This document shows positions 1 to 18,161 of a DNA stretch of 18,161 nucleotides, piece after piece (the stretch's first letter is position 1; each line of letters begins with the position of its first letter). The position numbers were made by a program, and so were the translations under genes. Source of the DNA: Candidatus Cloacimonadota bacterium (lineage in GTDB: Bacteria; Cloacimonadota; Cloacimonadia; JGIOTU-2); contig JACNJR010000031.1 in the NCBI GenBank assembly GCA_014382495.1, positions 1 to 18,161 of the forward strand, read 5' to 3'. Under the pieces are notes generated by a model. That model was not told where the DNA came from and did no database searches. It worked only from the letters and a program-made list of their open reading frames with translations.

Positions 1-744
1 GAATTTGAGCAATTGCAAAATTATGAAAAGTGGAAAAAATTTGGCGAACTTTTGAAAGTAAATTTAAAAAAAATAAGAAGAGGACAGAAAAAAATTTTAG
101 TAAAAGATTATTTTTCTGAAAATAATTCTGAGATTGCAATTTCTCTGAATGACGAATGGAATGCTGAAAAAAATATGGAGTATTATTTCAAAAAATATAA
201 AAAAGCGAAATCAGGAAAGGCAAAACTGGAAAAGCATTTACTTTTTAATAAAGCACGACTGCAACGCGTGTTAGAAAATATTTCTGAAGTTGAAAATTGC
301 AAACATTTGGACGAATTGAAAAAGTGGCAAGTGAAAAAATTTACTAAAAAAAAATCTGACAAGAAAAGATTATTTAGAAGAATTTCTTATGAATTTAATG
401 GAATAAAGTGGGAAATTTTTATTGGAAGAAATCGAAAAGAGAATGATATTCTCACAACAAAATTTGCGAAATCAGAAGATTGGTTTTTTCATAGCAGGAT
501 TTTTCACGGAGCACACATTGTTTTGAGAAATCCTAAAAAAATGGAAAATCCGCCAGAAAAAGTTAAACTTATGGCGGCAAGAATTGCTGCACATTTTAGC
601 AAAGCGAAACATTCAAAATATGTTCCTGTCGATTTTACAAAAATAAAATATGTTTCAAAACCGAGAAAAAGTCCTGCCGGATTTGTAATTTATAAAAATC
701 AAAAAACTCTTTTTGTAAATCCTACAAATCCACAAAAATTATAG
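1..744 (+). CDS. rqcH: Ribosome quality-control protein RqcH / fibronectin-binding protein A (NFACT family), C-terminal portion; the 5' end lies outside the window
   Basis: Frame 1 is open from position 1 (gaa ttt gag ...), so the listed Met at 13 is internal. Stop TAG at 742-744. The Lys-rich coiled-coil segment followed by a DUF814/NFACT-R-like core (WFFHSRIFHGAHIVLRNP ... KYVPVDFT) is typical of FbpA/RqcH C-terminal halves. Confidence 0.65.
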   Translation, partial: EFEQLQNYEKWKKFGELLKVNLKKIRRGQKKILVKDYFSENNSEIAISLNDEWNAEKNMEYYFKKYKKAKSGKAKLEKHLLFNKARLQRVLENISEVENCKHLDELKKWQVKKFTKKKSDKKRLFRRISYEFNGIKWEIFIGRNRKENDILTTKFAKSEDWFFHSRIFHGAHIVLRNPKKMENPPEKVKLMAARIAAHFSKAKHSKYVPVDFTKIKYVSKPRKSPAGFVIYKNQKTLFVNPTNPQKL

Positions 745-758
745 CAAATAAGTAAAAA

Positions 759-780
759 TTTCGGAAGTTAATTTCTGAAA
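759..780. terminator. Weak hairpin between convergent genes (tttcggaa-gttaat-ttctgaaa), possibly a bidirectional terminator
   Basis: 8-bp stem with one G-U pair (an A-C mismatch on the other strand) and a 6-nt loop. On the minus-strand transcript it is followed by UUUUU (752-758). It overlaps the HD-gene stop codon (768-770) and is AT-rich, so low stability. Confidence 0.2.
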
Positions 781-1301
781 GGTAGATATGTCATAAAATC
801 TGCGTGGTGAATAATAAGCCCTTCAGTTGTTCGTTTGAACGCATCGCCCTCTCTGGAATGAACTGCAATAATGTGACAAACTTCGTCTGGAACTTCGCAG
901 GTTTGGGCAAGCGAAACACCGGTAAATGCATGACGAAGTAATTTTCCAGATTTGCTGAATTGTATTTTCGAACCGACCTTTTCATATTCCAAAAGTTTTC
1001 CAACATCGGCCAGAATGGCACCAGCGACAACAACATCCAAGTCGATTGGCAAATTCTCGCCGAAAAATTTCTTCATCAATTTTGCTGACTCAAAAGCCAC
1101 ATGAACAACTGCTCTTTTGTGTGCCATAAAACTTACTTTGCAATTTTCAATCAAAAGCGTAAATGGAATTTTTTCCAAATCGCTTGGTGAAAGCACACTT
1201 TTTTCAAACGCTAATTCCCAAGTTGCAGCTACTTTTTCGCGCAAATCCTCATCTTTAATCCAATCCAATTCTGCCCATAATTTCTTAATCTCTCTTTTCA
1301 T
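768..1301 (-). CDS. HD-domain (HDIG-like) phosphohydrolase family protein, with a variant metal-binding motif
   Basis: 177 aa. Has the motif I-like FMAHKRAVVHVAF and then AGAILADVGK where HDIG proteins carry LHDIGK. Later His/Asp are present (LLRHAF, IIAVHS, IIHHADF). ATG at 1301-1299 and TAA at 770-768. Overlaps the upstream TerB-like gene by 17 nt, suggesting co-translation. Confidence 0.5.
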   Translation of the reverse strand: MKREIKKLWAELDWIKDEDLREKVAATWELAFEKSVLSPSDLEKIPFTLLIENCKVSFMAHKRAVVHVAFESAKLMKKFFGENLPIDLDVVVAGAILADVGKLLEYEKVGSKIQFSKSGKLLRHAFTGVSLAQTCEVPDEVCHIIAVHSREGDAFKRTTEGLIIHHADFMTYLPFRN

Positions 1302-1749
1302 TTTCGCTCACTTTCAATTTTGTCTCGATAAGTTCTTTGTGATTTAATCTCAATAAATTCGAAATTTTGTGAATAAGATGGTCTTCATAAGCATCTAATC
1401 TATCGTCAGAATAAATAATTTTCCACGCATTTTCCAATATTTTCATCTTTTCTTCTTTTGTGGAATTTTGATTTATCAGATTAGTAAATTGCCAAATATC
1501 AATGCTTTCATCAATTTTCTTTTCAGAAATTTTGATTAGTTCAGTTGAATCTTTTTCAGATAAATTAAATTCCGCTTTCATAATTTTGATGATATTTTTC
1601 CGTTCGATTTCCAAAAATTCATTATCTGCATTTGCGATTTCTAAAAGAATTACGCAGGTTGCAATTTGTGATTTTCTTTCCAAATTCTCTTCTGAATTTT
1701 CCTCTTTTTCTGAAAATTCTTTTCCAAAAATCTTTTTAAAATTAATCAT
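1285..1749 (-). CDS. TerB-like (tellurite-resistance TerB / DjlA N-terminal-like) domain protein
   Basis: 154 aa, with two helical repeats matching the TerB pattern (ATCVILLEIANADNEFLEIERKNIIKIM ... EKMKILENAWKIIYSDDRLDAYEDHLIHKISNLLRL). The ATG overlaps the stop of the upstream LhgO-like gene in an ATGA arrangement (1746-1749). Confidence 0.55.
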   Translation of the reverse strand: MINFKKIFGKEFSEKEENSEENLERKSQIATCVILLEIANADNEFLEIERKNIIKIMKAEFNLSEKDSTELIKISEKKIDESIDIWQFTNLINQNSTKEEKMKILENAWKIIYSDDRLDAYEDHLIHKISNLLRLNHKELIETKLKVSENEKRD

Positions 1750-2846
1750 TCAATTATTTTCTCCACATATTCGGCAATTGATAAACAGCAAGTCAATCCA
1801 GGCGATTCGATTCCGATAAGATTTATGAAATTTGGGAAACCTTTATTCTTCTCATTTGAGATAACAAAATCCCGGAATTTCTCACCTTCTTTTTGCAATT
1901 TTGCCCTGATTCCACAATCGTCTTGACTGATATCATCAAAATCAATCTCAAGAAAATTTTTCACAGATTCATAAAATTCTTGATGATACGAATCATCCAT
2001 TTGGTAATCGATTTTGTCAACATAATATGCATTTGGACCGAATGAAAGTTCGCCATTCAAATTTATTCTTGTATGAATTCCGAGAAAGATTCCTTTCGGG
2101 TCCGGAACTGGATATACAAGGTGTTTGATATCTTTATATTTTGTTGTTTTGTAATATTCGCCCTTACAAAAAAGAAGTTTATAGTCATTTTTTTCAGAAT
2201 TTATTCCGACCATTTCTGAAATTTTATCGCTCCATAATCCAGCACAATTTATCAAGATTTTTGTTTTTACTTGAAAATCATCACTTTTAAATGATAAAAT
2301 ATATTCATCATCTTGCTTTTGAATAGCGGAAATTTCTGTATTATATGAAATCAAAACTCCATTTTGTTCTGACAAAAATTCCAGTTTTTTCATAACTTTA
2401 TGAGTATCCATAATTCCGGTTGATGGCACGAATAATGCGCCGCAGGATTTGAAAAGTGGTTCTATCTCTTTTGCTTTTTTTGATGAGATTATTTCAAGAT
2501 TTTTCACTCCATTTGAAATTCCATTTTGATACAATTCATCAAGAATTGGAAGTTCGTTTTTCTGAATCGCAATGATTAATTTTCCACATTTTTTATATGG
2601 CAAATTATTTTTCTCCAAAAAATTGTATAGCAATTCGTTTCCTTTAACGCACAATTTTGCTTTCAATGTATTTTTTGGATAATAAATTCCGGAATGAATT
2701 ACTTCACTATTTCTGCTAGAAATATGGCGTCCGAACGAATCTTCTTTTTCGACAAGAAGAATATTGTCGAAAGAATGAGACAATTTTTCAGCAACGGAAA
2801 GTCCAACTATTCCTGCCCCAACAATGACTACATCTACTTCTTCCAT
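1746..2846 (-). CDS. lhgO: FAD-dependent oxidoreductase, L-2-hydroxyglutarate oxidase/dehydrogenase (LhgO/YgaF) family
   Basis: 366 aa. N-terminal dinucleotide fold VDVVIVGAGIVGLSVA; VIHSGIYYPKNTLKAKLCVKGN closely parallels E. coli LhgO VIHAGVYYTPGSLKAQFCLAGN; C-terminal GIESPGLT motif. AGAGGT Shine-Dalgarno before the ATG at 2846. Starts 2 nt after the miaB stop. Confidence 0.8.
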   Translation of the reverse strand: MEEVDVVIVGAGIVGLSVAEKLSHSFDNILLVEKEDSFGRHISSRNSEVIHSGIYYPKNTLKAKLCVKGNELLYNFLEKNNLPYKKCGKLIIAIQKNELPILDELYQNGISNGVKNLEIISSKKAKEIEPLFKSCGALFVPSTGIMDTHKVMKKLEFLSEQNGVLISYNTEISAIQKQDDEYILSFKSDDFQVKTKILINCAGLWSDKISEMVGINSEKNDYKLLFCKGEYYKTTKYKDIKHLVYPVPDPKGIFLGIHTRINLNGELSFGPNAYYVDKIDYQMDDSYHQEFYESVKNFLEIDFDDISQDDCGIRAKLQKEGEKFRDFVISNEKNKGFPNFINLIGIESPGLTCCLSIAEYVEKIIE

Positions 2847-2848
2847 TT

Positions 2849-4156
2849 TTACCTCTTGTAAATTTTTCCTTTCAATGTCCAGCCGATTGCATCGTAAATT
2901 TTTACTTTTACGAATTTTCCAATCAAGTTTTTATCTGCTGAAAACACTACAATTTTGTTGTCGCAAGTTCTTCCAGAAACTTCATTTTCATCTTTTTTAC
3001 TAATATTTTCAACATAAACTTTTACGCTTTTTCCAATCTGTTCTTTATATTTTTGAAGTGTGATTTTTTCTTGCAAATTAATTAATTTTTGCAATCTTTC
3101 AAGACGGATTTTCTCATCAATCTGATTGTCAAATTTTTCCGCAGCAGTTCCATTTCGTGGAGAATATTTGAAAGTAAATGTGTAATCAAATTTTATTTTT
3201 TTCATCAAATCGTAAGTTTCCAAAAAATCTTTTTCAGTTTCGTCAGGAAATCCACACATAACATCGGTTGTTATCGCAATATCTGGAATTGAATTTCGTA
3301 ATTTGTCAACTAATTTGAGATAATGCGTTTTCGTATATTTTCTATTCATTGATTGCAAAATTTTATCTGAGCCAGATTGCATCGGCAGATGAATATGTTC
3401 GCAAATTTTCTCTTCGTTTGCCATAACATTTATCACTTCATCAGAAAGATCTTTCGGGTGTGAAGTTACAAATCTTATTCTCTCAATGCTACTCAATTTT
3501 GAAATTTTTTTCAACAATTCTGCAAAATTGCATTTGCCAAAATTATATGAATTCACATTTTGACCTAAAAGTGTAATATCTTTGAATCCATTTTTTCCAG
3601 CTTTTTCAACTTCTGATAAAATCGCTTTGAAATTTCGAGAACGCTCTTTGCCGCGAACATATGGCACGATACAATATGAGCAGAAATTGTTGCATCCTCG
3701 CATAATTGTCACAAATGCATTTACATTTTTTTTCCGTAATGGATAGATGTCTTCGTAATTTTCATTGTAATTTTCTTGCAAATTTGAGATATTTTTGAGT
3801 TTTGCAAACTCAATAATTTCTGGCAAATTACGATATTGGTCGGTTCCGGCAACAAAATCAAGTGAATCGATTTTGTTCAATAATTCATTGCCGATTCGCT
3901 GAGCAACACATCCAATCAATCCGATGAGCAAATTATGTTTTGCTTTTTTTCGACTTCCTTCTTGTGTAATTCTTCCGACAACTCGGTCTTCAGCATGCTG
4001 CCGAACTGTGCAGCTATTAAAAATTATTATGTCGGAATCATTTAGATTTTCTGTGAATTCATAGCCAGCTTTTGTAAGAATTCGCACGACGACTTCGCTA
4101 TCAGCGACATTCATTTGGCAACCGTAAGTGATAATACTGAATTTTTCTCTTTGCAT
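2849..4156 (-). CDS. miaB: tRNA-2-methylthio-N6-dimethylallyladenosine synthase (MiaB, radical-SAM methylthiotransferase)
   Basis: 435 aa. N-terminal MTTase domain with IITYGCQMNVADSE, radical-SAM CxxxCxxC (CNNFCSYC), and a C-terminal TRAM domain (GKSVKVYVE ... GRT). The length and domain order are canonical for MiaB. Confidence 0.93.
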   Translation of the reverse strand: MQREKFSIITYGCQMNVADSEVVVRILTKAGYEFTENLNDSDIIIFNSCTVRQHAEDRVVGRITQEGSRKKAKHNLLIGLIGCVAQRIGNELLNKIDSLDFVAGTDQYRNLPEIIEFAKLKNISNLQENYNENYEDIYPLRKKNVNAFVTIMRGCNNFCSYCIVPYVRGKERSRNFKAILSEVEKAGKNGFKDITLLGQNVNSYNFGKCNFAELLKKISKLSSIERIRFVTSHPKDLSDEVINVMANEEKICEHIHLPMQSGSDKILQSMNRKYTKTHYLKLVDKLRNSIPDIAITTDVMCGFPDETEKDFLETYDLMKKIKFDYTFTFKYSPRNGTAAEKFDNQIDEKIRLERLQKLINLQEKITLQKYKEQIGKSVKVYVENISKKDENEVSGRTCDNKIVVFSADKNLIGKFVKVKIYDAIGWTLKGKIYKR

Positions 4157-4177
4157 AAAAGAAAATTATGGATAGTT

Positions 4178-5734
4178 TTAATTGGATATTTTAATTTTTT
4201 TTATCTCAATTCCGGTGTAATAATGCTTCAAAATTTCTTCGGCAGAATAGCCAAGTTCGGCCATCTGAATTGCTCCCATCTGACACATTCCGACGCCATG
4301 CCCAGAACCTTTTCCTGTAAAAATTACTTTGTCATTTTTAATTTCAAAAATAAAAAAAGATGAGCGCAAATCACCAAATATTTGTCTGATTTTCAACTCG
4401 TTATTTAGTTCAATATTATTTTCAGTTCCAAATATTTTCATTCGCAAAATGCGTCCAGCTATACCTCTTTTCGTAATTTTGATATTTTTCAATTTGCCAA
4501 AATTTGAAATTGAATTAAGATTTTTTTCCAGCCGGTTTTTCGAAACAATTTCTTGCCATTGATAAGTATTTTTCTTCCAACTTACATCATTTTCTGTGTT
4601 ACAAAATACTGGTTGCGACCCCAAAATCCAATTTTTTGCATTTGATTCACTTTGTAAATTTACTTTAGAATTTCCTTTCCCATCATAAATACTCACTAAA
4701 TAAGGAACAGATTTTCCGCTCCAAATGTCAGAAGAATTTGTTGTAATTCCGCCACAATTATTGGAATAAACGGCATTTACAATTTTGGAATTATAAATGC
4801 AAATTTGATATGCCGTCTCATTTACTGCGGTTTTTACTTTTTCATTCACATTTGAAATTCCAGAAAAGACCTGACAATGAGTTCCGGCGCAGAGATCGTA
4901 TTCATCGTCTTTATGATGATTATGCAAAATTTTGAAAAGCGCTTCCGAGCGAGCAGCAATGGCTTGTGCTTTCATCGCTTCGATTGGAACCGTTTCTCCA
5001 ATCTCGTTTGGGACAACTCCAGCGATATAATTTTCCAGCTCAACATTTGCAATAAGATTCATCTTGCCGAGCGGATTTTGTAAAATTTTGAGATTCCCAG
5101 CATAAGTTCTATCTACATATTTTTTCGTATTCCAGAAATTTGATTTTGGCACCTGAAAAACGCTTATTGGCTCATCCGAAATAATGTTGAATGGAGCATT
5201 CAAAAAATATTCCTCTTCGTTTTTTATATCGTAAATTAAAATTTCAGAACCTAAATTATTCCCAAGAAATGTATGTTTTTCTTCAATCCAACCGTCCAAT
5301 TCACATCTCGATTTTGCCTCTTCATAAGATACAAAATCCTCTTTCAGATAAATTGCAAATATTGCGGATTGTGAAATTGTTTGATTCTGAAAAGTGATTT
5401 CAGATGTTTTTTCGAAATAACATTCGGGAAAAGTTTTCACGAAGTTTTCAACTTCGATTTTCGATGAAACTTTTTTTATTCCAACTTGCCAAATTGCTTC
5501 TGAGTTTGGTTTTTCGGTTAATTGAATAGATAAATCTGGTTGGAAAAAATTCAGTTGAAATGGCGAATCTGTTTCTGAAATATAAAGTTTTCCATCTGAT
5601 TTTATATGAATTTGCTCAGCATTTGGCAGAATTTCTACATTCAAATAAAATTTTCCATTTCGGAATTCAGCAGAAAAAAGTATAGTTTGGAAAATAATCG
5701 CAAGAAAAAAGAGCGAGAAAATATTCTTTTTCAT
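4178..5734 (-). CDS. SpoIID/LytB-domain protein (secreted, peptidoglycan-lytic or amidase-enhancer family)
   Basis: 518 aa. N-terminal signal peptide (MKKNIFSLFFLAIIFQTILFSA). The C-terminal SpoIID/LytB hallmark GKGSGHGVGMCQMGA is present, as are the upstream YSNNCGG and CAGTHCQV conserved segments. Confidence 0.85.
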   Translation of the reverse strand: MKKNIFSLFFLAIIFQTILFSAEFRNGKFYLNVEILPNAEQIHIKSDGKLYISETDSPFQLNFFQPDLSIQLTEKPNSEAIWQVGIKKVSSKIEVENFVKTFPECYFEKTSEITFQNQTISQSAIFAIYLKEDFVSYEEAKSRCELDGWIEEKHTFLGNNLGSEILIYDIKNEEEYFLNAPFNIISDEPISVFQVPKSNFWNTKKYVDRTYAGNLKILQNPLGKMNLIANVELENYIAGVVPNEIGETVPIEAMKAQAIAARSEALFKILHNHHKDDEYDLCAGTHCQVFSGISNVNEKVKTAVNETAYQICIYNSKIVNAVYSNNCGGITTNSSDIWSGKSVPYLVSIYDGKGNSKVNLQSESNAKNWILGSQPVFCNTENDVSWKKNTYQWQEIVSKNRLEKNLNSISNFGKLKNIKITKRGIAGRILRMKIFGTENNIELNNELKIRQIFGDLRSSFFIFEIKNDKVIFTGKGSGHGVGMCQMGAIQMAELGYSAEEILKHYYTGIEIKKIKISN

Positions 5735-5751
5735 TCGTTTATTTGTTCAAA

Positions 5752-7782
5752 TTAGAGAACTTTGCTCCCTTCCGGAATTTCTTTTTCTGGAATTAAGAGT
5801 GATAAATTTTCGCCATCAACTACCGCCAGAAGCATTGCTTCGGATTTTTCTCCTTTAATAATCGCAGGTTCCAAATTATTCAAAATCAAAATATTTTTCC
5901 CGATCAGTTCTTTCGGAGAATAATTTTTTGCAATTCCCGCAATGATTTGCTTCGTGATGCTTCCAATAGAAATTTGCAATTTAAGAAGTTTGTCTGCTTT
6001 TTTCACCTTTTCCGCTGCAATTATTTTTGCGATTCGCAAATCCAATTTCTGAAAAGTTTCAAAGCTAATTATCTTTTTTCCACTTGTTTTTTGTGGAATA
6101 TTATTCAGATTTTTCAATTTATTTACCTGCCTTTCAATCAAATCATCTGGAATTTTTTCAAATAAGGTTTCGATGTTTTGAATAATTATTGGTTTATCTG
6201 ATTTTGCAGAAAGTCCGTTCCAACCGTATTTTAAGATTGATTTGTCAAATCCCAACATTTTCCATAATTTTTTTGAAGATGATGGAATAATCGGATAAAT
6301 TACAATTGCCAAATTCCGAATAATTTCCCCACAAATAAACATCATTTCTGCCGTTGACTTTCTATCTGTTTTAATTGTTTTCCACGGAATTGTATTATCG
6401 AAATACTGATTGCCAAATCTCGCAAGGTCAATAATCATTTTACACGCTTTTCTTACTTTGAATGTCTGATAAAGCTGTTTGATTTTTTCCCTTATATCAG
6501 AAATATTCGTCAGAATTTCTTCGTTTTTATTGGAAATTTTTTGTGGCAAAGGAATTGTATGCTCGAAATGTTTATCTGAAAATTTCAGGACACGATTAAC
6601 AAAATTTCCAAAAGTATTCGCTAAATCTGTGTTATATTTTTCTTGAAATTCTTTCCAAACAAAGTCAGTATCTTTGTTTTCGGGAGCATTTGCTGCGAGA
6701 TAATATCTTAAAGGAATTTCAGAAAATTCTTCTAAATACTCATTTATCCAAACTGCATAATTTTTACTCGTGGAAATTTTATTTTTCTCTAAGTTCAGAT
6801 ATTCATTCGCGGGAACATCGTCTGGTAATATGTATTTTTTGTCTTGACCCATAAGCATTGCCGGCCAGATTATTGTGTGAAATGGGATATTATCTTTTCC
6901 AATAAAGTGGATCAATTTCGTATTTTTATCAAACCAATAATCTCTCCATTTTTCAGGTTTTCCAATCTTTTCCGACCATTCAATTGTTGATGAAATATAG
7001 CCGATCGGAGCTTCAAACCAGACATACAGGACCTTTCCATCTGTATTTTCTGTCGGAACCGGAATTCCCCAATTCAAATCACGAGTAATTGCTCTCTCTT
7101 TTAGACCAGATTTCAGCCAGTTCAAAATGAACTTTTTTACATTATCTTTCCATTCAGTTTTTGACTCAATCCATTTTTGAAGCTTGTCTGAAAATTTTGG
7201 CAAATTTAGAAACCAATTTGTCGTTTCACGAATTATCGGAGTGCTTCTGCAAGTGATACAAAGGGGATTTGTCAACTGAATTGCATCGATAAGTTTTCCG
7301 CAAGAATCGCATTGGTCGCCGCGAGCTCCTTCCGAATGGCAGAAAGGACATTCGCCTTCTACATATCTATCTGGAAGAAATCTATTGCAATTTTCACAAT
7401 ATAATTGCTCGTTTGTGTGAGTTTGTATGAAACCATTTTTATTTAAATCAGAAAAAAAATTTTGAGAAAGTTTATAATGTACTTTTCTGTCCGTTCCAGA
7501 AAAATTTTCAAATTGAATATCGAGCCCATCAAAAGCAGATTTGATTCGCTTATGATACTTATCAACGATTTTTCTTGGAGGCACATTTTCCTGTTCTGCC
7601 TTTATAGAAATTGGCGCTCCGTGTTCGTCCGTTCCGCAGATATAAATCACATCATTTCCGAGAAGTTTCTGAAATCTAACAAAAATATCCGCGGGAAGAT
7701 ACGCGCCAGCGATATGTCCAATATGCAAATCGCCATTCGCATAAGGAAGTGCGCTGGTAACTAAGTATTTCTCTTTTGCCAT
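5752..7782 (-). CDS. metG: Methionine--tRNA ligase with C-terminal EMAP/tRNA-binding domain
   Basis: 676 aa. N-terminal PYANGDLHIGHIAGAYLPADIFVRF (HIGH motif) and a zinc-knuckle insertion (CENCNRFL ... CPFCHS ... CDSCGK). C-terminal OB-fold tRNA-binding domain (LDLRIAKIIAAEKV...). TAA stop at 5754-5752. Confidence 0.95.
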   Translation of the reverse strand: MAKEKYLVTSALPYANGDLHIGHIAGAYLPADIFVRFQKLLGNDVIYICGTDEHGAPISIKAEQENVPPRKIVDKYHKRIKSAFDGLDIQFENFSGTDRKVHYKLSQNFFSDLNKNGFIQTHTNEQLYCENCNRFLPDRYVEGECPFCHSEGARGDQCDSCGKLIDAIQLTNPLCITCRSTPIIRETTNWFLNLPKFSDKLQKWIESKTEWKDNVKKFILNWLKSGLKERAITRDLNWGIPVPTENTDGKVLYVWFEAPIGYISSTIEWSEKIGKPEKWRDYWFDKNTKLIHFIGKDNIPFHTIIWPAMLMGQDKKYILPDDVPANEYLNLEKNKISTSKNYAVWINEYLEEFSEIPLRYYLAANAPENKDTDFVWKEFQEKYNTDLANTFGNFVNRVLKFSDKHFEHTIPLPQKISNKNEEILTNISDIREKIKQLYQTFKVRKACKMIIDLARFGNQYFDNTIPWKTIKTDRKSTAEMMFICGEIIRNLAIVIYPIIPSSSKKLWKMLGFDKSILKYGWNGLSAKSDKPIIIQNIETLFEKIPDDLIERQVNKLKNLNNIPQKTSGKKIISFETFQKLDLRIAKIIAAEKVKKADKLLKLQISIGSITKQIIAGIAKNYSPKELIGKNILILNNLEPAIIKGEKSEAMLLAVVDGENLSLLIPEKEIPEGSKVL

Positions 7783-7959
7783 TTTTTTCTTATGATTTTA
7801 GCCACAGATTAGCACAGATAAACATTGATGGATATATTTTTAAGATATGTAGAAAAAAATCGTATTTAATGAATTTGTGTCAATTTTTTTATAGTTTTAG
7901 CCAAAGCAATTTCTATAATTTATGAAAATTGAGTTATTAGAAGGTCTAAAAAAATTTTC
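7783..7959 (-). promoter_or_regulatory. 177-nt intergenic leader/promoter region upstream of metG, containing short direct repeats
   Basis: The largest non-coding gap inside the minus-strand block. Holds a 10-bp imperfect tandem (gccacagatt/agcacagata, 7801-7820) and TTTTAGCCA at 7796-7804 and again at 7895-7903. No recognisable T-box or riboswitch core. Confidence 0.3.
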
Positions 7960-8217
7960 TTAATCTTCTTTTACAAGATAAACTATATCGTGCTCACGGA
8001 CATGCTCTTTAACTTTCACTCCGATGGAATCACCGATTTTTGCACTTTCAATCGAATCCTCTTCAATATGAATTGATTTCACCTTTTGTGTAAAATCTGT
8101 TGTATGCCCTTTGATATGGATTGTATCGCCGACATTAAGTTCACCCTTTGTGATGTCAATTCCAGCAACTGAAATGTGACCCCAAAAATGGATAATTTTT
8201 CCTATCTCTTTCTCCAT
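7960..8217 (-). CDS. Small stand-alone beta-barrel protein resembling translation-factor domain 2 (EF-Tu/IF2/SelB domain-2-like)
   Basis: 85 aa. GKIIHFWGHISVAGIDITKGELNVGDTIHIKG ... IGDSIGVKVKEHVREHDIV follows the G-x-V-x-x-G-x-I-x-x-G-D pattern of EF-Tu domain 2 barrels. GGAGA Shine-Dalgarno before the ATG at 8217. Confidence 0.4.
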   Translation of the reverse strand: MEKEIGKIIHFWGHISVAGIDITKGELNVGDTIHIKGHTTDFTQKVKSIHIEEDSIESAKIGDSIGVKVKEHVREHDIVYLVKED

Positions 8218-8266
8218 AATTTCTCCATTTTATTTTAGTGATTCTTACCAAATCTTTTTTTCGAAA

Positions 8267-9061
8267 TTATTTGGTTTTGGTCTTTTCTTTAATAACTGAT
8301 TTGATTAATTCGGTTGGAATTTTGCCTTTCTTCATAAATGATTTTACAAGATCAATTGGGATTGGGAAAACAATAGTTGAATTCTTTTCTGAAGCAATTT
8401 CAGTAAGAGTTTGCAAGAATCTGAGTTGAATTGAAGTTGTATTTTTGCTCAGCACTTCAGCGGCTTTTGCAAGTTTTGTGGATGCTTGGAATTCTCCCTC
8501 TGCATGAATAATTTTTGCTCTTCTCTCTCGTTCTGCTTCTGCCTGTTTTGCCATTGCTCGTTGCATTGTTGCCGGAAGTTCAACATCTTTTACTTCAACA
8601 ATACTCACCTTGATACCCCACGGATCGGTTCGCTCATCAATAACCTCTTGCAATTCCTGACTAATCTTCTCTCTATGCGAAAGAAGGTCATCAAGTTCGG
8701 ATTTTCCGAGAATATTTCGCAAAGTCGTCTGGGCAATTTGTGAAGTTGCTTGATAGTAATTTTCAACTTTTACAACTGCATCTTCCGGATTAAGAATACG
8801 AAAATAGACCACTGCATTGACTTTTACAGGCACATTATCACTTGTAATAATATCCTGAGGTGGCACATCCATCGTGACAGTTCGCAATTCAACTTTTACC
8901 ATTTTATCAATAAACGGAATGAGGAGAAATAATCCAGGACCTTTTGCGCGCAATAATCTTCCAAGACGAAATATCACGCCTCTTTCATATTCTCGCACAA
9001 TTCTGATTGCTTTGGAAAGAAATATTAAAGCCAAAATTATGACAATAATTGTTACATTCAT
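8267..9061 (-). CDS. SPFH/band-7 (stomatin/prohibitin-like) membrane protein
   Basis: 264 aa. N-terminal transmembrane helix ([14 protein letters not shown]), then the band-7 core [16 protein letters not shown] ... [24 protein letters not shown], and a C-terminal Ala/Glu/Arg coiled coil ([22 protein letters not shown]). GGAGGT Shine-Dalgarno before the ATG at 9061. Confidence 0.9.
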
Positions 9062-9147
9062 CTTTTACCTCCGTTTTTTTTATTTGATTTCAAAAAAATA
9101 TTCCAGAAATATGCTGTCAATTTATTTTATTATTTTATGAAAAAATT

Positions 9148-10158
9148 TTATCCAATTTTCTTTTTGGTATATTTTATCAATTTTTCAATTAAATCTTTTG
9201 ACCTGATTCCTTCTGCTTCTGCTGCGAAATTGAGTAAAATTCTATGTTGCAAAATCGGATTTGCGACAAACTCAACATCTTCAATTGTCGGAGTATATCT
9301 GCCATAAAGTGCGGCTCGAGTTTTTGATGCCAGAATAAGATATTGTGAAGCTCGCGGTCCAGAACCCCAATTTACCCATTTTTTCACAAAATCTGGCGCG
9401 TTTTTTTCATTTGGTCTGGAAATCCGCGCAAGATTCACAGCAAAATTAATGATATGTTCCGAGACAGGAATTTTGAATATGAATTTCTGAAGTTTAGTGA
9501 TTTCATCTCCAGCAATCACATTATTTATTTCAGGAAATTCCTGACTTGTGGTGAATTCTGCAATCTGCTTCTCCTCTTCAAAACTTGGATAATCAATATC
9601 GATATGAAAGATAAATCTATCTAATTGTGCTTCTGGAAGTGGATATGTGCCTTCCTGCTCAATCGGATTTTGAGTTGCAAGCACGAAGAATGGCGGCTCA
9701 AGTTTGAAGGTATTATTTCCAGCCGTAACTTCCCTTTCTTGCATTGCCTGAAGGAGCGCTGATTGAGTTTTGGGCGGAGTTCTATTTATTTCATCTGCTA
9801 AAATTATATTCGCAAAAATCGGTCCTTTCACAAATTCAAAAACTCGCTTTCCCGTTGTTTTATCTTCTGCCAAAATATCTGTGCCAGTGATATCTGAAGG
9901 CATCAAATCTGGTGTGAACTGGATTCTGCTAAATTTCAAATTGAGAACTTTTGAGATTGTGCTGATAAGTAAAGTTTTTGCCAATCCGGGAACTCCAACG
10001 AGAAGGCAATGTCCGTTTGCGAATAGAGAGATTAAAAAATATTCAATTACTTTATCTTGTCCGATAATTACTCTTCCAATTTCGTTCACAATTTTTTCTC
10101 GAATTATGCTGAGATTTTTGACCGTTTTTGCATCGTTCTTATCAATAATTTCTTTCAT
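9148..10158 (-). CDS. MoxR-family AAA+ ATPase
   Basis: 336 aa. Walker A GVPGLAKT, Walker B ILADEINR, and MoxR-typical VLATQNP and PLPEAQLDRF segments. Length and architecture match the MoxR/RavA-like AAA subfamily. Confidence 0.9.
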   Translation of the reverse strand: MKEIIDKNDAKTVKNLSIIREKIVNEIGRVIIGQDKVIEYFLISLFANGHCLLVGVPGLAKTLLISTISKVLNLKFSRIQFTPDLMPSDITGTDILAEDKTTGKRVFEFVKGPIFANIILADEINRTPPKTQSALLQAMQEREVTAGNNTFKLEPPFFVLATQNPIEQEGTYPLPEAQLDRFIFHIDIDYPSFEEEKQIAEFTTSQEFPEINNVIAGDEITKLQKFIFKIPVSEHIINFAVNLARISRPNEKNAPDFVKKWVNWGSGPRASQYLILASKTRAALYGRYTPTIEDVEFVANPILQHRILLNFAAEAEGIRSKDLIEKLIKYTKKKIG

Positions 10159-10196
10159 ATAAATTCCTTTTGCAATTTAATTTAACATTCTGAAAA

Positions 10197-11210
10197 TCAA
10201 TTTTTATATTTTTCACTTTCAGATATATTTACATTTCTGAAAGTATCTACTACTTTTACGCCGATATAACTAAAACTGAACAGACCGATTGCGGTTATCA
10301 TAATTCCTGTCAATAAATGCGCAAAACCGACGACGGCGCTGACAAGTTCTCGATTCAAACCGAGTCCAACTGAAAAAATAATCAGCATAATAAGTTCATT
10401 GCTGCCGATCTGCGCTGGCGGACAGGGAATGATGTAAGAGAGGTAAATCAAAGTATATCCAAACAAGATTATTGGAAATGTCAAATTTTCTCCGAACGCC
10501 TTGAATATGAGAAGAAAATATAATGCATCGATTAGAACAGCGCCAAAAGTCAGCAAAATTACTACTGGCAAAATTCTTGAATGATGCTTGAACAATCCGA
10601 TTCCCTCGACAAAATTTTCGATAATTTCAAAAAATTTTATCTCATATTTTTCTGGAATGAAAAAGAGAATTTTATGAAATAATTTCACTACAAATTTTTT
10701 ATTTATGGCAGTCAAAACAAGGATTCCTAATCCGAAAAGGACAACAGCAAGAAGGAGTATGATGAGAATTAGAAGCGGTTTAGCGATATTAGGTTGGAGA
10801 ATTGGAATCAAAATTATCACGACAAAAATCGAAAGTGAATCGAAGACCTTATCGATAAAAACTGACGGAAGCGTTTTCGATATTGCTTTTCCATTAGTTC
10901 GTTTAATAAAATAACTTTTGGCAAATTCCCCTGCGCGAATCGGAATGATATAATTCATAAAAAATCCCGCCATCCAAATTAAATACGCTTTTTTTATCGA
11001 TAAATTGCAAACAGGTTTCAGAATTATTCGCCATCGAATCGAACGGATAAAGTATGAAAATAGATATAAAACAGATGCAATTAGAACATAAACGAAATTT
11101 AATTTTCTGAAATAATCTGCTACCTCTTTTACATTTATGAATTTTATCCAAACGAGCAGAAGGATAATTCCCAATAAAATTCCGATGATTATTTTCTTTT
11201 TATCTGACAT
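10197..11210 (-). CDS. Integral membrane protein of the lysylphosphatidylglycerol-synthase transmembrane/flippase-like domain family (UPF0104, MprF N-terminal-like)
   Basis: 337 aa, about 8 hydrophobic helices. The N-terminal helix followed by FRSIRWRIIL and the overall pattern resemble the LPG-synthase TM domain. No catalytic (aminoacyl-transferase or glycosyltransferase) domain is attached. Confidence 0.65.
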   Translation of the reverse strand: MSDKKKIIIGILLGIILLLVWIKFINVKEVADYFRKLNFVYVLIASVLYLFSYFIRSIRWRIILKPVCNLSIKKAYLIWMAGFFMNYIIPIRAGEFAKSYFIKRTNGKAISKTLPSVFIDKVFDSLSIFVVIILIPILQPNIAKPLLILIILLLAVVLFGLGILVLTAINKKFVVKLFHKILFFIPEKYEIKFFEIIENFVEGIGLFKHHSRILPVVILLTFGAVLIDALYFLLIFKAFGENLTFPIILFGYTLIYLSYIIPCPPAQIGSNELIMLIIFSVGLGLNRELVSAVVGFAHLLTGIMITAIGLFSFSYIGVKVVDTFRNVNISESEKYKN

Positions 11211-11216
11211 TTTTGT

Positions 11217-12059
11217 TTATGTTTTAGTAAAAATCATATATTTATGATGTGCACAGAAGAATTTGATAAAATTAGGAGCAATTTTTTCAAACCAGTAATA
11301 TTTCATCATTCTGTTGGAAAAATCGGAATCTTTATTTGTATAATAATCTAAAATGCATAATTTTTCTTCATTTTTCTCTCTTTTGAGTTTTAACAGAAAA
11401 TCGAGGTGAAAAATTTTAAGAAACTCTCGCTTGTTCATTCCAATATCTGGCCATGGTGGACAGTCAATATAATTTCTCTCTACAAGTTTCCAATTCAAGT
11501 TTTTCATCTCTTTTATTATATTTTTTGGAACAATATTATCCTCTTTCAATTCTTTTTTCAATTCATTTCCAGAAATATATTTTTGGGAAATGTAGCCAAA
11601 TCCAAAACGATTGGGCACACAAATCCAAATCACCTTTTTCGTCACGCGTGTTAACTCTTTCAAAAATATTTCTAAACTATTCACGAACCAAAGAGCTGAA
11701 AAATTCCAACTTATATCAAAGCAATTATCTTCAAAGTTTAATTTTTGAAAATTTTCTTGAAAATAAAAATTAGTTTTTAATCCACAATTTTTCCATACAG
11801 AACGCACCATTTCTAATCGCTGTTTGTCATTATCAATCAGAGTAGCGGAAATGCCAGATTTTGCAACTGCTATAGAATTTATTCCGGTGATTCCCGTAAA
11901 ACCGAAGATTGGAACTTCTAATAGAGTTTCACACTTGTATTTTTTGATAATTTCTCGCAATTTGTTGTTCAAAATGATTCTTTCGTAACTTGAACCAAGT
12001 CCTTCATTTGGTTCTTCGGAGAAATAATTTTGCCAATTTTTCAAAATTGGAATTGCCAT
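11217..12059 (-). CDS. Putative class I SAM-dependent methyltransferase-like protein
   Basis: 280 aa. Possible motif I (LLEVPIFGFTGITGINSIAVAKSG), an acidic end of strand beta2 (ATLIDND), and motif IV-like FDISWNFSALWF. Weak call from pattern only. Starts 2 nt after the upstream gene's stop. Confidence 0.4.
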   Translation of the reverse strand: MAIPILKNWQNYFSEEPNEGLGSSYERIILNNKLREIIKKYKCETLLEVPIFGFTGITGINSIAVAKSGISATLIDNDKQRLEMVRSVWKNCGLKTNFYFQENFQKLNFEDNCFDISWNFSALWFVNSLEIFLKELTRVTKKVIWICVPNRFGFGYISQKYISGNELKKELKEDNIVPKNIIKEMKNLNWKLVERNYIDCPPWPDIGMNKREFLKIFHLDFLLKLKREKNEEKLCILDYYTNKDSDFSNRMMKYYWFEKIAPNFIKFFCAHHKYMIFTKT

Positions 12060-12061
12060 AA

Positions 12062-13042
12062 TTATCTGTCTGTTTTTTTATACCATTCTAAAACATACTT
12101 GAAATTCGGAATTGTGTTGTGCGATGTGATTTTTAAATCTTTTTCTGCTTGTGAAACATCATAATACCAACTTCTGGAAATCAGTTGTATGCGTGCAAAC
12201 CATAATTCATTCTTGATAATTTTTGAAAAAATAAATTCCAATACTCTAAACAGAAATGTCGGAATTTTTTTCCATTTTGGATAATTCTCACTTTTCAATT
12301 CAATATTAATGAAATTTGTTAATTTTTCTAATGAGACAGGAATTTTATCCGAAATATTGTAAGCATTTCCAGATTTGAGATTTTCATTTGCTGCATTTAT
12401 AAACGCAGAAGTCAGTGTTTCAACATCAATCATATTTATTTTAATATCTTGAGACGGACGTATCATCAGACCGTTATCAACCAAATTTATCAATTTGTAT
12501 GGAAATCCATAATCGCCTTTTCCATAAGTAATTGACGGACGAATGATGATAAGATTTAGCCCATTTTTGACTAATTTTTGAAGTTCGTTCTCTGCTTCGA
12601 TTTTAGTAAAATGATAGTAATTATCAGGTTTTCGGTTTGTGTTTTCATTTGGTGGAAGTTCATTTGGAATTGCGCCAAAAACCCCGACGGAACTGCAGAA
12701 AATCATTTTGCAATTATGTTTCAAACATTGTTCAGCAATATATTTTGTGGCATTTACATTTGTATCGTAATAATCTTTTTTAGAAAAATTTCTTCCTCCG
12801 CGAAGTGCTGCAATATGAAAAACAATATCAAATCTGATCTCACTAAAAATCTTTTCTATAAAATTTTGTGAATTCAGCTCGCCAAATTTACAAATTACTC
12901 CTTTGCTTTCAAATTTCTCATACCTTTCGACTTTCGTTTTCTCTCTAATTATCGCAACAATCCTATCATTTTTCTCTTCCAATAATTTTCTGCAAATGTG
13001 TCCGCCAATAAAACCTGTAATACCTGTGATTAAAATATTCAT
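12062..13042 (-). CDS. NAD-dependent epimerase/dehydratase (extended SDR family)
   Basis: 326 aa. N-terminal Rossmann motif ILITGITGFIGGHICRKL and the catalytic YxxxK (YHFTK). The length is typical of the UDP-sugar epimerase/dehydratase/reductase family. Confidence 0.85.
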   Translation of the reverse strand: MNILITGITGFIGGHICRKLLEEKNDRIVAIIREKTKVERYEKFESKGVICKFGELNSQNFIEKIFSEIRFDIVFHIAALRGGRNFSKKDYYDTNVNATKYIAEQCLKHNCKMIFCSSVGVFGAIPNELPPNENTNRKPDNYYHFTKIEAENELQKLVKNGLNLIIIRPSITYGKGDYGFPYKLINLVDNGLMIRPSQDIKINMIDVETLTSAFINAANENLKSGNAYNISDKIPVSLEKLTNFINIELKSENYPKWKKIPTFLFRVLEFIFSKIIKNELWFARIQLISRSWYYDVSQAEKDLKITSHNTIPNFKYVLEWYKKTDR

Positions 13043-13068
13043 AATGTTATCAAAACTGCAATAAATTT

Positions 13069-13860
13069 TTACGAAAAAAAGTTTTTCACTCTTTCTAAAA
13101 ATGAGGTTTTATATTTTTTTTCTTGATAAATCTGTCTGAAGATATTTTCAAATGGCTCGTTATTAATAACCTTTTTGGGATTTTCATACATTAACAATTC
13201 AGCCAAATTTTCAGAATATTTTTCACTCAAATATTGATATGCAGCATCCATCAAAATGGGGCGTTTAGCCAGATTGTGAACATCCGAGGCGACAAAATGT
13301 ATGCATCCCACTTCCAACATTTTATGCGTCAGTACTTGAATTTTTTCACCATAATCTCCCAACAAACAACCGCAATTTGTCTGAATAAGAATGCCGCGAT
13401 TTGCAATATCAAGCAGAAAATCAAAATTATTTATAAATTGAAAATATCGCTCTGCATGCGCTAAAATTGGGATAAAATCTTCAAATTGAAATTCGAAAAG
13501 TGTCTCAAAGAAATTATTTGGAAATCTCTGCAAATCGGATTCTACCAAAATATATGAACTGCCTGCTAATGATAATTTTTCTCTTTTTACTTTTTCAATA
13601 AGATTTGGTTCAAAATATATTTCTGCACCTTTATGGATTTTTATTTGCAATTTGTTTTTGACGATTTTTGCGGATAATTCATCAAATTTTTCATCAATGG
13701 TTTTTCGATTATTGTCATAAGAACCGGAAATTATATGCGGAGTTACAATCACTTCTTTTACGCCTTGATTTATTAATTCATTAAGAATTTCAAAACTTTG
13801 CTCAAAATTTTCAGCACCATCATCTAATCCCGGCAAAATGTGCGAATGAATATCAATCAT
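13069..13860 (-). CDS. CpsB/CapC-type PHP-domain phosphoesterase (Mn-dependent protein-tyrosine phosphatase family, YwqE-like)
   Basis: 263 aa. The diagnostic N-terminus MIDIHSHILPGLDDGA and additional His clusters (VTPHII, ILAHAERY, ASDVHN) are typical of the PHP fold. ATG 13860-13858 lies 2 nt after the GGGPS stop. Confidence 0.85.
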   Translation of the reverse strand: MIDIHSHILPGLDDGAENFEQSFEILNELINQGVKEVIVTPHIISGSYDNNRKTIDEKFDELSAKIVKNKLQIKIHKGAEIYFEPNLIEKVKREKLSLAGSSYILVESDLQRFPNNFFETLFEFQFEDFIPILAHAERYFQFINNFDFLLDIANRGILIQTNCGCLLGDYGEKIQVLTHKMLEVGCIHFVASDVHNLAKRPILMDAAYQYLSEKYSENLAELLMYENPKKVINNEPFENIFRQIYQEKKYKTSFLERVKNFFS

Positions 13861-13862
13861 TT

Positions 13863-14618
13863 TTATCCTTTATGAATTGCGTCTGCAAAATTTTGGATTA
13901 GATTTTTATCGGGATTTTTTTCAAACGCGTGCCCTATCACGACAAAATCTGCTCCAGCATTTACCTTTTTTCTGGCATCATCTGGAGTTTTTATACCGCC
14001 GCCAACAATCAGCGGAATGTCCATATTTTTTTTCACAGCATCAATCATATTAACTGGGATAGACATTTTTGCTCCACTTCCTGCATCCATAAAAACAATT
14101 TTCATTCCAAGATATTGAGCGGCAAGAATGTGTGCAATTGCAATGTCATTTTTATCTCTTGGAATTGGAGTGCTGTTGCTCATATATTGAACGGAAGTTA
14201 GCGAACCAGATTCGATGATAAGATAGCCCGTTGGGATTGTTTCAACTTGCAGTTTTTTTATTAACGGAGCTGCTCTAACTTGCTCTCCAATAAGCAATTG
14301 CGGATTTCTGCTGCTTAATAAACTCATAAATAAAATTGCATCGGCGTGCGGAGAGCCCAAACTAAATATTCCCGGAAAGATGATTATAGGAATTTTTATC
14401 TGTTTTTTGATAGCAATTACAGTGGAATCGAAATCGTTTTTCAGCATAATACTTCCGCCAACGAAAATCGCATCAGCACCCGATTTTTCACAATCTTTGG
14501 CAAGCTCGGCAGATTGTTGTAAATCCTGTTTATCGGAATCTATCAAGCAGAAAAACCCAGCTTTTTTTCTGCGAATTACTTCCAACAAATAATTGTAAAT
14601 TTTATTATTTTTTACCAC
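13863..14618 (-). CDS. (Geranyl)geranylglyceryl-phosphate synthase, PcrB/GGGPS family TIM-barrel prenyltransferase
   Basis: 251 aa and collinear with B. subtilis PcrB and archaeal GGGPS: GADAIFVGGS, IIIFPG, KIVFMDAGSGA, IPLIVGGGIKT, ADFVVIGHAFE. Start is GTG (14618-14616), preceded by GTAGGAGAA. Confidence 0.8.
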   Translation of the reverse strand: MVKNNKIYNYLLEVIRRKKAGFFCLIDSDKQDLQQSAELAKDCEKSGADAIFVGGSIMLKNDFDSTVIAIKKQIKIPIIIFPGIFSLGSPHADAILFMSLLSSRNPQLLIGEQVRAAPLIKKLQVETIPTGYLIIESGSLTSVQYMSNSTPIPRDKNDIAIAHILAAQYLGMKIVFMDAGSGAKMSIPVNMIDAVKKNMDIPLIVGGGIKTPDDARKKVNAGADFVVIGHAFEKNPDKNLIQNFADAIHKG

Positions 14619-14639
14619 AAATTCTCCTACTTTTTTACA

Positions 14640-15482
14640 TCAAAAATATTGTGAAAACCAAAGCACAAGCAAGATTACAAACATATTGACTTTCATCATT
14701 TTTGAAGAAAAAGACGCTTTTTTTTTACTGAATTTCAGAAATAAATTTGATAGATTTATCGGAATAAAAAAGCCGACGAGCAGAATCAAAATTGCAAAAA
14801 CCGAAATTTCATAAAACCTTTCGTATCCAAAAATTGTCAAGATTGTAAGAAAAATCCAGAATAAAAATAGTAAAACGAAGGTAACATTTTTCCCGAAAAT
14901 TATCGGAATTGTTTTCGCATTATTTTTTTTATCGCCTTTAATATCTTCCAAATCCTTCACAATTTCACGAATAATCGTAAAAACAAATGCACAAAAAAAT
15001 ATGAAATATGAATTCGCGATATTTTCATTTGCCAATCCGCCGTAAAGGAATGCGGAAGCCGTAAAAAATGATACTAAAATATTGTCGAGAAATGTCAGTT
15101 TTTTCGCTTTATATGCGTAAATCCAAAGAAGAATTGAATTGCAAGAAGCGAGTAAAATCATCCAAAGATTTTTGAAGATGAAACTAATAATTATTCCGAA
15201 AATAAACATCAAAATTGCAAAATTTTTTGCAGATATTGGAGAAATTTTTCCGGAAGGTATTGCTCTTTTTGGTTTATTTATTTTGTCGATTTCAATATCA
15301 AAAAAATCGTTGATTACATATCCGGCAGCTGCTATAAATGATGCAGAAAGTGCGGCTAAAACAGGGAAAATCAAATTTGAAAAATCAAAATTTGTCTTCC
15401 AATAAGCTCCGAAAAGAACAGATATTGCGACAAAAAAAATATTAAAAGGTCTGGTAATTTTGAAGTACGAAATCAAACTCAC
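14640..15482 (-). CDS. UbiA-superfamily prenyltransferase, most consistent with digeranylgeranylglyceryl-phosphate synthase (DGGGPS-like)
   Basis: 280 aa, about 8-9 TM helices. First Asp-rich motif NDFFDIEIDKINKPKRAIPSG (NDxxDxxxD) and a second acidic patch REIVKDLEDIKGD. The short length and N-terminal FKITRPFN match DGGGPS rather than the longer quinone enzymes UbiA and MenA. GTG start (15482-15480) overlaps the upstream TAG by 1 nt. The DGGGPS assignment rests partly on adjacency to GGGPS. Confidence 0.7.
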   Translation of the reverse strand: MSLISYFKITRPFNIFFVAISVLFGAYWKTNFDFSNLIFPVLAALSASFIAAAGYVINDFFDIEIDKINKPKRAIPSGKISPISAKNFAILMFIFGIIISFIFKNLWMILLASCNSILLWIYAYKAKKLTFLDNILVSFFTASAFLYGGLANENIANSYFIFFCAFVFTIIREIVKDLEDIKGDKKNNAKTIPIIFGKNVTFVLLFLFWIFLTILTIFGYERFYEISVFAILILLVGFFIPINLSNLFLKFSKKKASFSSKMMKVNMFVILLVLWFSQYF

Positions 15483-16369
15483 TACGGCACTCTATCCTGA
15501 ATCGTATCCAGAAAATTTAGTAACATGCTATTATTCGGAATATATTTTATGATATTTCTCGCATCGTGAATGAGTTTTAGTGCTTGCTTTTTCGACTCTT
15601 CAATTCCGAGCAAAACGGGATATGTAACCCGATTATTTTTGCTATCTTCGCCAGTTTCCTTTTCCAATAAATCATCTGCACCAATTTCGTCAAGAATATC
15701 GTCAATTACTTGATATGCCAAGCCGACATTTAGTGCGAAATCGCTCAAAGCGCTGGTAGTTTGCTCATTTGCGTTTGCAACAACACATGCCATTTCTTCA
15801 GCGGCTCGGAGAAGTGCGCCTGTTTTTTTTAGATGAATATCTCGCAAAACATGCAATTTTACTCTTCTTTTCGTAGAAAGCAATTCCACAACTTGTCCGC
15901 CAATCATCCCGCGAGTTGACGCTGATTGAAGAAGAATCTCGAGACAATCCAGCGAATGTTTTCTTTTTTTCATTTTCAAAATAGTTTCAAATGACTTGGT
16001 TATCAACGCATCGCCAGCTAAAATTGCAATCGCATTTCCAAATTTTTTGTGACAACTTGGCTTTCCTCTTCTCACATTTGCATCGTCCATAAATGGCAAA
16101 TCGTCGTGAATCAACGATGCTGTATGAATCATCTCGATGGCGCAGGCAAGTGGCATTATTTTTTGAATTCGGCGCGTGTCTCGACGCTTGATGAGCATTT
16201 CATAAGTTGCAATTAGAAGTAATGGGCGAAGTCGTTTTCCGCCAGCAAAAATCGAATATCTCATCGCTTCGTGAATTTTTTGTGGATATTTGCTTTTTGG
16301 CGATAAGTATTTATTGAGCGCTTTTTCAATTAACTTTTTTCTGCTATCAAAATATCTTTCTAAAATCAA
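15482..16369 (-). CDS. Short-chain polyprenyl diphosphate synthase, probably geranylgeranyl diphosphate synthase (type II, FARM with 2-residue insertion)
   Basis: 295 aa. FARM IHTASLIHDDLPFMDD and SARM YQVIDDILD. Ala and Ser occupy the -5 and -4 positions before the FARM, where C15-limited FPP synthases such as E. coli IspA carry an aromatic residue. This chain-length rule predicts a C20 or longer product. Start is TTG (16369-16367), preceded by GGAGG; an in-frame TAA at 16387-16385 closes the frame upstream. Confidence 0.88.
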   Translation of the reverse strand: MILERYFDSRKKLIEKALNKYLSPKSKYPQKIHEAMRYSIFAGGKRLRPLLLIATYEMLIKRRDTRRIQKIMPLACAIEMIHTASLIHDDLPFMDDANVRRGKPSCHKKFGNAIAILAGDALITKSFETILKMKKRKHSLDCLEILLQSASTRGMIGGQVVELLSTKRRVKLHVLRDIHLKKTGALLRAAEEMACVVANANEQTTSALSDFALNVGLAYQVIDDILDEIGADDLLEKETGEDSKNNRVTYPVLLGIEESKKQALKLIHDARNIIKYIPNNSMLLNFLDTIQDRVP

Positions 16370-16543
16370 TTGTCCTCCAAATTTTTATGCTTATTTTTAA
16401 ATTTAAAGTAAAAAGAAAATTTTGAAAAATTCTGTCAATGTTTTCTAAAAAAAATGCAGACGAAAAGCAAAATAAATTATTGACAAGATTTTCTAAACCG
16501 AAATAAAGAAGGATAAACTTTTCTGCAGAATCGGAATTTTTCT
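16370..16543. promoter_or_regulatory. Divergent promoter region between the isoprenoid/ether-lipid operon (minus) and the MFS transporter gene (plus)
   Basis: TTGACA on the plus strand at 16479-16484 has an AATAAA -10-like element about 16-17 nt downstream. Its reverse complement TGTCAA at 16433-16438 is the -35-like element for the minus-strand operon. Each is followed by TTTTCTAAA (16441-16449 and 16489-16497). Confidence 0.3.
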
Positions 16544-17776
16544 ATGAAATTAAATCGTAGTATTGTCGGCTGGGTCAGTTATGACTTCGCAAATTCCTCC
16601 TTCACAACTGTAATAATTACGGCTGTCTACAGTGTTTACTTCAAAGATGTTGTGGTTGGAAATGGCGATCGTGGCGATTTATATTGGGCAATTGCAATCA
16701 GCATTTCGATGCTCGTCGTTGCACTTTCAGCACCAATGCTTGGAGCAATTTCAGATTATTCGCAAACAAAAAAAAGATTTCTTATTTTATTCTGCTACAC
16801 ATCTGTGATTTTTACAGCACTTCTCTTTTTTGTGCGACAGGGAACAATTTTTTGGGGAATGCTTCTTTTCATTATTGCAAATATCGGATTTGAAGGTGGG
16901 AATGTTTTCTACAACGCATTTTTGCCAGAAATTACGGAGAAAAAAAATATCGGCAAAGTTTCTGGCTTAGGTTGGGGAATCGGTTATTTGGGCGGTTTGT
17001 CCGCTTTGGGATTATCGCTACTTTTGGTCGGAAAAAATATCGTATTAATTTTTCCAATGATTGCAATTTTCTTCGGTCTATTTGCGATTCCAATGTTTAT
17101 TTTAGTTCCGGAAAAAAGAGATTTGGATAGAAGAAAAATCAACTATCTTAAAGCTGGATATCAGAGATTATTACAAACTTTTAAACACATAAATAAATTC
17201 AAAGAATTGGGCAAATTTTTGGTCTCATTTTTTATCTATAATGATGGAATAAAAACCGTAATTGTTTTCGCAGCAATTTACGGCAGAGAGCGATTTGGAA
17301 TGAATTTTAACCAACTGATAATCTATATTATTTTTGCAAATATCACTTCATTTTGGGGAGCTATTTCATTCGGACATATTGTTGATAAAATTGGTGCAAA
17401 AAAGACAATATCCATCACTCTGATTATTTGGATTGCAGTTGTGATTTGGGCGTTTTTCTGTCCAAATATTTTGCAATTTTATGGAGTAGGACTTCTCGCT
17501 GGCGTTGCAATCGGTTCTTGCCAAGCAGCAAGTAGAAGTATGGTTTCTCTGTTAAGTCCAAAAGATAAGCAGGCAGAATTTTTTGGATTTTATGCGATGA
17601 GCGGAAAAGCCGCAGCAATTCTCGGACCAATTGTTTATGCACTTCTTGTTCTTCTTTTTCAGAGTCACAGATTCGCAATTTTGAGTATTGCATTTTTCTT
17701 CATTTTTGGATTTGTGATTCTTCAAACGGTTGATGAAAAATCTGGAATCGATGCAACAAAATCTCACTTGGAATAA
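16544..17776 (+). CDS. MFS transporter, UMF1 (Atg22-like) family
   Basis: 410 aa with about 12 predicted TM helices. The N-terminal WVSYDFANSSF is the conserved start of UMF1-family MFS proteins. There is a central cytoplasmic loop (EKRDLDRRKINYLKAGYQRL). Confidence 0.8.
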   Translation: MKLNRSIVGWVSYDFANSSFTTVIITAVYSVYFKDVVVGNGDRGDLYWAIAISISMLVVALSAPMLGAISDYSQTKKRFLILFCYTSVIFTALLFFVRQGTIFWGMLLFIIANIGFEGGNVFYNAFLPEITEKKNIGKVSGLGWGIGYLGGLSALGLSLLLVGKNIVLIFPMIAIFFGLFAIPMFILVPEKRDLDRRKINYLKAGYQRLLQTFKHINKFKELGKFLVSFFIYNDGIKTVIVFAAIYGRERFGMNFNQLIIYIIFANITSFWGAISFGHIVDKIGAKKTISITLIIWIAVVIWAFFCPNILQFYGVGLLAGVAIGSCQAASRSMVSLLSPKDKQAEFFGFYAMSGKAAAILGPIVYALLVLLFQSHRFAILSIAFFFIFGFVILQTVDEKSGIDATKSHLE

Positions 17777-17832
17777 AAAAAATTGACAATTCAAAATCAT
17801 CTTTCAAGAGATAACAAAAAGAGGTAAATATT

Positions 17833-18150
17833 ATGCTGAGAAATATTTTAATTTCGAAAATTCATCGGGCAACTGTTACAAAATGTGATTTAAATTATGT
17901 CGGAAGTATTACGATTGACAAAGAAATTTTGGAAAAAGCAGACATTCTCGAAAATGAAAAGGTAGAGGTCTTTAATATAAATAATGGAAACAGATTTCAG
18001 ACATATGTTTTTGTCGGGAAACCTGGAGGCGGGGAAAATATTATAAATGGTGTTGCTGCCAAATTGGGTCATTAAGGGGATAAAAACATAATTCTTAACT
18101 ATGCTTTTATGGATGAAAAGGGTGCAAAAAAAATATACTTACAATTTTAA
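17833..18150 (+). pseudogene. panD: Aspartate 1-decarboxylase (PanD) gene interrupted by an in-frame TAA at 18073-18075
   Basis: N-terminal [29 protein letters not shown] (Gly-Ser self-cleavage site) ... [23 protein letters not shown] ... [10 protein letters not shown], then TAA. The same frame continues GDKNIILNYAFMDEKGAKKIYLQF to TAA at 18148-18150, matching the PanD C-terminus (E. coli ...SVGDIVIIASFVTMPDEEA...). AGAGGT Shine-Dalgarno before the ATG. Confidence 0.8.
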
Positions 18151-18161
18151 ATCGTCGGTGT

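What the first reader, a model, noticed from the sequence alone, without database searches (positions are those of the whole stretch)
10197..13042. Tail of the lipid operon encodes a candidate headgroup tailoring and translocation set (SDR epimerase, SAM-methyltransferase-like protein, MprF-type flippase-domain protein)
Continuing co-directionally from the phosphatase, with gaps of 26, 2 and 6 nt, are an NAD-dependent epimerase/dehydratase, a putative class I methyltransferase and a stand-alone LPG-synthase-type transmembrane domain. In MprF that domain flips modified lipid across the membrane; here it has no attached synthase domain. The arrangement suggests polar-headgroup modification and flipping of the ether lipids made upstream. 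I know of no characterised pathway linking these families to GGGPS/DGGGPS products. It is equally possible they modify ordinary bacterial lipids or a glycan.
Basis: inference. Interest (0 to 1): 0.6.

Follow-up and report, generated by a model that had tools for sequence, protein, structure and literature searches.

The report
Portable lipid tailoring and flipping cassette
Three real, tightly packed genes (a reductase-type SDR, an unusual methyltransferase and a stand-alone MprF-type flippase-like membrane protein) end a phylum-wide Cloacimonadota isoprenoid-lipid operon, but the same cassette also occurs without the archaeal-type ether-lipid genes, so it is a portable module for finishing and flipping an isoprenoid-anchored lipid, not a dedicated archaeal-lipid headgroup pathway.

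Summary
Window 13042-10197 (minus strand) carries an extended SDR (326 aa), a divergent class I methyltransferase (280 aa) and a stand-alone LPG_synthase_TM/PplT protein (337 aa). The gaps are 26, 2 and 6 nt. Upstream lie a polyprenyl synthase, a DGGGPS-like UbiA, PcrB/GGGPS and a CpsB-type PHP phosphatase.

Of 53 fully flanked genome loci, nearly all Cloacimonadota, 32 keep the whole order GGPPS-UbiA-PcrB-CpsB-SDR-MT-PplT-MoxR. These include MAGs whose GGGPS/DGGGPS were characterised by Villanueva et al.

- SDR and MT form an obligate pair. They are adjacent wherever upstream sequence exists and are fused into one protein in at least six clusters.
- The cassette is separable from the ether-lipid genes. 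Some clusters lack UbiA/PcrB, some loci carry SDR-MT alone, and in NIOZ-UU3 an opposite-strand gene splits the cassette from the lipid genes.
- Close orthologues (MT 54-55% identical) sit in glycosylation-type loci without GGGPS. Others sit beside a different UbiA subfamily, a polyprenyl synthase and a geranylgeranyl-reductase-like gene.

My best reading is a portable cassette that tailors and then translocates an isoprenoid-anchored polar lipid. The chemistry is unresolved. It is a new variant of a known kind, of moderate interest.

The parts
12062..13042 (-). Extended SDR oxidoreductase, 326 aa (HpnA/OleD/3beta-HSD-like; probably NADP(H)-dependent); obligate partner of the methyltransferase
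   Evidence: PF01370 at 105 bits and PF01073 at 85 bits. Best NCBIfam hits are HpnA (91 bits) and OleD-type reductase (85 bits), both far below their cut-offs. TGxxGxxG, S117/S118, Y143 and K147 are at least 95% conserved in 78 sequences, and Arg33 is conserved after beta-2. The gene lies directly upstream of the MT gene in every genome locus that has upstream sequence. It is fused to the MT in P0245, P0265, P0291, P0322, P0341 and P0361.
11217..12059 (-). Divergent class I SAM-methyltransferase-fold protein, 280 aa, of a small uncharacterised family
   Evidence: PF08241 at 40 bits. The family has only 293 representative clusters at E<=1e-3 among 1.84 billion proteins. Family motifs are EGLG[ST]xYER, LExPxxGxTGxxGINS, DLxWNF, VPN, DxPPWPD and WAHHxY. 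The AlphaFold model has pLDDT 85.9. Its best PDB fold matches are all SAM methyltransferases, such as RebM, C6-FPP MT, TleD and BezA, at TM about 0.5.
10197..11210 (-). Stand-alone MprF-type flippase-like (PplT / UPF0104 / LPG_synthase_TM) membrane protein, 337 aa
   Evidence: PF03706 at 156 bits, full length; TIGR00374 at 131 bits. The model has pLDDT 86.7 and is all-helical. The top five PDB matches are all MprF structures (TMq 0.51-0.56), and every non-MprF match has TMq of 0.31 or less. A 100% identical protein is named 'flippase-like domain-containing protein [Candidatus Cloacimonetes bacterium]'.
13069..13860 (-). CpsB/CapC-type PHP metal-dependent phosphatase, 263 aa; the junction gene between the lipid cassette and the trio
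   Evidence: PF19567 at 204 bits. It lies between PcrB (or the polyprenyl synthase) and the SDR in 43 of 53 fully flanked loci. It stays with the polyprenyl synthase/UbiA/PcrB side when the cluster is split (L168; L009).
13863..14618 (-). PcrB-family GGGP synthase, 251 aa
   Evidence: PF01884 at 157 bits; NF003198 at 299 bits (above cut-off 247); TIGR01769 at 218 bits.
14640..15482 (-). UbiA-family prenyltransferase, DGGGPS-like, 280 aa
   Evidence: PF01040 at 131 bits. The best NCBIfam hits are geranylgeranylglycerol-phosphate geranylgeranyltransferase models (192 bits, below cut-off).
15482..16369 (-). Short-chain trans-polyprenyl diphosphate synthase (FPP/GGPP type), 295 aa; first gene of the string
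   Evidence: PF00348 at 202 bits; NF045485 at 306 bits, above its cut-off. A GGAGG Shine-Dalgarno sequence and a TTGACA-containing AT-rich 174-nt intergenic region lie upstream, next to a divergent MFS gene.
9148..10158 (-). MoxR-type AAA+ ATPase, co-conserved immediately downstream of the flippase-like gene
   Evidence: PF07726 at 209 bits. It follows the PplT gene (or the MT gene where PplT is absent) in most Cloacimonadota loci and in L004, L171 and L018.

Best explanation
The three genes form a self-contained, portable cassette. It finishes an isoprenoid-anchored polar membrane lipid on the cytoplasmic face and moves it to the outer leaflet.

Proposed steps:
1. Lipid anchor supply. The upstream genes provide it: a short-chain polyprenyl-PP synthase, then PcrB/GGGPS and the DGGGPS-like UbiA. 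The orthologous pair from Cloacimonadota MAGs makes unsaturated archaeol-type lipid in E. coli (literature).
2. Dephosphorylation. The PHP phosphatase removes a phosphate and exposes a hydroxyl (inferred). There is precedent: PcrB and DGGGPS products are dephosphorylated before O-acetylation by YvoF.
3. Tailoring. The SDR and the methyltransferase act as one two-enzyme unit on a hydroxylated polar group, either the glycerol or a sugar. The SDR carries out NADP(H)-dependent oxidoreduction of an alcohol or carbonyl, and the MT adds a methyl group from SAM. The coupling is shown by invariant adjacency and by gene fusions. The chemistry is inferred.
4. Translocation. The PplT protein flips the finished lipid (inferred from MprF).

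The cassette is not specific for archaeal-type diethers. In other lineages the same SDR-MT(-DUF362)-PplT unit serves polyprenyl-phosphate-dependent glycosylation loci, or a different UbiA/polyprenyl-synthase/GG-reductase glycolipid cluster. The common denominator is an isoprenoid-linked substrate.
For: Phylum-wide synteny: 32 of 53 fully flanked loci have GGPPS-UbiA-PcrB-CpsB-SDR(-SDR)-MT-PplT-MoxR, although MT identity falls to 45%. This set includes NIOZ-UU2 and NIOZ-UU3 (L019, L009), MAGs from the study that demonstrated the GGGPS/DGGGPS activity (PMC7852524).

SDR-MT coupling: the two genes are adjacent in all loci with upstream sequence. At least six fused SDR-MT architectures exist.

MT-PplT coupling across phyla: L131/L135, L147/L165, L167, L172 and L010.

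Independent association with isoprenoid genes outside Cloacimonadota. L048 (Calditrichota) has SDR-MT-GT2-GT2-PMT_2-polyprenyl synthase-?-UbiA. L170 has rSAM-SPASM, an SDR-MT fusion, GT2, polyprenyl synthase, GT2, UbiA, a GG-reductase-family gene and a Wzx-type flippase.

Lipid-carrier glycosylation context elsewhere: GT2, GT-C (TMEM260 or PMT_2-like), Bac_transf, ManC and multi-TM proteins.

Enzyme competence: the SDR catalytic triad is intact and its nearest models are lipid-acting SDRs (HpnA, OleD, SdmB). The PplT fold matches MprF only. Published predictions hold that stand-alone UPF0104/PplT proteins are lipid or lipid-linked-glycan flippases (PMC5898192; 10.1101/2022.03.11.483950). Dephosphorylation followed by capping of ether lipids has precedent (PMC9179154).
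Against: No activity of any of the three proteins has been measured. The MT family has no characterised member, and its glycine-rich loop is atypical. The window and the typical Cloacimonadota cluster contain no glycosyltransferase, so if the polar group is a sugar its donor enzyme is encoded elsewhere. If the polar group is the glycerol, no known chemistry needs both an SDR and an MT. Flippase activity is established only for the TM domain of MprF. For stand-alone homologues (YbhN, HpnL, the AglD C-terminus) it is inferred. MoxR, which is probably unrelated, is conserved just as strongly, so part of the synteny may be inherited order and not functional coupling.
Confidence: 0.45

Rival explanations
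1. Nucleotide-sugar and glycan pathway. SDR and MT modify a soluble NDP-sugar, for example by reducing a keto-sugar and then O- or C-methylating it. PplT flips a polyprenyl-phosphate-linked sugar for LPS, capsule or protein glycosylation. The link to the lipid cassette is only a shared need for the polyprenyl synthase, or inherited gene order.
For: Close orthologues sit among GT2 genes, NDP-sugar SDRs (Epimerase/GDP_Man_Dehyd, Polysacc_synt_2), ManC, Bac_transf, GT-C enzymes and a sulfotransferase. An MT-GT2 fusion exists (P0387). The best PDB sequence matches of the SDR are nucleotide-sugar enzymes (Pal, GalE). Makarova et al. assign UPF0104 to glycosylation pathways.
Against: No glycosyltransferase, nucleotidyltransferase or 4,6-dehydratase lies in the window or in the common Cloacimonadota cluster. 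An NADP(H)-type reductase would need a keto-sugar supplied by some other enzyme. The position between a PHP phosphatase and a lipid flippase-like protein is kept across the phylum. The association with UbiA and polyprenyl synthase recurs in three lineages.
Confidence: 0.25
2. The trio is a dedicated headgroup-tailoring and flipping pathway for the GGGPS/DGGGPS (archaeal-type diether) products. It replaces the missing archaeal headgroup enzymes.
For: PcrB lies in the same string in 38 of 53 fully flanked loci and UbiA in 32. The intergenic gaps are very short and no terminator is predicted. CarS is absent from these bacteria, so the headgroup route is open. Ether-lipid dephosphorylation followed by capping has precedent.
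Against: Seven or more clusters keep polyprenyl synthase-CpsB-SDR-MT-PplT-MoxR with no UbiA or PcrB inside (L062, L066, L074, L084, L085, L171, L173). Six complete or large Cloacimonadales contigs carry SDR-MT alone. In L010 the trio sits next to Mur ligase and FemAB genes. L172 and L131-L135 carry the trio in glycan loci. None of 80 loci of more distant MT homologues has PcrB, UbiA or CpsB nearby. A search with a Cloacimonadales PcrB found PcrB on the chromosomes that have it in the cluster. This is suggestive only.
Confidence: 0.15
3. No common pathway. PplT is a housekeeping phospholipid translocator like E. coli YbhN. SDR-MT does an unrelated job. The string is a conserved but functionally mixed superoperon, as the co-conserved MoxR suggests.
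For: MoxR AAA+, SPFH and MetRS genes follow without terminators. E. coli PplT/YbhN appears to be a general factor of phospholipid metabolism. PplT is missing from some clusters (PcrB-CpsB-SDR-MT-MoxR in L020, L021, L030 and L046).
Against: The MT-PplT neighbourhood recurs in at least five unrelated lineages with different surrounding genes. That is hard to explain without functional coupling. The interval between CpsB and PplT behaves like a variable tailoring region, gaining an extra SDR, an extra MT or DUF362.
Confidence: 0.1

Closest known systems
MprF N-terminal flippase domain and the stand-alone PplT/UPF0104 proteins (E. coli YbhN, HpnL, the AglD C-terminal domain)
   Same: Same Pfam family, with a full-length PF03706 match. 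Same predicted fold: only MprF structures match. It stands alone, like YbhN and HpnL. It is encoded next to lipid-synthetic or tailoring genes, as ybhN is next to clsB, hpnL next to hopanoid genes and AglD next to glycosylation genes.
   Different: It has no aminoacyl-PG synthase domain and no glycosyltransferase domain. Its partners here (SDR, this MT family, DUF362, PHP phosphatase, GGGPS/DGGGPS) are not among those described for the family. It reaches only the general TIGR00374 model, and the HpnL model did not hit.
Three-component lipid-carrier modification systems (ArnC/ArnD/ArnEF/ArnT, GtrA/GtrB/GtrV, and Haloferax Agl with AglP methylation of a dolichol-phosphate-linked sugar)
   Same: The logic is the same: build or tailor a polar group on an isoprenoid lipid at the cytoplasmic face, flip it, and use it outside. 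Related loci (L001, L048, L169, L172, L132) do contain the GT2 and GT-C components beside SDR-MT and PplT.
   Different: The window and the common Cloacimonadota cluster lack both the GT2 and the GT-C enzymes. The flippase is of a different family (PplT, not GtrA, ArnEF or Wzx). The comparison with AglP and Arn rests on my own knowledge of those systems and was not tested here.
Bacillus PcrB-phosphatase-YvoF route and halobacterial acetyl-archaeol (dephosphorylation, then capping of ether lipids)
   Same: In both, a GGGPS-family product is dephosphorylated and its free hydroxyl is then modified by a tailoring enzyme (PMC9179154). Here a phosphatase gene sits directly after PcrB, followed by tailoring genes.
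   Different: Capping here would be by methylation and oxidoreduction, not by acetyl-CoA-dependent O-acetylation. No YvoF homologue is present. A flippase-like protein is part of this set.
Hopanoid-associated HpnA (SDR) / HpnB (GT2) / HpnL (UPF0104) genes
   Same: An extended SDR of the same broad subfamily (the best NCBIfam hit of the window SDR and of the L135 SDR is HpnA) is paired with a UPF0104 membrane protein next to isoprenoid-lipid biosynthesis genes. The functions of HpnA and HpnL are also unknown.
   Different: Scores are far below the HpnA cut-off (91 against 368 bits). There is no squalene-hopene cyclase and no GT2. A partner methyltransferase is not part of the hpn set.

Membership tests
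MprF-type flippase domain / PplT (PF03706, TIGR00374) | Full-length match to the family profile above the curated cut-off | tested here: met
   PF03706 at 156.4 bits (cut-off 33.4), covering profile positions 1-302 of 302. TIGR00374 at 131.4 bits (cut-off 43.2).
MprF-type flippase domain / PplT (PF03706, TIGR00374) | Predicted fold superposes on the TM (flippase) domain of solved MprF structures | tested here: met
   The model has pLDDT 86.7. The Foldseek PDB top five are 7f47, 9goe, 9j8s, 6lvf and 7duw, all MprF, with probability 1.00 and TMq 0.51-0.56. The E-values are weak (0.04-0.2). Non-MprF hits have TMq of 0.31 or less.
MprF (bifunctional aminoacyl-PG synthase/flippase) | C-terminal aminoacyl-phosphatidylglycerol synthase domain (PF09924/DUF2156) | tested here: not met
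   The protein is 337 aa and PF03706 is its only domain. It is therefore a stand-alone PplT and not MprF.
MprF-type flippase domain / PplT | Lipid translocation activity | not testable with these tools
   This needs reconstitution or in vivo leaflet assays.
Extended SDR (NAD(P)-dependent epimerase/dehydratase, PF01370) | TGxxGxxG dinucleotide-binding motif and the Ser/Thr-Tyr-Lys catalytic residues | tested here: met
   T6-G7-x-x-G10-x-x-G13, S117/S118 and Y143-x-x-x-K147 are at least 95% conserved in 78 aligned sequences. PF01370 scores 105 bits.
HpnA hopanoid-associated sugar epimerase (TIGR03466); GalE (TIGR01179) | Score above the curated equivalog cut-off | tested here: not met
   HpnA scores 91.4 bits against a cut-off of 367.7. 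GalE scores 71.4 against 262.3. The protein is not a member of either family, and HpnA is only the nearest model.
Class I SAM-dependent methyltransferase | Profile match and a Rossmann-like MT fold | tested here: met
   PF08241 scores 40.1 bits (cut-off 21.2). The model has pLDDT 85.9 with alternating beta/alpha elements. All 50 listed PDB fold matches are SAM-MT-fold proteins with probability 1.0, though TM is only about 0.5.
Class I SAM-dependent methyltransferase | Canonical motif I (E/DxGxGxG) and an acidic residue after beta-2 that binds the SAM ribose | tested here: inconclusive
   The glycine-rich loop is atypical (LEVPIFGFTGITGINS; G53, G56 and G59 invariant). The acidic residue D76 is nearly invariant. 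SAM binding itself was not tested.
Lipid-carrier glycosylation systems (Arn/Gtr/Agl type) | GT2 polyprenyl-phosphate glycosyltransferase and a GT-C transferase encoded with the flippase | tested here: not met
   Neither is present in the window or in the common Cloacimonadota cluster. Both are present in the related loci L001, L048, L169, L172 and L132.
Archaeal ether-phospholipid headgroup pathway | CDP-archaeol synthase (CarS) and CDP-alcohol phosphatidyltransferases next to GGGPS/DGGGPS | tested here: not met
   No such family was found among the window ORFs. CarS is reported absent from Cloacimonetes MAGs (PMC7852524).

The most novel reading that the evidence does not exclude
The Cloacimonadota operon does not stop at phospho-archaeol. 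The PHP phosphatase dephosphorylates GGGP or DGGGP. The SDR-MT unit then remodels the freed glycerol end, for example by transient oxidation to a carbonyl followed by C- or O-methylation. That would give a methoxy-archaeol-like or butanetriol-type backbone. The PplT protein would then be the first flippase assigned to an archaeal-type ether lipid. This would define a new class of bacterial isoprenoid ether lipid and a new enzyme pair for backbone methylation.
Probability: 0.12. Interest if true: 0.8.

Novelty: new variant of a known kind. Interest (0 to 1): 0.5.

Why it matters
Cloacimonadota are the main example of bacteria with a working archaeal-type GGGPS/DGGGPS pair. The end products of that pathway in the native organism are unknown. 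It has been assumed that promiscuous bacterial CdsA/PgsA/Pgp enzymes make PG-archaeol.

A PHP phosphatase, an obligate SDR-methyltransferase pair and a flippase-like protein are kept right behind these genes across the phylum. That predicts a different or additional fate: a dephosphorylated, tailored and exported lipid. It also gives concrete mass shifts to look for in Black Sea and digester lipidomes.

Independently of that question, the work defines an uncharacterised methyltransferase family that always travels with an SDR and is sometimes fused to it. The pair often travels with a PplT protein, a DUF362 Fe-S protein or a radical-SAM/SPASM protein. This offers a handle on the unknown substrates of stand-alone MprF-type flippase-like proteins.

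Tried and rejected
- The genome scan with a 42-sequence MT alignment failed because no block was conserved enough. I repeated it with 15 sequences. The 80 loci returned were saturated by Cloacimonadota, so I used the metagenome scan with distant MTs to see other lineages.
- I tried to test whether cluster variants without PcrB lack it genome-wide. A Cloacimonadales PcrB query listed the chromosomes that carry PcrB in the cluster (contig lengths 3893010, 3678422, 3963599). It listed none of those lacking it there (3102113, 4378784, 1505725, 3296030, 2988751, 3075096, 2879990, 2895421). The list stops at 323 bits, so this is suggestive only. No further genome scans were available.
- The listing of cluster members gave no taxonomy for the distant MT homologues.
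- A PDB sequence search with the MT gave only marginal hits. The MT fold search gave generic class I MTs at TM about 0.5, so no substrate class can be read from it.
- I considered the SDR as the missing G1P dehydrogenase, since egsA/araM are absent. I rejected this: orthologues are fused to the MT and occur in loci and glycan clusters without PcrB.
- I considered a DprE2-like role in a DPA-type pathway (UbiA phosphoribosyltransferase, phosphatase, epimerase). I rejected it for the window, because the UbiA scores 192 bits on DGGGPS models against about 25-30 bits on decaprenyl-phosphate phosphoribosyltransferase models.
- HpnA and HpnL membership: the SDR scores far below the HpnA cut-off and the HpnL model gave no hit.
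- The promoter and terminator scans were uninformative, with counts at the level of shuffled sequence.
- Villanueva et al. 2021 do not mention an operon, phosphatase, epimerase, methyltransferase or flippase. I found no paper describing this cassette.


Full report
**Observation**

The window (GC 0.33) carries one long minus-strand gene string. Pfam and NCBIfam identify the genes, in order of transcription, as follows:
- 16369-15482: a short-chain polyprenyl diphosphate synthase
- 15482-14640: a UbiA prenyltransferase whose best models are DGGGP synthases
- 14618-13863: PcrB/GGGP synthase, above the NF003198 and TIGR01769 cut-offs
- 13860-13069: a CpsB/CapC-type PHP phosphatase
- 13042-12062: an extended SDR (PF01370, 105 bits)
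- 12059-11217: a class I methyltransferase-fold protein (PF08241, 40 bits)
- 11210-10197: a full-length LPG_synthase_TM protein (PF03706, 156 bits; TIGR00374, 131 bits)
- then a MoxR AAA+ ATPase, an SPFH protein, a small ORF and MetRS

No terminator-like site lies on the minus strand inside the string, and promoter-like hits do not exceed the shuffled expectation. A 100% identical flippase-like protein and a 99% identical MT come from Cloacimonadota MAG contigs of about 62 kb.

**Conservation inside Cloacimonadota**

A genome scan with an MT alignment found 280 relatives and returned the best 80 loci, almost all Cloacimonadota. I mapped the window proteins onto these loci with phmmer. Of the 53 loci with full flanks on both sides:
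- 32 have GGPPS-UbiA-PcrB-CpsB-SDR(-SDR)-MT-PplT-MoxR.
- 5 have GGPPS-CpsB-SDR-MT-PplT-MoxR, with no UbiA or PcrB in the cluster.
- 4 have PcrB-CpsB-SDR-MT-MoxR, without PplT.
- 2 have PcrB-CpsB-SDR-MT-PplT-MoxR.
- 6 have SDR-MT alone.
- 2 (Calditrichota L048 and L060) have SDR-MT with a polyprenyl synthase 5 kb downstream.
- 2 (L010, L081) have SDR-MT-PplT(-MoxR) without the cassette.

The set includes NIOZ-UU2 (L019) and NIOZ-UU3 (L009), MAGs from the study in which Cloacimonetes GGGPS and DGGGPS were shown to make ether lipids (PMC7852524). That paper does not mention the downstream genes.

In NIOZ-UU3 an opposite-strand gene for a T9SS cargo protein lies between CpsB and the SDR. In L168 the SDR-PplT part and the GGPPS-UbiA-PcrB-CpsB part are convergent. 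The CpsB|SDR junction is therefore a natural break point. The string consists of two sub-modules that are usually, but not always, joined.

**SDR and MT are one unit**

The SDR gene lies directly upstream of the MT gene in every genome locus with upstream sequence.

An exhaustive HMMER search shows the MT family is small: 293 representative clusters at E<=1e-3 among 1.84 billion proteins. The hits include proteins of 570-660 aa that Pfam resolves as an N-terminal Epimerase/SDR domain joined to this MT at the C-terminus (P0245, P0265, P0291, P0322, P0341, P0361). Fusions of MT with GT2 (P0387) and MT with DUF362 (P0329) also exist.

The family has its own conserved motifs: EGLG[ST]xYER, LExPxxGxTGxxGINS, DLxWNF, VPN, DxPPWPD and WAHHxY. 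Its model is confident (pLDDT 85.9). It matches only generic class I methyltransferases at TM about 0.5, including sugar O-MTs and prenyl-diphosphate C-MTs, so the fold does not reveal the substrate.

The SDR keeps TGxxGxxG and the Ser-Tyr-Lys residues in 78 sequences. It has a conserved Arg33, and no acidic residue, after beta-strand 2. By the usual SDR cofactor rule this points to NADP(H) and a reductase or dehydrogenase, not a GalE-type epimerase (inference). Its nearest curated models are lipid-acting SDRs (HpnA, OleD, SdmB), all far below cut-off.

**The flippase-like protein**

The match to PF03706 is full-length, and no synthase domain is attached. The AlphaFold model (pLDDT 86.7) matches only MprF structures in the PDB (top five hits, TMq 0.51-0.56).

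Stand-alone members of this family are already known to be widespread. They have been proposed to act as phospholipid or lipid-linked-glycan flippases (Makarova et al. 2015, PMC5898192; Hauser et al. preprint; the HpnL discussion). Activity has been shown only for MprF itself.

**Contexts outside the common cluster**

These contexts decide how the trio should be read.

1. Close orthologues in glycan-type loci.
   - L172 (GC 0.47; SDR 44%, MT 55%, PplT 26% identical) reads TPR, GT2, rSAM-SPASM, GT2, two NDP-sugar-type SDRs, SDR, MT, DUF362, PplT, GT2, sulfotransferase.
   - L001 (a 10-Mb contig; MT 54%) reads GT2, GT2, TMEM260-type GT-C, SDR, MT, PMT_2-like membrane protein, GT2.
2. Human-gut low-GC contigs (L131/L132/L135) read Bac_transf, ManC, GT2, GT2, rSAM-SPASM, SDR, MT, PplT and an 8-TM protein.
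3. Distant MT homologues (80 metagenome loci). None has PcrB, UbiA, polyprenyl synthase or CpsB nearby. The recurrent neighbours are rSAM-SPASM (28 loci), SDR (24), GT2 (16), a 7-TM 615-aa protein (11), TMEM260-like GT-C, ArsA and a phosphodiesterase. The fusion P0265 also sits among PMT_2, GT2, rSAM-SPASM and further MT genes.
4. The cassette moves as a block inside the phylum. L010 (SDR 64%, MT 60%, PplT 65% identical) has SDR-MT-DUF362/Fer4-PplT next to FemAB and Mur-ligase genes.
5. Isoprenoid genes reappear in two other lineages, with a different prenyltransferase.
   - L048 (Calditrichota) has SDR-MT-GT2-GT2-PMT_2-polyprenyl synthase-?-UbiA.
   - L170 has rSAM-SPASM, the SDR-MT fusion P0245, GT2, polyprenyl synthase, GT2, UbiA, a geranylgeranyl-reductase-family flavoprotein and a Wzx-type flippase.
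   - The two UbiA proteins are 33% identical to each other and are not DGGGPS-like.
6. Clusters of the form polyprenyl synthase-CpsB-SDR-MT-PplT-MoxR, without UbiA or PcrB, occur in seven or more loci (L062, L066, L074, L084, L085, L171, L173).
7. In one Cloacimonadales lineage the SDR-MT pair stands alone (L002/L032). A related 3.1-Mb Cloacimonadales chromosome (L004, reached through a PplT cluster that also lists L002's 3.3-Mb contig) carries GGPPS-CpsB-SDR'-PplT-MoxR, with a different SDR.

**Interpretation**

The trio is therefore not a dedicated archaeal-lipid headgroup pathway.

The phylum-wide embedding behind the polyprenyl synthase, GGGPS, DGGGPS and phosphatase is nonetheless too consistent to dismiss. 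So is the independent recurrence of polyprenyl synthase and UbiA genes beside SDR-MT in Calditrichota and in L170.

The reading that fits all contexts is a portable cassette. It tailors a hydroxylated polar group carried on an isoprenoid lipid (SDR plus MT, sometimes with or replaced by DUF362 or rSAM-SPASM redox partners). It then translocates the product (PplT, or Wzx in L170).

In this window the anchor would come from the upstream genes. The PHP phosphatase would expose the hydroxyl, as happens with PcrB and DGGGPS products before YvoF acetylation (PMC9179154).

What is shown: gene reality, family and fold assignments, SDR-MT coupling, portability of the cassette, and the context statistics. 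What is inferred: every catalytic step, the substrate, and flipping. I put 0.45 on this reading, 0.25 on a soluble NDP-sugar or glycan role, 0.15 on the ether-lipid-specific reading and 0.10 on no common pathway.

**Comparison with known systems and novelty**

The cassette works like the Arn/Gtr/Agl logic of tailoring on a lipid and then flipping. It also resembles the PcrB-phosphatase-YvoF route. It is not a member of either: GT2, GT-C and YvoF are absent.

PplT is a bona fide member of PF03706 but is not MprF. The SDR is neither HpnA nor GalE. The MT belongs to an uncharacterised family.

I found no paper describing this gene set. I rate it a new variant of a known kind, with interest 0.5. 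It gives a testable prediction about the native end product of the bacterial 'archaeal-lipid' pathway, and it provides an entry point to the substrates of stand-alone MprF-type flippase-like proteins. The evidence is purely comparative and the chemistry remains open.

Noticed in passing
window 9148-10158 (-); L004, L005, L011-L085, L171: A MoxR-type AAA+ ATPase (AAA_3) follows the flippase-like gene in most Cloacimonadota loci. Where PplT is missing, it follows the MT gene. It is conserved as strongly as the trio. It is often followed by an unannotated gene of about 310 aa. Whether it belongs to the same function is unknown.
   Followed up: partly
L010 10785-11960; L172 9858-10985; L167 6863-7984; L166 8881-9996; protein P0329: A DUF362 Fe-S protein, often carrying a 4Fe-4S dicluster domain, recurs between the MT and the PplT gene or directly upstream of PplT. 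In P0329 it is fused to this MT family. In some loci it takes the place of the SDR, as if it were an alternative redox partner.
   Followed up: partly
L170 548-9957; L048 8984-18811: An uncharacterised cluster type occurs in two non-Cloacimonadota lineages. It holds SDR-MT (fused in L170), GT2 genes, a short-chain polyprenyl synthase, a distinct UbiA subfamily (33% identical between the two loci, not DGGGPS-like), a geranylgeranyl-reductase-family gene, and Wzx or a PMT_2-type GT-C. It looks like a pathway for an unknown isoprenoid glycolipid.
   Followed up: partly
L009 6330-8360 (-), NIOZ-UU3 contig JACNJG010000035.1; L168 9046-12849: Genes for large T9SS-sorted surface proteins (dockerin, cohesin, Por_Secre_tail) are inserted exactly at the boundary between the lipid cassette and the SDR-MT-PplT part. 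They split the string into two transcription units in these MAGs.
   Followed up: yes
L005 11050-14367; L010 13004-15678; L168 3124-6440: A DUF6754 protein (about 370 aa) and three unannotated ORFs (about 231, 280 and 213 aa) form a conserved block next to the PplT gene in the window's closest relatives. The block is absent from the window itself.
   Followed up: no
metagenome loci L088-L165 (cluster c1, for example L100 84-1172): A radical-SAM/SPASM protein of about 360 aa is the most frequent neighbour of distant members of the MT family (28 of 80 loci). It is usually accompanied by an SDR and a GT2. Its nearest curated models are all far below cut-off.
   Followed up: partly
L033, L067, L069, L017, L059 (between CpsB and PplT): The interval between the phosphatase and the flippase-like gene varies. 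Some genomes carry two different SDR genes before the MT. L059 carries a second, ordinary Methyltransf_11/23 gene after it. This is typical of a tailoring region.
   Followed up: partly
window 8267-9061 and 7960-8217 (-): An SPFH/Band 7 protein is followed by an 85-aa ORF with weak similarity to EF-Tu domain 2 (an OB-like barrel). This may be an NfeD-type partner of the SPFH protein.
   Followed up: no
window 1746-2846 (-): A DAO-family FAD oxidoreductase (366 aa) lies downstream in the same orientation. Enzymes of this family include glycerol-3-phosphate and 2-hydroxyglutarate oxidoreductases. The source of glycerol phosphate for GGGPS in these bacteria is unresolved: egsA/araM are absent according to PMC7852524.
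   Followed up: no

What the first reader, a model, noticed from the sequence alone, without database searches (positions are those of the whole stretch)
13069..13860. Orphan CpsB-type PHP phosphatase fused into the ether-lipid operon, 2 nt after GGGPS
CpsB/YwqE phosphatases normally sit beside their cognate BY-kinase pair (CpsC/CpsD, Wzc) in capsule loci, and no kinase or polysaccharide export gene is present here. Instead the gene starts 2 nt after the GGGPS stop, inside the polyprenyl-synthase/DGGGPS/GGGPS transcription unit. A PHP-fold metal-dependent phosphoesterase in that position could remove the phosphate from GGGP or DGGGP to give archaeol-like diether alcohols, or could remodel a headgroup. 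That substrate would be new for this family. The lipid-phosphate role is inference from gene order only.
Basis: inference. Interest (0 to 1): 0.55.

Follow-up and report, generated by a model that had tools for sequence, protein, structure and literature searches.

The report
CpsB-type phosphatase in ether-lipid operon
A phosphatase of the kind that normally switches bacterial capsule kinases off is here a conserved gene of the operon that lets Cloacimonadota bacteria make archaea-like ether lipids, which makes it the best available candidate for the unidentified enzyme that removes the phosphate from those lipids, although this is not proven.

Summary
Window 13069-13860 (minus strand) encodes a 263-aa, full-length and apparently active CpsB/YwqE-type PHP phosphatase. 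It starts 2 nt after the stop of a PcrB/GGGPS gene, inside a tightly packed operon: GGPP-synthase-like, DGGGPS-like UbiA, GGGPS, PHP, SDR, methyltransferase, flippase-like membrane protein, MoxR. No BY-kinase or capsule export gene lies in the window or in about 31 kb of the source contig (a Ca. Cloacimonetes MAG).

The linkage is not chance. Every Cloacimonadota PcrB locus examined (16 or more distinct) has this PHP directly downstream, often overlapping. A second FCB lineage (Caldithrix-type) also carries a PcrB-PHP pair, in a different context and with a PHP that is not sister to the Cloacimonadota one. None of 9 Cloacimonadota PHP loci is beside a BY-kinase, against 48 of 71 loci from other phyla.

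Two results limit the lipid-phosphatase reading. Whole sub-lineages keep the intact PHP between the GGPP synthase and the SDR/flippase-like genes with no PcrB in the locus. The sequence and model are indistinguishable from canonical tyrosine phosphatases.

My best explanation is a phosphatase acting on GGGP/DGGGP or a related prenyl phosphate (about 0.4). The published description of this operon does not mention the gene.

The parts
13069..13860 (-). CpsB/YwqE-type PHP metal-dependent phosphatase, 263 aa (the finding)
   Evidence: PF19567 E=2.5e-60 over the full length. YwqE 3qy6 E=1.9e-39. AF2 model pLDDT 91 and TM 0.88/0.94 to YwqE. All metal ligands and the catalytic Arg138 are invariant. 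The exact protein is found on 21 contigs and named 'MAG: phosphoesterase [Candidatus Cloacimonetes bacterium]'.
13866..13869 (-). AGGA Shine-Dalgarno-like motif for the PHP gene, inside the last codons of PcrB (AAA GGA TAA AA ATG)
   Evidence: Read directly from the sequence. The motif lies 5 nt before the ATG. This suggests translational coupling; it is an inference.
13863..14618 (-). PcrB-family GGGP synthase (FCB group type), 251 aa
   Evidence: PF01884 E=7e-46. TIGR01769 GGGP 217.8 bits (cut-off 161.55). NF003198 299 bits (cut-off 247).
14640..15482 (-). UbiA-family prenyltransferase, DGGGPS-like, 280 aa
   Evidence: PF01040 E=5e-38. The best NCBIfam models are DGGGPS models (NF009521 191 bits), all below their cut-offs. 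Orthologues from Black Sea Cloacimonetes gave ether-linked isoprenoid phospholipids when co-expressed with GGGPS in E. coli (PMC7852524).
15482..16369 (-). Short-chain trans-polyprenyl diphosphate synthase, GGPP-synthase-like, 295 aa; its stop overlaps the UbiA start by 1 nt
   Evidence: PF00348 E=1e-59 and NF045485 305 bits. Ala at position -5 before the DDLPFMD motif. The chain-length rule is from established knowledge, so the GGPP product is an inference.
12062..13042 (-). Extended SDR (NAD-dependent epimerase / 3-beta-HSD-like), 326 aa, 26 nt after PHP
   Evidence: PF01370 E=5e-30 and PF01073 E=8e-24. Weak resemblance to HpnA, OleD and SdmB, all far below their cut-offs. It follows PHP in cluster types a, c and d.
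11217..12059 (-). Class I SAM-dependent methyltransferase, 280 aa
   Evidence: PF08241 E=6e-10. No PDB sequence match at E<=0.01. Conserved after the SDR in most Cloacimonadota clusters.
10197..11210 (-). LPG_synthase_TM / flippase-like integral membrane protein, 337 aa
   Evidence: PF03706 E=1.5e-45 and TIGR00374 131 bits (cut-off 43.2). Conserved in the cluster.
9148..10158 (-). MoxR-type AAA+ ATPase, 336 aa; usual last gene of the conserved block, membership uncertain
   Evidence: PF07726 E=2e-62. It follows the flippase-like gene in nearly all Cloacimonadota loci.

Best explanation
The gene encodes a catalytically competent CpsB/YwqE-fold enzyme with a trinuclear metal centre. In Cloacimonadota it has been taken out of the capsule BY-kinase context and is a fixed component of an isoprenoid-lipid operon.

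Proposed mechanism:
- The GGPP-synthase-like enzyme supplies GGPP.
- PcrB/GGGPS and the UbiA/DGGGPS-like enzyme attach one or two geranylgeranyl chains to glycerol phosphate.
- The PHP enzyme, translated directly after PcrB, hydrolyses the phosphomonoester of GGGP and/or DGGGP, or of a closely related prenyl phosphate. The chemistry is the one known for the family: a metal-bridged hydroxide attacks the phosphate held by Arg138.
- The neutral prenylglycerol or archaeol-type alcohol is then available for tailoring by the downstream SDR and methyltransferase and for transfer across the membrane by the flippase-like protein.

Shown: the fold, the intact active site, the operon structure, and the conserved, reciprocal PcrB-PHP linkage in two phyla. 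Inferred: the substrate, the order of steps and the fate of the product.
For: - Active-enzyme features: full-length family match, all metal ligands plus Arg138 invariant, the YGEK loop motif kept, and a model that superposes on YwqE at 1.5 A. Residue roles are from PMC2777267.
- Operon packing on one strand: gaps of -1, 21, 2, 26, 2, 6 and 38 nt, an AGGA motif inside the PcrB 3' end, and no intergenic terminator-like site on that strand; the single minus-strand site (16243-16225) lies inside the polyprenyl synthase ORF.
- Conservation from the PHP side: the PolyPS-UbiA-PcrB-PHP block is kept at 52-55% protein identity in loci with different flanks, with PriA upstream, and at 37% identity with the full operon.
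- Conservation from the PcrB side: 21 of 73 evaluable metagenomic FCB-type PcrB loci have PHP within 86 bp downstream on the same strand, and none has it elsewhere in the locus. Two further Cloacimonadota PcrB loci chosen blind both have an overlapping PHP.
- The PcrB-PHP pair also occurs in Caldithrix-type genomes (RecA-RecX-AlaRS-PcrB-PHP-BatA-HflX) without UbiA or PolyPS. That PHP never groups with the Cloacimonadota clade (0 of 100 bootstraps), so the pairing is either kept over a very long time or arose twice.
- Loss of the usual context: 0 of 9 Cloacimonadota PHP loci have a BY-kinase within 3.1 kb, against 48 of 71 from other phyla.
- Precedent for the reaction: B. subtilis heptaprenylglyceryl phosphate is dephosphorylated by a phosphatase described only as 'non-specific' before YvoF acetylation (PMC12345273, PMC9179154). 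DGGGP dephosphorylation is postulated in Halobacteria (PMC9179154).
- The Cloacimonetes MAGs lack CarS (PMC7852524), so a route that bypasses CDP-archaeol is plausible.
Against: - Eight Cloacimonadota loci, falling in two branches of the PHP tree, have PolyPS-PHP-SDR-(MTase)-LPGTM-MoxR with no UbiA or PcrB in the 20 kb locus, yet keep every catalytic residue. PHP therefore has a role that does not need an adjacent PcrB. Whether PcrB sits elsewhere in those genomes could not be tested.
- No residue pattern separates PcrB-linked PHPs from BY-kinase-linked ones. Only 4-5 positions differ for Cloacimonadota, and the Caldithrix-type PHPs look BY-kinase-type at all of them.
- No known member of this family has a lipid substrate.
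- DGGGPS needs phosphorylated GGGP (established knowledge), so early dephosphorylation would compete with the second prenylation.
- 52 of 73 FCB PcrB loci have no PHP.
- BY-kinases do exist in the phylum.
Confidence: 0.4

Rival explanations
1. It is an ordinary protein-tyrosine phosphatase. It dephosphorylates a BY-kinase encoded elsewhere, or tyrosine-phosphorylated enzymes of the lipid pathway. It sits in this operon only for co-expression or for historical reasons.
For: Every family-defining feature is retained and the model is essentially YwqE. No specificity-determining differences were found. The window subclade keeps the second phosphate-binding Arg (R202, equivalent to Cps4B R206). A PHP phosphatase in another FCB bacterium, P. 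gingivalis Php1, is a proven BY-kinase phosphatase (PMC6759763). A complete Cloacimonadales chromosome carries Wzc-LytR-Wza 4-10 kb from the PHP cluster, and a related Wzc locus has no phosphatase of its own nearby. The PHP appears to be the only CpsB-type gene in these genomes, because all Cloacimonadota hits fall in one clade. Kinase-phosphatase pairs can be encoded far apart, as for Ptk1/Ltp1 (PMC6759763).
Against: 0 of 9 Cloacimonadota PHP loci, plus 7 metagenomic ones, are adjacent to a BY-kinase, against 68% elsewhere. The L017-type BY-kinase has only four close relatives in a 5.8-billion-protein collection and none is named Cloacimonadota, whereas the PHP is phylum-wide and abundant. 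This comparison is weak because that search is word-indexed. Random placement does not explain a PcrB-PHP junction preserved, often with overlapping codons, through several rearrangements and in a second phylum.
Confidence: 0.3
2. It serves prenyl transfer in general rather than GGGP specifically. Either it hydrolyses the pyrophosphate released by the polyprenyl synthase, PcrB and UbiA, pulling these reactions forward, or it trims a prenyl diphosphate (GGPP to GGP or geranylgeraniol) for the downstream SDR/methyltransferase/flippase-like module.
For: In all five architectures seen, the gene directly upstream of PHP is a prenyl-diphosphate-using, PPi-releasing enzyme: PcrB, or the polyprenyl synthase when PcrB is absent. 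This is the only reading that covers the PcrB-less clusters without further assumptions. The polyprenyl synthase next to PHP has the GGPP-synthase-type small residue at -5 in every cluster type, so C20 diphosphate is apparently made even where PcrB is not adjacent. A PHP domain with pyrophosphatase activity is documented for E. coli DnaE (PMC4822814). PPi or lipid-carrier roles were once suggested for CpsB-type enzymes (PMC2364625).
Against: No CpsB/YwqE-subfamily enzyme has been shown to hydrolyse PPi or prenyl diphosphates. Cells normally have housekeeping pyrophosphatases. A GGPP phosphatase next to PcrB would destroy PcrB's substrate. The evidence is gene order only.
Confidence: 0.2
3. It acts on a phosphorylated head-group or precursor. 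Examples are an archaetidylglycerophosphate-type phosphatase, or an esterase that releases sn-glycerol-1-phosphate from a glycerophosphodiester to feed PcrB in organisms that lack G1P dehydrogenase.
For: The Cloacimonetes MAGs lack egsA/araM and the G1P source is unknown (PMC7852524). The PHP superfamily includes diesterases and histidinol-phosphate phosphatases (structural neighbours).
Against: The CpsB-type active site is a monoesterase site (PMC2777267). According to Villanueva et al., the MAGs already encode bacterial PGP phosphatases. This reading does not explain the PcrB-less clusters. There is no direct evidence.
Confidence: 0.07

Closest known systems
YwqE (B. subtilis) and CpsB/Cps4B/Wzh (S. 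pneumoniae): PHP-family Mn-dependent protein-tyrosine phosphatases
   Same: Same fold (TM 0.83-0.94, rmsd 1.5-2.3 A) and about 30% identity over the full length. Same three-metal ligand set (H5, H7, D14, H42, E80, E107/108, H135/136, D193, H195), the same catalytic Arg (R138/R139), the second Arg (R202/R206) and an aromatic-Gly-acidic-basic loop motif.
   Different: Those genes sit beside their BY-kinase and modulator (ywqCD, cpsCD) in polysaccharide loci. This one sits 2 nt after a GGGP synthase in an isoprenoid ether-lipid operon with no kinase within about 31 kb. It scores 147 bits against a 400-bit cut-off for the NCBIfam Cps4B equivalog.
Php1 of Porphyromonas gingivalis (PMC6759763), a PHP tyrosine phosphatase in an FCB-group Gram-negative bacterium
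   Same: Same family and same superphylum. Bacteroidota PHPs are the nearest neighbours of the Cloacimonadota clade in my NJ tree.
   Different: php1 lies immediately downstream of the BY-kinase gene ptk1 and dephosphorylates Ptk1. The Cloacimonadota gene has exchanged that neighbour for PcrB or a polyprenyl synthase.
The PriA / polyprenyl synthase / DGGGPS / GGGPS scaffold of Black Sea Ca. Cloacimonetes (Villanueva et al. 2020, PMC7852524)
   Same: Same gene block and phylum. Loci L011-L013 reproduce the published PriA-polyprenyl synthase-UbiA-PcrB order.
   Different: The paper does not mention the gene that follows GGGPS. The words operon, phosphatase and phosphoesterase each occur 0 times in its main text. 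It proposes CDP-activation by promiscuous bacterial enzymes; a dedicated phosphatase would point to a neutral-lipid branch.
Heptaprenylglyceryl phosphate processing in B. subtilis (PcrB, unidentified 'non-specific' phosphatase, YvoF, LhaT; PMC12345273, PMC9179154)
   Same: A bacterial PcrB product is dephosphorylated to a prenylglycerol that is then tailored and must cross the membrane. The proposed role of the PHP enzyme is that dephosphorylation step, and a flippase-like gene is in the same operon here.
   Different: In Bacillus no dedicated phosphatase is known and no PHP gene is linked to pcrB. The tailoring enzyme there is an acetyltransferase, whereas here the candidates are an SDR and a methyltransferase. 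The chain is C35 in Bacillus and predicted to be C20 here.

Membership tests
CpsB/YwqE (CpsB_CapC, PF19567) subfamily of the PHP superfamily | Full-length match to the family profile above the curated threshold | tested here: met
   204.3 bits against a cut-off of 27; protein residues 1-233 match profile positions 1-234 of 234.
CpsB/YwqE (CpsB_CapC, PF19567) subfamily of the PHP superfamily | Ligands of the three metal ions (Cps4B H5, H7, E80, H136, D199 and others; M3: D14, H42, H201) and the catalytic Arg139 | tested here: met
   H5, H7, D14, H42, E80, E107, H135, R138, D193 and H195 are present and invariant in 14-16 aligned relatives. Residue roles are from PMC2777267.
CpsB/YwqE (CpsB_CapC, PF19567) subfamily of the PHP superfamily | Distorted TIM-barrel PHP fold as in the YwqE and Cps4B crystal structures | tested here: met
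   AF2 model pLDDT 91. Foldseek: 3qy6 TM 0.88/0.94 at rmsd 1.5 A; 3qy8 and 2wjd TM 0.83-0.91.
CpsB/YwqE as capsule-regulating tyrosine phosphatases (functional class) | Gene adjacent to a BY-kinase / Wzz modulator in a polysaccharide locus | tested here: not met
   None in the window or in about 31 kb of the source contig. 0 of 9 Cloacimonadota genome loci, against 48 of 71 from other phyla.
CpsB/YwqE as capsule-regulating tyrosine phosphatases (functional class) | Phosphotyrosine-protein phosphatase activity on a cognate BY-kinase | not testable with these tools
   This needs an enzyme assay. A BY-kinase exists in at least one Cloacimonadales genome.
NCBIfam NF041488 Cps4B equivalog | Score above the equivalog cut-off | tested here: not met
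   147 bits against a cut-off of 400. The protein is not an equivalog of streptococcal Cps4B.
Cloacimonadota ether-lipid operon (polyprenyl synthase / DGGGPS / GGGPS; Villanueva 2020) | Co-localised GGGPS and DGGGPS homologues with a polyprenyl synthase on one strand | tested here: met
   The same block occurs in L011-L014, L023, L097-L102 and L179.
Lipid-phosphate (prenylglyceryl phosphate) phosphatase (proposed function) | Hydrolysis of GGGP, DGGGP or HepGP | not testable with these tools
   Only gene-order evidence is available. No sequence signature is shared by the PcrB-linked PHPs.

The most novel reading that the evidence does not exclude
A clade of CpsB/YwqE-type PHP enzymes has been recruited as the dedicated prenylglyceryl-phosphate (GGGP/DGGGP) phosphatase of FCB-group bacteria. 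This would be the first lipid substrate for the family and the first dedicated enzyme for a step known only as 'non-specific' in Bacillus. It would commit bacterial archaeal-type ether lipids to a neutral, further tailored and flipped product (a carrier lipid or glycolipid core) made with the downstream SDR, methyltransferase and flippase-like protein, rather than to membrane phospholipids as currently proposed.
Probability: 0.3. Interest if true: 0.75.

Novelty: new variant of a known kind. Interest (0 to 1): 0.55.

Why it matters
Bacterial GGGPS/DGGGPS genes in the FCB superphylum are central to the 'lipid divide' debate, but what their products become in the cell is unknown. A phosphatase gene welded to GGGPS, always in Cloacimonadota and again in Caldithrix-type bacteria, gives a concrete candidate for the next step that can be cloned.

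If it dephosphorylates GGGP/DGGGP, these bacteria probably make neutral or otherwise modified ether lipids rather than archaeal-type phospholipids. That would change how 'mixed membranes' are interpreted and which lipids to look for in the environment. It would also widen the substrate range of a family regarded as protein-tyrosine phosphatases.

If it is instead a tyrosine phosphatase, it points to phosphorylation control of isoprenoid lipid synthesis. In either case the published operon is four or five genes longer than described.

Tried and rejected
- **Subfamily signature.** I compared 27 Cloacimonadota, 2 Caldithrix-type and 48 BY-kinase-linked PHPs. Only 4-5 weakly discriminating positions appeared and none is shared by both PcrB-linked lineages, so this gives no support for a changed pocket.
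- **C-terminal amphipathic/basic tail as a membrane anchor specific to the lipid-linked enzymes.** Rejected, because the tail is also common in BY-kinase-linked members.
- **BY-kinase co-variation.** Searching with the L017 Wzc gave only four close relatives and no taxonomic names. A related Wzc locus showed no adjacent phosphatase. This was suggestive only.
- **Do PcrB-less Cloacimonadota have PcrB elsewhere?** This could not be settled.
- **Function of the downstream SDR and methyltransferase from solved structures.** The methyltransferase has no PDB match. The SDR matches only generic UDP-sugar epimerases at E about 1e-13.
- **Promoter and terminator scan.** Counts were at chance level and no terminator-like site falls between genes on the operon strand; the only minus-strand site lies inside the polyprenyl synthase ORF.
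- **Horizontal-transfer signal.** GC content is flat at 0.29-0.37 across the window.
- **Fusion proteins.** No PcrB-PHP fusions appeared among the top 120 hits of either search; all are single-domain proteins of 233-270 aa.
Full report
**1. What is in the window**

All genes from 16369 down to 9148 lie on the minus strand and are almost contiguous:

| Coordinates | Gene | Gap to next gene |
|---|---|---|
| 15482-16369 | polyprenyl synthase | 1-nt overlap |
| 14640-15482 | UbiA prenyltransferase | 21 nt |
| 13863-14618 | PcrB | 2 nt |
| 13069-13860 | the PHP gene | 26 nt |
| 12062-13042 | extended SDR | 2 nt |
| 11217-12059 | SAM methyltransferase | 6 nt |
| 10197-11210 | LPG_synthase_TM / flippase-like membrane protein | 38 nt |
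| 9148-10158 | MoxR AAA+ ATPase | |

- The junction of interest reads ...CAT AAA GGA TAA AA ATG ATT GAT ATT CAT.... PcrB ends with HKG-stop, two bases follow, then MIDIH. An AGGA motif lies 5 nt before the ATG.
- A consensus scan finds terminator-like sites at chance level. The only one on the operon strand (16243-16225) lies inside the polyprenyl synthase ORF, and none falls between genes.
- GC content is flat at 0.29-0.37.

**2. Identity of the protein**

- Pfam gives a single, end-to-end CpsB_CapC match: E=2.5e-60, profile positions 1-234 of 234.
- The only solved relatives found by sequence are YwqE (E=1.9e-39) and CpsB/Cps4B (E about 1e-32).
- An AlphaFold2 model built on 14 relatives has pLDDT 91. 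It superposes on YwqE with TM 0.88/0.94 at 1.5 A. The next structural neighbours (lactonase, phosphotriesterases and histidinol-phosphate phosphatases) are far weaker.
- The Cps4B structure paper defines the functional residues (PMC2777267):
  - three metals, with His42, Asp14 and His201 holding M3;
  - Arg139 as the key catalytic residue (R139A keeps 5% activity);
  - Arg206 as a second phosphate ligand;
  - a mobile loop with an FG(D/E)(K/R) motif.
- The window protein has H5, H7, D14, H42, E80, E107, H135, R138, D193 and H195, all invariant in the alignments. It also has YGEK in the loop and KRP at 201-203, so R202 corresponds to R206.
- It is therefore a bona fide and presumably active member of the family. 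It is not an equivalog of streptococcal Cps4B (147 bits against a 400-bit cut-off).

**3. Source and published context**

- The exact protein is named 'MAG: phosphoesterase [Candidatus Cloacimonetes bacterium]' and occurs on 21 near-identical contigs of up to 66 kb.
- Villanueva et al. 2020 described a PriA / polyprenyl synthase / DGGGPS / GGGPS scaffold in Black Sea Cloacimonetes. They showed that the two synthases give ether-linked isoprenoid phospholipids in E. coli, and noted that CarS and G1P dehydrogenase are missing (PMC7852524).
- The words operon, phosphatase and phosphoesterase do not occur in that paper's main text.
- No paper in the searchable library combines GGGPS with CpsB, PHP or tyrosine phosphatase.

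**4. Is the linkage conserved? Starting from the PHP**

Homologues split sharply. P0001-P0026 are at 48% identity or more (E<=1e-72). The remainder are at 41% or less.

Neighbourhoods of the close group keep PolyPS-UbiA-PcrB-PHP but in a different setting. This group includes loci labelled Ca. Celaenobacter polaris and Ca. Electryonea clarkiae. PriA lies upstream and convergent genes lie downstream. More distant Cloacimonadota PHPs (33-39% identity) show three further arrangements:

| Type | Arrangement | Loci |
|---|---|---|
| a | full eight-gene operon, as in the window | L014, L023, L179 |
| b | PolyPS-UbiA-PcrB-PHP, rest of the block elsewhere | L011-L013, L097-L100 |
| c | PcrB-PHP-SDR-MTase-(LPGTM)-MoxR, without UbiA or PolyPS | L030, L178 |
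| d | PolyPS-PHP-SDR-(MTase)-LPGTM-MoxR, with no UbiA or PcrB in the locus | L015-L018, L021, L024, L025, L073 |

I scored it with my own HMMs:
- All 9 Cloacimonadota loci are of these lipid-type arrangements and none has a BY-kinase or Wzz gene within 3.1 kb.
- 48 of the 71 loci from other phyla do.

**5. Starting from PcrB**

- I examined 80 metagenomic loci carrying FCB-type PcrB at 47-66% identity.
  - 21 have a PHP gene within 86 bp downstream on the same strand.
  - 52 with at least 400 bp of downstream sequence do not.
  - None has a PHP elsewhere in the locus.
- The 21 fall into two synteny classes:
  - 7 are Cloacimonadota-type, with UbiA and PolyPS.
  - 14 are RecA-RecX-AlaRS-PcrB-PHP-...-BatA-HflX. 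This is the arrangement of a Caldithrix sp. genome (L027) and of L041.
- AlaRS-PcrB is also common among the PHP-less loci (28 of 52). There the next gene is most often a 217-aa SIS_2 protein.
- Two more Cloacimonadota PcrB genes, chosen only for long contigs, both have an overlapping PHP.
- Every Cloacimonadota PcrB I saw, in 16 or more distinct loci, is followed by PHP.

**6. Phylogeny**

In a bootstrapped neighbour-joining analysis of 87 PHPs:
- The window's subclade, which is always PcrB-linked, has 97% support.
- The rest of the Cloacimonadota have 96% support, and their union has 59%.
- PcrB-linked and PcrB-less loci are interleaved in the second group. The simplest reading is at least two losses, or relocations, of UbiA-PcrB with retention of PHP.
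- The Caldithrix-type PcrB-linked PHPs never join the Cloacimonadota clade (0 of 100).
- Deep nodes are unresolved. The pairing is therefore either very old or arose twice, and either case argues for selection on the adjacency.
- This is a distance tree. A likelihood analysis with more taxa is needed.

**7. What argues against a lipid substrate**

- The PcrB-less clusters keep an intact PHP. Its role cannot depend on an adjacent PcrB, and I could not test whether those genomes carry PcrB elsewhere.
- No specificity-determining pattern exists. Only positions 29, 99, 156 and 216 (and R155) differ in Cloacimonadota, and the Caldithrix-type enzymes are BY-kinase-like at all of them.
- The second arginine is kept in the window subclade and in the Caldithrix type, but lost in the other Cloacimonadota.
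- BY-kinases are not absent from the phylum. A complete Cloacimonadales chromosome has Wzc-LytR_CpsA-Wza on the opposite strand 4-10 kb from its PHP cluster. A related Wzc locus has no phosphatase beside it.
- That kinase type has only four close relatives in the large protein collection, whereas the PHP is abundant. This hints, weakly, that the two do not co-vary.

**8. Mechanistic reading**

- The family chemistry is a metal-bridged hydroxide attacking a phosphomonoester positioned by Arg139 (PMC2777267). It is not intrinsically protein-specific, since these enzymes hydrolyse pNPP.
- A reaction of the kind proposed is known to occur but has no dedicated enzyme. [quoted passage not shown] The product acts as an acetyl-carrier lipid whose flippase is unknown (PMC12345273).
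- Halobacteria are proposed to dephosphorylate DGGGP before acetylation (PMC9179154).
- Here a phosphatase gene is translationally juxtaposed to PcrB and followed by two tailoring-type enzymes and a flippase-like membrane protein. CarS is absent from the published MAGs.
- I therefore favour a prenyl(glyceryl)-phosphate phosphatase that opens a neutral-lipid branch (0.4).
- The main rival is an unchanged protein-tyrosine phosphatase (0.3).
- A third reading fits all five architectures. The gene upstream of PHP is always a PPi-releasing, prenyl-diphosphate-using enzyme. The adjacent polyprenyl synthase is GGPP-synthase-like in every cluster type. PHP could therefore hydrolyse PPi or a prenyl diphosphate (0.2). 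PHP-domain pyrophosphatase activity is documented for DnaE (PMC4822814).

**9. Verdict**

The genomic association is real, conserved and reciprocal, and apparently undescribed. The substrate remains an inference, and the PcrB-less clusters show that GGGP/DGGGP cannot be the whole story.
- The protein is a member of a known family in a new, conserved functional context, so I rate it a new variant of a known kind.
- Interest is 0.55. A lipid-divide or isoprenoid-lipid specialist would want to test it, and the experiment is simple.

Noticed in passing
L104-L176 (for example L134:7034-7687): In FCB-type loci with AlaRS-PcrB synteny but no PHP, the gene directly downstream of PcrB is most often a SIS_2 (sugar-phosphate isomerase-like) protein of about 217 aa (21 of 52 loci). 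Others have a PfkB kinase or a Memo-like protein. A sugar- or polyol-phosphate enzyme beside GGGPS might bear on the unknown glycerol-1-phosphate source.
   Followed up: partly
L014:4464-5501 and L179:4230-5261: A Gfo/Idh/MocA-family NAD(P) oxidoreductase lies about 20 nt upstream of the polyprenyl synthase, on the same strand, in two divergent full-length Cloacimonadota operons. It is absent from the window. It could be looked at as a candidate for the missing G1P-forming dehydrogenase.
   Followed up: no
L017:14659-20728: A complete Cloacimonadales chromosome (OY782781.1) has a Wza (Poly_export) / LytR_CpsA_Psr / Wzc-type BY-kinase locus on the opposite strand, 4-10 kb from its PolyPS-PHP-SDR-LPGTM-MoxR cluster. 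The related locus L177 has the same three genes and no phosphatase.
   Followed up: partly
L015, L021, L024, L025, L073 (polyprenyl synthase upstream of PHP): In the PcrB-less Cloacimonas-type clusters the polyprenyl synthase has an altered first Asp-rich motif: DDLPxxMN instead of DDLPxxD, with the last Asp replaced by Asn. The residue at -5 is still small.
   Followed up: no
window 13069-13110 (PHP residues about 250-263) and homologues: A basic, amphipathic C-terminal tail (K/R-rich, then F/L/I-x-x-K/R-x-F) follows a low-confidence linker in the model. It is widespread in the family in both BY-kinase-linked and lipid-linked members. It may be a general membrane- or partner-binding element.
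   Followed up: partly
window 9148-10158; L027:10794-12926: The Cloacimonadota block ends with a MoxR ATPase. The Caldithrix-type PcrB-PHP pair is followed by a BatA/VWA protein. Both belong to the Bat/MoxR 'aerotolerance' gene set, which may hint at an old FCB synteny around PcrB-PHP.
   Followed up: no
window 7783-7959 (between the MetRS gene and the 85-aa ORF); L003 and L005: Otherwise near-identical contigs from sister samples carry 321-nt and 214-nt longer spacers at this intergenic site. This is strain-level length variation.
   Followed up: no
window 1746-2846: A DAO-family FAD-dependent oxidoreductase (366 aa) sits next to a TerB-domain protein and MiaB. I did not examine it further.
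   Followed up: no

Follow-up and report, generated by a model that had tools for sequence, protein, structure and literature searches.

The closest described system is the co-localised cassette of ether-lipid genes reported for Cloacimonetes by Villanueva et al. (ISME J 2021, PMC7852524) from the Black Sea MAGs NIOZ-UU1 to UU4. A Black Sea GGGPS orthologue was active as a GGGP synthase in vitro, expression in E. coli gave PG-archaeol, and the MAGs carried geranylgeranyl reductases while lacking G1PDH and CarS. Bacteria with both archaeal ether-bond enzymes bear on the 'lipid divide', as they raise the question of natural membranes of mixed archaeal/bacterial character, a significance set out for Cloacimonetes by the same authors. 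No lipid analyses of Cloacimonadota cells were found in the literature, and by 2026 members of the phylum had yet to be cultured. Other relevant systems are the archaeal pathway itself (structures 4MM1 and 6M31), the group IIb GGGPS of Flavobacterium johnsoniae (4JEJ), a bacterial FCB-group enzyme whose GGGP synthase activity is stated to have been demonstrated (PMC7852524, PMC9385802), and the group Ib PcrB of Bacillales (1VIZ, 3VZX), which takes a C35 donor, works without a UbiA partner and stops at the monoether.

The DNA analysed here (the window, 18,161 nt) is a complete contig from a Candidatus Cloacimonetes MAG and represents one more Cloacimonadota lineage with such a cassette. The original prediction had allowed that its cassette might already be on record for Cloacimonetes, and this is the case: it is not a new discovery, since a cassette of this kind from the phylum had appeared in print by 2020/21, together with tests in E. 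coli (PMC7852524), and the PGAP annotation of the contig already names the three genes accordingly. The prediction itself is supported, and none of the three outcomes listed as refuting it came about; for the third, a lack of diethers on expression, the evidence is the diether production obtained with the Black Sea orthologues. What goes beyond the published finding is the conserved block around the gene pair, the clean absence of the pair from a Ca. Cloacimonas locus together with a degenerate prenyl synthase (IDS), and an unusual GGGPS pocket.

Three adjacent genes, a polyprenyl synthase (IDS), a UbiA-family protein and a PcrB/GGGPS homologue, were found as open reading frames exactly where they had been placed (16369..13863, minus strand; Table 1). 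The claim that they are translationally coupled is apt for IDS and the UbiA gene, where stop and start overlap by 1 nt (TAGTG), and less so for the UbiA and GGGPS genes, which are 21 nt apart, the latter having its own Shine-Dalgarno sequence. We infer that the three are co-transcribed. The intergenic gap upstream of IDS contains a TTGACA sequence; a promoter for the operon is presumed there from the gene layout alone, since a scan of 16370..16543 with the sigma-70 consensus reported none. Domain assignment of the window ORFs bore out the bacterial nature of the neighbours (MetG, MiaB, SpoIID/LytB, MoxR and stomatin/Band 7), and the G+C content of the cassette genes (0.30-0.36) is like that of the flanks. 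The same arrangement recurs in three independent assemblies (L036-L038) at 98-100% protein identity and is not an assembly artefact. Relative to these assemblies of the same organism, IDS, UbiA, GGGPS and the adjoining PHP gene show 32 synonymous and 8 non-synonymous changes, a count drawn from three comparisons that are not mutually independent.

Table 1. Features of the cassette and its surroundings within the window.
Feature	Position (nt)	Strand	Remarks
Intergenic gap, MFS (ATG22-like, divergent) to IDS	16370..16543	-	174 nt; presumed operon promoter region
IDS	16369..15482	-	295 aa; TTG start; GGAGGA upstream
UbiA protein	15482..14640	-	280 aa; GTG start
PcrB/GGGPS	14618..13863	-	251 aa; GTG start; AGGAG 6 nt upstream
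PHP metal-dependent phosphoesterase, CpsB/YwqE-type	13069..13860	-	starts 2 nt past GGGPS stop
Extended SDR	13042..12062	-	domain assignment
Class I SAM methyltransferase (MT)	12059..11217	-	domain assignment
LPG_synthase_TM/flippase-like membrane protein	11210..10197	-	domain assignment
MoxR AAA+ ATPase	10158..9148	-	domain assignment

All three proteins score far above the curated cut-offs of the Pfam families proposed for them: PF00348 for IDS (202 bits, cut-off 27), PF01040 for the UbiA protein (131.1 bits, cut-off 34.2; residues 20-258) and PF01884 for GGGPS (156.9 bits, cut-off 23.9). IDS is a short-chain (E)-polyprenyl diphosphate synthase; we predict a GGPP (C20) synthase, and one of type II, as in bacteria and plants, whereas the enzyme of the archaeal pathway is type I. 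Its structural relatives in the PDB are cyanobacterial, plant and bacterial GGPPS/FPPS (about 1e-59). The expected type II FARM is present (DDLPFMDD, residues 89-96) and comes directly after T-A-S-L-I-H, which places Ala at -5 and Ser at -4; a two-residue FARM insertion with Pro, combined with small residues at -4/-5, is the signature of type II GGPPS (PMC9385802). Each of the 12 related loci with the ether pair retains the sequence (T/A)-A-S-L-(I/V)-H-DDLP. A product chain length of C20 is suggested by the -5/-4 rule, since IDS falls under the cut-off of the CrtE GGPPS model (NF045685, 271 against 460) and exceeds only that of the FPPsyn subfamily (NF045485, 305.6 against 275).

The UbiA protein, a DGGGP synthase-like membrane prenyltransferase, would be responsible for the second ether bond. 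Archaeal DGGGPS-type models take the first five places among its NCBIfam matches (106-191 bits), well ahead of ChlG (77), EboC (72), UbiA (50-55), CyoE (49) and MenA (23), yet it stays under the cut-offs of all DGGGPS equivalogs (PRK12882, 191.5/296; PRK12884, 175.4/269; PRK12883, 149.4/353), models that were derived from archaeal sequences. Its closest solved relative is the DGGGPS of M. jannaschii (6M31; E 2.4e-40, 142 bits, full length), the next structural match being chlorophyll synthase (1e-10, 45 bits). Models and structures alike place the protein on the DGGGPS side and not among the quinone or heme prenyltransferases, as had been anticipated. The predicted NDxxDxxxD of the 280-aa protein reads N58-D59-F-F-D62-I-E-I-D66 (motif 1). 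In the alignment to 6M31, N58 corresponds to MjDGGGPS N62 and D62/D66 to D66/D70, a Y122-x5-K127-type motif 2 (YAYKAK) to Y125/K130, and D177/D180/D184 to D180/D183/D187; conservation thus extends to Asp-rich motifs 1 and 3, to N62 and to Y125, and every residue reported as critical in MjDGGGPS is kept. NCBI names the protein (MBC8313054.1) geranylgeranylglycerol-phosphate geranylgeranyltransferase (PGAP).

The PcrB homologue is assigned by sequence to the group II GGGP synthases, TIM-barrel enzymes, and would form the first ether bond. It exceeds the curated cut-offs of NF003198 (299.1/247) and of the GGGP equivalog TIGR01769 (217.8/161.55), and is far below that of the heptaprenylglyceryl phosphate synthase model NF003197 (38.1 bits, cut-off 260); the group I models TIGR04146, TIGR04147 and NF003197 all give 36-41 bits. 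The best solved relatives are the F. johnsoniae (4JEJ, 1.6e-55) and M. thermautotrophicus (4MM1, 4.7e-54) enzymes, with Bacillus/Geobacillus PcrB (about 1e-7) and A. fulgidus 2F6U (1.2e-4) much weaker. Curated models and PDB E-values agree on group II, as opposed to the Firmicutes-type PcrB that had been named as the alternative, and Bacillales PcrB is a remote relative that has in common with the window protein the PF01884 TIM barrel and a glycerol phosphate acceptor. The conserved segments noted earlier, which are phosphate-binding motifs, are both present (AGSGA at 179, GGGIK at 206), and the protein carries the aromatic 'anchor' Y145, like the hexameric group II enzymes, where dimeric FjGGGPS has Arg.

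Several positions of the GGGPS active site are nevertheless unusual. Tyr132 is present and invariant, but the Y-x-E motif, usually Y-L-E and so in the archaeal enzymes, is F176-M-D178. Among 156 aligned relatives FMD occurs in three; YLE is found in 89, Asp at the Glu position in 51 and Phe at the Tyr position in 10. The Thr/Asn of the phosphate loop is replaced by His230, the sole case among the 156, and the proposed chain limiter in helix alpha-3' (V86 in M. thermautotrophicus, I90 in F. johnsoniae) is Gly88, in a column with V/I/L in 139 relatives and Gly in two, although the limiter is poorly defined for group II GGGPS (PMC9385802). F176, D178, H230 and G88, unusual residues for the glycerol-phosphate pocket in the clade of the window, are reproduced in the three other assemblies.

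Apart from the altered GGGPS pocket, the window enzymes share folds and catalytic motifs with those of the archaeal pathway, from which the window differs in its bacterial host and in its missing partners. G1PDH (EgsA/AraM), CarS and geranylgeranyl reductase are absent from the window ORFs, in agreement with the earlier statement on EgsA/AraM and CarS, and were not found up to 10 kb from PHP on the 62-66 kb contigs L036-L038; the set of archaeal phospholipid genes is not complete in either span. The Black Sea cluster is alike in phylum, in its three co-localised genes and in having no G1PDH or CarS nearby. Locus L022 (57% identity to the window in UbiA, 67% in GGGPS and 74% in IDS) has the order PriA-IDS-UbiA-PcrB, as described for the NIOZ-UU3 scaffold (PMC7852524), whereas the upstream neighbour in the window is a divergent MFS gene. 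Its GGGPS also has F-M-D, and its likeness to that assayed scaffold is by gene order alone. Downstream, L022-L024 have an ARMT1-like gene where the window has SDR, MT, flippase-like and MoxR genes. The portions of the text and supplement of PMC7852524 that were available make no mention of a phosphatase, epimerase or methyltransferase neighbour.

Among the sampled Cloacimonadota, the DGGGPS-GGGPS pair lies within a conserved block of IDS, PHP, SDR, methyltransferase, flippase-like and MoxR genes. Twelve loci keep the order IDS-UbiA-GGGPS, with UbiA identities of 38-58% and differing flanks, and PHP follows GGGPS directly in all 12, its start in nearly every locus lying not more than 2 nt from the GGGPS stop or overlapping it. 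The PHP protein matches PF19567 (204 bits) and YwqE (3QY6, 1.9e-39) and retains the HxH, AHAER and ASDVH metal motifs. The genes that follow (9148..13042) are co-oriented, are separated by 2-38 nt and show no terminator-like site within that block; they are probably on the transcript of the cassette. The order SDR-MT-flippase-like-MoxR after PHP is found also in L002, L015 and L025-L029, and in L030 with a truncated MT. The SDR-MT pair occurs on its own in three Mb-size genomes, once amid glycosyltransferase genes. A structural model of MT (pLDDT 85) matched only generic SAM-methyltransferase folds, the top matches including prenyl-diphosphate C-methyltransferases at a TM of only about 0.5.

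In Ca. Cloacimonas (L034/L035) both UbiA and GGGPS are missing and PHP comes straight after IDS, while the PHP-SDR-MT-LPG_TM-MoxR block remains. The two ether genes are gained or lost together, at one and the same position of a conserved operon. The IDS of Ca. Cloacimonas has lost the third Asp of the FARM and the Gly of RRG, has E-D-I-E-A as its SARM and scores 193 with the FPPsyn model, under the cut-off of 275. By its sequence the adjacent prenyl synthase decays once the ether genes are gone, and this degeneration where the pair is missing argues that IDS serves the pair.

The three genes probably form a dedicated unit for an unsaturated archaeal-type diether core. The unit is old in the phylum and neither a recent archaeal import nor a contaminant. 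IDS would condense DMAPP/FPP with IPP to GGPP (C20); the soluble TIM-barrel GGGPS would attach a first geranylgeranyl chain at the free primary hydroxyl of glycerol phosphate, giving GGGP, and the nine-helix UbiA-type DGGGPS would add a second to the C2 hydroxyl, giving DGGGP. As CarS is absent, activation for the head group would be left to bacterial enzymes coded elsewhere (CdsA, PgsA, Pgp). We infer both the catalytic activity of the three proteins, from their sequences, and the cellular fate of DGGGP. An archaeal origin of the DNA through mis-assembly, mis-binning or very recent horizontal transfer might be suspected from enzymes that are typical of Archaea and from UbiA matches beyond the phylum that include Methanocaldococcus and Methanobrevibacter. 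It is exceedingly improbable, as the junctions are identical in four independent assemblies, composition is uniform across the region, the genes sit within a bacterial operon with MFS on one side and MoxR/stomatin/MetG on the other, identities of 38-58% across the phylum are in step with those of the neighbours, and such a scaffold was re-amplified from the water sample by Villanueva et al. (PMC7852524). The junctions, composition, context and phylum-wide conservation refute a contaminant or recent import as far as the data allow. There is also little to commend an acceptor other than GGGP for the UbiA protein (quinone, chlorophyll-type, EboC-type or other), with its adjacency to GGGPS a coincidence. 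Its scores under every DGGGPS equivalog cut-off would fit, as would the functional diversity of the UbiA superfamily, whose bacterial homologues were long assumed to serve other purposes (PMC7852524). The gap between the best DGGGPS and the best non-DGGGPS model is, however, about 115 bits (about 97 in the PDB comparison), the acceptor-side residues N62 and Y125 of MjDGGGPS are kept, UbiA and GGGPS come and go jointly, and diether formation in E. coli is described as having needed the orthologue and GGGPS together (PMC7852524).

That the same enzymes act on a bacterial backbone is possible, if doubtful: without G1PDH, GGGPS would take sn-glycerol-3-phosphate and the products would be isoprenoid diethers of bacterial stereochemistry. 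G1PDH is absent from the window, the extended contigs and the published Cloacimonetes MAGs, a published Cloacimonetes GGGPS reportedly accepted G3P besides G1P in vitro (PMC7852524), and residues linked to stereospecificity and catalysis (PMC9385802) are altered (Y to F176, E to D178), in addition to H230 in the phosphate loop. Against this, Asp is common at the Glu position in group II relatives, so D178 does not mark an adaptation of this clade; Y132, the second conserved Tyr, does not vary; and E. coli produces archaeal lipids of the G1P type even when araM is lacking, which implies an unknown bacterial source of G1P. It is unlikely that the diether is a precursor of a specialised envelope lipid and not a bulk phospholipid, processed by the co-transcribed downstream genes; here PHP would strip the phosphate, SDR and methyltransferase would modify the lipid and export would fall to the flippase-like protein, much as HepGP is dephosphorylated and acetylated in Bacillus. 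The position of PHP in 12 of 12 loci, the SDR-MT-LPG_synthase_TM-MoxR genes next to it in most lineages, the absence of CarS, a Bacillus case in which a PcrB product is dephosphorylated (PMC9179154) and the weak prenyl-diphosphate C-methyltransferase matches of MT are consistent with it. The block persists in Ca. Cloacimonas without the pair, however, and other genomes have SDR-MT by itself, so the downstream genes are independent of the ether genes; moreover, PHP is a homologue of the CpsB/YwqE tyrosine phosphatases, and a typical one, and synteny within a phylum can reflect inheritance and not function. Quite improbable, too, is a combined arrangement in which DGGGPS-GGGPS is a detachable module of an envelope operon, the diether, in lineages with the module, being not converted to common archaetidyl phospholipids but dephosphorylated, modified and flipped by the co-transcribed proteins to give a specialised surface lipid whose stereochemistry the altered pocket might render non-archaeal.

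Returning to the dedicated diether unit, the unit-wise loss and gain of the genes, the decayed prenyl synthase and the pocket residues in one clade offer testable handles on the actual products and their glycerol stereochemistry. Family assignments, conservation of catalytic residues, the tight packing of the operon and the phylum-wide retention of the unit were observed directly. Other sampled FCB-group loci have a UbiA homologue with neither GGGPS nor IDS within 10 kb.

The window (18,161 bases, about 32% G+C) is one entire contig of a Candidatus Cloacimonetes/Cloacimonadota MAG, in which the minus-strand genes run unbroken from nt 16369 to nt 7960, the spacing between ORF coordinates ranging from -1 to 86 nt. 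Heading this run are the genes for a polyprenyl diphosphate synthase (IDS), a DGGGPS-like prenyltransferase (UbiA) and a PcrB-family protein (GGGPS). The original prediction read these three as an archaeal-type ether-lipid cassette; ORF calls and motif checks confirmed their coordinates, their lengths and every motif quoted for them, and the expected Pfam profiles were matched (PF00348, 202 bits; PF01040, 131; PF01884, 157). Beyond the last ORF of the run lie MetG, SpoIID/LytB and MiaB, among others, and upstream of IDS is a divergent transporter gene. Neither Rfam families nor tRNAs were detected when the window was scanned for them.

Features of the window (nt, as read on the forward strand)
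Gene	Position	Strand	Remarks
MFS (ATG22-like) transporter	16544..17776		divergent from IDS
IDS	16369..15482	minus	PF00348
UbiA	15482..14640	minus	PF01040; 100% identical to MBC8313054.1
PcrB/GGGPS	14618..13863	minus	PF01884
CpsB/YwqE-type PHP phosphoesterase	13860..13069	minus	
Extended SDR	13042..12062	minus	
Class I SAM methyltransferase (MT)	12059..11217	minus	
LPG_synthase_TM/flippase-like membrane protein	11210..10197	minus	
MoxR	10158..9148	minus	
Stomatin	9061..8267	minus	
85-aa ORF	8217..7960	minus	
FAD-dependent oxidoreductase	1746..2846	minus	
RqcH/FbpA-type (NFACT) ORF	13..744	plus	at contig edge

Such a cassette has been described before. Villanueva et al. [quoted passage not shown] PGAP gives matching names to the three genes in the window. 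The interpretation is supported, and the suspicion that the cassette was already known proved right. The cassette is real and rightly interpreted, and the window repeats a published, annotated case; the topic is important, and the comparative points added here are modest. Our search of the later literature found no report of lipids from Cloacimonadota cells, the phylum being still uncultured in 2026.

For UbiA, archaeal DGGGPS-type models take the top five places on NCBIfam (106-191 bits, each under its equivalog cut-off), far ahead of the ChlG, EboC, UbiA, CyoE and MenA models. It aligns end to end with the Methanocaldococcus jannaschii enzyme (6M31, 2.4e-40, against 1e-10 for chlorophyll synthase as the next family), and retains all of the residues listed as critical in that enzyme (N62, D66, D70, Y125/K130, D180, D183 and D187; review PMC9385802). 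GGGPS exceeds the curated cut-offs of NF003198 (299 vs 247) and of the GGGP equivalog TIGR01769 (218 vs 162), while the heptaprenylglyceryl phosphate synthase model gives it 38 bits. Its closest solved structures belong to group II (F. johnsoniae, 1.6e-55; M. thermautotrophicus, 4.7e-54), whereas the Bacillus/Geobacillus PcrB structures are remote (~1e-7). IDS is a short-chain enzyme with a type II GGPPS signature (a FARM insertion with Pro, and Ala/Ser at -5/-4); of the NCBIfam cut-offs it clears that of the FPP-synthase subfamily alone and falls short of the CrtE equivalog, so that a C20 product is best regarded as predicted.

The three genes are tightly packed. The stop codon of IDS shares one base with the start codon of UbiA, and 21 nt separate the UbiA stop from the start of GGGPS, which has an AGGAG of its own 6 nt upstream. 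The deposited protein of the latter gene, MBC8313053.1, has 245 aa, six residues fewer than the GTG-initiated ORF of 251 aa; orthologues in sister assemblies are also 251 aa long, and the true start probably lies upstream of the deposited one. A sigma-70 scan, whose promoter-like sites exceeded the shuffle expectation by only a little (45 vs 36.5), found no convincing site upstream of IDS, and a terminator scan found none inside the block; we therefore infer the extent of the operon, and with it co-transcription, from spacing only.

The whole arrangement was recovered in three independent ENA assemblies of the same organism (L036-L038, 62-66 kb) with 98-100% protein identity, showing that the cassette is real and no chimera. 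Synonymous and non-synonymous differences between the window and these assemblies, few in number and from non-independent comparisons, give a qualitative sign of purifying selection only. Base composition is even across the region, and together with the matching arrangement this led us to reject archaeal contamination or a chimeric assembly; contamination or recent transfer, taken together, has a vanishingly small probability.

A contig search with the single UbiA protein returned four Cloacimonadota loci, and exact-protein look-ups were far more informative. The order IDS-UbiA-GGGPS-PHP is kept in 12 further Cloacimonadota loci with varying flanks, their UbiA proteins being 38-58% identical to that of the window, and in most of them SDR-MT-LPG_synthase_TM-MoxR follows. 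In the closest relatives (L022-L024) an ARMT1-like gene comes after PHP instead of the SDR-MT block, and L022 has PriA upstream, matching the description of NIOZ-UU3, one of the Black Sea MAGs. Many loci carry a GFO/IDH/MocA oxidoreductase gene upstream of IDS, as at L025 (nt 8061-9092) and at the same position in L026-L030, where IDS, in the same orientation, follows it directly; the oxidoreductase has its top match, inositol 2-dehydrogenase-like, at 141 bits (under cut-off), and in the window the transporter gene stands in its place. Near UbiA homologues of other FCB bacteria and of archaea, neither GGGPS nor IDS was found within 10 kb in the sampled loci.

The block from PHP to MoxR (nt 9148-13860 of the window) also occurs at L002, L015, L025-L030, L034 and L035. 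The last two, from Ca. Cloacimonas sp., have the order IDS-PHP-SDR-MT-like-LPG_TM-MoxR, with IDS and PHP only 3 nt apart, and lack both UbiA and PcrB. Because the block directly follows IDS there, the ether pair (UbiA and GGGPS) can be seen as a detachable module with a fixed site; the two genes would form one unit that is either present or absent, with IDS functionally tied to them. The IDS of L034 (nt 9098-9997) has degenerate motifs (FARM DDLPSVMN, RRA for RRG, SARM E-D-I-E-A) and reaches only 193 bits with the FPPsyn model (cut-off 275), which suggests an enzyme in decay or put to another use.

The best explanation, which we consider very probable, is the published one: IDS would supply GGPP, GGGPS would convert it to GGGP and the DGGGPS would yield DGGGP, to which bacterial enzymes encoded elsewhere would add head groups. 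What the present data themselves show is the family placement, the catalytic residues, the tight packing and the conservation among sampled members of the phylum. The activities of these exact proteins are presumed from the literature on orthologues, and chain length, backbone stereochemistry and the fate of the product in the cell are likewise predictions. That UbiA instead uses another acceptor is highly improbable, given the family placement and critical residues described for it. A G3P backbone, a variant of the main explanation and no exclusive alternative to it, is a minority possibility. G1PDH and CarS are absent from the Black Sea MAGs, and GGGP was formed in vitro from both G1P and G3P (PMC7852524). 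As the missing source of G1P, the SDR 'epimerase' (by C2 inversion of glycerol-phosphate or GGGP) was rejected, as the SDR-MT pair stands alone elsewhere and the SDR has only a weak likeness to nucleotide-sugar enzymes; so was the GFO/IDH/MocA oxidoreductase, the gene being absent from the window.

Downstream processing to a non-phospholipid envelope lipid is also improbable, though less so than another acceptor, as Ca. Cloacimonas keeps the downstream block while lacking UbiA and GGGPS. For the same reason PHP was downgraded as a dedicated (D)GGGP phosphatase. From their distribution, the PHP, SDR, MT, flippase-like and MoxR genes appear independent of the ether genes, and a role of the block in ether-lipid processing is possible but unsupported. 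The SDR-MT pair, its genes abutting or overlapping, is found by itself in three Mb-size genomes (L031-L033) in unrelated contexts. At L033 its neighbours encode GT2 glycosyltransferases, a PMT_2/TMEM260-like protein, a radical SAM/SPASM protein, an MBOAT and a sulfotransferase, a setting that hints at a role in envelope glycoconjugates.

Returning to the GGGP-to-DGGGP route and its backbone, the GGGPS pocket was compared in an alignment of 150 representatives from a full-library search, the loci and the two group II structures (counts below are out of 156 aligned relatives). The GY-motif Tyr, invariant among relatives, is Y132, and the 'aromatic anchor', aromatic in most relatives, is Y145, which by analogy suggests a hexamer. 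Other positions are unusual. The Y-x-E motif (YLE in 89 relatives; Glu gives way to Asp in 51 and Tyr to Phe in 10) is F176-M-D178, a form shared with L022 and L023 only (3/156); the phosphate-loop residue (Asn in 75, Thr in 62) is His230 (1/156); and the proposed chain-length limiter (V/I/L in 139) is Gly88 (2/156). G88, F176, D178 and H230 are identical in the three other independent assemblies. As a lead, these residues may bear on the G1P/G3P question, no rule tying them to stereopreference.

A PDB sequence search with the methyltransferase gave no informative relative, and Foldseek with its AlphaFold model (pLDDT 85) found a generic class I SAM-MT fold only (TM ~0.5). The top matches include the FPP C6-MT 9TB4 and the GPP C6-MT BezA (7FBO), beside RebM and SpnF; with a prenyl synthase heading the operon, this likeness to prenyl-diphosphate C-methyltransferases is a weak lead.

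Elsewhere in the window, the FAD-dependent oxidoreductase falls just under the L-2-hydroxyglutarate oxidase cut-off (281 bits vs 299), its second-best match being type 2 glycerol-3-phosphate oxidase (200 bits), and could be relevant to glycerol-phosphate metabolism. The NFACT-like ORF covers the C-terminal part only (profile positions 322-559 of 567); the contig end probably cuts the gene short.

Follow-up and report, generated by a model that had tools for sequence, protein, structure and literature searches.

An in-frame stop codon in panD, at the right end of contig JACNJR010000031.1 of a Candidatus Cloacimonadota bacterium (GenBank assembly GCA_014382495.1), raises the question of whether the TAA records the loss of a gene, an unusual reading of a codon or a fault in the sequence itself. 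The window, by which we mean the whole stretch of DNA that was analysed, is the complete 18,161-bp contig of a metagenome-assembled genome (MAG), whose right edge cuts through panD. The initial annotation, made from these letters, offered three explanations for the stop: the gene had recently become a pseudogene, the assembly or sequencing was in error, or the stop is read through at a low level. The comparison with close relatives described below strongly favours the error and speaks against the other two, and the panD stop almost certainly belongs with the roughly two dozen sequencing or assembly errors that crowd the final 147 bases of the contig. The features discussed are collected in Table 1.

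Table 1. Features of the window discussed in the text, with the evidence for each.
Feature	Position	Strand	Evidence
Three adjacent ether-lipid genes: GGGP synthase family, UbiA, polyprenyl synthase	13863-16369	-	Profile matches
5' part of panD judged reliable: codons 1-60, most of codon 61	17833-18014	+	PF02261; 0 differences vs L001; majority alleles
Aberrant contig tip, 147 nt, about 24 differences: 20 private substitutions, indels/garbled run, last-base mismatches	18015-18161		Comparison with all relatives
In-frame TAA, codon 81; AAA (Lys) in 15/15 related loci	18073-18075	+	T-for-A at 18073
A-run (18126-18133), then scrambled sequence closing in a second spurious TAA (18148-18150)	18126-18150	+	Nucleotide and protein alignment

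The frame that opens with an ATG at 17833 encodes a homologue of PanD, matching PF02261 (Asp_decarbox) over profile positions 1 to 100 of 115 (E=6.7e-38) and scoring 129.5 bits with the stop masked (cut-off 25); its in-frame translation from 17833 to 18159 gives 107 protein letters. The TAA is confirmed in the deposited sequence, and similarity to PanD lies in the same frame on either side of it, as had been described from the outset. The Gly-Ser autoprocessing site was likewise correctly said to be kept: Gly24-Ser25 is intact, and K9, H11, Y22, G24-S25, R54, T57, Y58 and N72 are invariant among 16 aligned sequences, that of the window included; K9, H11, R54, T57, Y58 and N72 count among the conserved catalytic residues. 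The PanD structures 2C45 (M. tuberculosis), 1PPY (E. coli) and 3OUG align from end to end with the PanD of the window, and the N-terminal 80 residues of the product align with 2C45, a pyruvoyl-dependent aspartate 1-decarboxylase, at E=8.6e-27. Unlike these known proteins, the frame as deposited ends at codon 81 and is scrambled past codon 100, and its C-terminal strands (GD-x-V-I-I..Y ... P-K-I-V) are incomplete, which we would ascribe to error in the sequence rather than to biology; the complete domain with its C-terminal strands is present in all 15 orthologous loci. The product ended by the TAA has 80 amino acids and is 38 residues shorter than the 118-aa orthologue, not about 25 as had been estimated.

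The 15 syntenic loci used for comparison (L001-L005 and L017-L026, with L001 as the reference locus) encode one or the other of two PanD variants, P0001 and P0121, and come from ENA assemblies ERZ247946xx, Logan assemblies of ERR133xxxxx runs and SRR19040528; four further loci, L006-L009, span the left part of the window. The best database match, P0001, is an intact PanD of 118 aa, and P0121, of the same length, differs from it in two of the last three residues only; the entries under P0121 include an NCBI MAG protein, MBL7108501.1. Nucleotide identity between the window and its relatives is 99.1-99.6% over thousands of bases (97.1% for the short locus L005), and gene order and gene lengths are those of the window. 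On the 3' side of panD the relatives carry DUF1573/rhodanese genes, panC (pantoate ligase, about 1.1 kb downstream), glmS and recO. In this region L005 has one 367-aa DUF1573/HYDIN-Ig/rhodanese gene (919-2022), and L001 and the other relatives have separate genes of 78 and 214 aa (10359-11447 in L001), which would be explained by structural variation among strains or by a difference in gene calling. GTDB genomes supplied only distant PanD genes, with at most 64% amino-acid identity, and a species-level representative was not found among them. An N-masked 54-nt pattern that fits both the window and the intact variants, validated beforehand on the window and L001-L005, matched neither form in JGI metagenome contigs or GTDB representative genomes, and this result does not discriminate between the two.

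The orthologues under P0001, P0121 and MBL7108501.1 are like the window in the first 182 nt of panD (identical to L001), in the MFS transporter upstream and in the DNA around the gene (99.2-99.6% identity); unlike the window, they have a lysine codon at position 81 and a frame that stays open through codon 118. The comparison of the orthologous codon in related genomes, suggested in the initial annotation, thus returned AAA at all 15 loci, so that the stop is made by a single difference. The TAA had been placed exactly where PanD homologues have a hydrophobic residue before the conserved GD. Among 120 homologues that position is in fact variable (P in 36, K in 19, E in 12, T in 11, and others), and the 15 closest orthologues all have the lysine there.

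Nor is the TAA the lone lesion that it had been taken for. The window differs from L001 at 58 positions of 7947-18014 (0.58%) and at none of the 643 nt of 17372-18014; beyond that point, 22 differences fall inside the BLAST alignment of 18015-18157 and two more at 18158 and 18161, a density of about 16%. At the background rate about 0.85 differences would be expected in 147 nt (Poisson P of about 1e-23). The differences grow denser as the tip is approached, with successive counts per 30 nt of 0, 3, 4, 4, 3 and 10. The same 22 differences are seen against each of the 15 relatives, which are monomorphic throughout the stretch: at every one of the 20 substituted positions all of them share one base and the window alone departs from it. 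Further upstream in panD the relatives are polymorphic at 17868, 17970 and 17991, and at each of these sites the window agrees with the majority of them. At the left end the opening 150 nt match four relatives without a mismatch, so the contig is not poor in general and the relatives are a valid yardstick.

The density of these changes bears directly on the possibility of a real, strain-specific pseudogenisation, in which a nonsense mutation and further lesions would have disabled panD and ended de novo beta-alanine synthesis. A stop and a frame disruption do exist in the deposited sequence, and the damage to conserved residues described below is what a neutral pseudogene would allow. The ratio of synonymous to non-synonymous changes, 5:9 in the tip as compared to 46:40 in the background, does not differ significantly (p=0.26) and is compatible with neutrality; it is not enlisted in favour of an artefact. 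Pseudogenisation would, however, have to account for some 16% divergence within 147 nt when the adjoining 643 nt, namely the first 182 nt of panD and the 461 nt upstream, are identical to L001 and the relatives lie only about 0.6% away genome-wide, and for a block of variants that coincides exactly with the end of the contig and worsens towards its tip. The spectrum of changes also differs from genuine polymorphism elsewhere on the contig: transitions and transversions number 7 and 13 in the tip, to which the indels are added, as compared to 46 and 12 with no indels in the background (Fisher p=5.6e-4). As none of the 20 variants has been seen in the 15 relatives, we consider decay of the gene in this strain highly improbable. 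It had been proposed that uniformly intact orthologues in sister genomes would point to strain-specific decay; here the orthologues are intact at all 15 loci, yet the position of the variants at the tip, their spectrum and their gradient are those of errors. DGR-like adenine-specific mutation was considered as well and rejected on inspection of the tip differences, where neither side shows changes restricted to A.

At the level of the protein, the tip brings eight sense replacements relative to the orthologue, and six of them (N69, V74, K77, G79, N85 and G97) introduce residues found in none of the 120 homologues. For instance, V74 falls in the NGAAA motif, and position 77, a lysine in the window, is arginine in every homologue. 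The G66 replacement is found in one of the 120. Only N84K matches a common state of the family and represents a shift towards the consensus.

These replacements are pertinent to a second possibility, namely that assembly joined to the contig 147 nt of genuine DNA from elsewhere, whether from a co-occurring organism of greater divergence or from a foreign tract brought in by recombination. The abrupt drop in identity at 18015, from 100% to about 84%, would fit such a junction, as would the strain heterogeneity just downstream in the relatives and the agreement of N84K with the common family residue. A genuine orthologue would nevertheless be expected to keep its frame and its invariant residues, whereas this stretch is broken by two stops, is scrambled in part and carries residues that none of the 120 homologues has. 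P0001 is itself the closest match to the variant C-terminal part, none better having been found in a database of 5.8 billion clusters, and the changes are rich in transversions and worsen towards the end. We therefore regard a chimeric tip as very unlikely. Much the same low probability attaches to the variant block being real, that is, to a hyper-diverged and disabled panD 3' end such as might remain from recombination with divergent DNA.

A scrambled part of the tip follows an A-run. At 18126-18150 the orthologue reads ...KKHNPKIIIVDD... and has an isoleucine where the window has its second TAA. The scrambled stretch can be fitted with 11 substitutions in 18 nt or, alternatively, with a 1-nt gap after the A-run that is offset by an extra base near 18149. 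It encodes 'IYLQF*' as compared to 'HNPKIIIVDD' in the orthologue, and the second TAA is thus also spurious; the gene had been taken to end there, at 18150, although the orthologue extends to 118 aa. The final in-frame codons of the window (IVG) re-align with the IVD of the orthologue.

The second stop has a bearing on translational recoding, whereby the TAA at codon 81 would be read through or reassigned and a full-length PanD made. The continuation of in-frame homology past the TAA counts in favour of such a mechanism. Readthrough would still run into the scrambled segment and the second TAA 75 nt further on, however, and the relatives have a plain AAA at codon 81. The initial annotation had judged codon reassignment unlikely, and rightly so: TAA closes 12 of the 17 genes in the window, at lengths that match those of the relatives. 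Scans of the whole window for tRNAs and Rfam families found no element, and thus no recoding-related RNA. Recoding of either kind has in our estimation a next to negligible chance of being correct.

We consider it very probable that a sequencing or assembly artefact at the tip of the contig accounts for the TAA. The clustering of the differences, their privacy to one assembly, the substitution spectrum, the gradient towards the end and the intact orthologues lead us to infer an origin in read quality or in assembly. The last 147 nt would then be the low-quality assembly tip of a metagenome-assembled contig; their length, close to that of a single short read, makes it most likely that only one error-rich read, or very few, carried the extension. 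The true codon at 18073-18075 would be AAA (Lys), and the TAA one of some 24 tip errors. The panD of the organism would most likely be intact, with 118 codons, as in its near-identical relatives, and from the length of the orthologue its end can be expected at about 18189, some 28 nt beyond the contig.

A reason for the contig to break at this place is suggested by the relatives, in which two haplotypes (5 and 10 loci, respectively) are found at panD nt 347-349 (L001 10347-10349), about 18 nt past the end of the window, with PanD C-termini that read ...IIEMK or ...IIAVK. This branch point is a plausible explanation for a break in the assembly graph. As the exact technical source of the errors, the tail of a poor-quality read, a tip left unclipped or a chimeric read may be considered. 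The pattern resembles the contig-tip errors of short-read metagenomes, which likewise appear as a private burst of mismatches and indels restricted to roughly a read length at a single terminus, worsen towards the end and have a random-like substitution spectrum; the density of some 16% lies towards the upper limit of such tips. For a typical Illumina read that survives into a de Bruijn-graph contig, about 16% of errors is a high figure, and this counts against the artefact, as do the shift of N84K towards the consensus and the synonymous to non-synonymous ratio, which is not significantly different from the background.

The errors have left a trace in the public record. The 80-aa product (17833-18075) has been deposited at NCBI as MBC8313057.1, 'MAG: aspartate 1-decarboxylase [Candidatus Cloacimonetes bacterium]', and a truncated PanD is thereby present in a public database because of errors at a contig tip. 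The protein occurs on one contig only and, among about 15 billion proteins, clusters with no other. An exact look-up of it among encoding contigs, in an index that does not include the NCBI contig, gave no record. We note that it is annotated as an ordinary aspartate 1-decarboxylase, under a name that carries no hint of truncation.

Two other regions of the contig merit mention. One of the three adjacent ether-lipid genes encodes a GGGP synthase family protein of 251 aa (TIGR01769, 217.8 bits, cut-off 161.55), the UbiA prenyltransferase has 280 aa and best matches DGGGP-synthase models, below their cut-offs, and the polyprenyl synthase, of the FPP/GGPP type, has 295 aa. Archaeal-type ether-lipid genes are already known from Ca. 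Cloacimonetes MAGs, where the same three have been found on one scaffold (PMC7852524). The other region, 7783-7960, is intergenic and strain-variable; it lies upstream of metG (5752-7782, minus strand) and is bounded on its other side by a small gene of 85 aa. The alignments to L006-L009 break off at 7787, and the point at which they are taken up again differs between loci (7733, 7895 or 7947). The stretch gave no Rfam or tRNA match, and a tandem repeat as the basis of the variability was rejected when only a trivial two-copy repeat of 10 nt was found.

If the variant block were true after all, the strain would be a beta-alanine auxotroph among a population that otherwise keeps panD and panC. 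As matters stand, the TAA is almost certainly an error and is therefore, with the same near-certainty, uninformative on gene loss. An in-frame stop that lies about a read length or less from the end of a contig calls for comparison with close relatives before a pseudogene or a recoding event is called. For the Cloacimonadota the result has little biological weight in itself, but it removes a false signal of the loss of a CoA-precursor pathway from a MAG of this group.
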